DNA from: a virus
Taxonomy: Duplodnaviria > Caudoviricetes
Virus record (IMG/VR): IMGVR_UViG_3300049924_000195
Coordinates: 1-42,795 of that record
Strand: one strand, 5' to 3'
Length of the DNA stretch: 42,795 bases
Each line of letters opens with the position of its first letter. The stretch's first letter is position 1. Of this stretch, positions 1 through 42,795 are shown piece after piece. The notes beneath the pieces were generated by a model. The model worked only from the letters and a program-made list of their open reading frames with translations. It was not told where the DNA came from and searched no databases. Made by a program: the position numbers and the translations under genes.

Positions 1-332
1 AGGCGCGACTGCAAAAGATCGCCGACGAAGTGGCTGCCCGCGATCGCGCCGAATGGGAAAAGCAGCAAGCCGCGCTGCCCAAGGATGAGCCGCCCCCGCC
101 GCCCCCGAAGCCGCCAGAGCCGGTCAAGGTCAAGAGCGGCGGCGCGCAAGGCAAGGCCGTGCACCTGCGCACCTACAAGGTCGCGACCATCACCGACTAC
201 GACAAGGCGTTGGTGGCGCTCAAAGATCATCCCGAATTGCGTGAGCTGGTGCAGAAGCTCGCCGACCGCGCCTGCAAGGCTGATATCCCGCTTGATGGTG
301 TCAAATACTCGACCGAACAGAGGGCAGCATAA
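1..332 (+). CDS. 5'-truncated allele of the 325-aa early protein at 41230-42207
   Basis: C-terminus EPVKVKSGGAQGKAVxLRTYKVATITDYDKAL...EQRAA is shared with 41230-42207. Confidence 0.85.
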   Translation, partial: ARLQKIADEVAARDRAEWEKQQAALPKDEPPPPPPKPPEPVKVKSGGAQGKAVHLRTYKVATITDYDKALVALKDHPELRELVQKLADRACKADIPLDGVKYSTEQRAA

Positions 333-514
333 TGGACAAGTACCTAGAGCGCGAAGAGGACATGCTTACCGAACAGCTAAATCGCGGTCACATCACGGAT
401 CAGGAATACAACCGGCTGATGCGCGAGTTACACAGAGATTATGCGGACCAGGCGCGAGACGCAGCCCGCGAAGCGGCTGAAGAAGCCTACGCCCGCGAAC
501 TTGACAGGTGGTGA
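332..514 (+). CDS. Small acidic helical hypothetical protein (left allele only)
   Basis: 60-aa ORF with TAATG coupling; absent between the same flanking genes at 42204-42207. Confidence 0.7.
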   Translation: MDKYLEREEDMLTEQLNRGHITDQEYNRLMRELHRDYADQARDAAREAAEEAYARELDRW

Positions 515-515
515 G

Positions 516-1361
516 ATGAGCAACGTCGCAACACTACGTTCCGGCAGCAAGCCCATGGGCATCGTGCCGCAGAGCTTCGAGGATGTTCAGCGCCTAGCCA
601 CCATGGCTGTAGCGAGCGGCCTATGGAAGGGTGACCGCAAGGATACCGACCAGCAAAAGCACGCCAAGGCCACCATGGCGATCATGCAGGGCTTGGAGTG
701 CGGCGTGCCGCCAATGCAAGCGGTGCAAAGTATTGCGGTCATCAACGGCCGTTGCGTGATGTACGGCGATCTGCTGACGGCGCTGCTGTGGGCGAACGGC
801 TTTGATGTCGAGCAGACCATAGCCGGTAACGGGGATCAGCGCACGGCGACGTGCACGATCACGCGGCCGAACGGCAAGAAGATCGTGCGCACATTCTCGC
901 GGGCAGATGCCAAGAAAGCGCGGCTGTTCGACGATCGCCCTACCGTCAAGAAACAGTGGGACGGCAAGTGGGAAGAAAAGCCGAACGACAGCCCTTGGTT
1001 CAAGTACGAGGATCGCATGCTCGGCTGGCGTGCGCTCGGCAACGCTATGAAGGACGGCGCATCGGACGTGACGCACGGGCTCATGCTGCGAGAGGAAGTC
1101 GAGGACTATTCAAACATGGTCGACGTGACGCCGAAGCCGGTGAAGTCGCTGGCGCTCGACCTGCCTGACATACCCGATCCAGCCGCCGAAGCGGTTGACG
1201 GACCCAACGATGATACGGCCAACGCCCGCAACGACATCGCCACTGCGATCAATACCGAGATGCTGGCGCATCTGCGTGAGGTCTACCCTGATGCCGATTG
1301 GGAAAACCTCGCAGCGGAATACGACGCCAAGCTCGAATCGCTCCAGGCGGCGACCGCATGA
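516..1361 (+). CDS. RecT-like single-strand annealing protein
   Basis: AIMQGLECGVPPMQAVQSIAVINGR, FSRADAKKARL and WFKYEDRMLGWRA motifs of phage RecT-type SSAPs; start ATG 516. Confidence 0.8.
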   Translation: MSNVATLRSGSKPMGIVPQSFEDVQRLATMAVASGLWKGDRKDTDQQKHAKATMAIMQGLECGVPPMQAVQSIAVINGRCVMYGDLLTALLWANGFDVEQTIAGNGDQRTATCTITRPNGKKIVRTFSRADAKKARLFDDRPTVKKQWDGKWEEKPNDSPWFKYEDRMLGWRALGNAMKDGASDVTHGLMLREEVEDYSNMVDVTPKPVKSLALDLPDIPDPAAEAVDGPNDDTANARNDIATAINTEMLAHLREVYPDADWENLAAEYDAKLESLQAATA

Positions 1362-1600
1362 CCATCCTCGATCTGATGGCCAAGGCCGAGCGATTGCAGA
1401 TCGAATTGCACGAGACACAGCGCGCGATCTGCGAGGCGGTCCAGGCGATGGCGTGTGACAGCGCGGCACTGGCGCTGACGAGTGCCGCCAAGGCGTTACG
1501 GAAGGCAGCGGCAGCCGAGGGCATCAGCCCCTCGACGCGCACCGAAATTCGATCGGCGAAACGGATGGCCGAGGCGACGCTGGGGTGGGAAGCGATATGA
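1358..1600 (+). CDS. Hypothetical protein
   Basis: ATGA overlap with the recT-like stop; helical 80-aa ORF. Confidence 0.65.
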   Translation: MTILDLMAKAERLQIELHETQRAICEAVQAMACDSAALALTSAAKALRKAAAAEGISPSTRTEIRSAKRMAEATLGWEAI

Positions 1601-1773
1601 ACTCCGACCCCGAACTAATCCAGATTGCTTTGCTGATGGCCGCAGCCGGCCACGACTTCGTACAGATTTCCAAGAGCACAGGGCTCACCTATCAGGAGGC
1701 ATATGAGATATGGCAAAAGATCCAGGCGCCCAGGGCTGGGGCGGAAAACTCAGCACCGTCCTCGAAGGTCTGA
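1597..1773 (+). CDS. Small putative HTH protein
   Basis: ATGA coupling; GHDFVQISKSTGLTYQEAYEIW resembles a helix-turn-helix. Confidence 0.5.
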   Translation: MNSDPELIQIALLMAAAGHDFVQISKSTGLTYQEAYEIWQKIQAPRAGAENSAPSSKV

Positions 1774-2030
1774 AAGTCCCGAACACGGTCACCACGCAGC
1801 CGTCGGACAACGTCATCCCGATGGACCGGACACCGCTCGACAAGATCGAAAAACACATTCGCGAGTTGATGAATTCCCGGGTCAACTGCGAGGCACACTT
1901 CGCCCGGCTGCAAGCCGAGCACGAGGAAGTCTGCTCCCACCTGCGCAGGTGGCAGGCGACGATGTCGGAGCGCATGAAGGAACTCGGCATCAAGTGCGAG
2001 ATCGTCGAGCCCTCCAGGGAGGGCGAGTGA
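1710..2030 (+). CDS. Hypothetical coiled-coil protein (start uncertain)
   Basis: ORF in operon orientation with TGATG coupling to the next gene. Confidence 0.55.
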   Translation: MAKDPGAQGWGGKLSTVLEGLKVPNTVTTQPSDNVIPMDRTPLDKIEKHIRELMNSRVNCEAHFARLQAEHEEVCSHLRRWQATMSERMKELGIKCEIVEPSREGE

Positions 2031-2236
2031 TGAGTAGGAAGAAGCGCAAGGCCGCCAAGCTTCTTGGCACCGCAGAGGCTAACAAACGGCGTGATGATGC
2101 TCAAGTGCGAGGCGATACCGAGCCGGACTGGTCGCACGAGTGCGAGGTTTGCGGCCAGCGCCCGATTGTCCCTGTGACGGGGTTGTGTGGTCCATGCACG
2201 TTCGGCGAGGCTGAGACAATCGGGGGCAATTGGTGA
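2030..2236 (+). CDS. Small Zn-finger protein
   Basis: CEVCG...LCGPC; SD GGGAGGG upstream of ATG 2030. Confidence 0.65.
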   Translation: MSRKKRKAAKLLGTAEANKRRDDAQVRGDTEPDWSHECEVCGQRPIVPVTGLCGPCTFGEAETIGGNW

Positions 2237-2315
2237 TGACCGAACTCATCGTACCGATTGCCTGTGTCGCTTGCGGCATGTGGATCGCGTGGGTTGTTCT
2301 CGGGATGGCCGGGTT

Positions 2316-2477
2316 ATGAGCGAGAAACGCAGCATATTCGAAACGCAGTTGGCCGGCGAGATCGGCCAACGCATTCGCCGCATGATCCGGCAGGGGTATT
2401 CCAACGATCGAATTGCCGAGCTGACCGGCTGCAACGTCGGCGATGTGATGTACGTGCGAACTCTGAGGGACTGGTGA
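2316..2477 (+). CDS. Small HTH DNA-binding protein
   Basis: IRRMIRQGYSNDRIAELTGCNVGDV HTH pattern; coupled start and stop. Confidence 0.6.
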   Translation: MSEKRSIFETQLAGEIGQRIRRMIRQGYSNDRIAELTGCNVGDVMYVRTLRDW

Positions 2478-2908
2478 TGCCGCGCTGTCCGCGATGTTCG
2501 TTGAAATGGGGGCAGAGCGAGGAAGAGCGCGGACTGCTGTTCGCGGTGATCGGCCTCGCGTTTGAGAACTGGCCGCACAGCCACAAGTTTCAGCCGATGG
2601 ACGCGGAGCACCTGCGGGCGTGGCTGGCGATCGAGGTCGGCCACTACGATGCTCTGACCGTCGAGCGCTTGGACGGCGAGCGCCTCGACGACATTGTCGC
2701 AATGGGCAAGTTCTTCTGCGGCGGCCGAAAGGATTTTCGCCTTGTCGGTGTCGGCGGCGGGCTCGAATTGCGCCGGCCGCGCACCATGAAAAAGGCGCTG
2801 CCGATCAAGGAATTCCGGCCGATGGCAGCGAAAATCTATGAGCTGATCGAGGCGGCCACCGGCATCACGCCGGAGAGCTACAAGGCAAACCGGGAGGCAG
2901 CAGCGTGA
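2477..2908 (+). CDS. DUF1367/NinB-like recombination accessory protein
   Basis: LFAVIGLAFENWP...EHLRAWLAIEVGHYD resembles DUF1367; nin-like context. Confidence 0.55.
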   Translation: MPRCPRCSLKWGQSEEERGLLFAVIGLAFENWPHSHKFQPMDAEHLRAWLAIEVGHYDALTVERLDGERLDDIVAMGKFFCGGRKDFRLVGVGGGLELRRPRTMKKALPIKEFRPMAAKIYELIEAATGITPESYKANREAAA

Positions 2909-3315
2909 CCTATCTAGGCGAGAAGAAGCTGGCCAATTTCCGCGACCGCGCACCGAGGCCGAAGCACAACTCAAAGGCGTACAAGCTGCGCCCCGGCATG
3001 AGTGTCGACCATCTCACTCGGATTCGCAACCTCGCCTGCTGTGTGTGCGGCAAGGCGGGCGGCGAGGCGCATCACCTGAAGGCCGGGACCGGCGAGCGCG
3101 GCATGGGGCTGAGATCCACCGACAAGTGGGCGGTGCCGATGTGCCATGCCTGCCATATGGAAGTCGAGCGCGTCGGCAGCAGGAACGAACAGGCGTGGTT
3201 TTCGGTGCGAGGAATTTACGCCTCGCTTCTCGCGATGGATCTGTGGGGCAATACCGGGGATCTCAGACGCATGGAACGGGTACTAGTGGCGCATCGGGAG
3301 TTGGGCAAGTCATGA
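2905..3315 (+). CDS. DUF968-like putative HNH nuclease
   Basis: LACCVCG..EAHHLK..GMGLRSTDKWAVPMCHACH. Confidence 0.75.
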   Translation: MTYLGEKKLANFRDRAPRPKHNSKAYKLRPGMSVDHLTRIRNLACCVCGKAGGEAHHLKAGTGERGMGLRSTDKWAVPMCHACHMEVERVGSRNEQAWFSVRGIYASLLAMDLWGNTGDLRRMERVLVAHRELGKS

Positions 3316-3596
3316 GCGATATTGTGGACGATCTGCGGGATTTGTACGTACAGGCGACCACTGATCGATCGCATTATTACGTGGCGTACACCACATTTCG
3401 CGCGCTCAATGAGATCGAGCTTTTGCGCAAGGCGCACATCTCAGCGCTGGCCGCTGTAACCGACGCGGAACGTCGGGTTGTAGCCGAGCGCGAGGCGTGC
3501 GCAAAGATCGCCGAGAAGTGGATGAGTGACGACAACCCGGTTGCGGACGTCGCTGTCACAATCGCTGACGAGATCCGCGATCGAGGTGAGTCATGA
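3312..3596 (+). CDS. Ead/Ea22-like modular hypothetical protein
   Basis: DIVDDLR..RALNEIELLR and AEREACAKIAE..IADEIRDR modules. Confidence 0.65.
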   Translation: MSDIVDDLRDLYVQATTDRSHYYVAYTTFRALNEIELLRKAHISALAAVTDAERRVVAEREACAKIAEKWMSDDNPVADVAVTIADEIRDRGES

Positions 3597-3790
3597 GCGC
3601 GCCCGCCGATACCCTGATCATCCCCACCGATCGCGGCCCGCTGCTGCTCAACCCCACGCCGGTCCTGCGCTGGTACATCGTACGTCCTCGCTGGCGTCGG
3701 GCGCAGCCACCGAAGCTGCAACAGTTATGGCGCGAGCGGGACACCGGCAACCCCTACTGGCGGGACGTGCCGACCGAAGTGGGGCGGTAG
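3593..3790 (+). CDS. Hypothetical protein, last gene of the rightward early operon
   Basis: ATGA coupling; LRW...KLQQLW...WRDVP pattern. Confidence 0.65.
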   Translation: MSAPADTLIIPTDRGPLLLNPTPVLRWYIVRPRWRRAQPPKLQQLWRERDTGNPYWRDVPTEVGR

Positions 3791-3799
3791 CCCTCCTAT

Positions 3800-3976
3800 C
3801 TATTTTCGCTTCGCAACGTCTATCGCGTCCCGCACCGCATACAGGTCCTGAAGCCCTGGAACGGTTGGGCTTCCCGGCCCAAGTTGCTTTCGCCCTTCGG
3901 GCGACCGCGTCCAGTCCAGTCGAGCGGCGATGAGGCGGTCAACGTAGTCGCTCACTCGGTCGAGCCTCTTACCCAT
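3800..3976 (-). CDS. 58-aa hypothetical protein (not in ORF track)
   Basis: MGKRLDRVSDYVDRLIAARLDW...IDVAKRK, translated by hand; distal end of the left array. Confidence 0.5.
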   Translation of the reverse strand: MGKRLDRVSDYVDRLIAARLDWTRSPEGRKQLGPGSPTVPGLQDLYAVRDAIDVAKRK

Positions 3977-3990
3977 CCGTGATGCTCATC

Positions 3991-4218
3991 TCAAGTTGCT
4001 TCTTTCGCGAGTTGCGCGAGGCGTTTGTGCGCTCCGGTCTCTGCGGCACGCTCGTCCCAAAGCCGCGCTGCGCTCGCGAATGATCCGGTCGTCTCGGTGC
4101 GGTAGCTGCATCGACAGCACTCCAGCGAGTGGCCGTCGAAATGCTTCCGCTCCGTCTTGATGCGTTTCGGCGGAGCGGAGTAATTGCACACTGGGCAGTA
4201 GCGATGCGTTGCGGCCAT
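3991..4218 (-). CDS. Lar-like (restriction alleviation) Zn-finger protein
   Basis: CPVC...ECCRC...AARLWDERA matches the Lar family pattern; TAGGAGG SD. Confidence 0.6.
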   Translation of the reverse strand: MAATHRYCPVCNYSAPPKRIKTERKHFDGHSLECCRCSYRTETTGSFASAARLWDERAAETGAHKRLAQLAKEAT

Positions 4219-4229
4219 CTGTGAGCCTC

Positions 4230-4421
4230 CTATCGAGTTGCGCCGCAGTCGCACGGGCTAGGTGCTTGTGCTGGCGAATTGTGATGGGCGCAGTCGGACG
4301 CATGATCTCCGGGCTCGATCACCGCAAGCAGCAGCGACATAATCTCATTCGCATCACCCTCACCCTCCCGTTGCGTTTCGAGTTTGGCTTTTATCTTTGA
4401 GCAGAGTTCGTCAATGGTCAT
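4230..4421 (-). CDS. Hypothetical protein with HxxDC..H..PCDCG motif
   Basis: Start ATG 4421 after TAGGGGGACTGTG; Cys/His-rich C-terminus. Confidence 0.6.
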   Translation of the reverse strand: MTIDELCSKIKAKLETQREGEGDANEIMSLLLAVIEPGDHASDCAHHNSPAQAPSPCDCGATR

Positions 4422-4431
4422 CACAGTCCCC

Positions 4432-4515
4432 CTAATTGTAAATGACCGGGGTTCTTCCACCCGCCCCGGTCTCCGGGCTCGTATGCGATGGCCTGTAGGC
4501 CTCAGGTTGCCCCAT
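4432..4515 (-). CDS. 27-aa micro-ORF
   Basis: TGAAAAGGAG...ATG; MGQPEAYRPSHTSPETGAGGRTPVIYN exactly fills the gap between neighbours. Confidence 0.4.
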   Translation of the reverse strand: MGQPEAYRPSHTSPETGAGGRTPVIYN

Positions 4516-4533
4516 CGCCGGGAATGCTCCTTT

Positions 4534-4779
4534 TCACATCTTTGGAAATCGATAGACGCCGGCATGCTTGCCGATGCTCAACCCACTGCAACGCTCATCG
4601 ACAATCCACGCACGACCAGCACGACTGACCGACTTCAACTTTGACACCTCGCGCTCGATATCAGCCACCGACTTCCGCTTGCGGAGAATATTGTCAAAGA
4701 TCGAAGGCTTGATGACATACTCTGTCATGAAGTCGGCGATCGTCAGCGTGCGCATCTGATCTGCTGTTGGCGTGGCCAT
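4534..4779 (-). CDS. Hypothetical protein
   Basis: 81-aa ORF with TAGGAG SD. Confidence 0.6.
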   Translation of the reverse strand: MATPTADQMRTLTIADFMTEYVIKPSIFDNILRKRKSVADIEREVSKLKSVSRAGRAWIVDERCSGLSIGKHAGVYRFPKM

Positions 4780-4790
4780 CGCAGATGCTC

Positions 4791-5024
4791 CTATCTATTG
4801 TCCGGCCGCAGCCAGATGCAAACGTCTCTCACACCTACGCTGAACTGCCGGGAGTCAATTTCGTACTCCACCACGTTGACGAAGTAGTGCCCAAGCGGTT
4901 TAAGCCAAACTTGGTCGCCAACGCGCGGGACATGATCCAGCACCACACATGCGATCGGGTCAGCACCGTCGCGCGCTTCATCATCGTTGCCGGTGCCATC
5001 GTAAAATTCGACCTTGGCAACCAT
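4791..5024 (-). CDS. Hypothetical small beta protein
   Basis: 77 aa; HVPRVGDQVWL motif; AGGAG SD. Confidence 0.65.
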   Translation of the reverse strand: MVAKVEFYDGTGNDDEARDGADPIACVVLDHVPRVGDQVWLKPLGHYFVNVVEYEIDSRQFSVGVRDVCIWLRPDNR

Positions 5025-5046
5025 TCCGCACGGCTCCTATGTTGGA

Positions 5047-5640
5047 CTAAGCAGCGCTCATGCGTCGAAAGTCGGCGTCGCTCACTGCGCTAACCACGAC
5101 CTTGGTGCCGAGGTTATCATGCCCATGAGGCACATTCTCGCGTAGCAGCCAGTCGCCCGGCTTCAGGTAGACTGGGCGGTACCCGCGACCGTAGTTGCCG
5201 TCAATATCGCGGTATTCGATACGGCGGGGGATTGGATTGGGGAACTGTTCTGCGGCGCAGTAGTCATGCCATAGCGCCAGCATTTCCTGGTCACTGCCAT
5301 CCACGTATTCCGGGCGCCAGTTGCGCTGAACGCTTTGTTCGGACTTCACAGACCACGTCGCGAACGGCAGCATCTTGCGCGCGTACCGCTCCCCGTCTTT
5401 CGGATCATATACGCAAAGCCCATCGAACGGACCGCACGCCTTGTCCGGGTCAGCCGGCACAGGATCGCGAGCAACCCCAACCCAATGTCGCGGTCGCAAC
5501 TCGGCGTAGGTGAAATAGATCAATGATCGGTCGGCAGACCAACATATTTCAGGCAGACAATTGAATGTGCCTCCCGGCAGCGGGCCGCCCTCCACCCACT
5601 GCTCGGCGTCGAGCTTCCGCGTGATCGTGATTTCTTGCAT
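5047..5640 (-). CDS. Hypothetical protein
   Basis: 197-aa ORF with TAAAAGGAG SD. Confidence 0.7.
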   Translation of the reverse strand: MQEITITRKLDAEQWVEGGPLPGGTFNCLPEICWSADRSLIYFTYAELRPRHWVGVARDPVPADPDKACGPFDGLCVYDPKDGERYARKMLPFATWSVKSEQSVQRNWRPEYVDGSDQEMLALWHDYCAAEQFPNPIPRRIEYRDIDGNYGRGYRPVYLKPGDWLLRENVPHGHDNLGTKVVVSAVSDADFRRMSAA

Positions 5641-5654
5641 GCTTGGCGCTCCTT

Positions 5655-5906
5655 TTAAGCAGCAACCTTCGCAGCGGCTGCTATCGGTTCAAGTTCAGTC
5701 CACACCGCGCCGACCATCTCGTGTTCGAGTGGACGCCAGCCGTTGATACCCTCCCAAACGCCACCGCCCCAACCGCTCCACCGCATGATGTAGAGACCAC
5801 GCGTTTGCAGAACTTTCTCAAAGCCAGGAATATAAAACAGGATGCCTTGGCTGTCTTTCGGCGCCTCGGAGAGTGGTCGCCATCTGACGGTTGAAACCAG
5901 ATGCAT
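5655..5906 (-). CDS. DUF551-like protein
   Basis: WRPLSEAPKD...W..L.P pattern. Confidence 0.6.
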   Translation of the reverse strand: MHLVSTVRWRPLSEAPKDSQGILFYIPGFEKVLQTRGLYIMRWSGWGGGVWEGINGWRPLEHEMVGAVWTELEPIAAAAKVAA

Positions 5907-5915
5907 AGCGGCTCC

Positions 5916-6587
5916 TCACGTTTTACGTTTCGCTGGCGGACGCCCGCCGGCTGACTTGCTGCCCGGCTTTCGCTTTCCGAAGATGCGCCGCGCCGTGCTC
6001 GACGATCCAAGCTCTTGCTGCAACGGCTCGGGGAACGCTTCGAACGCCATATGCTCGTTGGCGAAGGCGGCATCACGCCAGTGCTGCGCCCAACGCTTAC
6101 GTTCGGCGGCCTTGCTCTTGTGCTGCCAGCGCTCGACCACGCCGGGCAGTGCCTTGGCCCATCGCTTCGCCGCACGGTTCTGAGCAACGCGCTTCGACAT
6201 CGCCCGACCAGCCGACACGACCGACGCTGCATGTTTTACCAGATCACGCCATGATTTTCCATCGCGCGAGGTCACCCCGCTGTCGGCCTCCACTACAAAA
6301 TCAGCAGCCATCGCGACGGCCATGATCGCGGCGGCAAAGTCGGCGGTGGGGCTTTTGGTCGTCTGGCGCGTCTCGCCAATGACTTCGAGCTTGGCAACTA
6401 TCGCTGCATCGCGCGGCCGGCGCTCTAGCTGCTTGATCCATTCGTCGCGGGCTGCGTCGTCGTCGGTCGCGCTATACTCGTTGCTGATTGTGAGGTTGAG
6501 GCGTGCCGCCGCCGCCGCGCACGTCTGTCGCTGGCGCTCGACCGACAGGCCGCGAAGCGGACGGTAGAATGCCGAACAGTTTTGCAT
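5916..6587 (-). CDS. Serine-recombinase (resolvase)-fold protein with degenerate active site and C-terminal HTH-like region
   Basis: AFYRPLRGLSVERQRQTC..ISNEY..ARDEWIKQL..RPRDAAIVAKLEVIG..FVVEADSG follows resolvase motif order; SSSTARRIF and GRP near the C-terminus; catalytic YxRVS and DR motifs not intact. Confidence 0.6.
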   Translation of the reverse strand: MQNCSAFYRPLRGLSVERQRQTCAAAAARLNLTISNEYSATDDDAARDEWIKQLERRPRDAAIVAKLEVIGETRQTTKSPTADFAAAIMAVAMAADFVVEADSGVTSRDGKSWRDLVKHAASVVSAGRAMSKRVAQNRAAKRWAKALPGVVERWQHKSKAAERKRWAQHWRDAAFANEHMAFEAFPEPLQQELGSSSTARRIFGKRKPGSKSAGGRPPAKRKT

Positions 6588-6637
6588 GCAAAACCTAGTA
6601 CACGGCACTTGACAAACTGTCAAGCCTGTGCAATATT
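6579..6637. promoter_or_regulatory. Overlapping divergent sigma70-type promoters with palindromes
   Basis: CTTGACA-aac-TGTCAAG (6608-6624) gives TTGACA on both strands; leftward -10 TACTAG 17 bp away; rightward -10 candidate CAATAT/AATATT; 16-bp palindrome GTTTTGCATGCAAAAC (6579-6594) covers the ATG at 6587. Confidence 0.75.
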
Positions 6638-6686
6638 CAAGTTATCAGACCGGCGCCTCGCGGACATCAGGGGCGGAGATAGAGAT

Positions 6687-7028
6687 ATGACCAACCATCC
6701 ACACCGCAGCCGCCAGGGCGAGTACGCAATCGCGGTGCTGCGCTCTGACGTTCCTGCCGGGCAGCAGAACCACGCCAGCGGGGTGAGGACCGCCGGCGAC
6801 AAACTGGTGACGTTCGCCAGCGTTGAGGCTGCGACGAGCTACCTGCCGAAATATGTCGAGTGGGTGCGTGAGCGACACGCGGCGGATGCCAGCTGGGCGC
6901 GATATCGCAGCGCAACTGGCGATCAGGTGTTTCTGATTGTGCGCGCCGCTGATGTGTCACCGTTCGGCAATTTCCGGCCGGACGAGGTTTTCGCGACGAT
7001 CCCGCACCGAGACCTGTGGACCGTCTAA
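6687..7028 (+). CDS. First gene of the right array, hypothetical (MTNHPHRS N-terminus)
   Basis: GGAG SD, ATG 6687. Confidence 0.7.
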   Translation: MTNHPHRSRQGEYAIAVLRSDVPAGQQNHASGVRTAGDKLVTFASVEAATSYLPKYVEWVRERHAADASWARYRSATGDQVFLIVRAADVSPFGNFRPDEVFATIPHRDLWTV

Positions 7029-7045
7029 CCCCGAAAGGCCCAAAC

Positions 7046-7285
7046 GTGAAACACGCCCGCGCAGACTATGACCGCATCCAAGACCCGATGGGTAAAATCC
7101 CGGACGACGAGCCGGTGTTCCTGCTTCGAGCGCAGGACGCTTGTGCCGCGCAGCACGTCCGCGACTACGCCGACCACATCGAACTGCGAGGCGCGTCTCC
7201 CGAAATGGTTGCGATGGTTCGCGCGCACGCCGTCAAGATGGACGCCTGGCCGACCAAGAAAATCCCCGACCTCCCCAGCACCTAG
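7046..7285 (+). CDS. Phage hypothetical protein (DEPVFLLRAQD motif)
   Basis: GTG start after the linker; 79 aa. Confidence 0.7.
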   Translation: MKHARADYDRIQDPMGKIPDDEPVFLLRAQDACAAQHVRDYADHIELRGASPEMVAMVRAHAVKMDAWPTKKIPDLPST

Positions 7286-7299
7286 AAAGGCCCGCCGCC

Positions 7300-8016
7300 A
7301 TGATGCCTGAAACGCTGTCCGTTGGGACGACAGTCTACGTGCCGTCCATCACCCACAAAGAGGTGATCATGGATTGCCCGGACTGTCGCGGCGAGCACAA
7401 GTGGATCATCCGCACGCCAAGTGGACACTCGCACACGATCGAGTGTCCACGATGCAAGGGCGGCAAATCTGGATATGAGTTCCTGCGCCCAAAGCGTTAC
7501 GAGCGAACGCTGGAAATCCATGAACGCGTGATCTGCGAGGTCGAAGTGCGGCAACGCAAGGATCACAAAACCGAAGATGTACGCACGCACATCGCCTACA
7601 CCACATCGCCTCATAGCGGCAGCCTATACCCCGACAAGATCTTCACGAGCCGAGACGCTGCAGAGGATGCTGGAGCGGCAATGATGATCGAGGATGCCAA
7701 GCGCGAAAAAGCCGAATGGGAAAAAGATCAGAAGCGCGCCGAAGACCGGGCGGGACTTGATGTCATGGCTGCGCTCCAATCTCGGGCCGACAAGGCGACC
7801 GCCGATCTCAACAGCAAGATCGAACGCCTGCGCGAAGCGATGATGGAAGGCATCAAATACCCACACGGCGATGGACCGAAGTTGACCAAGACCTACGGCG
7901 GCAACAGCGAACTGACCTCGCAGTCTCTCGCCGAATGGTGCAACGAATTGCTGTCCGAAGCCGACCTTGAAACGTGGTCAGAGGAAGACCTTCACGAAGC
8001 CCTGTGCCACTGCTGA
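7300..8016 (+). CDS. Zn-finger (DnaJ-like CxxCxG) hypothetical protein
   Basis: CPDCRG...CPRCKG; ATG 7300 after the linker. Confidence 0.7.
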   Translation: MMPETLSVGTTVYVPSITHKEVIMDCPDCRGEHKWIIRTPSGHSHTIECPRCKGGKSGYEFLRPKRYERTLEIHERVICEVEVRQRKDHKTEDVRTHIAYTTSPHSGSLYPDKIFTSRDAAEDAGAAMMIEDAKREKAEWEKDQKRAEDRAGLDVMAALQSRADKATADLNSKIERLREAMMEGIKYPHGDGPKLTKTYGGNSELTSQSLAEWCNELLSEADLETWSEEDLHEALCHC

Positions 8017-8045
8017 TAAACCCGAGCAAACAAAGGCCGCTAAAA

Positions 8046-8315
8046 ATGATCCACATGGCGCCATACGGCTACTGCCCGACGTGCGGCGCCATTGGCGTAT
8101 CGCGCGAGCGCCGGCCGAACGGCGATGATCGATGCAGCAATGGACACGTCTACGCTTCGGCAAGCGCGGTTGGTCGACCACAACGCAAAGCGCCAGAGCC
8201 CAACAAATTGCTTGCCGACCCCGAGGCTGTGGCCGCCATCAAGAAACTGCAGTCTCTTGGCTACCCGGTTCACATGATCGCAGACGCCTACAAGGCTCTG
8301 CTCAACAAGTCCTAG
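8046..8315 (+). CDS. Small Zn-ribbon protein
   Basis: YGYCPTCGA..RERRPNGDDRCSNGH. Confidence 0.7.
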   Translation: MIHMAPYGYCPTCGAIGVSRERRPNGDDRCSNGHVYASASAVGRPQRKAPEPNKLLADPEAVAAIKKLQSLGYPVHMIADAYKALLNKS

Positions 8316-8326
8316 AAAGGCCCGCC

Positions 8327-8509
8327 GTGCGACCCGCCAACAACGACAAGCAGCGCAGGCACCGAACCGCGACACAGGCTGCGGCCATCCGGTCGGTGCG
8401 GTACTGCAAGAATTGTCGTCGAGGTCAACAGCCGCACAAGTTTGATCGTGGCGACGGCCGCCTAATGTGGTGCTGTCGTTACTGCAAGCATGAACACTCA
8501 GCAGTTTGA
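8327..8509 (+). CDS. Small Zn-finger protein
   Basis: CKNC...CRYC; GTG after a linker and stop within the next linker. Confidence 0.65.
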   Translation: MRPANNDKQRRHRTATQAAAIRSVRYCKNCRRGQQPHKFDRGDGRLMWCCRYCKHEHSAV

Positions 8510-8519
8510 AAGGCCCGAC

Positions 8520-8780
8520 ATGTGGCAACCGATAGAGACAGCGCCCAAGGGCGGCGGAGCTGAAATGGTGACCGACCCTAATTGGGTCGATCCGCCGCAG
8601 ATCCTGCTCTACTGCGAGAACGGCGAGCAAGTAGTCGCTCGCTGGGATTGGTATTACGCAGAAGGCGGACGCGGATACACCGATGGCGTGGCGTGGATTG
8701 CATTCAGCGAGCAGGTCAACACTAGCATCGCAGAGCCGACGCACTGGATGCCGCTTCCGGCTCCACCCGCAAACCAATAG
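8520..8780 (+). CDS. DUF551 family protein
   Basis: MWQPIETAPK...PTHWMPLPAPP. Confidence 0.85.
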   Translation: MWQPIETAPKGGGAEMVTDPNWVDPPQILLYCENGEQVVARWDWYYAEGGRGYTDGVAWIAFSEQVNTSIAEPTHWMPLPAPPANQ

Positions 8781-8794
8781 ATAGGCCACTTCAC

Positions 8795-9076
8795 ATGAGC
8801 TTCGAACACCCGTATCCAGATCACGCCTATCTGGAAGTTGACTCAGAGACGAATGAGAAGCGGTGGTTCGGCACTAAGGGTATGGGCGTGGGTTACGTGC
8901 ACGAGGATCGCGTGGCGGAAGATGTCGCAGCAGCTATTGCCGCAGAGCGCGAGGCGTGCGCGATCCTCGCTGAGATGTATCAGGACATTGCGCGAGACTC
9001 AGAATTTGATACTGGCGTGCTTCATGCGCGAGCGGGCATTGCTAAGGTAATCCGCTCACGCCGCAACCCAGCTTGA
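8795..9076 (+). CDS. Hypothetical protein with EREACA module
   Basis: AEREACAILAE...IAKVIRSR. Confidence 0.7.
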   Translation: MSFEHPYPDHAYLEVDSETNEKRWFGTKGMGVGYVHEDRVAEDVAAAIAAEREACAILAEMYQDIARDSEFDTGVLHARAGIAKVIRSRRNPA

Positions 9077-9086
9077 AAGGCCGCCC

Positions 9087-9362
9087 ATGTCAGAGCCGCG
9101 CAACAAAGCACTGAAGGCGTTCGAAGCGCTACGGGCTGACGTGGAGCAGTTCGACGACCATCCGCAGCCGGAGGGGTCTAGCTTGTTCAGCGACAAGGTG
9201 CCGCTCTACATGAAATCGTATCTCGTCAACTGGCTTCGCAACTTCGTGCGAGACCACGGCGACGACGTGCAAAATGCGTTAAAATCTGAAAAGCAAACAC
9301 AGGCCCGATATGAAACTGTCAGAGCAAGTTGCTGGTCTGGAGGCGCGGATTGTATTCGATGA
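9087..9362 (+). CDS. Hypothetical protein (probably extended by stop loss at 9300)
   Basis: ATG after a linker; reads through the next linker. Confidence 0.6.
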   Translation: MSEPRNKALKAFEALRADVEQFDDHPQPEGSSLFSDKVPLYMKSYLVNWLRNFVRDHGDDVQNALKSEKQTQARYETVRASCWSGGADCIR

Positions 9363-9510
9363 GGAATGCGTGCGGCTCCTGCACGTCATCAAGAGCACCG
9401 TCTGGGGGGAGGCCTGCTACGACCCACTGAATGACAGCACGCAGAAATTTGCGGCCCGCTTGACCGAGCCGGTGCAGGCGCTCTGTGACCGCCTCAAACT
9501 CAAGTTTTGA
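9310..9510 (+). CDS. Hypothetical protein
   Basis: ATG after CAGGCCCGAT; ends in a linker TGA. Confidence 0.65.
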   Translation: MKLSEQVAGLEARIVFDEECVRLLHVIKSTVWGEACYDPLNDSTQKFAARLTEPVQALCDRLKLKF

Positions 9511-9519
9511 AAGGCCGCC

Positions 9520-9720
9520 ATGATTACTGGCGAACCAAAAGACGATATCGTGATTGTGTTGCGGCGGGTAGAGACGCAGCTGCGCGTAGGTTACGTCATC
9601 AACCCTGACTTGGTTGTTCGGGCTGCTGATGAGATCGAGCGACTTCGTGAAGAATTGGCGGAGGCGCAACGGATCGCACGTCAGTGGCGCGATGTTGTCG
9701 CAGTGAACATCAGGAAGTAG
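9520..9720 (+). CDS. Ead/Ea22-like small protein
   Basis: DDIVIVLR..RAADEIERLREEL. Confidence 0.7.
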   Translation: MITGEPKDDIVIVLRRVETQLRVGYVINPDLVVRAADEIERLREELAEAQRIARQWRDVVAVNIRK

Positions 9721-9736
9721 AGAAAGGCCCGCCACG

Positions 9737-9892
9737 ATGGAAATCAGCCTTGAGCTTTACGAGCAGCTGAGCAAAGACCTCGCAGCGGCAATCGGGCTGG
9801 CATCGGTCTACGCACCAGAATTGCGCGATCGCCTGCTCCAGTCTTCGTCCGCGCTGGACGACGCCTACCACGCCGAGGAAACTGACGAATAG
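9737..9892 (+). CDS. 51-aa acidic protein (not in ORF track)
   Basis: MEISLELYEQLSKDLAAAIG...AEETDE, bounded by two linkers. Confidence 0.65.
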   Translation: MEISLELYEQLSKDLAAAIGLASVYAPELRDRLLQSSSALDDAYHAEETDE

Positions 9893-9903
9893 GAAGCCCC
9901 GCC

Positions 9904-9996
9904 ATGTGGCAACCAATTTCGACTGCGCCGCGCGACGGCACGCCCGTCCTGCAGCAGTCGCGATTTACGAAAAACGATAGAAAGGCCGCCCCGTGA
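9904..9996 (+). pseudogene. Truncated DUF551 remnant
   Basis: MWQPISTAPRDGTPVL then breaks off; the linker TAG at 9978 is out of frame. Confidence 0.7.
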
Positions 9997-10232
9997 CACT
10001 TGAAGAACTATTCGCCAAAACAGAAGATGGCTACGCCGACACGCACGCGATAGCCCATTATGCGCGCGCTATGGTCCTGCTAGAGCGCGAAGCATGCGCG
10101 ATGATAGCCGACCGGCGCGCAGCGATCTGTCGCGAAGCCATGGATGGACCGCCAGACAGCCTGCCTCATGTTGAAGTGCACACCATGAATGAAGCGCTGC
10201 ACATCGCAACCATGATCCGCAACCGCACTTGA
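9993..10232 (+). CDS. Hypothetical protein with EREACA module
   Basis: LEREACAMIAD...IATMIRNR. Confidence 0.7.
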   Translation: MTLEELFAKTEDGYADTHAIAHYARAMVLLEREACAMIADRRAAICREAMDGPPDSLPHVEVHTMNEALHIATMIRNRT

Positions 10233-10245
10233 AAGTCCCCGCCCG

Positions 10246-10473
10246 ATGACCGCGATGGTGCGAATATCGAGGGATGATGCACTCGCCGTTGCCCGGTGGC
10301 AGTACGCGGACCTGAGAAAGCAGCAGAAAGCTGGCAACCCATTTTGCCGGATGCTTCTGACTGAGGATGCGTGGTGCCAAATTCGCGCCAATGAAATCAT
10401 GCGTATAGGCGCGACCGACACGGAACGTGCGTACTTGATCCGCAATCGCGCTTCGGCGCAAAACAATAGTTAG
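10246..10473 (+). CDS. Hypothetical protein
   Basis: 75 aa between two linkers. Confidence 0.65.
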   Translation: MTAMVRISRDDALAVARWQYADLRKQQKAGNPFCRMLLTEDAWCQIRANEIMRIGATDTERAYLIRNRASAQNNS

Positions 10474-10578
10474 GCCGCCATGTCCGTCGATGATATCATT
10501 CGAGAGGAACTGGCAGCTACCACACCAGGATGACGGGCGCCGCCACGACACAGCACCACAGCACCCAGCTCGGCCATT

Positions 10579-10854
10579 TCAGCGGCCGAGGAAGGCTAAC
10601 CCCTGGACCACGGTCCACTTGCCCATAGCCACCCCGATCAGGATGGCGAGGCCGTAAATCGCCGGCAGGTAGTCGGACAGGGGCCGCCGGGGCGCTGGCG
10701 AAGATTCGAGGCGGGTCTCGACCTTCTCGATACGGTCTGTCAGATGGTCGATCTTTTCCTCGATTCGGCCCGTCGTCGTACCAAGAGTGTAGAGGATCGA
10801 GTCGAGCCCGGCGGCCGGCAAATTCGGCGATGATCGCCCGTTCAATTGTCGCAT
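10579..10854 (-). CDS. Coiled-coil plus C-terminal TM protein (holin/XhlA-like candidate)
   Basis: GRIEEKIDHLTDRIEKVETRLE followed by a hydrophobic helix; end of the lysis cassette. Confidence 0.5.
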   Translation of the reverse strand: MRQLNGRSSPNLPAAGLDSILYTLGTTTGRIEEKIDHLTDRIEKVETRLESSPAPRRPLSDYLPAIYGLAILIGVAMGKWTVVQGLAFLGR

Positions 10855-10870
10855 CGTTCATGGCTCGGGC

Positions 10871-11080
10871 TCAACTCGTTTTCGGGGGTTGCGGGCAAAT
10901 CGCGTCATAGGCGCGATTGTGGCCGATAATCTGGCGCTTGGTCTCTGTGGTGTCCAGCTTCGACCCCGCGATCGGCTGGAACGACTTGCACGAACTATCA
11001 ATCGCGAGTGTAGCGGTCCCGCAGCCCGTCAGCAGGCAACTGATCAGCGCTACGGCGGGCAGTCTGAGCTTTCTGTGCAT
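10871..11080 (-). CDS. o-spanin (Rz1-like lipoprotein)
   Basis: Lipobox ALISCLLTGC, overlaps the i-spanin in another frame, two further Cys. Confidence 0.7.
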   Translation of the reverse strand: MHRKLRLPAVALISCLLTGCGTATLAIDSSCKSFQPIAGSKLDTTETKRQIIGHNRAYDAICPQPPKTS

Positions 11081-11219
11081 TGGCGTTGGCCTTCTTTTCC
11101 ATCTTCGCAACGGCGACCTGTTCGCCCTTGGACCGCTGCACTGCGCGATCCCCCTGCCACAACGCCACCAACGCCACCAACGCCGCGATTACGATTCCGA
11201 TTGAGCCGAGATTCAGCAT
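10998..11219 (-). CDS. i-spanin (Rz-like)
   Basis: N-terminal TM and Ala-rich helix, ends LRDRYTRD; downstream of the endolysin. Confidence 0.7.
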   Translation of the reverse strand: MLNLGSIGIVIAALVALVALWQGDRAVQRSKGEQVAVAKMEKKANANAQKAQTARRSADQLPADGLRDRYTRD

Positions 11220-11304
11220 GAGGTATATTCCTTCCACCGAAGGTTATCAGGATCGCCATGGAGGCTGCCATGCAACGTGCCGGGGAAAGCCCGGCATTGT
11301 TATT

Positions 11305-12078
11305 TCAGCCGTCCTTGCCGAACAGTTTCGGCGCCAGCTTCGGCCCAAACACCATCGCGGCCCCGGCCGCCACGATCACCGCGATCGCTTTCGGGCTCGA
11401 CGCCGCGAATGCGCCGAATTCCATCGCCTGCAGCGCGAAGCCTTTCCAGGCGGCAGCGCTGTCGAGGATTGCGGTCGGCGGCTTCGGCAAGCTCGGGATC
11501 GCCTGCACGACACCCACCGTCGACCCGGCGACCGTGGTAGTCGCGACCACCGCTTGCGTGGCCGTCACCGGCTCTTTCGGAGGCTCGACCTTTTGCGCAA
11601 TTGCCGGTAATTCCTCACGGGTTGCGAACATCGCCGCTTCATTGGCGCGGCGAATGGTCAGTCCACGCAGCGCGACTTTCTTGCCCTTGACCGTCGCCTT
11701 GTCCCACTTGGCGAATTCCTTGCAGGCGCCGGCATGGTCGCCTTTGTTTAGCTTCTTCAGCAGCGACGAGTTTTCGAGGGCGCCAGTTCCGACATTGTAG
11801 GAAAAGCTCACCAGCGCGTCGAACTGGCCTTGTGTCAGGTCGACCGTCACCAGCCGGCGCACCGCCGCCTCATGCAAGCTCAATTCCTTGCGGAACATCG
11901 CCTTGCCTTCCTCTTCGGTGACGATCATGCCGCCGACCACGCCCGACGTGCAGCCGGTGTAGATCGTCCACACCCCAGCCGGGCACAGATAGGCCGCATA
12001 GCGCCCGTCCCCAAGCGCCTTGAGCTTGCCCTCGGATGCGACGATGAGCTCCAGGCCGCGATCAGACAACAGCATCAC
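11305..12078 (-). CDS. Endolysin, GH24 phage lysozyme with hydrophobic C-terminal extension
   Basis: SEG..AYLCPAGVWTI..QGQFDALVSFSYNVG..GLTIRRANE. Confidence 0.92.
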   Translation of the reverse strand: MMLLSDRGLELIVASEGKLKALGDGRYAAYLCPAGVWTIYTGCTSGVVGGMIVTEEEGKAMFRKELSLHEAAVRRLVTVDLTQGQFDALVSFSYNVGTGALENSSLLKKLNKGDHAGACKEFAKWDKATVKGKKVALRGLTIRRANEAAMFATREELPAIAQKVEPPKEPVTATQAVVATTTVAGSTVGVVQAIPSLPKPPTAILDSAAAWKGFALQAMEFGAFAASSPKAIAVIVAAGAAMVFGPKLAPKLFGKDG

Positions 12079-12422
12079 ACCGCCCCTTTCAGTGCCGTGA
12101 TCGTAGCTTCAAGCGCTGCGATCCGTGCCTCCTGTCCGTCGCGCGCCGCCTGCGCTTCCTGCCGCGTTGCCGAGAGCGTTTCGGCGAGGCCGATGATGAT
12201 TTCCTTGACCTCGGACGGAGCCGCCGTAACGTTGGCCGCCATCGGCACCGACGCCAACGCCTCGGCCGGAGACGGCAGCGAATGCCGGTCGACCTGCACG
12301 ATTTTGACGACCGACACGCGCATGGTGTCCGGCCACTTGGCGACCTCGGTCTCGGCGTCGGTGGCGTCGGCGAGTGTCATGCGGCTCATGCTGCCGTCGG
12401 CGTGATGAATCTCGTAGAACAT
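12075..12422 (-). CDS. Hypothetical protein (possible tail fibre chaperone)
   Basis: Coupled to the tail fibre gene; C-terminal coiled coil. Confidence 0.6.
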   Translation of the reverse strand: MFYEIHHADGSMSRMTLADATDAETEVAKWPDTMRVSVVKIVQVDRHSLPSPAEALASVPMAANVTAAPSEVKEIIIGLAETLSATRQEAQAARDGQEARIAALEATITALKGAV

Positions 12423-13747
12423 CAGCGGTCCCCGAAGAATGTGAACGTGCCCTTAGTGAAGTCGACCGTCGCGAAACCCGAATTCACCGTTCCGACGCCG
12501 CACGTTGTCGTACCCGGCGTCGACGGCACGGTTGCCACGCCGTTGACGCCTGACTGTATGGCAGACCCGGCAACCGTGTAGTTTGCGGTCGCGAACGCCG
12601 TCGTAAAATTGATTGTGTACTGCCCGGCTGCGGTTCGCGTCACGCTCGACACGTTGTGCGATTCAAGCACCGCCCCGGTCGCGCCGGTAAATGAAACCCA
12701 GGCCTTGGCAACGCCGGGATGGTAGACCGTGTTGCCTGGCGCCACCCCAAGCACCAGACTGGACGCTGCCTCCATTTCAGATTGCGTGGCGAAGCGGCTC
12801 GTTCCGGTCTGCGTAGTGCTCGCCGCCTCCGACACCCACGCCGAATCACGATACTGGTAGTTGATGTTCGTCGACTTGTCGAAAACCACCCATCCGCAGT
12901 CGGTAAACGGCCGGAAAATCGCATAGTTGGATTGCCCGTCGTACATCACCACGTCATTTGCTGCACAAGCCGGCGTCGTCGACGTGAACGCGCCGGATGG
13001 GGCGCCGTTCAGCAGATAAAACCCGCCCGTGACCGGTGAGCCTGCGGGAGCGGTGCGTAGATCCTCGACCGCGAAGTCGCGCGGGCCGAACTGCGAGGCG
13101 TTGAAAAACGCCTGGAAATTGACGCCGTCCGAAATCAGCCGGACGCTATCGCCCTTCGCCCGCAGCAGCAGCGCCTTGCGCGCCGTGTCGGTGCCGTTGA
13201 CGACGACCTTGTCCGACCCTTGGGTGAGCAGGGTCACGATATTCGCGCTGCCGACGTGTTTGACGTCGAACGGCACGCCGATCGCGCTCGCAGCCGTCGG
13301 CAGCGTTCGCGTAAAGCTCGCCGAGGATGGGTCGGCGGCGAACACCTTGCCGGTGACGTCCGCGACAACCCAGGTGCCGCCCGTGCTGACTGACGACACG
13401 GTATAGGTCACGACCGACGCGGCCGAGGTTATGAATATGCTGGTATCGAGCGCGCCGCGAATGTTGTCGTGCGTCCACAGCGTCGCTGCCAGTGCGTCCT
13501 GGCACACGATCTTATAGGCGGCGGTGCCAGTGTAGATCAGGGTTCGAACGGACGAAGCCGAGGGATAGCCGCCGCTGTCGGTTGCGACCGAAGTTCCGAG
13601 TGACACCGATAGTCCGCTGTTGGAATAGACCGTTAGCGGCGTCGACGTGCCGGCGACATAGAAATAGAGCGTGCCGCCTGAAACGGGATTGCCGCTGGCA
13701 TCAAGGATGCGCTCGCCGGGCGGGAAGATCAGAACACTATCGGTCAT
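12422..13747 (-). CDS. Tail fibre protein
   Basis: N-terminal DASGNPVSGGTLYFYVAGTSTP head-binding-like domain, DUF2793-like middle, AKAWVSF..HNVSSVTRTAAGQYTINF tip. Confidence 0.8.
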   Translation of the reverse strand: MTDSVLIFPPGERILDASGNPVSGGTLYFYVAGTSTPLTVYSNSGLSVSLGTSVATDSGGYPSASSVRTLIYTGTAAYKIVCQDALAATLWTHDNIRGALDTSIFITSAASVVTYTVSSVSTGGTWVVADVTGKVFAADPSSASFTRTLPTAASAIGVPFDVKHVGSANIVTLLTQGSDKVVVNGTDTARKALLLRAKGDSVRLISDGVNFQAFFNASQFGPRDFAVEDLRTAPAGSPVTGGFYLLNGAPSGAFTSTTPACAANDVVMYDGQSNYAIFRPFTDCGWVVFDKSTNINYQYRDSAWVSEAASTTQTGTSRFATQSEMEAASSLVLGVAPGNTVYHPGVAKAWVSFTGATGAVLESHNVSSVTRTAAGQYTINFTTAFATANYTVAGSAIQSGVNGVATVPSTPGTTTCGVGTVNSGFATVDFTKGTFTFFGDR

Positions 13748-14017
13748 CTATCGCCACCTCGGCTTGAATTGCGGTCGCTGTTCGATGGGGAGTTGTCCAC
13801 CGTAAAGCGCATTCGGGTTATAGACCGGCATCTGACCTTCCGCCTCGGGGCCGACGAGCCCGTTCGGCATCAGCTGATATTGCTGCGACTGATCGCCCAG
13901 CGTCTCGTGCAGGCTCGGATAGATCGGGTGGCGCTTCTTGCCCATCAGCGCGTTGTACTGGTCGCCGTCTTCGAACAGTCGGCGCAGCGCTTCGTCCATC
14001 GCGGCGCGGTCGCTCAT
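13748..14017 (-). CDS. Small protein of the ejection cluster (NALxG motifs)
   Basis: ATGA coupled; YNALMG, PNGLVG, PNALYGG. Confidence 0.65.
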   Translation of the reverse strand: MSDRAAMDEALRRLFEDGDQYNALMGKKRHPIYPSLHETLGDQSQQYQLMPNGLVGPEAEGQMPVYNPNALYGGQLPIEQRPQFKPRWR

Positions 14018-15771
14018 TGGTCACCGCCATAGAGTGCGTTTGCTCCGGCGCCGGCCGTGCCCATGGCACCGGGAAGCGCGATCCCGTACTTGCGCAGTAT
14101 CTCAATCGTTGCCGGATCGAACACGACGTAATTGCGTGAGCCCTCACCAGCACCCCTAGAGCCTTGGTCTAGGTAGCGAATGCCGGGAATGCCTGATTCG
14201 CGAAGGGCGTTAGTCGCCTGTTGGCGCGCAAAGTCGCCAGGGTTCCCCCAGTCGCCATTGACCGATTTACGCGCTACGGCATTGTAGAAGTCGCTGCCCT
14301 TCGTTGGAGCGTATTTCGATGGGTTTGACAGAACATCGGCAAGGTTTTCCTTTGTAAACACCCCTAACGATCCCCCTTCGGGGTGCATAACGTCGGTAAG
14401 CGGTCCCAGGTTAGTATTGACACCGATCTCCCGCGTTTTAAGGCTTGGCGCCACGCGCTCATTATACAGTTGCTGAATTTTCTCGCTCTGCTGTGACAGC
14501 GGCTTATCCCAATCCAGGAAGTGCTCTGGATCGGCCTTGATGTTGACCTCGTACATATGACCGTTCACTTTAGACTGCACCGCATCTCTATTATCTTTCA
14601 ACCAATCAGCCGCCGCACGCCTGTATTTGTCGTTTCGGTAGTTCCTGAGATGACCCAGAGCTGCATCAATATCACCTTTGTGCTGAGCAACGTAGCGCAA
14701 TGCTTGGTTTTGCGGGCCAGTCTTGCCGAATCCATCAACATCGATTCCGTTGATCATTGTTGTTGTGGGCGACAGTGCATTTCGATACGACTTAGCCACC
14801 CCTTCATTCTCAGCAAAGTACAGCCCATGCCCGTAGGCTTGCGCGCCCTCACCAGTTCCGATCTTGGATGTATCGAACCTGTCGAAATCATGCGGGCTGC
14901 CGTGAAACGCCCGGATGCCCTTGGGTTGCTCGGGCGCCATGAGTGCATTCGCGCCTGCGCCACTTACCGCAGACATCACGTCGGCATGGTTCGGCAATGC
15001 CTGCCCAGGCGGCGTCGGTTCATTGAAGGCCGCAAACTCATCATGAAGGCGCTCGCCTGGGGCCAATTTTACGCCGGAGAATGATGCCTGTTTCTGATGG
15101 TGCAGATCGACTTGTGCACTATGGTAGTCCTGCAGTAGTGCCGCCATTTTCGGGTCACGCATCAAGACCCGTTCGGCTTCGAACCGCTCCATGACTTTGG
15201 TGCCGTTGGGGTACTGGATCGCATCAAGCAGCGGCTGCACCTGCTTGCTCAATTCGCCCTCGCGCACGAAGGCCATTGCGTGCTCTGGGGCGCTGTCGCC
15301 CCAGGCCGGCCAGCCATCAGGGCGCAACGGCGATTGCCCAGCGGTCGGCTTGGGGCTGCTGCCGAAACCCTGCCCAGGTGCTACAGCTTCCATGTCAGCG
15401 AGCGGCACGTGAGCTGCTTTCGGCTGGCCGCGTTTCAGCATCGGAAACAGCGCCATCGCTGCCAGCGGCAAGCCTGCTTCAGCCGCACCGCCATAATCAC
15501 CCCGCCTCAACGCATTGTAGGTTGTGCCGATGCCGTTCCCGATATCAGACCCAATGTGCCAAGGCAGCACGCCATGCGCAACGGTGTCTGCAACGCCTGA
15601 GGTCACCGCCCAATCGGCAGGCCGTTGCGGCGTTGGCTGCGGCGCTGCGTGATCGTTCTCCCAAACCGGCCCCATCAGCGCGTTCGGCTCGCGCAACTGC
15701 GTGCGGAACATGCGCGGGTCGATATAGCCCGCGCCATCCCCAAGCAATGCGTTGTAGTTGCCGTCAGCCAT
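14014..15771 (-). CDS. Probable injected protein with polyvalent-protein ADP-ribosyltransferase-like domain
   Basis: AFHGSPHDFDRFDTSKIGTGEGAQAYGHGLYFAE...GIPGIRYLD..NYVVFD. Confidence 0.7.
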   Translation of the reverse strand: MADGNYNALLGDGAGYIDPRMFRTQLREPNALMGPVWENDHAAPQPTPQRPADWAVTSGVADTVAHGVLPWHIGSDIGNGIGTTYNALRRGDYGGAAEAGLPLAAMALFPMLKRGQPKAAHVPLADMEAVAPGQGFGSSPKPTAGQSPLRPDGWPAWGDSAPEHAMAFVREGELSKQVQPLLDAIQYPNGTKVMERFEAERVLMRDPKMAALLQDYHSAQVDLHHQKQASFSGVKLAPGERLHDEFAAFNEPTPPGQALPNHADVMSAVSGAGANALMAPEQPKGIRAFHGSPHDFDRFDTSKIGTGEGAQAYGHGLYFAENEGVAKSYRNALSPTTTMINGIDVDGFGKTGPQNQALRYVAQHKGDIDAALGHLRNYRNDKYRRAAADWLKDNRDAVQSKVNGHMYEVNIKADPEHFLDWDKPLSQQSEKIQQLYNERVAPSLKTREIGVNTNLGPLTDVMHPEGGSLGVFTKENLADVLSNPSKYAPTKGSDFYNAVARKSVNGDWGNPGDFARQQATNALRESGIPGIRYLDQGSRGAGEGSRNYVVFDPATIEILRKYGIALPGAMGTAGAGANALYGGDQ

Positions 15772-15774
15772 TGG

Positions 15775-17733
15775 CTACCGACCGCCGCCGTAGAGGGCAT
15801 TTCTGTTGGCACGGTTCGGGGTATCGGCGACATACCCGGCCAGCAGCGCGTTGCGGATCACATCCGGCGGCAGGTGCGCGGCCTGCATGGCGCGTTGCGC
15901 TGCCCCCGAAACCCGGCCGGCGCCATAGGCCGCCTCGCCCATCAGGCGGGGTGACGTGAACGGCAGTGCTGCCAGAGCCAGTGGGTTCATGGCCGCGCCA
16001 CCGCCGGCAACGATCGTCATCGGACTAATGCGGGCAAGACCACGCGGGGCCAGCGTGTTTAGGGATTGGCCGGCCAAAGCAGCCGGCAGATCGGGTTGCT
16101 TCCGCGCCAACTCATCAAGCAGTTTTTCCCGTGCGCCATAGTTCGTATTGACGTTGTTGCGCATGGTCGATTGCAGTTTGCGCAATGTGGTGTCGGTCAT
16201 GGCCTTGTCGTTGATCGACATCGTCCGGCGCATTTCGGTGATGAGATCGGAGGCCCCCGAGTAGTCCTTCATCGCCTTGGCGTATTCGGGAACCTGCTTG
16301 ACGATTTCGACCTTGACCGCGTTGAATACCTGCTTCGCGAGGCGGTTTTCAAGTGTGCCCTGCTGAGTGCGCAGCATCACCTCGCCGACCGCGCGCTTCA
16401 GCGCATCGAAGCGTGCGGGCGTGGCCGGTGTCGGGATCGCGGCGAACTGATTGGTGATGTCCGTGATCTGGTCGACGACCTTGGCCGCCGCCGCATCGAT
16501 GGGCACACCGTGGAAATGGGCGTCGGCGTGCGCCTGCCTGATGGCGCCGTAAATCGGCGTGAAATCGACCGCGCCCTGTCCGCTTTTCACCCCTGCCATG
16601 TTGGCGGTATATTGTGCGGAGCGATCCCGTCCCATTTGGCCTACGGCGTTCTCCGCCATATCAACCACGTTGCCGACAGGAACCTGCCCGCGCATGTTCT
16701 CAGTAAACGCCGGGTTTGCCTCTTCACCCGCCCTGAATGCCTCGCGGAATGGCCGCGCGCCCGCTCCGGTGGCAACGCCAGCGGATTCGGCCAGGCTCCG
16801 CCCGGTCGCGGCAAGAACCCGCCCCGGCGCCGTCAGCGGATCGACCATGCCGCCGACCGCCGATGCGGTGCGCCCGACTTGCCCCACTACACCGGGCGCG
16901 CGTGCCGCCATACTGCCGCCGCCGGTCAGGATCATGGAAGCGTCCGCCGCCGCACCGACGGGGTCGGTGGCAAGTGTCTTTTTCAGCGCGGCCACGCTGC
17001 CGTAGCGGTCGGCGATGAATTGACCGGTATTGGCTGCGGTGGCGTCCATACGCTGCCGTGTTTCGGGCGTGTCGAGACTGTCGATCGCGTTGAACACCCG
17101 AGACGGCAGCACCTTCCGGGCACCTGCCCGCAGGGCGCCGCCAGCCACATCCGCGACGCTTGAGGCGGTATCGATCGGATGCACGACGGCGTGCGCCAGA
17201 GAACTGACGAAGTTCGCCGCGCTCGCTGGTGCATTCTTCAATGCCTGTCCTGGAACGTCGACCCACGCCATGGCCGGCGCGGGTTGGAACTCTGCCCACG
17301 GGTCTGCTTTCGCGCCAGCGGCGGGCGGCTGAGCAGTGGGTGCGGCCGGCCCGCCTCGCTGCCCGATTGGACCCGGGCGCTGCTGTGTCTGACTGGGCTG
17401 CCCCGGCACGGTCTCTGCCGCTGGCGGTGGTCCAAGAACAGTCGGCTCGGGCTGATCAAGATCGCTCATCGCCAACGGCGGCAGGCCAGTTGCGGCGCGG
17501 TATCTATTCAGACTGTCGAGATTCTGCGCCCTGACTGCCGGCCCGCGCTGCCTGTCCCGCGCCCATCGTTCCGCGAGCGCCATCGCGTTCGGCAGCGCGT
17601 CGCGCTCCGCGACCATCCGGCCATTGCTGTCGTATATGGTCGGCGTCGGGTCTGCCCTGATAGAGTACCCAGGCGCCAAAGGCGTCGCTTGCCTTGTGGT
17701 GATCGGCTGGAATTCTGCCCACGGGTCGGCCAT
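15775..17733 (-). CDS. DNA ejection/transfer protein (gp16-like position)
   Basis: Ala/Gly-rich helical 652 aa; ADPWAEFQP twice; position after gp10. Confidence 0.65.
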   Translation of the reverse strand: MADPWAEFQPITTRQATPLAPGYSIRADPTPTIYDSNGRMVAERDALPNAMALAERWARDRQRGPAVRAQNLDSLNRYRAATGLPPLAMSDLDQPEPTVLGPPPAAETVPGQPSQTQQRPGPIGQRGGPAAPTAQPPAAGAKADPWAEFQPAPAMAWVDVPGQALKNAPASAANFVSSLAHAVVHPIDTASSVADVAGGALRAGARKVLPSRVFNAIDSLDTPETRQRMDATAANTGQFIADRYGSVAALKKTLATDPVGAAADASMILTGGGSMAARAPGVVGQVGRTASAVGGMVDPLTAPGRVLAATGRSLAESAGVATGAGARPFREAFRAGEEANPAFTENMRGQVPVGNVVDMAENAVGQMGRDRSAQYTANMAGVKSGQGAVDFTPIYGAIRQAHADAHFHGVPIDAAAAKVVDQITDITNQFAAIPTPATPARFDALKRAVGEVMLRTQQGTLENRLAKQVFNAVKVEIVKQVPEYAKAMKDYSGASDLITEMRRTMSINDKAMTDTTLRKLQSTMRNNVNTNYGAREKLLDELARKQPDLPAALAGQSLNTLAPRGLARISPMTIVAGGGAAMNPLALAALPFTSPRLMGEAAYGAGRVSGAAQRAMQAAHLPPDVIRNALLAGYVADTPNRANRNALYGGGR

Positions 17734-17737
17734 CAGG

Positions 17738-19261
17738 TCACCTCAGCAGCAGACGGCCGTCGGGCGTCTTGAACACGGTACCCGGCGGCAATTTGCGGGC
17801 ATCTTCCGGGCTTGCGACCACGGGCGGGTCCGGGAACTTGGCGACCGGGCCGCCGGCAGACGCTGGCGCCGCATCGTTGAGGCTGCCTTGCACCTTCTGC
17901 GGCGCATCGATGTTTTTCAACCGCTCGATCGTCGCTTGCGCTTTCGGCGTCAGGCCGGGCAGTGTCGTCGCCGTCGTGCCCATGCCTTTTTGGTATTGCG
18001 TCATCATCGAGTCGATGCGGGATTCAAGCAGGTCGACCGCCTGCTTGACCACAGCGCGCAGTGCCGGCTTCGACTTCGCCGCGTCGATCTGGTGCTCCCA
18101 CATTTGCACCTCGGTCAAGCTGCCACCCGCGCCCTTGAAGGCGCGGGTCAGTTCCTCGATGACCGCATTTTTGTTGGTGTTGAAGTTGGCAAGCGAGGTC
18201 TGCATTTTCGTGTCGCCGCCCTGCTCGCCGATGAATTGGCGCGCTCTGTTGTACATCGGGTAATCGGTGTTATCCAAGGCTTCGACCGACCGCGCGAGCG
18301 AGTCGAGGTGCCCGATTGCGGTATTGAACGAAGTGATGTTCTGCGCTGCCTTGCCGCTGGTAAAATCTTTACGCGTCTGATTGCGCGAGTTGTAGTTCAC
18401 GGCGTCAAACGTTGGGTCGTACTGCGACACCATCTCGACCATTTTTTGCCAGTACGGTGTTTTGAGCGCGAACCCGCCGGGGAACGCTTGCTTGCCCTCG
18501 GCAATGCTGCGCACCTGCGTTGCGGTCGCCGGATCGAGCGTCTTTAAGAAGTCGTCGCCGGTCGGCACACCGACGCCTGGAGCAAGGTTGTTTGCCGCCT
18601 GCCCACCGACCTGGGTCGGAGCGCTGATGGTCTGTGTCCGGCGATCGACGAAGCCCCGGTTCGGCTGGCCGAAGCGGTCGGTGCCGGTGTTTTCGAACTG
18701 CGGCAGGGTTGCGTTTTCTAGCTGCGCCTTGCCCATCGCCGCCCTGGTCGGAATGTTGTCGACTTCGGCCTGCTTGAGTTTGATATCCGCCAGATGGGTC
18801 GCCGCCTGGTCGCGCACGAAGCTCAAGCCGTTGTTGTAGTCGGCTGGATCGACCCCGAATTTCTGCAGATTGGCGCCGTACTCGGGGTGTGAGCCGACCA
18901 TGCGCTGCCACGTCGACCGCATCAGTTGCGGGTCGTTGCTCTGCAACGCGCGATCGGCTGCCGCGCCGTGCATCTGCGCCATTTTCATGGTGCGCTCGAA
19001 CGACATGTTTTCTTGCGCGTTGGCCGCCGACTGGGCATGGATCGCGAGCCCGGCGAGGTCCGGTCGGTCCCCCGCCAAGGCCGTCGACATCGCGCCCTTG
19101 TAATCGCCGCCCGCCATCGCCTTGCCGGCGTCCTGCGCCACGCCGAACCGGCGCACGTTCTCGCTGCCCTGCCGATAGGCGTCGACGCCCTCATTCAGCG
19201 GCTGGAAATTCAGCAGCGCGTTGTTGATCTGGTAGGCGGGGAGTTGCATCAGCGGCGGCAT
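17738..19261 (-). CDS. DNA ejection/transfer protein (gp20-like position)
   Basis: Helical, ends LPPGTVFKTPDGR; start MPPLMQ at 19261. Confidence 0.65.
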   Translation of the reverse strand: MPPLMQLPAYQINNALLNFQPLNEGVDAYRQGSENVRRFGVAQDAGKAMAGGDYKGAMSTALAGDRPDLAGLAIHAQSAANAQENMSFERTMKMAQMHGAAADRALQSNDPQLMRSTWQRMVGSHPEYGANLQKFGVDPADYNNGLSFVRDQAATHLADIKLKQAEVDNIPTRAAMGKAQLENATLPQFENTGTDRFGQPNRGFVDRRTQTISAPTQVGGQAANNLAPGVGVPTGDDFLKTLDPATATQVRSIAEGKQAFPGGFALKTPYWQKMVEMVSQYDPTFDAVNYNSRNQTRKDFTSGKAAQNITSFNTAIGHLDSLARSVEALDNTDYPMYNRARQFIGEQGGDTKMQTSLANFNTNKNAVIEELTRAFKGAGGSLTEVQMWEHQIDAAKSKPALRAVVKQAVDLLESRIDSMMTQYQKGMGTTATTLPGLTPKAQATIERLKNIDAPQKVQGSLNDAAPASAGGPVAKFPDPPVVASPEDARKLPPGTVFKTPDGRLLLR

Positions 19262-19265
19262 GGCG

Positions 19266-19928
19266 TCACCCGAAGAGCTTGTTGATCGAGCCATAAGCGT
19301 TACTCGCCATCGACCCGCCCGGAGCCGGCGCGAACGCCTTCATTGCCAAGCCCGCAAGCCCCATCATGTTCTGCGGCCCGATGTTGCGTGAGGACGCCAT
19401 TGCGTTGCCGTAGTTGATGGCATTGCCGGCCATCTGCTGGCCGAATCCAGACTGAATGTCGCCGATGCCCTGCTGCAGCCCGGCCTGGGCGCCGGTTGCC
19501 TGCAAGCCCTGTTGGCCCTGGCCCTGCAGCCGTTGCAGGTAGTTGCCCCAATCCTGGGCGCCGCGCTCGGTCTGGGCTCTGGCCACCGCCAGCGAGGCAT
19601 TGCCCGAATTGCCCATGCCGCGCGCATTGTACTGCCGCATCAGGGCGTTGTTGGCGTACTGGGCGTTCTGGTCGCGGAACGGGTCCGACCCGGCATAGCC
19701 CGCCATCGCCGCTTTGTACGGCGCCTCGCCGTTGGCGCCGGTGGCATCGCCATAGAGCGCATTCGCCCGCCCGCCCTGCTCGGCGTAGGGGTTGAAGTAG
19801 CCTTTGGCCTGGCCGTAAGAGCCGATCGCCTCGGCCTTGCCGGTCGCCAGCGCCGAGGTCGCCTTGGCGTTGGCGGCTTCGATATCCTTGCGCTGATCGT
19901 TGCCGAAAAACGAGCCGAAAAAGCCCAT
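19266..19928 (-). CDS. DNA ejection protein (gp7-like)
   Basis: Gly/Ala/Gln-rich, FNPYAEQGGRA motif, position. Confidence 0.7.
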   Translation of the reverse strand: MGFFGSFFGNDQRKDIEAANAKATSALATGKAEAIGSYGQAKGYFNPYAEQGGRANALYGDATGANGEAPYKAAMAGYAGSDPFRDQNAQYANNALMRQYNARGMGNSGNASLAVARAQTERGAQDWGNYLQRLQGQGQQGLQATGAQAGLQQGIGDIQSGFGQQMAGNAINYGNAMASSRNIGPQNMMGLAGLAMKAFAPAPGGSMASNAYGSINKLFG

Positions 19929-19941
19929 CAGGGTCTATCCT

Positions 19942-20175
19942 TCATTTCGCAGCCCAACCGGTGTTTCCGGTGCCGGTTTCCTTGACGTAGAGCGTCACCC
20001 CGGCGCCGCCGTTGGTGTCGATGTAAAGCTGCCCCGGATCTGCCGTAACGACACCCTGAGGCGAGCCGGTGCCGCTGATGACCAGGCCATTCAGATTGGC
20101 CTCAATCTGCTTCATCACCCGGTGCTGATTGGGGTCGGCGAACGCCGCCGCCGGGATTGCGATCGGCGTTCTCAT
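19942..20175 (-). CDS. Small tail protein (gp26 position)
   Basis: GTGSPQGVVTADPGQLYID..LYVKETGTGNTGW tail-tip motif. Confidence 0.65.
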   Translation of the reverse strand: MRTPIAIPAAAFADPNQHRVMKQIEANLNGLVISGTGSPQGVVTADPGQLYIDTNGGAGVTLYVKETGTGNTGWAAK

Positions 20176-21683
20176 GCCGCGAGCTTATCGGCGTCGACGG
20201 CCGCACCCAGAAAGCCGCGCATCACGGCGGCAGAGCAGGAAATCTCGAACGTAATACCGTGCTGGCGGGTGGCGCCGATCCGGCGGAACACCACGCGGCG
20301 CAGCTTGTCGCCCATCTGCCCGAGCTTTGCGCGACGCTCCGCCGACCACGATTCGCCGCCGTCGAGCGAGGTGCGCAATATCACCTCGGGCTCGTAAGCC
20401 GAATAGTCGCCGAGGCCGTCATAGATCGTCTGCCCCCAAGTCAATGTTTCGCTACCCCAAGCCAGGATTTCAGACCCCCAGTAGAGATCAAACGCCGGCA
20501 GCTCGTAGACATTGCGGCCGACGCCGGGAATAATGTCGAGGTACAGCGCATTGATCTTGACCCGTTCGGGCCAGGCATGCACCGGCGGCGGCACGATTTT
20601 GCAGATCAGCGGGTTGTCGCCTTCGGTAAACACGTCGCGTTTCATGCGGTAAAGCGTGCCACCATTGTAGGCCCCGACCACCAGCTCTTTGCCGCTCTCG
20701 ACGATGCACGATGCAAGCCATCGCGTGTCGTTGTAGCTCTCGCGGTTGTGCCAAAACTGCGTAGTCAGATCGTAGACGTAGGAAAATGTCGCCCCCGATA
20801 GGCAATAGAAGGTGTGACCGTCGCGCGTCCAGGTGACCGCGATCGCCGTCGAAATGTCGGGCTCGGCCGCGATCGCGCGCTCGACCGCGTGTGTCGATAT
20901 CCTGACCGCCTGATAGCCGTTGAGTATTCTGACAGTCAGATCGGAGGCAACGAACACTATTGTTTGGTCGACTTGCGCGCATGCGGCGGAAGCCCCACAC
21001 CCGAGGTCGATCGCCTGGTTGCGCGCGAAAGCGAACGGGTCAGTTCCGGCATTGGCGAAAAACTCGACCGATCTGGTGCCGAACGCGACAAACTCGCGCT
21101 GCTTGACCATGCCGCGAATGGCCGGGTCGGGCGAACTCTCGGCTGAAGCGAACGCCAGCGGGTCGGCCGTGGTCGCGTCGTCCTCGTTGGTGTGGCTGAC
21201 CGAGCCGTCGTCGTGCGTGAAGATGAAAAATCCGTCGAGGAAGGCGACCGAATTCGCCCCCGACCTGATCGCAGACGAGTAATCCGTAGTCACGCCGGCC
21301 TCGATCACGACGTATTGCCCGTCCTGACTGCACACCCCGATCTGCGGCACCGGGCGGCGGTTGCGCGCCATGGTGACCGGCGCATCCGACGCAATGCCGC
21401 CGATTTCGATCTCCGTCGCACCGATGGCTGCCGGCTCGCATCGGTAGATCCGCCGGCCGCGCACTTTGTAGACCACGCCGTCAACGTCGATCATCGCCCG
21501 TGTGCCGTCAGTCGAGGACGACTCAGACAGGACCTCCAACCCGTCAGAAGCCCACACCTGTACCTTGGCCTTTTGCTCGTCGCCGGCAATCTCGGCGTAG
21601 CAGTTCGCCAGCAGCGCAGATCCGGCCGTCGGCGCGCGGCCGGGATTCGAGGTAAACCCGAGGCTGATCGGTTTCGGACTCAC
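20172..21683 (-). CDS. Tail hub / packaged DNA stabilization protein, P22 gp10-like
   Basis: SVAFLDGFFIF, FASAESSPD, FGTRSVEFF, YVYDLTTQFWH, LRTSLDGGESW. Confidence 0.88.
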   Translation of the reverse strand: MSPKPISLGFTSNPGRAPTAGSALLANCYAEIAGDEQKAKVQVWASDGLEVLSESSSTDGTRAMIDVDGVVYKVRGRRIYRCEPAAIGATEIEIGGIASDAPVTMARNRRPVPQIGVCSQDGQYVVIEAGVTTDYSSAIRSGANSVAFLDGFFIFTHDDGSVSHTNEDDATTADPLAFASAESSPDPAIRGMVKQREFVAFGTRSVEFFANAGTDPFAFARNQAIDLGCGASAACAQVDQTIVFVASDLTVRILNGYQAVRISTHAVERAIAAEPDISTAIAVTWTRDGHTFYCLSGATFSYVYDLTTQFWHNRESYNDTRWLASCIVESGKELVVGAYNGGTLYRMKRDVFTEGDNPLICKIVPPPVHAWPERVKINALYLDIIPGVGRNVYELPAFDLYWGSEILAWGSETLTWGQTIYDGLGDYSAYEPEVILRTSLDGGESWSAERRAKLGQMGDKLRRVVFRRIGATRQHGITFEISCSAAVMRGFLGAAVDADKLAA

Positions 21684-21732
21684 GACACTTCCTGAATGCC
21701 GAGGCGGGATTGCATGACTGCGAGTAGAGTGC

Positions 21733-24117
21733 TCATGCCGTCACCCCCTTGATCACATTGAACTGGATCACAGGCGCCTCGCTCAGCGAACCCGGCGTCA
21801 CATTGCGGATGTTGAGCGTTGCCGAGCCGGCCGCACACTGCGCGTTGAACGTGTAGGCGCCGAGCGTGCCTCCAGACACATGAGAGAATACAACCACGTC
21901 AGTTGCGGCTATGGTGGTGTTGGTCCAGGTCGCACTGACCGTGGTATCTGCAGCAAGCGCGGCACCATTGAGCGTGATTTGGCCGCTCAACTTTGACAGC
22001 GTGAAGGCTGTGGATTTGTTGGTCGCCTGCGTGACCGTGCCGCCGTCCCCCGTGACATAGCCAACAGCTGCGGCCGAGATATTGCCGGTGGCATCGGTTC
22101 TGAGCGTCCCTGACGCGTACTGATTTAGCTGCGCCACACCGGAGTTTTTGAACGTCGCCAACGCGCCGCCGCCGTTGTTGGAAATGATCGCATCGGGCGT
22201 TGCCGAGTTGGTGGCGCCGAAATAGACCGTGCCACCACCAGAATTGTATCTGGCGCCAACCGCAAAAGCTTCCGAGGCGGCATAGAAATACGTCCGGTTG
22301 CCGGAGAAAATATTGACTCCAGTCCAGGTATTGGCGCTGGCGAATTCCATTGCTGCGGTCTGCGTGGTCATGTCGCCGCCGAGCAGTCCGCCGCCCGATT
22401 TGATCAGGCCGACGTTGCCGCTCAACTTGATGTCGCTCGACCCGTTAAGCCCGGTCGTATAGACGCCCCACTCGCAATGGTTGGTGGCATCGGCCCCGTC
22501 CGCGAATAGCCCGCCGCCACCGCCGAGGCTGTTGTTTTGAACGCGAATGCTGCGCGATACGCCGGAGCCCGCCGCGCCGTAGATAGTTATTGCCGGGCCA
22601 TGCAGGATGCTGGTGAAATTCGAGTCCAAATTGAAATAATTGTAATTCGCGATGATGTTGTTAGCGATCATGCCGCCAATCGTGCCGGTCAGAAGAATCG
22701 GCGTTTTGACCTGATCGCGAAATGTGTTAGCGACGATATTGAGGAACGTCGTCGATGGGTTGGCCCCGCTGAACCCACTCGATATAGCGTTGCCGGTAAC
22801 GCCAGCACCGAAGAAGTTGTTGCTCTCAATATTGACGTTTATGGCATAGGTGCTGCTGTAGTCGAACCTAATTTGCGACTGCGTGCAACCGTCGAAATAG
22901 TTGTCGCCAATGCTCAGCCCAGCACATATCGTTTTGGCGTTGCACCACACACCGAAAATGCTTGGCCCGCCGATGTAGTTGGCAGTGATCGAGACGTATT
23001 CGCAGGTCTCGATCATGATGCCGTATTTTGATCCGGCATCTTCATTGGCGCTGTAAATCTGCCATTTGTCGGCCCAGGTTGCACCGATGCCAGGGCGTGT
23101 TCCGGCGGCCGACGTGTGCGCGCTGGAGCAGACATAGGTGACGCTGCCGCCGTCGGTCACCAAATCCTTGAGTGCATATGCTGTCGCGTCGGCCCATGCG
23201 CCTCGTGACGTAAACCCCGTCGTCGGGTAGCTTAGTTCGGTGCCGATATCCCAATACACGGGGCGCGCGCCGGTGCCGACACCGGAAATGTAATTCTTGT
23301 CGATGGTAATCCCGGTCGGAATGTCACCCAACACACCGAGCGCCAACGCGATATAGGCAACGCCCTCCTGCAATCCTGCACGCTTCGGGTCCCAGATACC
23401 GAGAAACAGGTTGCGCTCGATTGAAACCTGAACGCCGCCATCCAGGTAAATTGAATACCCCAAATAATGGAACCAGTTGTCGTGGATATAAACCCGCTGG
23501 CCGCTGTGCACATTGAGATGTTTCGTACCGGCAGTAACAGGGTTATCGAGTGTCGTGGTGGTGCCCGCTACATAGGTGTGCTGGTGAATGAACCAAATGC
23601 CGGCGATTTCGACATCCTGCGCCGACTGGCCAATGACAGCCGCGCCGACTTCCATGGTGTTGCCGTAGTCGGCCGTGCGCGTGAAAATCGTGCGGCCAAA
23701 CCCGGCGCCGATGATCGAGCATTTCGGGTAAAGCGTGAGTGTCGATGTCAAAAGAAACGTGCCTGCCGGCACGCTAACAACACCGCCGCCGATCGATGCC
23801 ACGTAATTGAGCGCGTTTTGAATAGCCGCCGACGCCGACGAAGCACCGGTTTTGTCGGCGTTATAATCCAACACCACATCAACCGGGATCGACAACACCG
23901 CCCTAGTCTGCAACCGCGTCCCATCGATCGCATTGGCTGTTACGCCAGTATTATTGATCTTGACGGTATTGGCGGCCATCTGCGGCTGCATGTTCGCCAC
24001 CGCTTGCGCCGGGTAGAGCGACGGCCTGGCCGCAGCCTGGCTATCGGCACCCATGATGAACGCAGTGCCGACGGCGATCGTGGTATCCTGCGGCTCGATC
24101 TTGAAATCGATGGTCAT
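21733..24117 (-). CDS. Tailspike with parallel beta-helix (pectate-lyase-3-like) depolymerase
   Basis: VLDYNADKTG..SAAIQNAL..GGGVVSVPAGTF and Asn-ladder repeats. Confidence 0.85.
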   Translation of the reverse strand: MTIDFKIEPQDTTIAVGTAFIMGADSQAAARPSLYPAQAVANMQPQMAANTVKINNTGVTANAIDGTRLQTRAVLSIPVDVVLDYNADKTGASSASAAIQNALNYVASIGGGVVSVPAGTFLLTSTLTLYPKCSIIGAGFGRTIFTRTADYGNTMEVGAAVIGQSAQDVEIAGIWFIHQHTYVAGTTTTLDNPVTAGTKHLNVHSGQRVYIHDNWFHYLGYSIYLDGGVQVSIERNLFLGIWDPKRAGLQEGVAYIALALGVLGDIPTGITIDKNYISGVGTGARPVYWDIGTELSYPTTGFTSRGAWADATAYALKDLVTDGGSVTYVCSSAHTSAAGTRPGIGATWADKWQIYSANEDAGSKYGIMIETCEYVSITANYIGGPSIFGVWCNAKTICAGLSIGDNYFDGCTQSQIRFDYSSTYAINVNIESNNFFGAGVTGNAISSGFSGANPSTTFLNIVANTFRDQVKTPILLTGTIGGMIANNIIANYNYFNLDSNFTSILHGPAITIYGAAGSGVSRSIRVQNNSLGGGGGLFADGADATNHCEWGVYTTGLNGSSDIKLSGNVGLIKSGGGLLGGDMTTQTAAMEFASANTWTGVNIFSGNRTYFYAASEAFAVGARYNSGGGTVYFGATNSATPDAIISNNGGGALATFKNSGVAQLNQYASGTLRTDATGNISAAAVGYVTGDGGTVTQATNKSTAFTLSKLSGQITLNGAALAADTTVSATWTNTTIAATDVVVFSHVSGGTLGAYTFNAQCAAGSATLNIRNVTPGSLSEAPVIQFNVIKGVTA

Positions 24118-24728
24118 AGCCCAAACCTTCTAATGCTTGGTGTGCGCACCAGGGCGGGGTCAAACGTCACCTCCGGCGACAGGACGAATTGCGCCTGCAG
24201 CGCCCGCCAGCCACTATCAGCGGTAACGACGATCTCTGCCGGCGGCGGTACCGAGAACGCCGACGACAGCCGCAGCGCCAGCATTGCAATGACGCCCTGG
24301 CGGTGCTGCGCCGTGGTCCGCGCCTTGCGCCACACCGTGCCGTCAAAAACCAGGAAATCACCCACCGACCAGGTGGCGAGATCATCAAGCGTCGTGGTCC
24401 CGGCAGTCGCCACCTTGTAGGTCGTGCCCTCGGTGCCGACGCTCGAGGCCAACGCCGGGACGTTGGTTGCGGCATTCCATGTGCCGGCATAACTCACGAC
24501 ATCCAGCGTATCGCCGTCGACCTCTTTCGGCGGCACAAAGAACGTGAACAGCGACGCCAGCGTGAACTCTTCGTGCAATACGTCAACGCCGTCGTTGGCC
24601 CAGCCGAATATCATATCGTTCAGCATGCGCAGGCCGGTTGCCGCGTCGTCGCCAGTCGCGGTTTCCCCGACGCCTGTATAAAGCAGGTCGGACAGCGCCG
24701 CCGATACGATCTCGCCGGCCGTGGTCAT
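24114..24728 (-). CDS. Head-to-tail adaptor, P22 gp4-like, with inserted beta domain
   Basis: TAGEIVSAAL..GLRMLNDMIFGW..LALRLS. Confidence 0.78.
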   Translation of the reverse strand: MTTAGEIVSAALSDLLYTGVGETATGDDAATGLRMLNDMIFGWANDGVDVLHEEFTLASLFTFFVPPKEVDGDTLDVVSYAGTWNAATNVPALASSVGTEGTTYKVATAGTTTLDDLATWSVGDFLVFDGTVWRKARTTAQHRQGVIAMLALRLSSAFSVPPPAEIVVTADSGWRALQAQFVLSPEVTFDPALVRTPSIRRFGL

Positions 24729-25027
24729 GCCGGGGTTTCATCCTTCGGCTTCGGTGGCCGCCCGCGCTTTTTCGGCGCTTCGCCCTCAACGGCCGGCTCA
24801 TCTGCCGCTTCCGGCTCAGTCATGACGACCGGAGGCGCCTCCGCCTTGGCGACCTTGGTCGGGCTATCCTCGTACCCTGCCGGCAGTCCTTCCCCGGCTG
24901 CAAGATGGAACAGCTTGGCGCCGTCCGCCCCATAGCCCCAGGTCGGTGTTTTGCCGGCGTTCGGGTCCGCCGCTTCCGGGGGCTGGACCATGCCAGCCCC
25001 CGCCCCGTTGATCAGTTCATTCGCCAT
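24725..25027 (-). CDS. Small protein downstream of coat
   Basis: TWGY..LPAGYEDSP..KKRGRPPK. Confidence 0.7.
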   Translation of the reverse strand: MANELINGAGAGMVQPPEAADPNAGKTPTWGYGADGAKLFHLAAGEGLPAGYEDSPTKVAKAEAPPVVMTEPEAADEPAVEGEAPKKRGRPPKPKDETPA

Positions 25028-26250
25028 CAGCCGGTGAGCCTCACTGCCAACTCAGGGTAGATCGTCTTGACGCCATAGAGGATGTCGAGACGGATGATCT
25101 CGCGGTCGAGGTCGATATCGTAATCCTTGACCACGCGCACCGACAGGTTGTCGGCGCTCTCACGCGCCTTCCAGGCGGCACCGTCCGGCAGGTCCATGTC
25201 CGACATCACCAGCGCGAACGCATTGCGATGGAAACACAGGTTCTGCGGGTATGCGGTCGACGCCGTGCCGGTCAGGATGGTCAGCGCAGCGTTGTCAGCA
25301 GGCGCTGCCGAGACGTTCTGGTAGGGGCCGGAGACCACGATCGCAGGCGAGATCGAAAGCGTCGCGTTGCCGGCACCATCAGAGGACACGTTGGCCAGCA
25401 CCGTGAACGGCTTAAGATAGGTGTAGGTCTGATAGGTCTTCGGGTTGACGGCGAACACGCCGGCAATCGTGAACACATCACCGGCGTTGAGACGGGCAGC
25501 GGCAGCCGCCGTCCAGCCGTCGGTGATCAGGCTCTGTGAGTTGACCTGCGGTGTCGAGGTCGACACCTGGCCCGCGCCGTTGACCAGCGGCGTGCCGCCG
25601 AGCGGGCCGACGGTGTGATTGACCACCGACTGCGCCTCGTAGGTTTCAAGGCCGGCGTATCTGCCGATCTTGACGTTTTCGATGGCGCGCAGCTGCTTGG
25701 TCGGCTGGAACTGCAGCTTCATGTCGTTGGCGATCTGTAGCGCCGCCGAGGGCGTCAGCGCAGCATTGAGCGTATCGCCCATCGGGGTTGCATTCTCGAC
25801 CAGGCGCTGGCGGGCAGCACCCAACTGCAGGAAGTTCGACGGCGTGGTGCCCGGCGTGCCGACGTGATTGGGTACCGAGAAATAGAGCCCCATCAGCGAG
25901 CTTTCGACCTGCTGCGCGAGCTCGATCATCGCTGGCTGGATGTAGCGCTCGGAGTATTTCTCGACGGTCAGGGTCAGATCGGAGGATAGGAAATCCCACG
26001 ATACATGCCGCTGAGTATCGATTACCACCGGCACTGTGCCCTCGAGCACGTCACTCGATACGCGCGTCGCGCCGGTCGACGACTTGAACTTGACCGGCTT
26101 GCGGATCGAGATCGTCGAGCCGACCTTATTGAACTCTTTCGAGTAGTCGCGATGGACCAGCTGGCCCATGACGAGGTTGTTTTTGAGCTGGAACAGCGCC
26201 TCTTTGGCGATGATGCTCGGGTTGATAACGGTATTCGTCGAGGTAGGCAT
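25027..26250 (-). CDS. Major capsid protein, P22 gp5 family
   Basis: KVGSTISIRKP, ERYIQPAM, LNAGDVFTIAGVFAVNP, RLDILYG. Confidence 0.95.
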   Translation of the reverse strand: MPTSTNTVINPSIIAKEALFQLKNNLVMGQLVHRDYSKEFNKVGSTISIRKPVKFKSSTGATRVSSDVLEGTVPVVIDTQRHVSWDFLSSDLTLTVEKYSERYIQPAMIELAQQVESSLMGLYFSVPNHVGTPGTTPSNFLQLGAARQRLVENATPMGDTLNAALTPSAALQIANDMKLQFQPTKQLRAIENVKIGRYAGLETYEAQSVVNHTVGPLGGTPLVNGAGQVSTSTPQVNSQSLITDGWTAAAAARLNAGDVFTIAGVFAVNPKTYQTYTYLKPFTVLANVSSDGAGNATLSISPAIVVSGPYQNVSAAPADNAALTILTGTASTAYPQNLCFHRNAFALVMSDMDLPDGAAWKARESADNLSVRVVKDYDIDLDREIIRLDILYGVKTIYPELAVRLTG

Positions 26251-26268
26251 TCGATTATCCTTTGGGGG

Positions 26269-27084
26269 TTACCCCTGCGCCGCTTTCATCTGTGCGAAGC
26301 GGGCTTTCTCGTAGTCGGCGAAACTGGCAGTTGCCAGATCGACGGCCTGCGAGCCCGACCCGCCGGACACGGTTTGAACCGGGGCTGGAGCTTGTGAGAG
26401 ACGGTTGCGTGTGGGTGCTGAAACGCGAGACTCGATGCGGGCGATCTCCGCACCCTGATAGGCAAGAGGCAGTCGGGCGATGCGCTGCGCCTCGAGCGGG
26501 TTCTTTGCCAGGTAGTAGGCGATCTCAACCGATTTATCGCTGTCGGCGATGTGGTCGGCGGCGATGTCGCTGACTGGCAAAGTTGCGAACGTCTGCAACG
26601 CGCTTTCGATATCCGGGATGCGCTCGCGGGCGGCTTCGACCTTGGCAACGAACGTCGCCTGTCGGATTTCGGCTGCCTGGCCTTGCGCCGACTTGACCGC
26701 GTCGACCGTCTGTTCGTAGCGCTCGGCCTTGACGGCGCGGCGCATGTCATGACTGGTCTGGGCGGCGTAGTCGGACGGATCGATATTGCTCGGCGCATCC
26801 AATTGCTGGCGCAACTGCTCGGCCTGGCGCCTCAGCGATTCAACCTCACGCGCAACCTGGTGTTTGGTTGCGGTCAGTTGTCCGATCTGCGCCTGGATTT
26901 GCTCGGTGCGTTTGGCAAAGCGGCCCGTACTTGGATCGCGGGCGGGCTCTGCCGTGTCACTGCCTTCTGCTGCCGGCGTTGCCGCCGGGTCTTGGCGCTG
27001 CGTTGCGGCCGCAGGCGTCGCCGTCGTTTCAGTCACAGGCAAAGTTGCGTCGGCCACGGCCGGCGTGGTGGTGGTCTCAGACAT
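26269..27084 (-). CDS. Scaffolding protein
   Basis: Coiled coil, IAYYLAKNP, SQAPAPV; immediately upstream of coat. Confidence 0.85.
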   Translation of the reverse strand: MSETTTTPAVADATLPVTETTATPAAATQRQDPAATPAAEGSDTAEPARDPSTGRFAKRTEQIQAQIGQLTATKHQVAREVESLRRQAEQLRQQLDAPSNIDPSDYAAQTSHDMRRAVKAERYEQTVDAVKSAQGQAAEIRQATFVAKVEAARERIPDIESALQTFATLPVSDIAADHIADSDKSVEIAYYLAKNPLEAQRIARLPLAYQGAEIARIESRVSAPTRNRLSQAPAPVQTVSGGSGSQAVDLATASFADYEKARFAQMKAAQG

Positions 27085-27133
27085 GCTCAGGGGTTCCTTG
27101 CGAGGCTCGCGGCCTCGATTTTCTTACGCGCAC

Positions 27134-27982
27134 TCAGGCGGCGAGTAGCAGAAGCGCGAGCCGGGTATTGAAATCGGCCTCGTCTTCGGCAATCGCCGCA
27201 AGTTCGTCCTGCCGCTGGCGCTCGACAATGAGCAGCCGGGCAAATTCCGTCTTGGCCGCGATCAGCGCCGCATGCGCCGTCGTGACCTCGGCCGCAGCGG
27301 CGCTGGCCTCGCGCCATGCCGCTGTGAGCGCTGCTGTCTCGGCGTCGGAGCGCCGCCGCAGCGCCAGCACACGGGCATCTGCCGCACGTTTGGCAGCTTC
27401 CGCCGCCTTCGATGCGGTTTCGGCGTGCTCGGCTGCGATCCGGGCCGCTTCCCGGTCCTCGTCGGAGCGCTCGTGCTCTTCGCGGGACCACGGCAGAAAG
27501 ACGTGGTGCTTGCGCTCGGCTTCAGAGCGGGCGTGTGGGCCGCCGCCGCCGCGCTGTTCCTCGACGACTCCGACGAATTCGAGGACGAACGCCGCAACGT
27601 CGGCAGCTTCGGTCGCCGCCAGATCGAACGCCGGCGTCGCGGCAAGCGACACGTCGAAAGCGGCAACGTCCGCCCCTTCAGTGGCGGCGAGGTTGAAGTT
27701 GACCGCCGCGAGGTCGGCAGTAAATGACGCAACATCCGCCGCTTCTGTAACCGCGAGGCGGAAACCCTCTTGGATGCTGAACGAGACGACGTCAGGCTGC
27801 TCCGTAGCAGCCAACACTAAGCCTTCCTGGACCGAAAACGCTACGCTATCGGCAGTCTCGGTGGCGGCCAGCACAAAGGCCGGTACCGCCGCGCCCGCAA
27901 CCACCGTCGGATCAACAAGCTTGCCGTCGTCGCGGTCGGCGTAGGGCGGAACCGGATAGAGCCAGCCCGTCGTCGAAGTCAT
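27134..27982 (-). CDS. Repeat-containing putative virion appendage protein
   Basis: Five LAATExADVxxF repeats, GGGG hinge, coiled coil, hydrophobic LLLLAA end. Confidence 0.7.
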   Translation of the reverse strand: MTSTTGWLYPVPPYADRDDGKLVDPTVVAGAAVPAFVLAATETADSVAFSVQEGLVLAATEQPDVVSFSIQEGFRLAVTEAADVASFTADLAAVNFNLAATEGADVAAFDVSLAATPAFDLAATEAADVAAFVLEFVGVVEEQRGGGGPHARSEAERKHHVFLPWSREEHERSDEDREAARIAAEHAETASKAAEAAKRAADARVLALRRRSDAETAALTAAWREASAAAAEVTTAHAALIAAKTEFARLLIVERQRQDELAAIAEDEADFNTRLALLLLAA

Positions 27983-28363
27983 CTAGACCGGGTCCGCCGC
28001 TATGGTGTTGACGGATGTGCCCGCCACATCAGGCGAGCCGGCTTTGTAGTAGACGTAGTAGAAGAACCCGGCATTGGTGCCGACGTTGAACGAGAAGTTG
28101 CCGGAGCCGTCGGAAGTCGTCTGCGCAATCTTGATGTCGGTCGCGGCTTCAAACAGTTTCACCACGCAGTTGCCGAGCGCAACGTCGGACGCATCCTTGG
28201 TGATGCCGACCAGCCGGAACGAGCCGTAGAACTTCGGCGAGGTGAACCCCGATCCACCGCCATAGCCGGGCGTCCCCTGCCACAGCCCGCGCGGGTTGAA
28301 CCGGCGCTGCATGACCCTCAGCGGTATGCGCCCACGCGGATATTGGGCGGTGCCGCCTGGCAT
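27983..28363 (-). CDS. Prealbumin/carboxypeptidase-regulatory-like beta-sandwich protein
   Basis: GITKDASDVALGNCVVKLF..TTSDGSGNFSF; TAATG coupling. Confidence 0.65.
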   Translation of the reverse strand: MPGGTAQYPRGRIPLRVMQRRFNPRGLWQGTPGYGGGSGFTSPKFYGSFRLVGITKDASDVALGNCVVKLFEAATDIKIAQTTSDGSGNFSFNVGTNAGFFYYVYYKAGSPDVAGTSVNTIAADPV

Positions 28364-28845
28364 TACAGCAAGCCCCCCATGCCCCAGATCGCCATATCGG
28401 TACCGTCGAGCGTGATCTGACTGATTTGGCTGGTGGTTGCCCACAATCCAGCGCCCACAATGATGTCAGGTGCGGTTGCGGCAGCCTCGGACAAATCAGA
28501 GCCGGTCCATGTAATGCCGTGGGCGCGGCCGTTGACGTTGCCGATTTTGAAGGCAAGTAGGGCTCTAGCCGCCACCGTCGCCGTCTGCGAAACCTTGATG
28601 CCGGCCGCAGCACCAGCCACACCAGTCGTTGCCGCGGCAAAGTTGTTGCTGACCCGATAGGCATAGGCAGTCGTTCCTGTGTCTCCGTTGAACTGCAACT
28701 GAGCAATCGCCGCGCCGCCGTAGCCGGCGATCCTGACCAGCACCAGCAGCCAGTTTTCCGGGTCGAACTTCGGCAGCACCAGCGTGTTGGCCGAGCCGGC
28801 AAGCGTGCCGTAGGCGAGCGGCGTGAGTTTGGAATATCCTGGCAT
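28363..28845 (-). CDS. Putative virion beta protein
   Basis: LQFNGDTGT..Y..W.TTSQISQITL, tail-fibre-tip-like. Confidence 0.65.
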   Translation of the reverse strand: MPGYSKLTPLAYGTLAGSANTLVLPKFDPENWLLVLVRIAGYGGAAIAQLQFNGDTGTTAYAYRVSNNFAAATTGVAGAAAGIKVSQTATVAARALLAFKIGNVNGRAHGITWTGSDLSEAAATAPDIIVGAGLWATTSQISQITLDGTDMAIWGMGGLL

Positions 28846-29420
28846 CAGTTCAAGCTCGCGAACTTGTATTGATGCAGTAGGATCGAGTTAGCGGCGTTGG
28901 CGACAGACCAAGTGGCGAACAGGTCGATGGTCTGCGCAGCCGTCGAGTCAAAGCCGGTGCCGACTGCCGGCGCCGACTGCGGCATCATGATCGACTTGGC
29001 TTCGCCGGCAACCGTGGTCGCGCCGGCCGCTTCCGAGGAAAACGTTCCCTGGTGCATCAGGTTCGACGTGGTGCCCGATCCGATGGCACGGCAGGTCAGT
29101 ATCCAGTCGAGCCACCATGAAACGTTGGTCTTGGCCGTGGTCGACAGCACCATGGCGCCGCCGTTGGCGGCAATCACCGCACCGAGCCTGATATCAAGGG
29201 TGAGCGTGCCGGGCGTCGTCACGACCGTCGAGATGCGGCCGGCGGCAAACACCCGGATCATACGGCCGACATAGAAGAAGTTGGCGGGCAGCGTGATCTT
29301 GGCTTGGCTGGCGCCGGTGCCAGTGCCACCAATGATCGATGTCGGCGTGGTCGTATTGGTGACCGCCGCGCCGTCGACGTTGGTATTGATCAGCGTCTCT
29401 TGCCAGGTCTGCAATGACAT
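28845..29420 (-). CDS. Putative virion beta protein
   Basis: Thr/Gly/Ala-rich; ITLPANFFYVG, DSTAAQTID. Confidence 0.7.
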   Translation of the reverse strand: MSLQTWQETLINTNVDGAAVTNTTTPTSIIGGTGTGASQAKITLPANFFYVGRMIRVFAAGRISTVVTTPGTLTLDIRLGAVIAANGGAMVLSTTAKTNVSWWLDWILTCRAIGSGTTSNLMHQGTFSSEAAGATTVAGEAKSIMMPQSAPAVGTGFDSTAAQTIDLFATWSVANAANSILLHQYKFASLN

Positions 29421-29430
29421 TGGTTAGTCC

Positions 29431-29808
29431 TTAAGCCGCGTGCACGATGGTGCCGGAATTCAGATTGTACGGGTTGCCCGAGGTAATCGAGGTCGAGCTG
29501 ATAATGATGTCGGTGCCGCTGGTTCCCACCGTCAGGTTGTTGACCACGACCGCGCCGCCACTTTCCTTGATGCGCGCCACCGCCGCCGTGCCGGTGTTGC
29601 CGGCGTTGGCCGTTTTCGGCACGCCGGCAAGGGTCAGCGTATCGGTCGCGACCGTCGAGGCCGGATCGGACAGCGTGAACGTCACCAGCACCGCCGCGAA
29701 CGCCGCCGTGCAGATCTCCAGCGTCGCCGCGCCTGCACCGCTGTCGATATCGTCGCGCACCGCCTGCATGCGGGTGGTTTTGAGCGATGTGCGGTAGTTG
29801 ACGGCCAT
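29431..29808 (-). CDS. Putative virion decoration/fibre protein
   Basis: GTAAVARI..VGTSGTDI..STSITSG; coupled to the portal stop. Confidence 0.7.
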   Translation of the reverse strand: MAVNYRTSLKTTRMQAVRDDIDSGAGAATLEICTAAFAAVLVTFTLSDPASTVATDTLTLAGVPKTANAGNTGTAAVARIKESGGAVVVNNLTVGTSGTDIIISSTSITSGNPYNLNSGTIVHAA

Positions 29809-32135
29809 CAGCCCCGGCCTTTCGGCTTGCCGGTCTCAACACCCACCGGCTTGCCGCTCGCATCCATGACGATCCGCTTCGGCGCCGTCATCGCATCAAT
29901 CAGCCCCTGCACCATCGCGCTGGCGTCTACCCCCTTGGCCTCGGCCGGCTCGTTCTCGCCCTTATCCTCAGCAGCGCTTTCCTTTTCCGATCGCGCCACT
30001 TCCATGTTGTGCCGCAGCGCCTCGATCTCGCTCGATTGCCGGGCGTGGCCGATGGCGTCCTGCGTCTTGGTCAGATCAGCCCGCGCCTTGTGCACGGCGA
30101 GCGCCTTCAATTCGACTTCCATCTCGGCAATCGCTCGCTCCGCTTCGGTCGGTGGCGGCGGCAGCGCCGGCCCTTCATCCTGCGGGTGCATGATCTCGGT
30201 CATCGTCTTCTGCGCGTCGGCTATCGCCTTTCGCGCCTGCGCCTGCTTCAGACCGACGTCGGCGGCGATCACCGGATCGTCTAGCGGGTTCGGCGGCGGT
30301 GGCGGCGGGCCGTCGGGGTCGTGCAGCGCCTGCGGCGGCAGCATCGATTTGAGCCGCTTGGCCGCTTCCTCGCCCTCGGGGATGTCCATGTTGCGGATGG
30401 CGATGTCGGCTAGCACGATCGCCTGCTCCGGCGGCAGCTTGCCCATCAGCTCGATCATCGCATCGGCCGCCTCGAGGCGCTTGGTGGCGTAGTTCGGGCC
30501 GACGGTCACGCGGATATCGTAGCGCCCCACCGACAGGTCATTGAGCAGCACCGGCCGGCCGTCCTGGCCCATTACCTCGTGATTGATCGGCACGAATTGC
30601 TCGTCGCCGCTCTCACTCATCAGGCGGGCGACGCGTTGGTTGTCGTAAATCTTCGGAATCAGGTCGATCATGATCCGGCCGCACTGCTCGAGCGAGCGCA
30701 CCAGGTTATCCTGGTAGTGGAAGTTCGCGGTGTCGCCCTGCTCATCGCGCCGCTTGATCGCGATGCCCGACGTTTCGTTGCTCTTGGCGCCGAGCGACGC
30801 ATCGTAAATGCCGGTCGTCGCCTTGATGTCGTCGGTTGCAACCTGCGCCTCTTGCCACAGCGCCTGCGGTGGTTCGGGCGCTGCGATCCGCTCCGGCTTG
30901 TTGCCCGGCGCCTTCTCATCCGGCTCATAGCGCAGATAGGGTCGGTTCTTGGAATTCAGCGTGTCCCAATCGCCCTTGTGCTTGCCGATCATCTTATCGG
31001 TGACGAGGTAGGGCGACTTCGGCGACAGCGCGATGTGCTCCGCCGCCGCCGAACGGTAGAAATTATAAAGCTGCTGCGGGTCGCGTGCGTGGCGCACCAG
31101 GCCGTGCCGGATAATCGAGCGCTCCAGCGGCACTTCATCGCCGACCACTGCCACGATCGGGATGTACTTGCCCGGCCACCGGCGCGGGCCGTCGAGCACT
31201 TCCTGGCCGGTCACTAGCGACTGCTCAATACAATACCCCTTGGCCTGCCGGCGCTGGACGATCGGACCAGCCTGCATCTGCAACATGGCAAGCTGCTGCA
31301 TGCCCATGTCGGTGGTATCGACCACCTCGCCCGACTGGAAGCCCGATAGGGTGCGCATGGTCGGCACCTTGCACCAGTATTCGGCGACCAGGATGTAATC
31401 GTTGGTTGCCCAGAACAAGCCGCTGGCGAGCTGCCCGGTGACCGGCGCCGAGACTGACGACTCCATCGCCTGCGGGTATTTGGAGCGGAATGTTTCACGT
31501 GGAAGCTGGTCGACCACGATGCACCACATCGCGTCCGAGCGATCGGGCTCAACAGCCGCCGGGTCCCAATAGACTGACAGCGGGTAGGGGATTTGCTTAA
31601 GTGCGATTTCCTGGTCGAAAGTGTTGTCGTCGACGTAGCGCGTGATTACCCGCCAGTTGCCGATGCCGCAGGCGGTTGCGTGATAGGCCGACTGCGCATA
31701 GACGTGCTTGGCGCTCGAGCGGTACTGGATGTCGTTGATCAGTCCGTCGTAGATTTTGGCGATGATCGGATCGTTCTTGCCGTCAACCGGCGTTACCTTG
31801 AGCACCGGCGCGTTGCGGCGGATGTCGTTGGTTACCTGGTGCAGGAACTGCGGCAGCTTGTTGACCGTCAGCATCGGCCGGTTGACGCGCGCCTGGCGGG
31901 CGAACTCCGGCCACTGGTCGCCGGCCAGGAATTTCAAATCCTGCACCGCGTCCTCGCGATTGGTGCGGTCGTGGCTGTAGGCCTGCGTCAGCCGATCGGC
32001 GCACTCGCGCACCACGTCGCGCGCCTGGGCCGGGTCGGGCCGCGCCTCCATCGCCTCCGGTGGCGCGTGCTCATGCATGGCGCCGCCGCCCGTGGCCATG
32101 GGCCCAGACTGTTGTGCGCCGTAGGGGTCGATCAT
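29808..32135 (-). CDS. Portal protein, P22 gp1 family
   Basis: DLKFLAGDQW, RPMLTVNKL, WPGKYIPIV, ARDPQQLYN, SNETSGIAI, GRYDIRVTVGPNYATKR. Confidence 0.95.
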   Translation of the reverse strand: MIDPYGAQQSGPMATGGGAMHEHAPPEAMEARPDPAQARDVVRECADRLTQAYSHDRTNREDAVQDLKFLAGDQWPEFARQARVNRPMLTVNKLPQFLHQVTNDIRRNAPVLKVTPVDGKNDPIIAKIYDGLINDIQYRSSAKHVYAQSAYHATACGIGNWRVITRYVDDNTFDQEIALKQIPYPLSVYWDPAAVEPDRSDAMWCIVVDQLPRETFRSKYPQAMESSVSAPVTGQLASGLFWATNDYILVAEYWCKVPTMRTLSGFQSGEVVDTTDMGMQQLAMLQMQAGPIVQRRQAKGYCIEQSLVTGQEVLDGPRRWPGKYIPIVAVVGDEVPLERSIIRHGLVRHARDPQQLYNFYRSAAAEHIALSPKSPYLVTDKMIGKHKGDWDTLNSKNRPYLRYEPDEKAPGNKPERIAAPEPPQALWQEAQVATDDIKATTGIYDASLGAKSNETSGIAIKRRDEQGDTANFHYQDNLVRSLEQCGRIMIDLIPKIYDNQRVARLMSESGDEQFVPINHEVMGQDGRPVLLNDLSVGRYDIRVTVGPNYATKRLEAADAMIELMGKLPPEQAIVLADIAIRNMDIPEGEEAAKRLKSMLPPQALHDPDGPPPPPPNPLDDPVIAADVGLKQAQARKAIADAQKTMTEIMHPQDEGPALPPPPTEAERAIAEMEVELKALAVHKARADLTKTQDAIGHARQSSEIEALRHNMEVARSEKESAAEDKGENEPAEAKGVDASAMVQGLIDAMTAPKRIVMDASGKPVGVETGKPKGRG

Positions 32136-32317
32136 CCGGCCTTGGTGGTCCTCGGGATGGTAAACGTGATTTCGACGCGCACCTTGGTCTCATCGGTATC
32201 GATGTCGTAGTCCTGCATCAGCCGGGCGATGCGCACGTCGCGAAGCTCCGGCTTGGCGGTCTTGACCGCCGTCTCGATCTCGTTGCCGATGTCGCGCTTG
32301 TTCAGCCGGCCATCCAT
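32132..32317 (-). CDS. Small hypothetical protein between terminase and portal
   Basis: 61 aa, overlaps both neighbours, GGAG SD. Confidence 0.6.
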   Translation of the reverse strand: MDGRLNKRDIGNEIETAVKTAKPELRDVRIARLMQDYDIDTDETKVRVEITFTIPRTTKAG

Positions 32318-33873
32318 GCTCCCGCCTCCTGGCTCATCGGCCGCTCGCGCTCAACGTAGTCATCCGCCGCGACGATCTCGACAGCATGGGTCAGCGCCGC
32401 CGCGTCGCCCAAATCAGGCGAGAAAGTAAGACGCTCTTTGACGTGTTCCTTCGGCTCAAGAATAAGCTGGCCCGAGGAGTTGAACCGGGTTGCACCTGGC
32501 CCACGAATGATGCTGCACAGGTCCCCCTGCAATTCATCCGAGTCCGGCACCTGTACGCCGGCCGGATCGTCGAGCCATTGCCGCAGGTTGTCCCACATCT
32601 CGGCCCGCCGATTGGCAAAGCTCTGCGTATTGTAGGCACGGGCACCGAAATTCACCCCCTCGATCACATCGCCCATCAGCTCCCTCAGGCGGTCGTAAAG
32701 CCCAGCACCGAGCCCGGTGGTATCGATCACGATCTTGGTCGGGCTCAGCGTCCGCGCGATCCGCTGAATCTCACCGGCCGTCGCCATCAGATCGTGACTG
32801 TCGATGCGCTTGCAGATGTTGCCACCAAGGCGACGCCCCTGCCGGTCGACGATGCCGGTCTTGTCACCACCGCCGCGCGCCGGATCAACACCGAGAATGA
32901 TCGGGCCATAGCCCACGACACTGCTCTTGCGCGCCTTGAGTACGACTTCGGGTGAGATAAACGCATCGGCGCCCGAGGTCTGGAATGCCTCATCCGCATT
33001 GGCCGGGTACTCTTGTTTGAACTGCCAGCACGGCGCGTCGGGCGTCCCGCCGGCAATGACGGCCAAACCCCGGTTCTTGAGCCATGCCCAATAGGTCTGC
33101 TCACGGCGCAGCTTGTAGGCGTCTTCGTAGGTGAGCCAGGCTTCCGGCGGGTTCCAATCACCGGGCGCTGGCGCTTCATATTCCTCGTGCCAGTACCACG
33201 GGATGAAAATCGCCTCGTACTCGCTATCGCCGCGCTGGGCCGCCCTCCACTCGGAGTGAAACACGTTGCCGATGCCGTTGGCGGTCGACTCGAAAATGAC
33301 CTCGGTACCGGGCATGTCGGCGATTGCCTGCCGGATGCCGGCCGCGTGGCTGACCGCATTGGGCCAGAACGCCACTTCGGAGCCGTGGAACAACTGGATC
33401 GTCTGCGACCGGCCGACTTCCGTGCTGCCCGCCGTGGCCACCTTGTAGCCGCTGTCGAGCACACTGAATGACAGCTCTTTGGCGTTGGCGCGGCCGGTCT
33501 GCGGCTTGACCAGCACCGGGCAGTTGTCGTGAAAGCGCTTGGCCATGTCGAACAGGTTCTGGCTAGCGTCGTCGAGATGCGCGAGAATGAATGCCCGCAG
33601 CCCGAATGCATGCGACGTGCGCCAGTAGAGCCGGCCCGAGATGTAGGTCGAGATGCCCACCTGCCGGCCCTTGAGCACCAGTGCGCGAATACGGCCTTTG
33701 CTCTTGAGTTGGGCTTGCAGTCGCTCGTGCAGGTAGCGCTGCGAGGCATTGAGCCGGAACGGGTGGACATCGCCCTTTTTCGTGCGAATGAACAGGCAAC
33801 CGCGTGCGTAGGCTTCGAAGTCGGTCATCAGCCGCTTGCGCAGCTCAAGCTCTAGCTCAGTGGGTCGTGTCAT
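32302..33873 (-). CDS. terL: Terminase large subunit
   Basis: Walker A LKGRQVGIST, FHGSEVAFW, ESTANG, nuclease GVDPARGGGD and SPDLGDA. Confidence 0.95.
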   Translation of the reverse strand: MTRPTELELELRKRLMTDFEAYARGCLFIRTKKGDVHPFRLNASQRYLHERLQAQLKSKGRIRALVLKGRQVGISTYISGRLYWRTSHAFGLRAFILAHLDDASQNLFDMAKRFHDNCPVLVKPQTGRANAKELSFSVLDSGYKVATAGSTEVGRSQTIQLFHGSEVAFWPNAVSHAAGIRQAIADMPGTEVIFESTANGIGNVFHSEWRAAQRGDSEYEAIFIPWYWHEEYEAPAPGDWNPPEAWLTYEDAYKLRREQTYWAWLKNRGLAVIAGGTPDAPCWQFKQEYPANADEAFQTSGADAFISPEVVLKARKSSVVGYGPIILGVDPARGGGDKTGIVDRQGRRLGGNICKRIDSHDLMATAGEIQRIARTLSPTKIVIDTTGLGAGLYDRLRELMGDVIEGVNFGARAYNTQSFANRRAEMWDNLRQWLDDPAGVQVPDSDELQGDLCSIIRGPGATRFNSSGQLILEPKEHVKERLTFSPDLGDAAALTHAVEIVAADDYVERERPMSQEAGAWMAG

Positions 33874-34171
33874 GGTCGCTGGTGGCGGTCACGACGGAGT
33901 ACAATGCGCGCACGCTGTCTTCATGCTCAGTGATGGCGACCTTCGCCTCGACCGCAGCTAAGCGCGGATGGACATAGGGCGCAGCGTCGACAGCCGCCTT
34001 GTAGCGCTGTTCCGGCGGCGCGTTCTCATCACGCAGAATACTCATGATATAGTCGAGCGGGTTGAGGCCTGCAGCCAACGCGCGCTCGGCAGCTTCGAGA
34101 CGACGCCTGGTCGGAGCACTGACTTGCCCCTTCTTGCGGCCCGAGCCCGGTCTTGGTCCACCGTGTCCCAT
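33857..34171 (-). CDS. terS: Terminase small subunit
   Basis: GGPRPGSGRKKG, PLDYIM, AAPYVHPRL; upstream of terL. Confidence 0.8.
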   Translation of the reverse strand: MGHGGPRPGSGRKKGQVSAPTRRRLEAAERALAAGLNPLDYIMSILRDENAPPEQRYKAAVDAAPYVHPRLAAVEAKVAITEHEDSVRALYSVVTATSDHDTTH

Positions 34172-34221
34172 GCAACTTGGTTATTTTGCTTCCAAATCCG
34201 AGTGAACTTGATTCATTTGAT

Positions 34222-34374
34222 TTATCGCAACAGGGCGCACAGGATGCCGATATACGCCACCAGGTCAGGCTTGATGCGCAGCCCCCCGAGGCCAAACGTC
34301 ACCAGGACGACAGCGATGAGGCAGGCGAAGGCAGCGATCTCCAGCACGAGGCTGCGTGTGGCGCGGTCGATCAT
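34222..34374 (-). CDS. 50-aa two-TM membrane protein
   Basis: ATGA coupled; two hydrophobic segments. Confidence 0.55.
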   Translation of the reverse strand: MIDRATRSLVLEIAAFACLIAVVLVTFGLGGLRIKPDLVAYIGILCALLR

Positions 34375-35411
34375 GCGGCGACTGGGCTCCCATGGAGTGC
34401 GGCCTTGACCCGTTCCCATCGATCATCAACGTCTTTCATGATGATGGTTTCGTGGGTTGAACGGGCGGGCTGGGCAACAGGCTGGATGGTCGGGACGCTG
34501 GCGGTTGCCGGCGTGCTGCGGGCGGCGGGGCGAGCGACCTGGGCCGGCGCGGCGCCGAAGAATGCAATATAGAATGCAGTGGTCGGCAAGAACGTGGCGC
34601 CGAGCGCGATCGCGAACCCAATCACCCAATCGGCGACCGTCATCGTGACCTGGTCGGGATTGAGCGCATCCTTGGCCGAGCCGTCACCGAAGGCGAGCAG
34701 GTAGCCCTTCGACACAAAGTCCACTTGTGCTTTTACCGTCGAATGACCGATCTTGGTGGCCGGCGCCGCCTCCACCTTGCGATCGAGAATGCGTTGGGTT
34801 GCCTCAATGCGCTTGGCGAGGTCGTCGGTGCGCTCAAGCGTGGCAATCCGCTCCTCAAGCGAGCCTTTCTGCTTCATCAGCTCAAGGCACTTGGTCTTGC
34901 AGCCCTTGCGCGCGGCTTCGAGGTCGATCGCTTTCTGAGCGCTTTCGAGCTGGGCACGCAGGCCGGTGGCGGTGACGGTGGCAGCCCAAGCGTTCTGGCT
35001 CTTGAGATCCGCGAGTTGCTTGCGCCACATGTCGAGGTTGGATTTCTCCGAGATCATGTTCTCCTGGACGGCATTGTAAGCGACCGTCTGAGCACCGCTC
35101 TCGACCATCTGCTTATCGCGCATGCCGATGGTGTAGCCGAGGTCGGCGAACAATTCCAAGCCGATCAGGAAGCAGCCGACGACCGCCAGCGCGCCCTGGC
35201 CGAACCGGCCGACGCCCATTTCAGTGATCATCCGCTTTGCGGGGAACAGGAACGCAGCGGCGAGCGTCACAGTCACCAGGCCGACGCCGTGGATAAAGCT
35301 GAACGAGTTCCCGAATTTCCAGGTCATCACGCACGACACAAGCAGCGCAACGCAGCCGATGCCGAGAAAGATTTTCTTGATCGTGTGGAAGTCAGCAGCG
35401 GGGATGGTCAT
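34371..35411 (-). CDS. Multi-pass membrane protein with long coiled-coil loop
   Basis: Three N-terminal TMs, coiled coil with CKTKC, a fourth TM; start MTIPAAD after GGGAG. Confidence 0.75.
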   Translation of the reverse strand: MTIPAADFHTIKKIFLGIGCVALLVSCVMTWKFGNSFSFIHGVGLVTVTLAAAFLFPAKRMITEMGVGRFGQGALAVVGCFLIGLELFADLGYTIGMRDKQMVESGAQTVAYNAVQENMISEKSNLDMWRKQLADLKSQNAWAATVTATGLRAQLESAQKAIDLEAARKGCKTKCLELMKQKGSLEERIATLERTDDLAKRIEATQRILDRKVEAAPATKIGHSTVKAQVDFVSKGYLLAFGDGSAKDALNPDQVTMTVADWVIGFAIALGATFLPTTAFYIAFFGAAPAQVARPAARSTPATASVPTIQPVAQPARSTHETIIMKDVDDRWERVKAALHGSPVAA

Positions 35412-35451
35412 TCGGGTGTCTCCCGTGGGGGTATCGGGGACGCGGTACAGG

Positions 35452-36018
35452 TCAGAACGGCAGACGCGCGAATACGCCGATGGCGTGAACCACGTCCTTG
35501 TCGGCCTTGAAATCGCGGTCGAATTGAGCCGTGTACTCGACACCGAGCCGCAGCGAGCCGAGCACCGGAGCCTCGGCGCCGACGCCCAGGATAGGGCCAC
35601 GGAAATCGTCACCACGCAGGGACATGGAATAGCCGGCGAGGCCGTAAAGCAGGGTCGAGGGCTGGACGAGGTAACCGGCGCGAACGGCGATCGTAAGCGG
35701 CTGATCAAAGGTCAGAACGGCCGCATCGCTGTTGCCCTCGGCGGAAAATCCGTAGCGGGCGAACAGCGAGCCGACGAAGGGGTTGCCCAGCGCGTGATAG
35801 TTGTAGCCGATACCACCGAGCCCGATCAGCCGCTTATCGCCGCCAGTGACAAACTGGCCGGCGGCGCCTCCCTCTAGATAGAAGCCAGACCACTGGTCGG
35901 GGATCGGCGCGGGGGCAACGGCGGCAACCGCAGCTGGCTTGCCGAGATCGGCAGCGATGGCGGGCAGTGCGACGGTGGCCAGCGCCACGGCGAATAGCAC
36001 CTTGAGCTTGGATAGCAT
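35452..36018 (-). CDS. Outer-membrane beta-barrel protein (Omp25/RopB-like)
   Basis: Signal peptide AIAADL, WSGFYL, RAGYLV..LLYGLAGY, LGVEY, terminal Phe. Confidence 0.85.
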   Translation of the reverse strand: MLSKLKVLFAVALATVALPAIAADLGKPAAVAAVAPAPIPDQWSGFYLEGGAAGQFVTGGDKRLIGLGGIGYNYHALGNPFVGSLFARYGFSAEGNSDAAVLTFDQPLTIAVRAGYLVQPSTLLYGLAGYSMSLRGDDFRGPILGVGAEAPVLGSLRLGVEYTAQFDRDFKADKDVVHAIGVFARLPF

Positions 36019-36318
36019 GGGGTGTTCCTTGGTTCAGGCCGCTTATCTGCGGGGTTGAGCATAAGAGGGCACCAACAAGCGGCCGACAGCGGAGAGTACG
36101 GCGGGCGCCTTGGGCGTGCCGATCGGGTCAAATGCCTGCTTGCTGGTGTTGGTTTGGGCGCTTTTCCGGCTTTGGAGCCTGCATGAGGCTCTAGGCCGGC
36201 GTCGGTGGCTATGCCGTGTTGGCCGCCAGCGAGACAACGCCCCGTGATTCGTAGCTAGTCCGTTGGTATCATTGCGATTCACCAATGACCAGCACATTTT
36301 TGCCACAGTCCCCGATTT

Positions 36319-36813
36319 TTAACCAGGGTCGAGGTATTCGACGGGGATGGTGATCGTCTGCTCCGAGCCCAGCAGCGGCAGCCTGATCTGAGCCCGACCG
36401 TTGCGGATCGACAGCAGCGGCGCCGTGTGCCCCTTGAACGGGCCGTGCCCAACCTCGACGCGCTCGCCCACTTTCAACGCCTTGTGGATTTCGATCGTGG
36501 TCGACTGTTCGCCCATCGCATGCAGCTGATCGATGGCGCTCGGATGCAGCCGGGCGGGTTCACCGTCGATATCGAGCGGCGCGATCACCTCGTCGATACC
36601 CTTGATGTCGGACCATTGCGGCGCACCGTCGATACCGACCATGACGTAACCCGGCGTGAGGGGATAGCGAAACGGGACGCGCTGGCGGTTGCGCCCGCAG
36701 CGGCGGTATTTCTTTTCGGACGGGACGAACGCCTCGTGCTTGCTGCGGCGCAACTCGCCGATGGCACGAAATTCCTTCTGCGGCTTGACGCGCAGCACGT
36801 ACCACTTGGTCAT
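36319..36813 (-). CDS. NusG/RfaH-family transcription antiterminator (Q position)
   Basis: WYVLRVKPQKE, PLTPGYVMV (NGN domain); GERVEVGHGPFKG (KOW). Confidence 0.9.
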   Translation of the reverse strand: MTKWYVLRVKPQKEFRAIGELRRSKHEAFVPSEKKYRRCGRNRQRVPFRYPLTPGYVMVGIDGAPQWSDIKGIDEVIAPLDIDGEPARLHPSAIDQLHAMGEQSTTIEIHKALKVGERVEVGHGPFKGHTAPLLSIRNGRAQIRLPLLGSEQTITIPVEYLDPG

Positions 36814-36858
36814 GGATGGGTGTCCTGTCTATGAGATACGCAGGCACACGGATTAAAC

Positions 36859-37425
36859 TCAAGATCCATACGCTATCGTTGGCGGACCGCTGTGTTTCCA
36901 GTCCCAAATATACCAGGCATGATTGAAGCTCGGGGACGCCTTGGGCTTGCCGTCATCCTCGACGAACCACGCAATGCGCTTCATCAGAACAAGCTTCTTT
37001 GCAAAGGCGGGGCAGTCGCGGAATAGGTGGCTGCGACTTTTCGCGTGATAGAAGTCGGTGCGCAGCAGCATGGCGACCATGCCATTGACCGGCTCCATCA
37101 ACCGCAGCGCGTGCTCGCAGAATTCCGTCGCTAGATCATACGGCGGATTGGTGACGATCCCAATGCGGCAGCCGCCATCAACGCGCGATCCAGGCATCAA
37201 CGACAGGAAATCTTGACGGCAAGCTGGCTCGCAAAGCGGCTCGATGTCGCCCATAATCACCATACCAACGCGGGACAAAACACGGGCCATCTGACCGCTG
37301 CCGCACGCTGGCTCCAATATCTGGTCAAGCAGAGGAAGATGCGGCAACAGCGCCTCAGTCACCCACCCCGGCGTCTCATATAGGCCGCGCTCTTTGCGTT
37401 CGTAGCCGCTATCGCGCTGGCTCAT
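36859..37425 (-). CDS. DNA amino (probably N6-adenine) methyltransferase
   Basis: YETP, ILEPACGSG (motif I), IVTNPPY (motif IV). Confidence 0.88.
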   Translation of the reverse strand: MSQRDSGYERKERGLYETPGWVTEALLPHLPLLDQILEPACGSGQMARVLSRVGMVIMGDIEPLCEPACRQDFLSLMPGSRVDGGCRIGIVTNPPYDLATEFCEHALRLMEPVNGMVAMLLRTDFYHAKSRSHLFRDCPAFAKKLVLMKRIAWFVEDDGKPKASPSFNHAWYIWDWKHSGPPTIAYGS

Positions 37426-37637
37426 TGCGTCCCCGCCATCTGCTTTTGCCTCAGCGCGATCGCCGTTTCGAGCAGCCGGCGCTGGCCGCACCAGGCGTAC
37501 ACGATCGGCACCCCGTCATCATCGGATGGATGCAGGCCCTCGGTCAGCCGGATCGCGTGCTCTGCGCATTCGAGCGGCGTGGCTGGTGTCTGCACCACGG
37601 CGCCGGAGAGTAGGACGTACAGGATCACGTATTCCAT
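37422..37637 (-). CDS. Hypothetical protein
   Basis: Coupled at both ends. Confidence 0.6.
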   Translation of the reverse strand: MEYVILYVLLSGAVVQTPATPLECAEHAIRLTEGLHPSDDDGVPIVYAWCGQRRLLETAIALRQKQMAGTQ

Positions 37638-38062
37638 CAGCCCAACACCTTTCCCAACAAGCCTAGATTCTTCTTGATGCTGGCGATGTCGTTGTCGAGC
37701 CAGCTCATGCGCTGCTTGGCCTCGATCTGCTTGCGACGGCGAGCGAACATCAAGCGCTTGGGCGCCGCCGCGATCGAGCGCAGCGCATCGTAGTGAACGG
37801 CGACATGCGAAACATCATCGTCAGCCTTGAATTCATCGGCCTCGCGCTCAATCCTCTCCTTATCTTCAGTGATTTCCCTGATGCGGCGGAGCCAGAATGA
37901 AGGGTCGGGCTGACCAGCCTCGGATGTGGTCGCAAGTCCGATTGACGATGGCGCTGGTCCTGACGGCATGTTGTGTGCACTCTCTATCAGCCCTTGCGCG
38001 AGCTTTGGTGCTGCGATCGGAACGGCCGCCATAGCGCCGAGGAAATTGCGACGTGAGGTCAT
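37637..38062 (-). CDS. Hypothetical protein with twin-arginine-like N-terminus
   Basis: MTSRRNFLGAMAAVPIAA. Confidence 0.65.
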   Translation of the reverse strand: MTSRRNFLGAMAAVPIAAPKLAQGLIESAHNMPSGPAPSSIGLATTSEAGQPDPSFWLRRIREITEDKERIEREADEFKADDDVSHVAVHYDALRSIAAAPKRLMFARRRKQIEAKQRMSWLDNDIASIKKNLGLLGKVLG

Positions 38063-38199
38063 ATCCGCTTTCCCCTGACGATGCGGCGCTTGGTCCCGCG
38101 CTTGAGCTTGTCCGATACTGACGCATACGCCTTTTGCACGACGAGCTTGCCGGCCTTGGTGACCTTGACGCCGTTGACCTTGATGCCCTTGAGCTTCAC
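38059..38199 (-). CDS. 46-aa highly basic protein (not in ORF track)
   Basis: GTG start; MKLKGIKVNGVKVTKAGKLVVQKAYASVSDKLKRGTKRRIVRGKRI; overlaps both neighbours. Confidence 0.55.
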   Translation of the reverse strand: MKLKGIKVNGVKVTKAGKLVVQKAYASVSDKLKRGTKRRIVRGKRI

Positions 38200-38315
38200 C
38201 GCACCCGCCCCCAGCGCTCAAACAGCCGATAGAGCCGGCGGCTGAAGCTGTAGGGGTTTGCCCAGCGGATACCTTCGCGGGTTATCGGTCGCCCGTGATT
38301 TACAAACTTTGTCAT
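38196..38315 (-). CDS. 39-aa micro-ORF
   Basis: GGAGGT SD; ATGA/GTGA coupling. Confidence 0.45.
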   Translation of the reverse strand: MTKFVNHGRPITREGIRWANPYSFSRRLYRLFERWGRVR

Positions 38316-38367
38316 CCGTATACCTCCATCATCCAGTCTGCTTCTAGGTCTGCGTCGGTCCAGTCGG

Positions 38368-38640
38368 TCATGCTGACGCCCGCTCGCGAATCACGTCCTC
38401 CAGGTCGATCTGCCGCTTGTCGGTATCGGCCCACACCATCACCGCATGCTTGAGCCGAAGCATCATCGCGCCGGTAGCGCGATAGCCGCCCGAGCGCGTG
38501 AGCGGGATCGTGGTAATTCCGCCGCCGATCAACAGGTCGATCGACCGTGGCCCGATCTTGCAGCGCGACATTGGAAAGCCCTCTTTGTCCAGATAATCCA
38601 GCACGAGCTTTTTCATTTCTGCGACCGATGTTTGATCCAT
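38368..38640 (-). CDS. Hypothetical protein
   Basis: MDQTSVAEM..RQIDLEDVI; SD GGAGGGGG. Confidence 0.65.
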   Translation of the reverse strand: MDQTSVAEMKKLVLDYLDKEGFPMSRCKIGPRSIDLLIGGGITTIPLTRSGGYRATGAMMLRLKHAVMVWADTDKRQIDLEDVIRERASA

Positions 38641-38641
38641 G

Positions 38642-39391
38642 CTACCCCCCTCCTGCCATTGCCTTGCTGCGATCGGTGAGGCTCGCCGGTATCGGTATGC
38701 GAAGCAGGCGAGCACCTTCTTTCGGCCAGTTGGCCGTCGTAAAAATCACGCCTGCCGCTTCGGCTCGTGCGATATCGACCGGCGTCATCGTGGCGAGCCA
38801 TGCTGCCCACTTGCCGCCGTCGGATGCCTCAAGGCGAAGCTCAGGTTGTGCCGGTTGTCCACTTCCCTTCAAATCAAAATTATCGCTTGTTTGGTCGCGC
38901 TCGCGACCTGGTGGTTCTATTTGGTGGTTAATGAAGGATTGGGGTCCGTGGGCTGACCCCTTAGCACTCGTGGACTGACCCCTTAGGCCGTCAGACTGAC
39001 CCCTTAGTGGGCCTAAGGGGTCAGATTCCGACCCCTTATTTTCCACAGGCAATTCACCGTCAATTTCGAGGTCTGTGCTGCAACCATCGATTGTGCACGA
39101 TCCGTCGACTAGCGCTCGCAAAAGCGGCAGGTTCAGCGCCCATTCGTTTGTGCTTTTCGGCCCCTTACCGCCCTCGCGGACAAGGTGCAGCAGGCCGCAT
39201 GCCCGGAACACCTTGAGCGTGGTCTTGACCGTCGTCTCAGAACACCGCGCCTTGGTGGCCAGCGTTTCATTCGCCGGAAAAATCGATGTGCCGTGATCGT
39301 TGGCATAATCGGCGAGCTTCAGCGCGATCAGCATTTGCGTGCTGGTCGGAAAGGGGACATCCCACACCAAAGTCATCACCCGAATACTCAT
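38642..39391 (-). CDS. Replication initiator (lambda O analogue, HTH_36-like N-terminus)
   Basis: MSIRVMTLVW..LKLADYAND..FPANETLA..CSETTV; internal iterons. Confidence 0.8.
   Translation of the reverse strand: MSIRVMTLVWDVPFPTSTQMLIALKLADYANDHGTSIFPANETLATKARCSETTVKTTLKVFRACGLLHLVREGGKGPKSTNEWALNLPLLRALVDGSCTIDGCSTDLEIDGELPVENKGSESDPLGPLRGQSDGLRGQSTSAKGSAHGPQSFINHQIEPPGRERDQTSDNFDLKGSGQPAQPELRLEASDGGKWAAWLATMTPVDIARAEAAGVIFTTANWPKEGARLLRIPIPASLTDRSKAMAGGG
38953..39039. repeat. Iteron array / probable replication origin
   Basis: CTGACCCCTTAG at 38953, 38975 and 38996, inverted at 39013-39024, variant at 39028. Confidence 0.85.
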
Positions 39392-39594
39392 GCGGCCACC
39401 CTGTACCTTGCTTGAGGATGCAGCAGGTGGCACTCATCGCCGGCCCTGTTGAGGCACTGACGAAAGCCTGCTGCGATGTACTCGGACAGAAACTCGGGAC
39501 GGTAGCTCTCGACGACCGGGGGCGCGTCGGCGGAGTAGTGAACAACCAAGAGTCGGGGCTTGCGAATTTTGCCCGTGTGTGTCAGATTTGTCAT
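39388..39594 (-). CDS. Hypothetical protein
   Basis: GGAGGG SD; ATGA coupling to the initiator. Confidence 0.55.
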   Translation of the reverse strand: MTNLTHTGKIRKPRLLVVHYSADAPPVVESYRPEFLSEYIAAGFRQCLNRAGDECHLLHPQARYRVAA

Positions 39595-39897
39595 GGTCCA
39601 GACCCTCCAGAGGTCTCGGGCTTGTACGGTGCGGTGCTCCCTCTCCGCACCTTGTTGCGTCCGCCGGAAAGCTGCTTCAACAGCTCGCCGATGAGTATTC
39701 CAAACCCCGCTACGGTTTACGCCGCAGCGGGGTTTTACTTTGAGCGGTCGCGCGCCTTTCCCCTCAACTATGAGGCGTTTCCGCCTGGGCGTGTGTGGGG
39801 CATGCCATCGGCCGAGGCCGACGAGGCGCACTTGGTATGCTGCCGCTCCGCTCGAAGCGACCCGGAGACACACGCCACGCAAGGGAACTGATTGGAA

Positions 39898-40128
39898 TTA
39901 GGCGGCTACGCTAGACTGATTCGCCCTTTTTCGGGCGCGACCGTTTCCCACCGCACTCATGTAGCGGCGGATTTTATCGACCCGCCCCGTAGTGCAGTCA
40001 AACCCGGCCCGCAGCCGCCGCACGATGTGTGGGTCGCCGCAGGACGCCTTGCCAAACGCCGTCGGGTTCATACCCGACAGCTTCAGGAATGCTTCGATTT
40101 CAGTGAGTAGCTGCTTGCGAATTGTCAT
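39898..40128 (-). CDS. Cro-like HTH regulator
   Basis: LLTEIEAFLKLSGMNPTAFG..GDPHIVRRLRAG, a Cro type common in alphaproteobacterial phages. Confidence 0.8.
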   Translation of the reverse strand: MTIRKQLLTEIEAFLKLSGMNPTAFGKASCGDPHIVRRLRAGFDCTTGRVDKIRRYMSAVGNGRARKRANQSSVAA

Positions 40129-40135
40129 GCCGGAT

Positions 40136-40242
40136 ACACTAATGATATTTTAGTCGCGCGTCAAGATCGGCCACGGTTATCCACAAAAGTGATAAATTTT
40201 TCATTTTACCCCTTGACCAATGACAAATTCGTCATTTATGGT
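40136..40242. promoter_or_regulatory. Divergent early promoters with three 18-bp operator-like sites and a DnaA box
   Basis: Leftward TTGACG-17-TAGTGT; rightward TTGACC-18-TATGGT; sites at 40141, 40188 and 40219 (AATGAC-N6-GTCATT); TTATCCACA at 40177-40185. Confidence 0.75.
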
Positions 40243-40347
40243 GCGTCTCATCACCTCGGCGGCACGGGCAAGCGTGATGCCCGCACCATCGGGAGGCCCC
40301 CTCAGCTTCTAGGCCGCCGGGGTGATGCAAAACAGGGAGGATTGTTG

Positions 40348-40671
40348 ATGACCATTTCAGCCACCGTCGCCGAGCGCAAAGCATTGAGCGTTGAGCTTGG
40401 TGACGCACTCGCCACCATCGAATCGCAGGCCTTCGAGGTGCTGTCGGAGGGCGAGATCGGGACCACGGAAGAATATCTCAATTGCGACCGCTACGACATG
40501 GAAGTGACGCTTCTGTCCGCCGCCAGGGCGTTTTCGGCGATCCTTGCCACGCACCGTGCCGAGCGCACGCGGCTCGCATCCGATCATGACGAGATCGAGC
40601 ACGAGCAAGCGACGATCGAGCGCATGAACGCAGGACTGGGTTACGGTCATCTGCAGCGGGAGATGGTGTGA
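40348..40671 (+). CDS. Hypothetical acidic protein, first rightward early gene
   Basis: GGGAGG SD, ATG 40348. Confidence 0.7.
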   Translation: MTISATVAERKALSVELGDALATIESQAFEVLSEGEIGTTEEYLNCDRYDMEVTLLSAARAFSAILATHRAERTRLASDHDEIEHEQATIERMNAGLGYGHLQREMV

Positions 40672-40934
40672 TGACGGACCCGCACGACGCCCTGCTCGCC
40701 GATATGCTCAAACGCGATCTTCGCGACACCATAAAGCGATCCGGCTTGCTGATTGGCCAGATCCTCGAAGCCCTGCCGACCGCTCTGGAAAATCCGGACA
40801 AATCGATCGCCGAAAAGCTCGGCACGAACTACGCCCATCAGCTGATGGTGCGTGAGAAGGCCGAGCTGGCACTGATGCAACTGCGCCGTGACACCAAGGA
40901 ACAGGACGCCGAACAGGACACCCGGGAGAGCTGA
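40668..40934 (+). CDS. Hypothetical protein
   Basis: Coupled 88-aa ORF. Confidence 0.65.
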   Translation: MMTDPHDALLADMLKRDLRDTIKRSGLLIGQILEALPTALENPDKSIAEKLGTNYAHQLMVREKAELALMQLRRDTKEQDAEQDTRES

Positions 40935-41026
40935 GAAGCCAACGGGTCCAGGGGCGGCTGCGAGCGGCGATCGGGGGATCGCGATGCGGGACCGCAGCCG
41001 CCCCGCATATTCGAAAGGGATTGCAC

Positions 41027-41233
41027 ATGCCGACCAAGCAGGATCTGGAGCGGGCGAACCGCGTACGCGTCGAGGACTGCAAGCCGCAACTGACGATGGC
41101 GCAAGCCATGAACGCTTGCATGCACTGGTCGCCGGAAGAGGCGAGCTTGCACACGTTTCTGGTGCGCTACCACAGCGTCAACACCTATCGGCCATCGGGC
41201 CGGACACTCAAACGGTCGGAGATTGAGAGATGA
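41027..41233 (+). CDS. Hypothetical protein
   Basis: GAAAGGGA SD; ATGA coupling. Confidence 0.6.
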   Translation: MPTKQDLERANRVRVEDCKPQLTMAQAMNACMHWSPEEASLHTFLVRYHSVNTYRPSGRTLKRSEIER

Positions 41234-42207
41234 CGGACGAATTCCAATTCTGGCGCGACAGCTTGGCTGGCAAGAAGCCGCCGATCAGCGCCGACCATCC
41301 GCAATCAGGGTACTACCGCAAGCGCAACGGCAAGGGCTGGGCGTGGCTGCCGGTGGCGATCTGGACGCACAAGGAAACCGGCCGCCAAGTGGCACGCGTG
41401 GCTGACGACATGGTGGCGCCGCTCGACGTATGGACGTGGGTCGCAGGCAATCCGGTGGCTAAGGAAGCTGCCGTGCAGGCATTCAAAACCGGCGCATGGC
41501 CGGGCGATGCGCCCTCGGTCGCGAGCCAGGAGATCGGCGCCAACAACCCGCCGAGCGAGATTACGGATCTGATCCCGCTTGAAGTGGCCGCCGCCGACGA
41601 GTTTCTGGCAAAGGTAGGCCGGATCACCACCCAGGTCGACAGCGACATTGCCTCAAACAAGGTCGATAATCTGCGCAAGCTGCGCAAGGCCGCCGATCTT
41701 GCGCACAAGACCGAGAAAGAACCGCACCTTGCCGCCGGCCGCGCCGTTGATGACAAGTACCGCGTGCGCGAGGATGCCGACAACGCAGTGCGGCTTCTGC
41801 TGGCAGCTATCACGGTATTTCATAACGCGGAAAAGGCGCGGCTGCAAAAGATCGCCGACGAGAAGGCCGCCAAGGAACGCGCCGAATGGGAAAAGCAGAA
41901 GGCGCTGCACGAAGCCGCTGCCGCTAAGTCTGAGTTTGAAAGCGAGGCCGCAGCGATCTTGGCCGACGCACAGCCGCCACCGAAGCCGCCCGAACCGGTC
42001 AAGGTCAAGAGCGGCGGCGCGCAAGGCAAAGCAGTCTCACTGCGCACCTACAAGGTTGCAACCATCACCGACTACGACAAGGCGTTGGTGGCGCTGAAAG
42101 ACCATCCCGAATTGCGTGAGCTGGTGCAGAAGCTCGCCGATCGCGCCTGCAAGGCCGGCGTGCCATTGGATGGCGTCAAATATTCTGAAGAACAGAGGGC
42201 AGCATGA
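41230..42207 (+). CDS. Conserved phage early coiled-coil protein (recombination-module partner)
   Basis: PQSGYYR..WLPVAIW, IGANNPP, KTEKEPHLAAGRAVDDKY. Confidence 0.75.
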   Translation: MTDEFQFWRDSLAGKKPPISADHPQSGYYRKRNGKGWAWLPVAIWTHKETGRQVARVADDMVAPLDVWTWVAGNPVAKEAAVQAFKTGAWPGDAPSVASQEIGANNPPSEITDLIPLEVAAADEFLAKVGRITTQVDSDIASNKVDNLRKLRKAADLAHKTEKEPHLAAGRAVDDKYRVREDADNAVRLLLAAITVFHNAEKARLQKIADEKAAKERAEWEKQKALHEAAAAKSEFESEAAAILADAQPPPKPPEPVKVKSGGAQGKAVSLRTYKVATITDYDKALVALKDHPELRELVQKLADRACKAGVPLDGVKYSEEQRAA

Positions 42208-42795
42208 GCACCGTCGCCACACTTCGCAGCGGCAGCAAGCCCATGGGCATCGTGCCGCAGAGCTTCGAGGATGTTCAGCGCCTAGCCACCATGGCTGTAG
42301 CGAGCGGCCTATGGAAGGGTGACCGCAAAGACACCGACCAGCAAAAGCATGCCAAGGCCACCATGGCGATCATGCAAGGCTTGGAATGCGGTGTGCCGCC
42401 AATGCAAGCGGTGCAAAGCATTGCGGTCATCAACGGCCGCTGCGTGATGTACGGCGATCTGTTGACGGCGCTGCTATGGGCGAACGGCTTTGATGTCGAG
42501 CAGACCATAGCCGGTGACGGGGATCGGCGCACAGCAACGTGCACGATCACGCGCCCGAACGGCAAGAAGATCGTCCGCACATTCTCGCGGGCAGATGCCA
42601 AGAAAGCGCGGCTGTTCGACGATCGCCCGACCGTCAAGAAACAGTGGGATGGCAAGTGGGAAGAAAAGCCGAATGACAGCCCTTGGTTCAAGTACGAGGA
42701 TCGCATGCTCGGCTGGCGTGCGCTCGGCAACGCTATGAAGGACGGCGCATCGGACGTGACGCACGGGCTCATGCTGCGAGAGGAAGTCGAGGACT
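41834..42795 (+). repeat. Right copy of imperfect terminal redundancy
   Basis: Matches 1-1107 except for SNPs, a changed linker and the missing 332-514 ORF. Confidence 0.95.
42204..42795 (+). CDS. RecT-like SSAP, second allele, 3'-truncated by the window
   Basis: Near-identical to 516-1107. Confidence 0.85.
   Translation, partial: MSTVATLRSGSKPMGIVPQSFEDVQRLATMAVASGLWKGDRKDTDQQKHAKATMAIMQGLECGVPPMQAVQSIAVINGRCVMYGDLLTALLWANGFDVEQTIAGDGDRRTATCTITRPNGKKIVRTFSRADAKKARLFDDRPTVKKQWDGKWEEKPNDSPWFKYEDRMLGWRALGNAMKDGASDVTHGLMLREEVED

Follow-up and report, generated by a model that had tools for sequence, protein, structure and literature searches.

A run of small genes in the uncultured phage sequence analysed here (42,795 nt; hereafter the window) is confirmed to be a real array. 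The explanation that we consider probable, though well short of certain, is that this array forms one of the two arms of an accessory-gene module, that the joints between its genes are homology points for RecT-type recombination, and that a catalytically dead resolvase regulates a two-way promoter. The module belongs to lambdoid phages, likely of Alphaproteobacteria, the host group resting on gene content.

Results

The coordinates of the module are collected in Table 1. All ten linker sequences quoted in the initial annotation of the divergent, or right, array are present where it placed them. A strict joint (AAAGGCC-N3-9-start) precedes 9 of 14 array starts and 1 of the 44 other starts in our own gene list for the window (Fisher P 1.7e-6, a value inflated because the motif was picked after inspection of the array). 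A relaxed joint (AAG[TC]CC or AGGCC) precedes 14/14 and 2/44, respectively, and in this form the linker does recur at every junction, as had been proposed. Consistent with the proposed confinement of the motif to the array, GAAAGGCC occurs nine times in the window, eight of them inside the right array; however, one core gene start, at 29808, also carries the motif. Nor was the motif equally common elsewhere: the AAAGGCC-type joint was found at 0/79 annotated starts of a control phage, Rhizobium phage RHph_TM3_3_3, the joint pattern had no match in two related virus records (G001 and G002), and S. meliloti pSymB (1.68 Mb) gave 69 matches versus 66 for the reversed pattern, a background level indicating that the joint is no general ribosome site there. 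Among viral contigs, 27 matches to the exact linker pattern were found, inspection of which showed no array of the motif, and the joint lay upstream of none of 13 viral homologues of cassette 7046.

The stop-joint-start layout is present at 13 of the 14 right-array junctions but not at 9310, where the joint lies within ORF 9087-9362 and the genes overlap by 53 nt. Gaps between right-array genes are 6-29 nt. The array genes had been described as mostly unrelated, but some are related: ORF 8520 belongs to the DUF551 family, of which ORF 9904 is a 24-aa remnant, and ORFs 8795 and 9993 have an AEREAC module in common. The joints are asymmetric, variable in sequence and loose in length, most having 9-17 exact bases in common, and the joint extends 10-15 nt into the upstream gene, giving that gene's last codons and stop. 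CAA or AAAC lies within the final 9 nt before the stop in 5/13 right-array, 5/8 left-array and 10/11 L029 cassettes, versus 6/116 control genes. The 63-mers at 13 junctions folded weakly (-3 to -11 kcal/mol; raw energies, without shuffle control) and had no shared fold on either strand, and the 25 longest inverted repeats listed included none of at least 16 nt at a joint. The sequence GTTAGGC at joint 14 resembles an integron core site; found at 1/14 joints only, it was dismissed as chance.

Table 1 Features of the two-armed module and related genes in the window
Feature	Position	Strand	Remarks
RecT-like single-strand annealing protein	516..1361	+	phrog_561, E 1.5e-10; scan used ORF 441-1358
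Left array	3800..5906	-	8 small ORFs, stop-GGAG(C)-start joints
Left-array ORF starts	5906, 5640, 5024, 4779, 4515, 4421, 4218, 3976	-	
Catalytically dead small serine-resolvase homologue	5916..6587	-	223 aa; C-terminal helical (HTH-like) domain, GGRP tail
Back-to-back promoter-like site	6588..6640	.	17-bp palindrome 6608-6624 holds both -35 hexamers
Rightward promoter-like match	6609-6637		TTGACA-17-TG-AATATT
Right array	6687..10533	+	15 co-oriented small ORFs, 17-238 aa; converges on lysis genes
Right-array ORF starts	6687, 7046, 7300, 8046, 8327, 8520, 8795, 9087, 9310, 9520, 9737, 9904, 9993, 10246, 10480	+	
Joint 1	7026..7048	+	TAA..GAAAGGCCC..GTG
Joint 2	7283..7302	+	exact 16-17-mer in common with joint 4
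Joint 3	8014..8048	+	long, AAAGGCCGC
Joint 4	8313..8329	+	
Joint 5	8507..8522	+	its end is the start of homology to the L057 copy of cassette 8520
Joint 6	8778..8797	+	CAATAGATAGGCC; 11-mer in common with left-array joint at 4779
Joint 7	9074..9089	+	
Joint 8	9299..9312	+	degenerate, within ORF 9087-9362, no stop ahead of joint
Joint 9	9508..9522	+	
Joint 10	9718..9739	+	
Joint 11	9890..9906	+	AAGCCCC variant
Joint 12	9978..9995	+	
Joint 13	10230..10248	+	AAGTCCCC variant
Joint 14	10460..10482	+	includes last four codons of cassette 10246
Exonuclease partner of RecT-like protein	41230..42207	+	phrog_10477, E 1.3e-22

The initial annotation had missed another array, which runs divergently and has a joint type of its own. 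GGAG[CG] also precedes 18/79 starts in the control phage, so the left joint type alone is weakly distinctive. Between the arrays lie gene 5916-6587 and a two-way promoter-like site. The suggestion that a divergent promoter heads the right array agreed with a consensus scan, in which 6609-6637 was the region's best promoter-like match and none was found within the array on the + strand. A similar site is present in 5/5 relatives aligned, and no palindrome other than the one at the promoter is conserved. Leftward, a -10-like hexamer lies 7 nt ahead of the ATG at 6587; judging from this sequence, mRNA from the leftward promoter would probably be leaderless.

The window's RecT-like protein is a candidate enzyme for gene exchanges. 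PHROGs and Pfam scans, of 50 and 37 window proteins respectively, found no integrase match, and the window has no tRNA and, by Pfam, no second resolvase. It also lacks an integrase in the interval from the early operon to the left array, in which L029 carries an integrase and a tRNA-like att piece. The RecT search recovered a single viral relative, G001, the contig of which stops short of the module, and no relative in GTDB; no RecT was found in four loci of the L056-L060 set, a search confined to the loci themselves.

The gene at the head of the arrays had been described as recombinase-fold, and structural comparison bore this out. The predicted model (pLDDT 85.6) matched 3guv (E 6.8e-5) and gamma-delta resolvase 2rsl (E 6.7e-4) in Foldseek, indicating a resolvase catalytic-domain fold, and the ESM Atlas gave, as a lead only, resolvase clusters at 0.81. 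The protein has no Pfam match, and its family is unrecognised by Pfam and PDB sequence searches. The catalytic serine motif [YFW]xR[VILYC]S is present in 0/137 family members in a MAFFT alignment, on which the dead-site call rests, identity to resolvases being 14-19% and hhalign not significant. The window protein has FYRPL at the serine motif and LEVIGE at the Arg-pair motif (expected Y-x-R-V-S and D-R-L-x-R, respectively); equivalents of S10, R68 and R71 are absent from it and family-wide, with V, L, A and C the commonest residues in the R68 column, and the active-site loop is one residue shorter in 134/137 members. R8, Q19 and L66 are kept. The small serine recombinases (gamma-delta/Tn3 resolvase, Gin; PF00239) are thus like the window protein in fold, length, domain order, these three residues and being encoded at a divergent promoter, but the dead-resolvase family differs in having lost the catalytic serine and R68/R71 and in its occasional fusion to T5orf172/MUG113 (15/40 members scanned, a sample partly picked for unusual length). 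Given 0/137 members with the catalytic serine motif, the proposal of an integron-like, site-specific enzyme fails; the joints, too, are asymmetric and variable, with no common hairpin. We conclude that the resolvase-fold protein is likely a regulator. Tn3-family resolvases repress divergent promoters at res.

The dead-resolvase family is unannotated and comprises 191 clusters at 50% identity. Searches with the single protein or a close alignment gave no matches in viral contigs, and none were found in GTDB genomes, annotated phages or plasmids; wider alignments found 3 + 3 + 2 loci. In the literature searched, which covers few subscription papers, we found no report of a catalytically dead phage resolvase at the head of arrays of this kind.

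The two-array module is present in 7/7 other loci with flanks, at identities down to 34%. In L029, L030, L056, L057 and L058, with starts chosen by hand, the strict AGGCC/AAGCCC joint precedes 16/18 divergent-side starts versus 1/29 other-side starts, whereas the GGAG joint precedes 2/18 versus 27/29; L059 and L060 have the same pattern by eye. Each arm thus keeps its own type of joint even though the relatives differ in their genes, the divergent arm having AGGCC and no GGAG and the arm behind the dead resolvase having GGAG(C). L028-L030 gave no match to any window cassette (22 queries, one in the wrong frame), and some cassettes occupy the left arm in one phage and the right arm in another. 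Cassettes 8520 and 8795, neighbours in the window, are reversed in L057, three genes apart and with other neighbours. Their homology to L057 (about 79% nucleotide identity) begins at the ATG. That of 8520 stops four codons before the stop codon, and the L057 tail past this point is common to another L057 joint and to L058. On the 3′ side of 8795, by contrast with the expectation of breaks exactly at the linker, the mapped breakpoint is mid-gene, at the shared AEREAC module, as would suit exchange driven by homology rather than a single crossover site. Base-level mapping covered two window cassettes and one junction, and this was the one mid-gene end among four cassette ends.

Joints are also common to genes that are otherwise different. 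In L032, a close relative, the 20 nt that end cassette 10246 also close a different gene, with one mismatch. Exact joints between different genes measure 25 nt on opposite arms of L058, 18 nt between L057 and L058 and also within L029, and 16 nt between the window and L029 and also within the window. In L029, one cassette is duplicated joint to joint (357 nt, 85%). Since relatives have other genes, in another order, with the same kind of joint, the joints are likely swap points; the capture or shuffling of genes proposed in the initial annotation is upheld to this extent, although without its integron-like enzyme. In L058 the core is flipped relative to the lysis genes: its endolysin is on the dead-resolvase side, whereas in the window, L056, L057 and L060 lysis or tail genes are on the divergent side. 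The two outermost divergent-side joints of L058 are of GGAG type and its outermost downstream joints of AAAGCCC type, and an intact-looking serine recombinase adjoins the module. As an alternative to inversion, this flip could reflect independent insertion of the module. L036 has similar joint arrays with no dead-resolvase gene nearby.

Discussion

In the explanation that we favour, the joints would act as short homologies for the phage's RecT-type recombination, such that every incoming gene stays translatable. A crossover between two same-orientation joints would delete, insert, duplicate or replace whole genes, with stop and ribosome site rebuilt, and one between opposite-arm joints would invert the core and swap the outer cassettes. 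Repeated exchange inside one arm would keep that arm's joints alike; recombinants elsewhere would mostly be lost because a gene or its start is broken. Binding of the dead resolvase to the palindromic promoter, or close to it, would govern transcription in both directions. We infer these crossover steps, the recombination enzyme and the regulation of the promoter by the dead resolvase. The joint matches, mostly of 9-17 exact bases, are short for annealing proteins and count against this explanation; for RecET, a figure of about 1e-8 is quoted at 5-13 bp (PMC2327257). Moreover, breakpoints at gene edges are equally left by selection on random recombination.

Integrons are characterised by IntI, attI, attC and Pc. 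Like an integron, the window has a promoter-like site at the array head, single-gene cassettes that appear promoterless and a divergent recombinase-family gene, and cassettes are gained, lost and reordered as single genes. However, the gene beside the array has a serine-resolvase fold and there is no tyrosine integrase, the junctions have weak folds and gaps of 6-29 nt in place of attC sites, which are imperfect palindromes folding as bottom-strand hairpins, the crossover point is not fixed, and another array lies behind the divergent gene. The module would work as PeSL shuffling does in T4, with joints like SAS. In T4-type phages the PeSL is an intergenic element repeated among small non-essential genes, and recombination between its copies was proposed to remove, add or exchange genes one at a time, with no integrase involved (Arbiol et al. 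2010, PMC2839356). Repeated element, single-gene exchange and lack of integrase are all features of the window, and indels between relatives are bounded by the joint, although the events are few and one end is mid-gene. The PeSL, however, is about 100 bp with a promoter and a terminator stem-loop, whereas the window joint is 15-25 nt with neither, overlaps stop codon and ribosome site, is of two arm-specific types, and belongs to arrays that share a single putative two-way promoter and a dead resolvase.

The SAS of cluster K mycobacteriophages (PMC3203893) and Microbacterium cluster EF phages (PMC7302621) is an asymmetric motif at the ribosome-site position, with conservation that extends past the bases pairing with rRNA; it lies 3-7 bp ahead of non-structural gene starts and sometimes includes the upstream stop. 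The joints are alike in position, asymmetry, similar letters and non-structural genes: we found them asymmetric, at the ribosome-site position, conserved beyond the rRNA-pairing bases and at non-structural genes only. SAS are tighter 13-mers over the right genome arm, with a 13-bp consensus allowing at most two deviations, proposed as translation signals and often accompanied by ESAS inverted repeats (at about half of sites; PMC3203893, PMC7302621), whereas the joints are looser, lie at consecutive junctions and coincide with gene swaps. Lambdoid mosaics, finally, have short conserved boundary sequences where modules meet, at which general or phage recombination acts (work cited in PMC3029335 and PMC2327257); in the window, by comparison, one joint family recurs at nearly every single-gene junction of the array. 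With these precedents (SAS, PeSL, boundary sequences), the phenomenon is not the wholly undescribed system for which it had been put forward as a candidate.

The joints might instead be SAS-type translation elements kept alike by selection (e.g. for a phage factor or for timed translation per arm), with genes entering by illegitimate recombination and only those at a joint being expressed and kept. We regard this as possible rather than probable. The joints do occupy the ribosome site, their types stay arm-specific in five relatives though cassettes switch arms, and the left joint is like the cluster K SAS GGGATAGGAGCCC and the right joint like the Microbacterium EF SAS GGGAAAGGACCCC. Left unexplained, however, are exact 16-25-nt joints running into the coding tails of unrelated genes, the joint-to-joint duplication in L029 and the switched outer joints of L058. 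This reading is compatible with RecT-type exchange at the joints, and both can hold together. Even the supposition that the motif is an ordinary ribosome site used by the phage or its host, with small genes collected in the array by chance, draws on its partly Shine-Dalgarno-like letters and on GGAG[CG] in the control phage; it is already contradicted by the rarity of the right type outside the array (1/44 in the window, 0/79 in the control phage, background in pSymB) and by arm-specific joints in relatives, unless the true host has AAAGGCC at most starts, and we consider it exceedingly improbable.

Beyond regulation, the dead resolvase might serve as an adaptor without catalytic activity, bringing two joints together or enlisting a cutting partner (an intact serine recombinase, a T5orf172/GIY-YIG domain or RecT); the module would then be a dedicated cassette system that needs no integrase. 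Retention of the module in all seven loci with flanks, of the fold and, as modelled, of a dimer-type architecture, together with the T5orf172/MUG113 fusions and the intact-looking recombinase beside the flipped L058 module, would suit such a role. Yet resolvase binding sites are unlike the asymmetric, variable joints, the promoter holds the only conserved palindrome, L036 has its arrays with no dead resolvase nearby, and Pfam finds no second resolvase in the window, making the adaptor quite unlikely. A broader version, in which the resolvase is a non-catalytic hub that controls both arrays and helps to pair joints, would give alphaproteobacterial phages an integrase-free cassette system with translation-ready capture and a flippable core trading genes between AGGCC and GGAG arms with different expression programmes; this we think unlikely. 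That gene 5916-6587 encodes an active site-specific recombinase with the linker as its crossover site, as the initial annotation had it, accords with the serine-recombinase fold, the position of the gene and cassette-like shuffling in relatives, but is very improbable with S10, R68 and R71 equivalents missing family-wide, the loop deletion in 134/137 members and no fixed crossover point.

An accessory-gene module exchanging genes at its joints would open an old question to testing, namely whether the boundaries in phage mosaics arise through recombination at conserved boundary sequences or are only what selection leaves. It is compact, its joints number more than twenty and fall into two types, its phage carries a RecT system, and it predicts specific deletions, duplications and inversions. 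The joint itself is a natural scarless link for chaining small genes. The dead-resolvase family marks small accessory-gene arrays, and may thereby offer a guilt-by-association handle for host-interaction and counter-defence genes.

Two arrays around a two-way promoter-like site

The initial annotation had described one integron-like cassette array, about 15 small ORFs joined by a conserved stop-to-start linker. The linkers it quoted are all present in the window, and their enrichment at array starts was borne out: AAAGGCC-N3-9-start lies upstream of 9/14 array starts versus 1/44 other window starts, and a relaxed form upstream of 14/14 versus 2/44, the pattern in both cases having been picked after the array was seen. 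The strict pattern occurs at 0/79 starts of a Rhizobium phage used as a control, is absent from two related virus records, and occurs at about the background rate in pSymB (69 versus 66). Gaps at 13 junctions are 6–29 nt; the joint at 9310, unlike these, falls within the upstream ORF.

That annotation missed another array, eight small ORFs on the opposite strand with stop-GGAG(C)-start joints; GAGC is found at 6/8 of its starts versus 2/44. Between the arrays lie a resolvase-fold gene and a back-to-back promoter-like site, the two -35 hexamers of which overlap inside a 17-bp palindrome. A similar site is present in 5/5 relatives aligned. In the window and four of these five relatives a -10-like hexamer closely precedes the ATG, which suggests that the mRNA is leaderless.

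Coordinates of features in the window and in the compared loci (L numbers)
Feature	Sequence	Position	Strand
Early operon end	window	3790	+
Left (downstream) array	window	5906-3800	-
Resolvase-fold gene	window	5916-6587	-
Palindrome	window	6608-6624	
Right (divergent) array	window	6687-10533	+
Late operon end	window	10579	-
AEREAC(A) modules	window	3478-3519, 8937-8978, 10075-10116	
AEREAC(A) module	L057	about 6860	
AEREAC(A) module	L058	about 12285	
Exonuclease-RecT copies	window	1-1361, 41230-42795	
Extra 60-aa gene	window	332-514	
Cro-like gene, divergent promoter region	window	40128-40348	
tRNA-like piece	L029	4875-4915	
Tyrosine integrase	L029	5030-6052	
453-aa repeat protein	L029	7919-9280	-
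Chained accessory genes	L036	3593-6351	
Antitoxin-like run-on, RelE/ParE-like gene	L056	about 8810-9280	
DNA methyltransferase	L057	6127-6738	-
Small serine recombinase	L058	5233-5943	-
Inverted 25-mers	L058	7674, 11836	

The 6.7-kb module sits between the early and late operon ends of a near-complete lambdoid podophage, which encodes a P22-like portal and coat, terminase, NusG-type antiterminator, replication protein, exonuclease, RecT-like protein, NinB-like and HNH proteins, endolysin and spanin. Judging by gene content, the host is probably alphaproteobacterial. The window has no integrase at the module position, where the related phage L029 carries an integrase and an att piece. No cI gene is recognisable with the Cro-like gene and divergent promoter region, and the window holds no integrase, which may mean an obligately lytic phage or an incomplete contig (CheckV 67%). 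At its two ends the window carries non-identical versions of the exonuclease-RecT region (88% and 95%), the left one with an extra gene inserted at the stop/start overlap between exonuclease and RecT; two strains may be joined in the contig.

Each arm has its own joint

At 7/7 independent loci with flanks (L028/L029 taken as one, L030 and L056-L060), the divergent side has AGGCC-type joints, the arm behind the resolvase-fold gene has GGAG-type joints, and the cargo mostly differs. Among hand-picked starts from five relatives, the strict AGGCC type precedes 16/18 divergent-side versus 1/29 downstream starts, and the GGAG type 2/18 versus 27/29; for three downstream starts the position used was off by one or two bases, which left the motif inside the segment examined. 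L059 and L060 (34% identical) were inspected by eye, outside these counts. Arrays are short in L056 and L059.

The cargo includes a DNA methyltransferase (phrog_757) as a divergent-arm cassette of L057. By eye, the first downstream cassette of L056 merges into antitoxin-like sequence, with a RelE/ParE-like gene after it, possibly a fusion or a misassembly near the contig end. Between array and integrase, L029 has a tRNA-like fragment (5′ piece), as in attP (ARAGORN found no whole tRNA there); the phage also encodes a protein with a long tetrapeptide repeat, N-L-x-D/A-N-L.

Probable shuffling of cassettes at the joints

The proposal that cassettes are shuffled at the joints was supported by several comparisons. 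The order of window cassettes 8520 and 8795 (named by start coordinate) is reversed in L057, where their homologues (about 79% nucleotide identity) lie three genes apart and have other neighbours on every side. For both, homology begins at the ATG. That of 8520 stops four codons before the stop codon, and the L057 tail beyond is common to its neighbouring joint and an L058 joint; that of 8795 breaks mid-gene, at an AEREAC module occurring three times in the window. AEREAC(A) is a short coding module in otherwise unrelated small genes. In the close relative L032, a different gene ends in the same 20 nt as window cassette 10246; in L029, one cassette is duplicated joint to joint; and a single cassette family occupies the first place of the L056 downstream arm and the second place of the L058 divergent arm. 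Cassette 7046 occurs widely; the joint is upstream of 0/13 of its viral homologues, consistent with capture into the array.

Exact joints of 16–25 nt link different genes, within and between phages, and CAA or AAAC is favoured before the stop (5/13 right array, 5/8 left array and 10/11 L029 cassettes versus 6/116 controls, leaving out ORFs 9087 and 10480 and two L029 cassettes). We conclude that the last codons of the gene form part of the joint.

The divergent arm leads into lysis or tail genes in the window, L056, L057 and L060; in L058 the downstream arm leads into the lysis side (endolysin). The outermost L058 joints are two of GGAG type on the divergent side and AAAGCCC type on the downstream side, and an identical 25-mer is inverted between the arms. 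A crossover between two joints, one in each arm, would be expected to leave this pattern. However, the 25-mers are not at the inferred divergent-side switch of joint type, so more than one event would be needed, and a small serine recombinase that looks intact (YMRTS, ANRLAR) lies immediately beyond the divergent arm, a further reservation to this reading.

The resolvase-fold protein lacks the catalytic serine motif

The predicted structure (pLDDT 85.6) resembles the catalytic domains of serine recombinases (best match E 6.8e-5), and a profile search gave a family of 191 clusters at 50% identity. We aligned 137 proteins of 190–250 aa, from 178, with gamma-delta resolvase and Gin, excluding five listed partial or fused forms. 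Q19 is conserved in 132, L66 in 124 and R8 in 95; the catalytic serine motif is present in 0/137, its loop carries a one-residue deletion in 134/137, and V, L, A or C predominates in the R68 column. Because there is little sequence similarity to resolvases (hhalign not significant), residues were mapped by fold match and motif spacing. On that mapping, the protein cannot, by known chemistry, be an active serine recombinase. A T5orf172/MUG113 domain is found in 15/40 members scanned, a sample chosen partly for odd length, and one of the 40 has a weak Resolvase hit. This GIY-YIG-like domain is fused at either end of family members, or of their C-terminal domain alone (P0020, P0021, P0038 and others).

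A probable homology-driven form of gene shuffling

An integron-like enzyme was not supported: neither an integrase beside the array nor attC sites were found, and the recombinase-fold gene encodes no catalytic serine motif. No hairpin shared among joints was found, the joints are asymmetric and variable with no fixed crossover base, and one breakpoint is mid-gene at another shared module; together, these features point to homology-driven exchange. The phage RecT-like protein and exonuclease would be natural candidates for performing it. According to PMC2327257, Red-type systems recombine diverged sequences well and very short ones poorly; hence events would be rare. Since stop, ribosome site and start are all rebuilt when the crossover falls within a joint, such events could then be enriched by selection. 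The dead resolvase is best read as a probable regulator of the two-way promoter between the arms, given its helical C-terminal domain, likely leaderless start and adjoining conserved palindrome.

In L036, a phage unrelated to the module, a few accessory genes ahead of xis and int are chained by a TGA..CCCATGTAC..CTGCCCATG-type joint, so joints of this kind are not confined to window-type modules. No description of the module turned up among the papers that our literature search listed. The module works like PeSL shuffling (PMC2839356), and its joints resemble SAS motifs (PMC3203893, PMC7302621) and the boundary-sequence model (PMC3029335).
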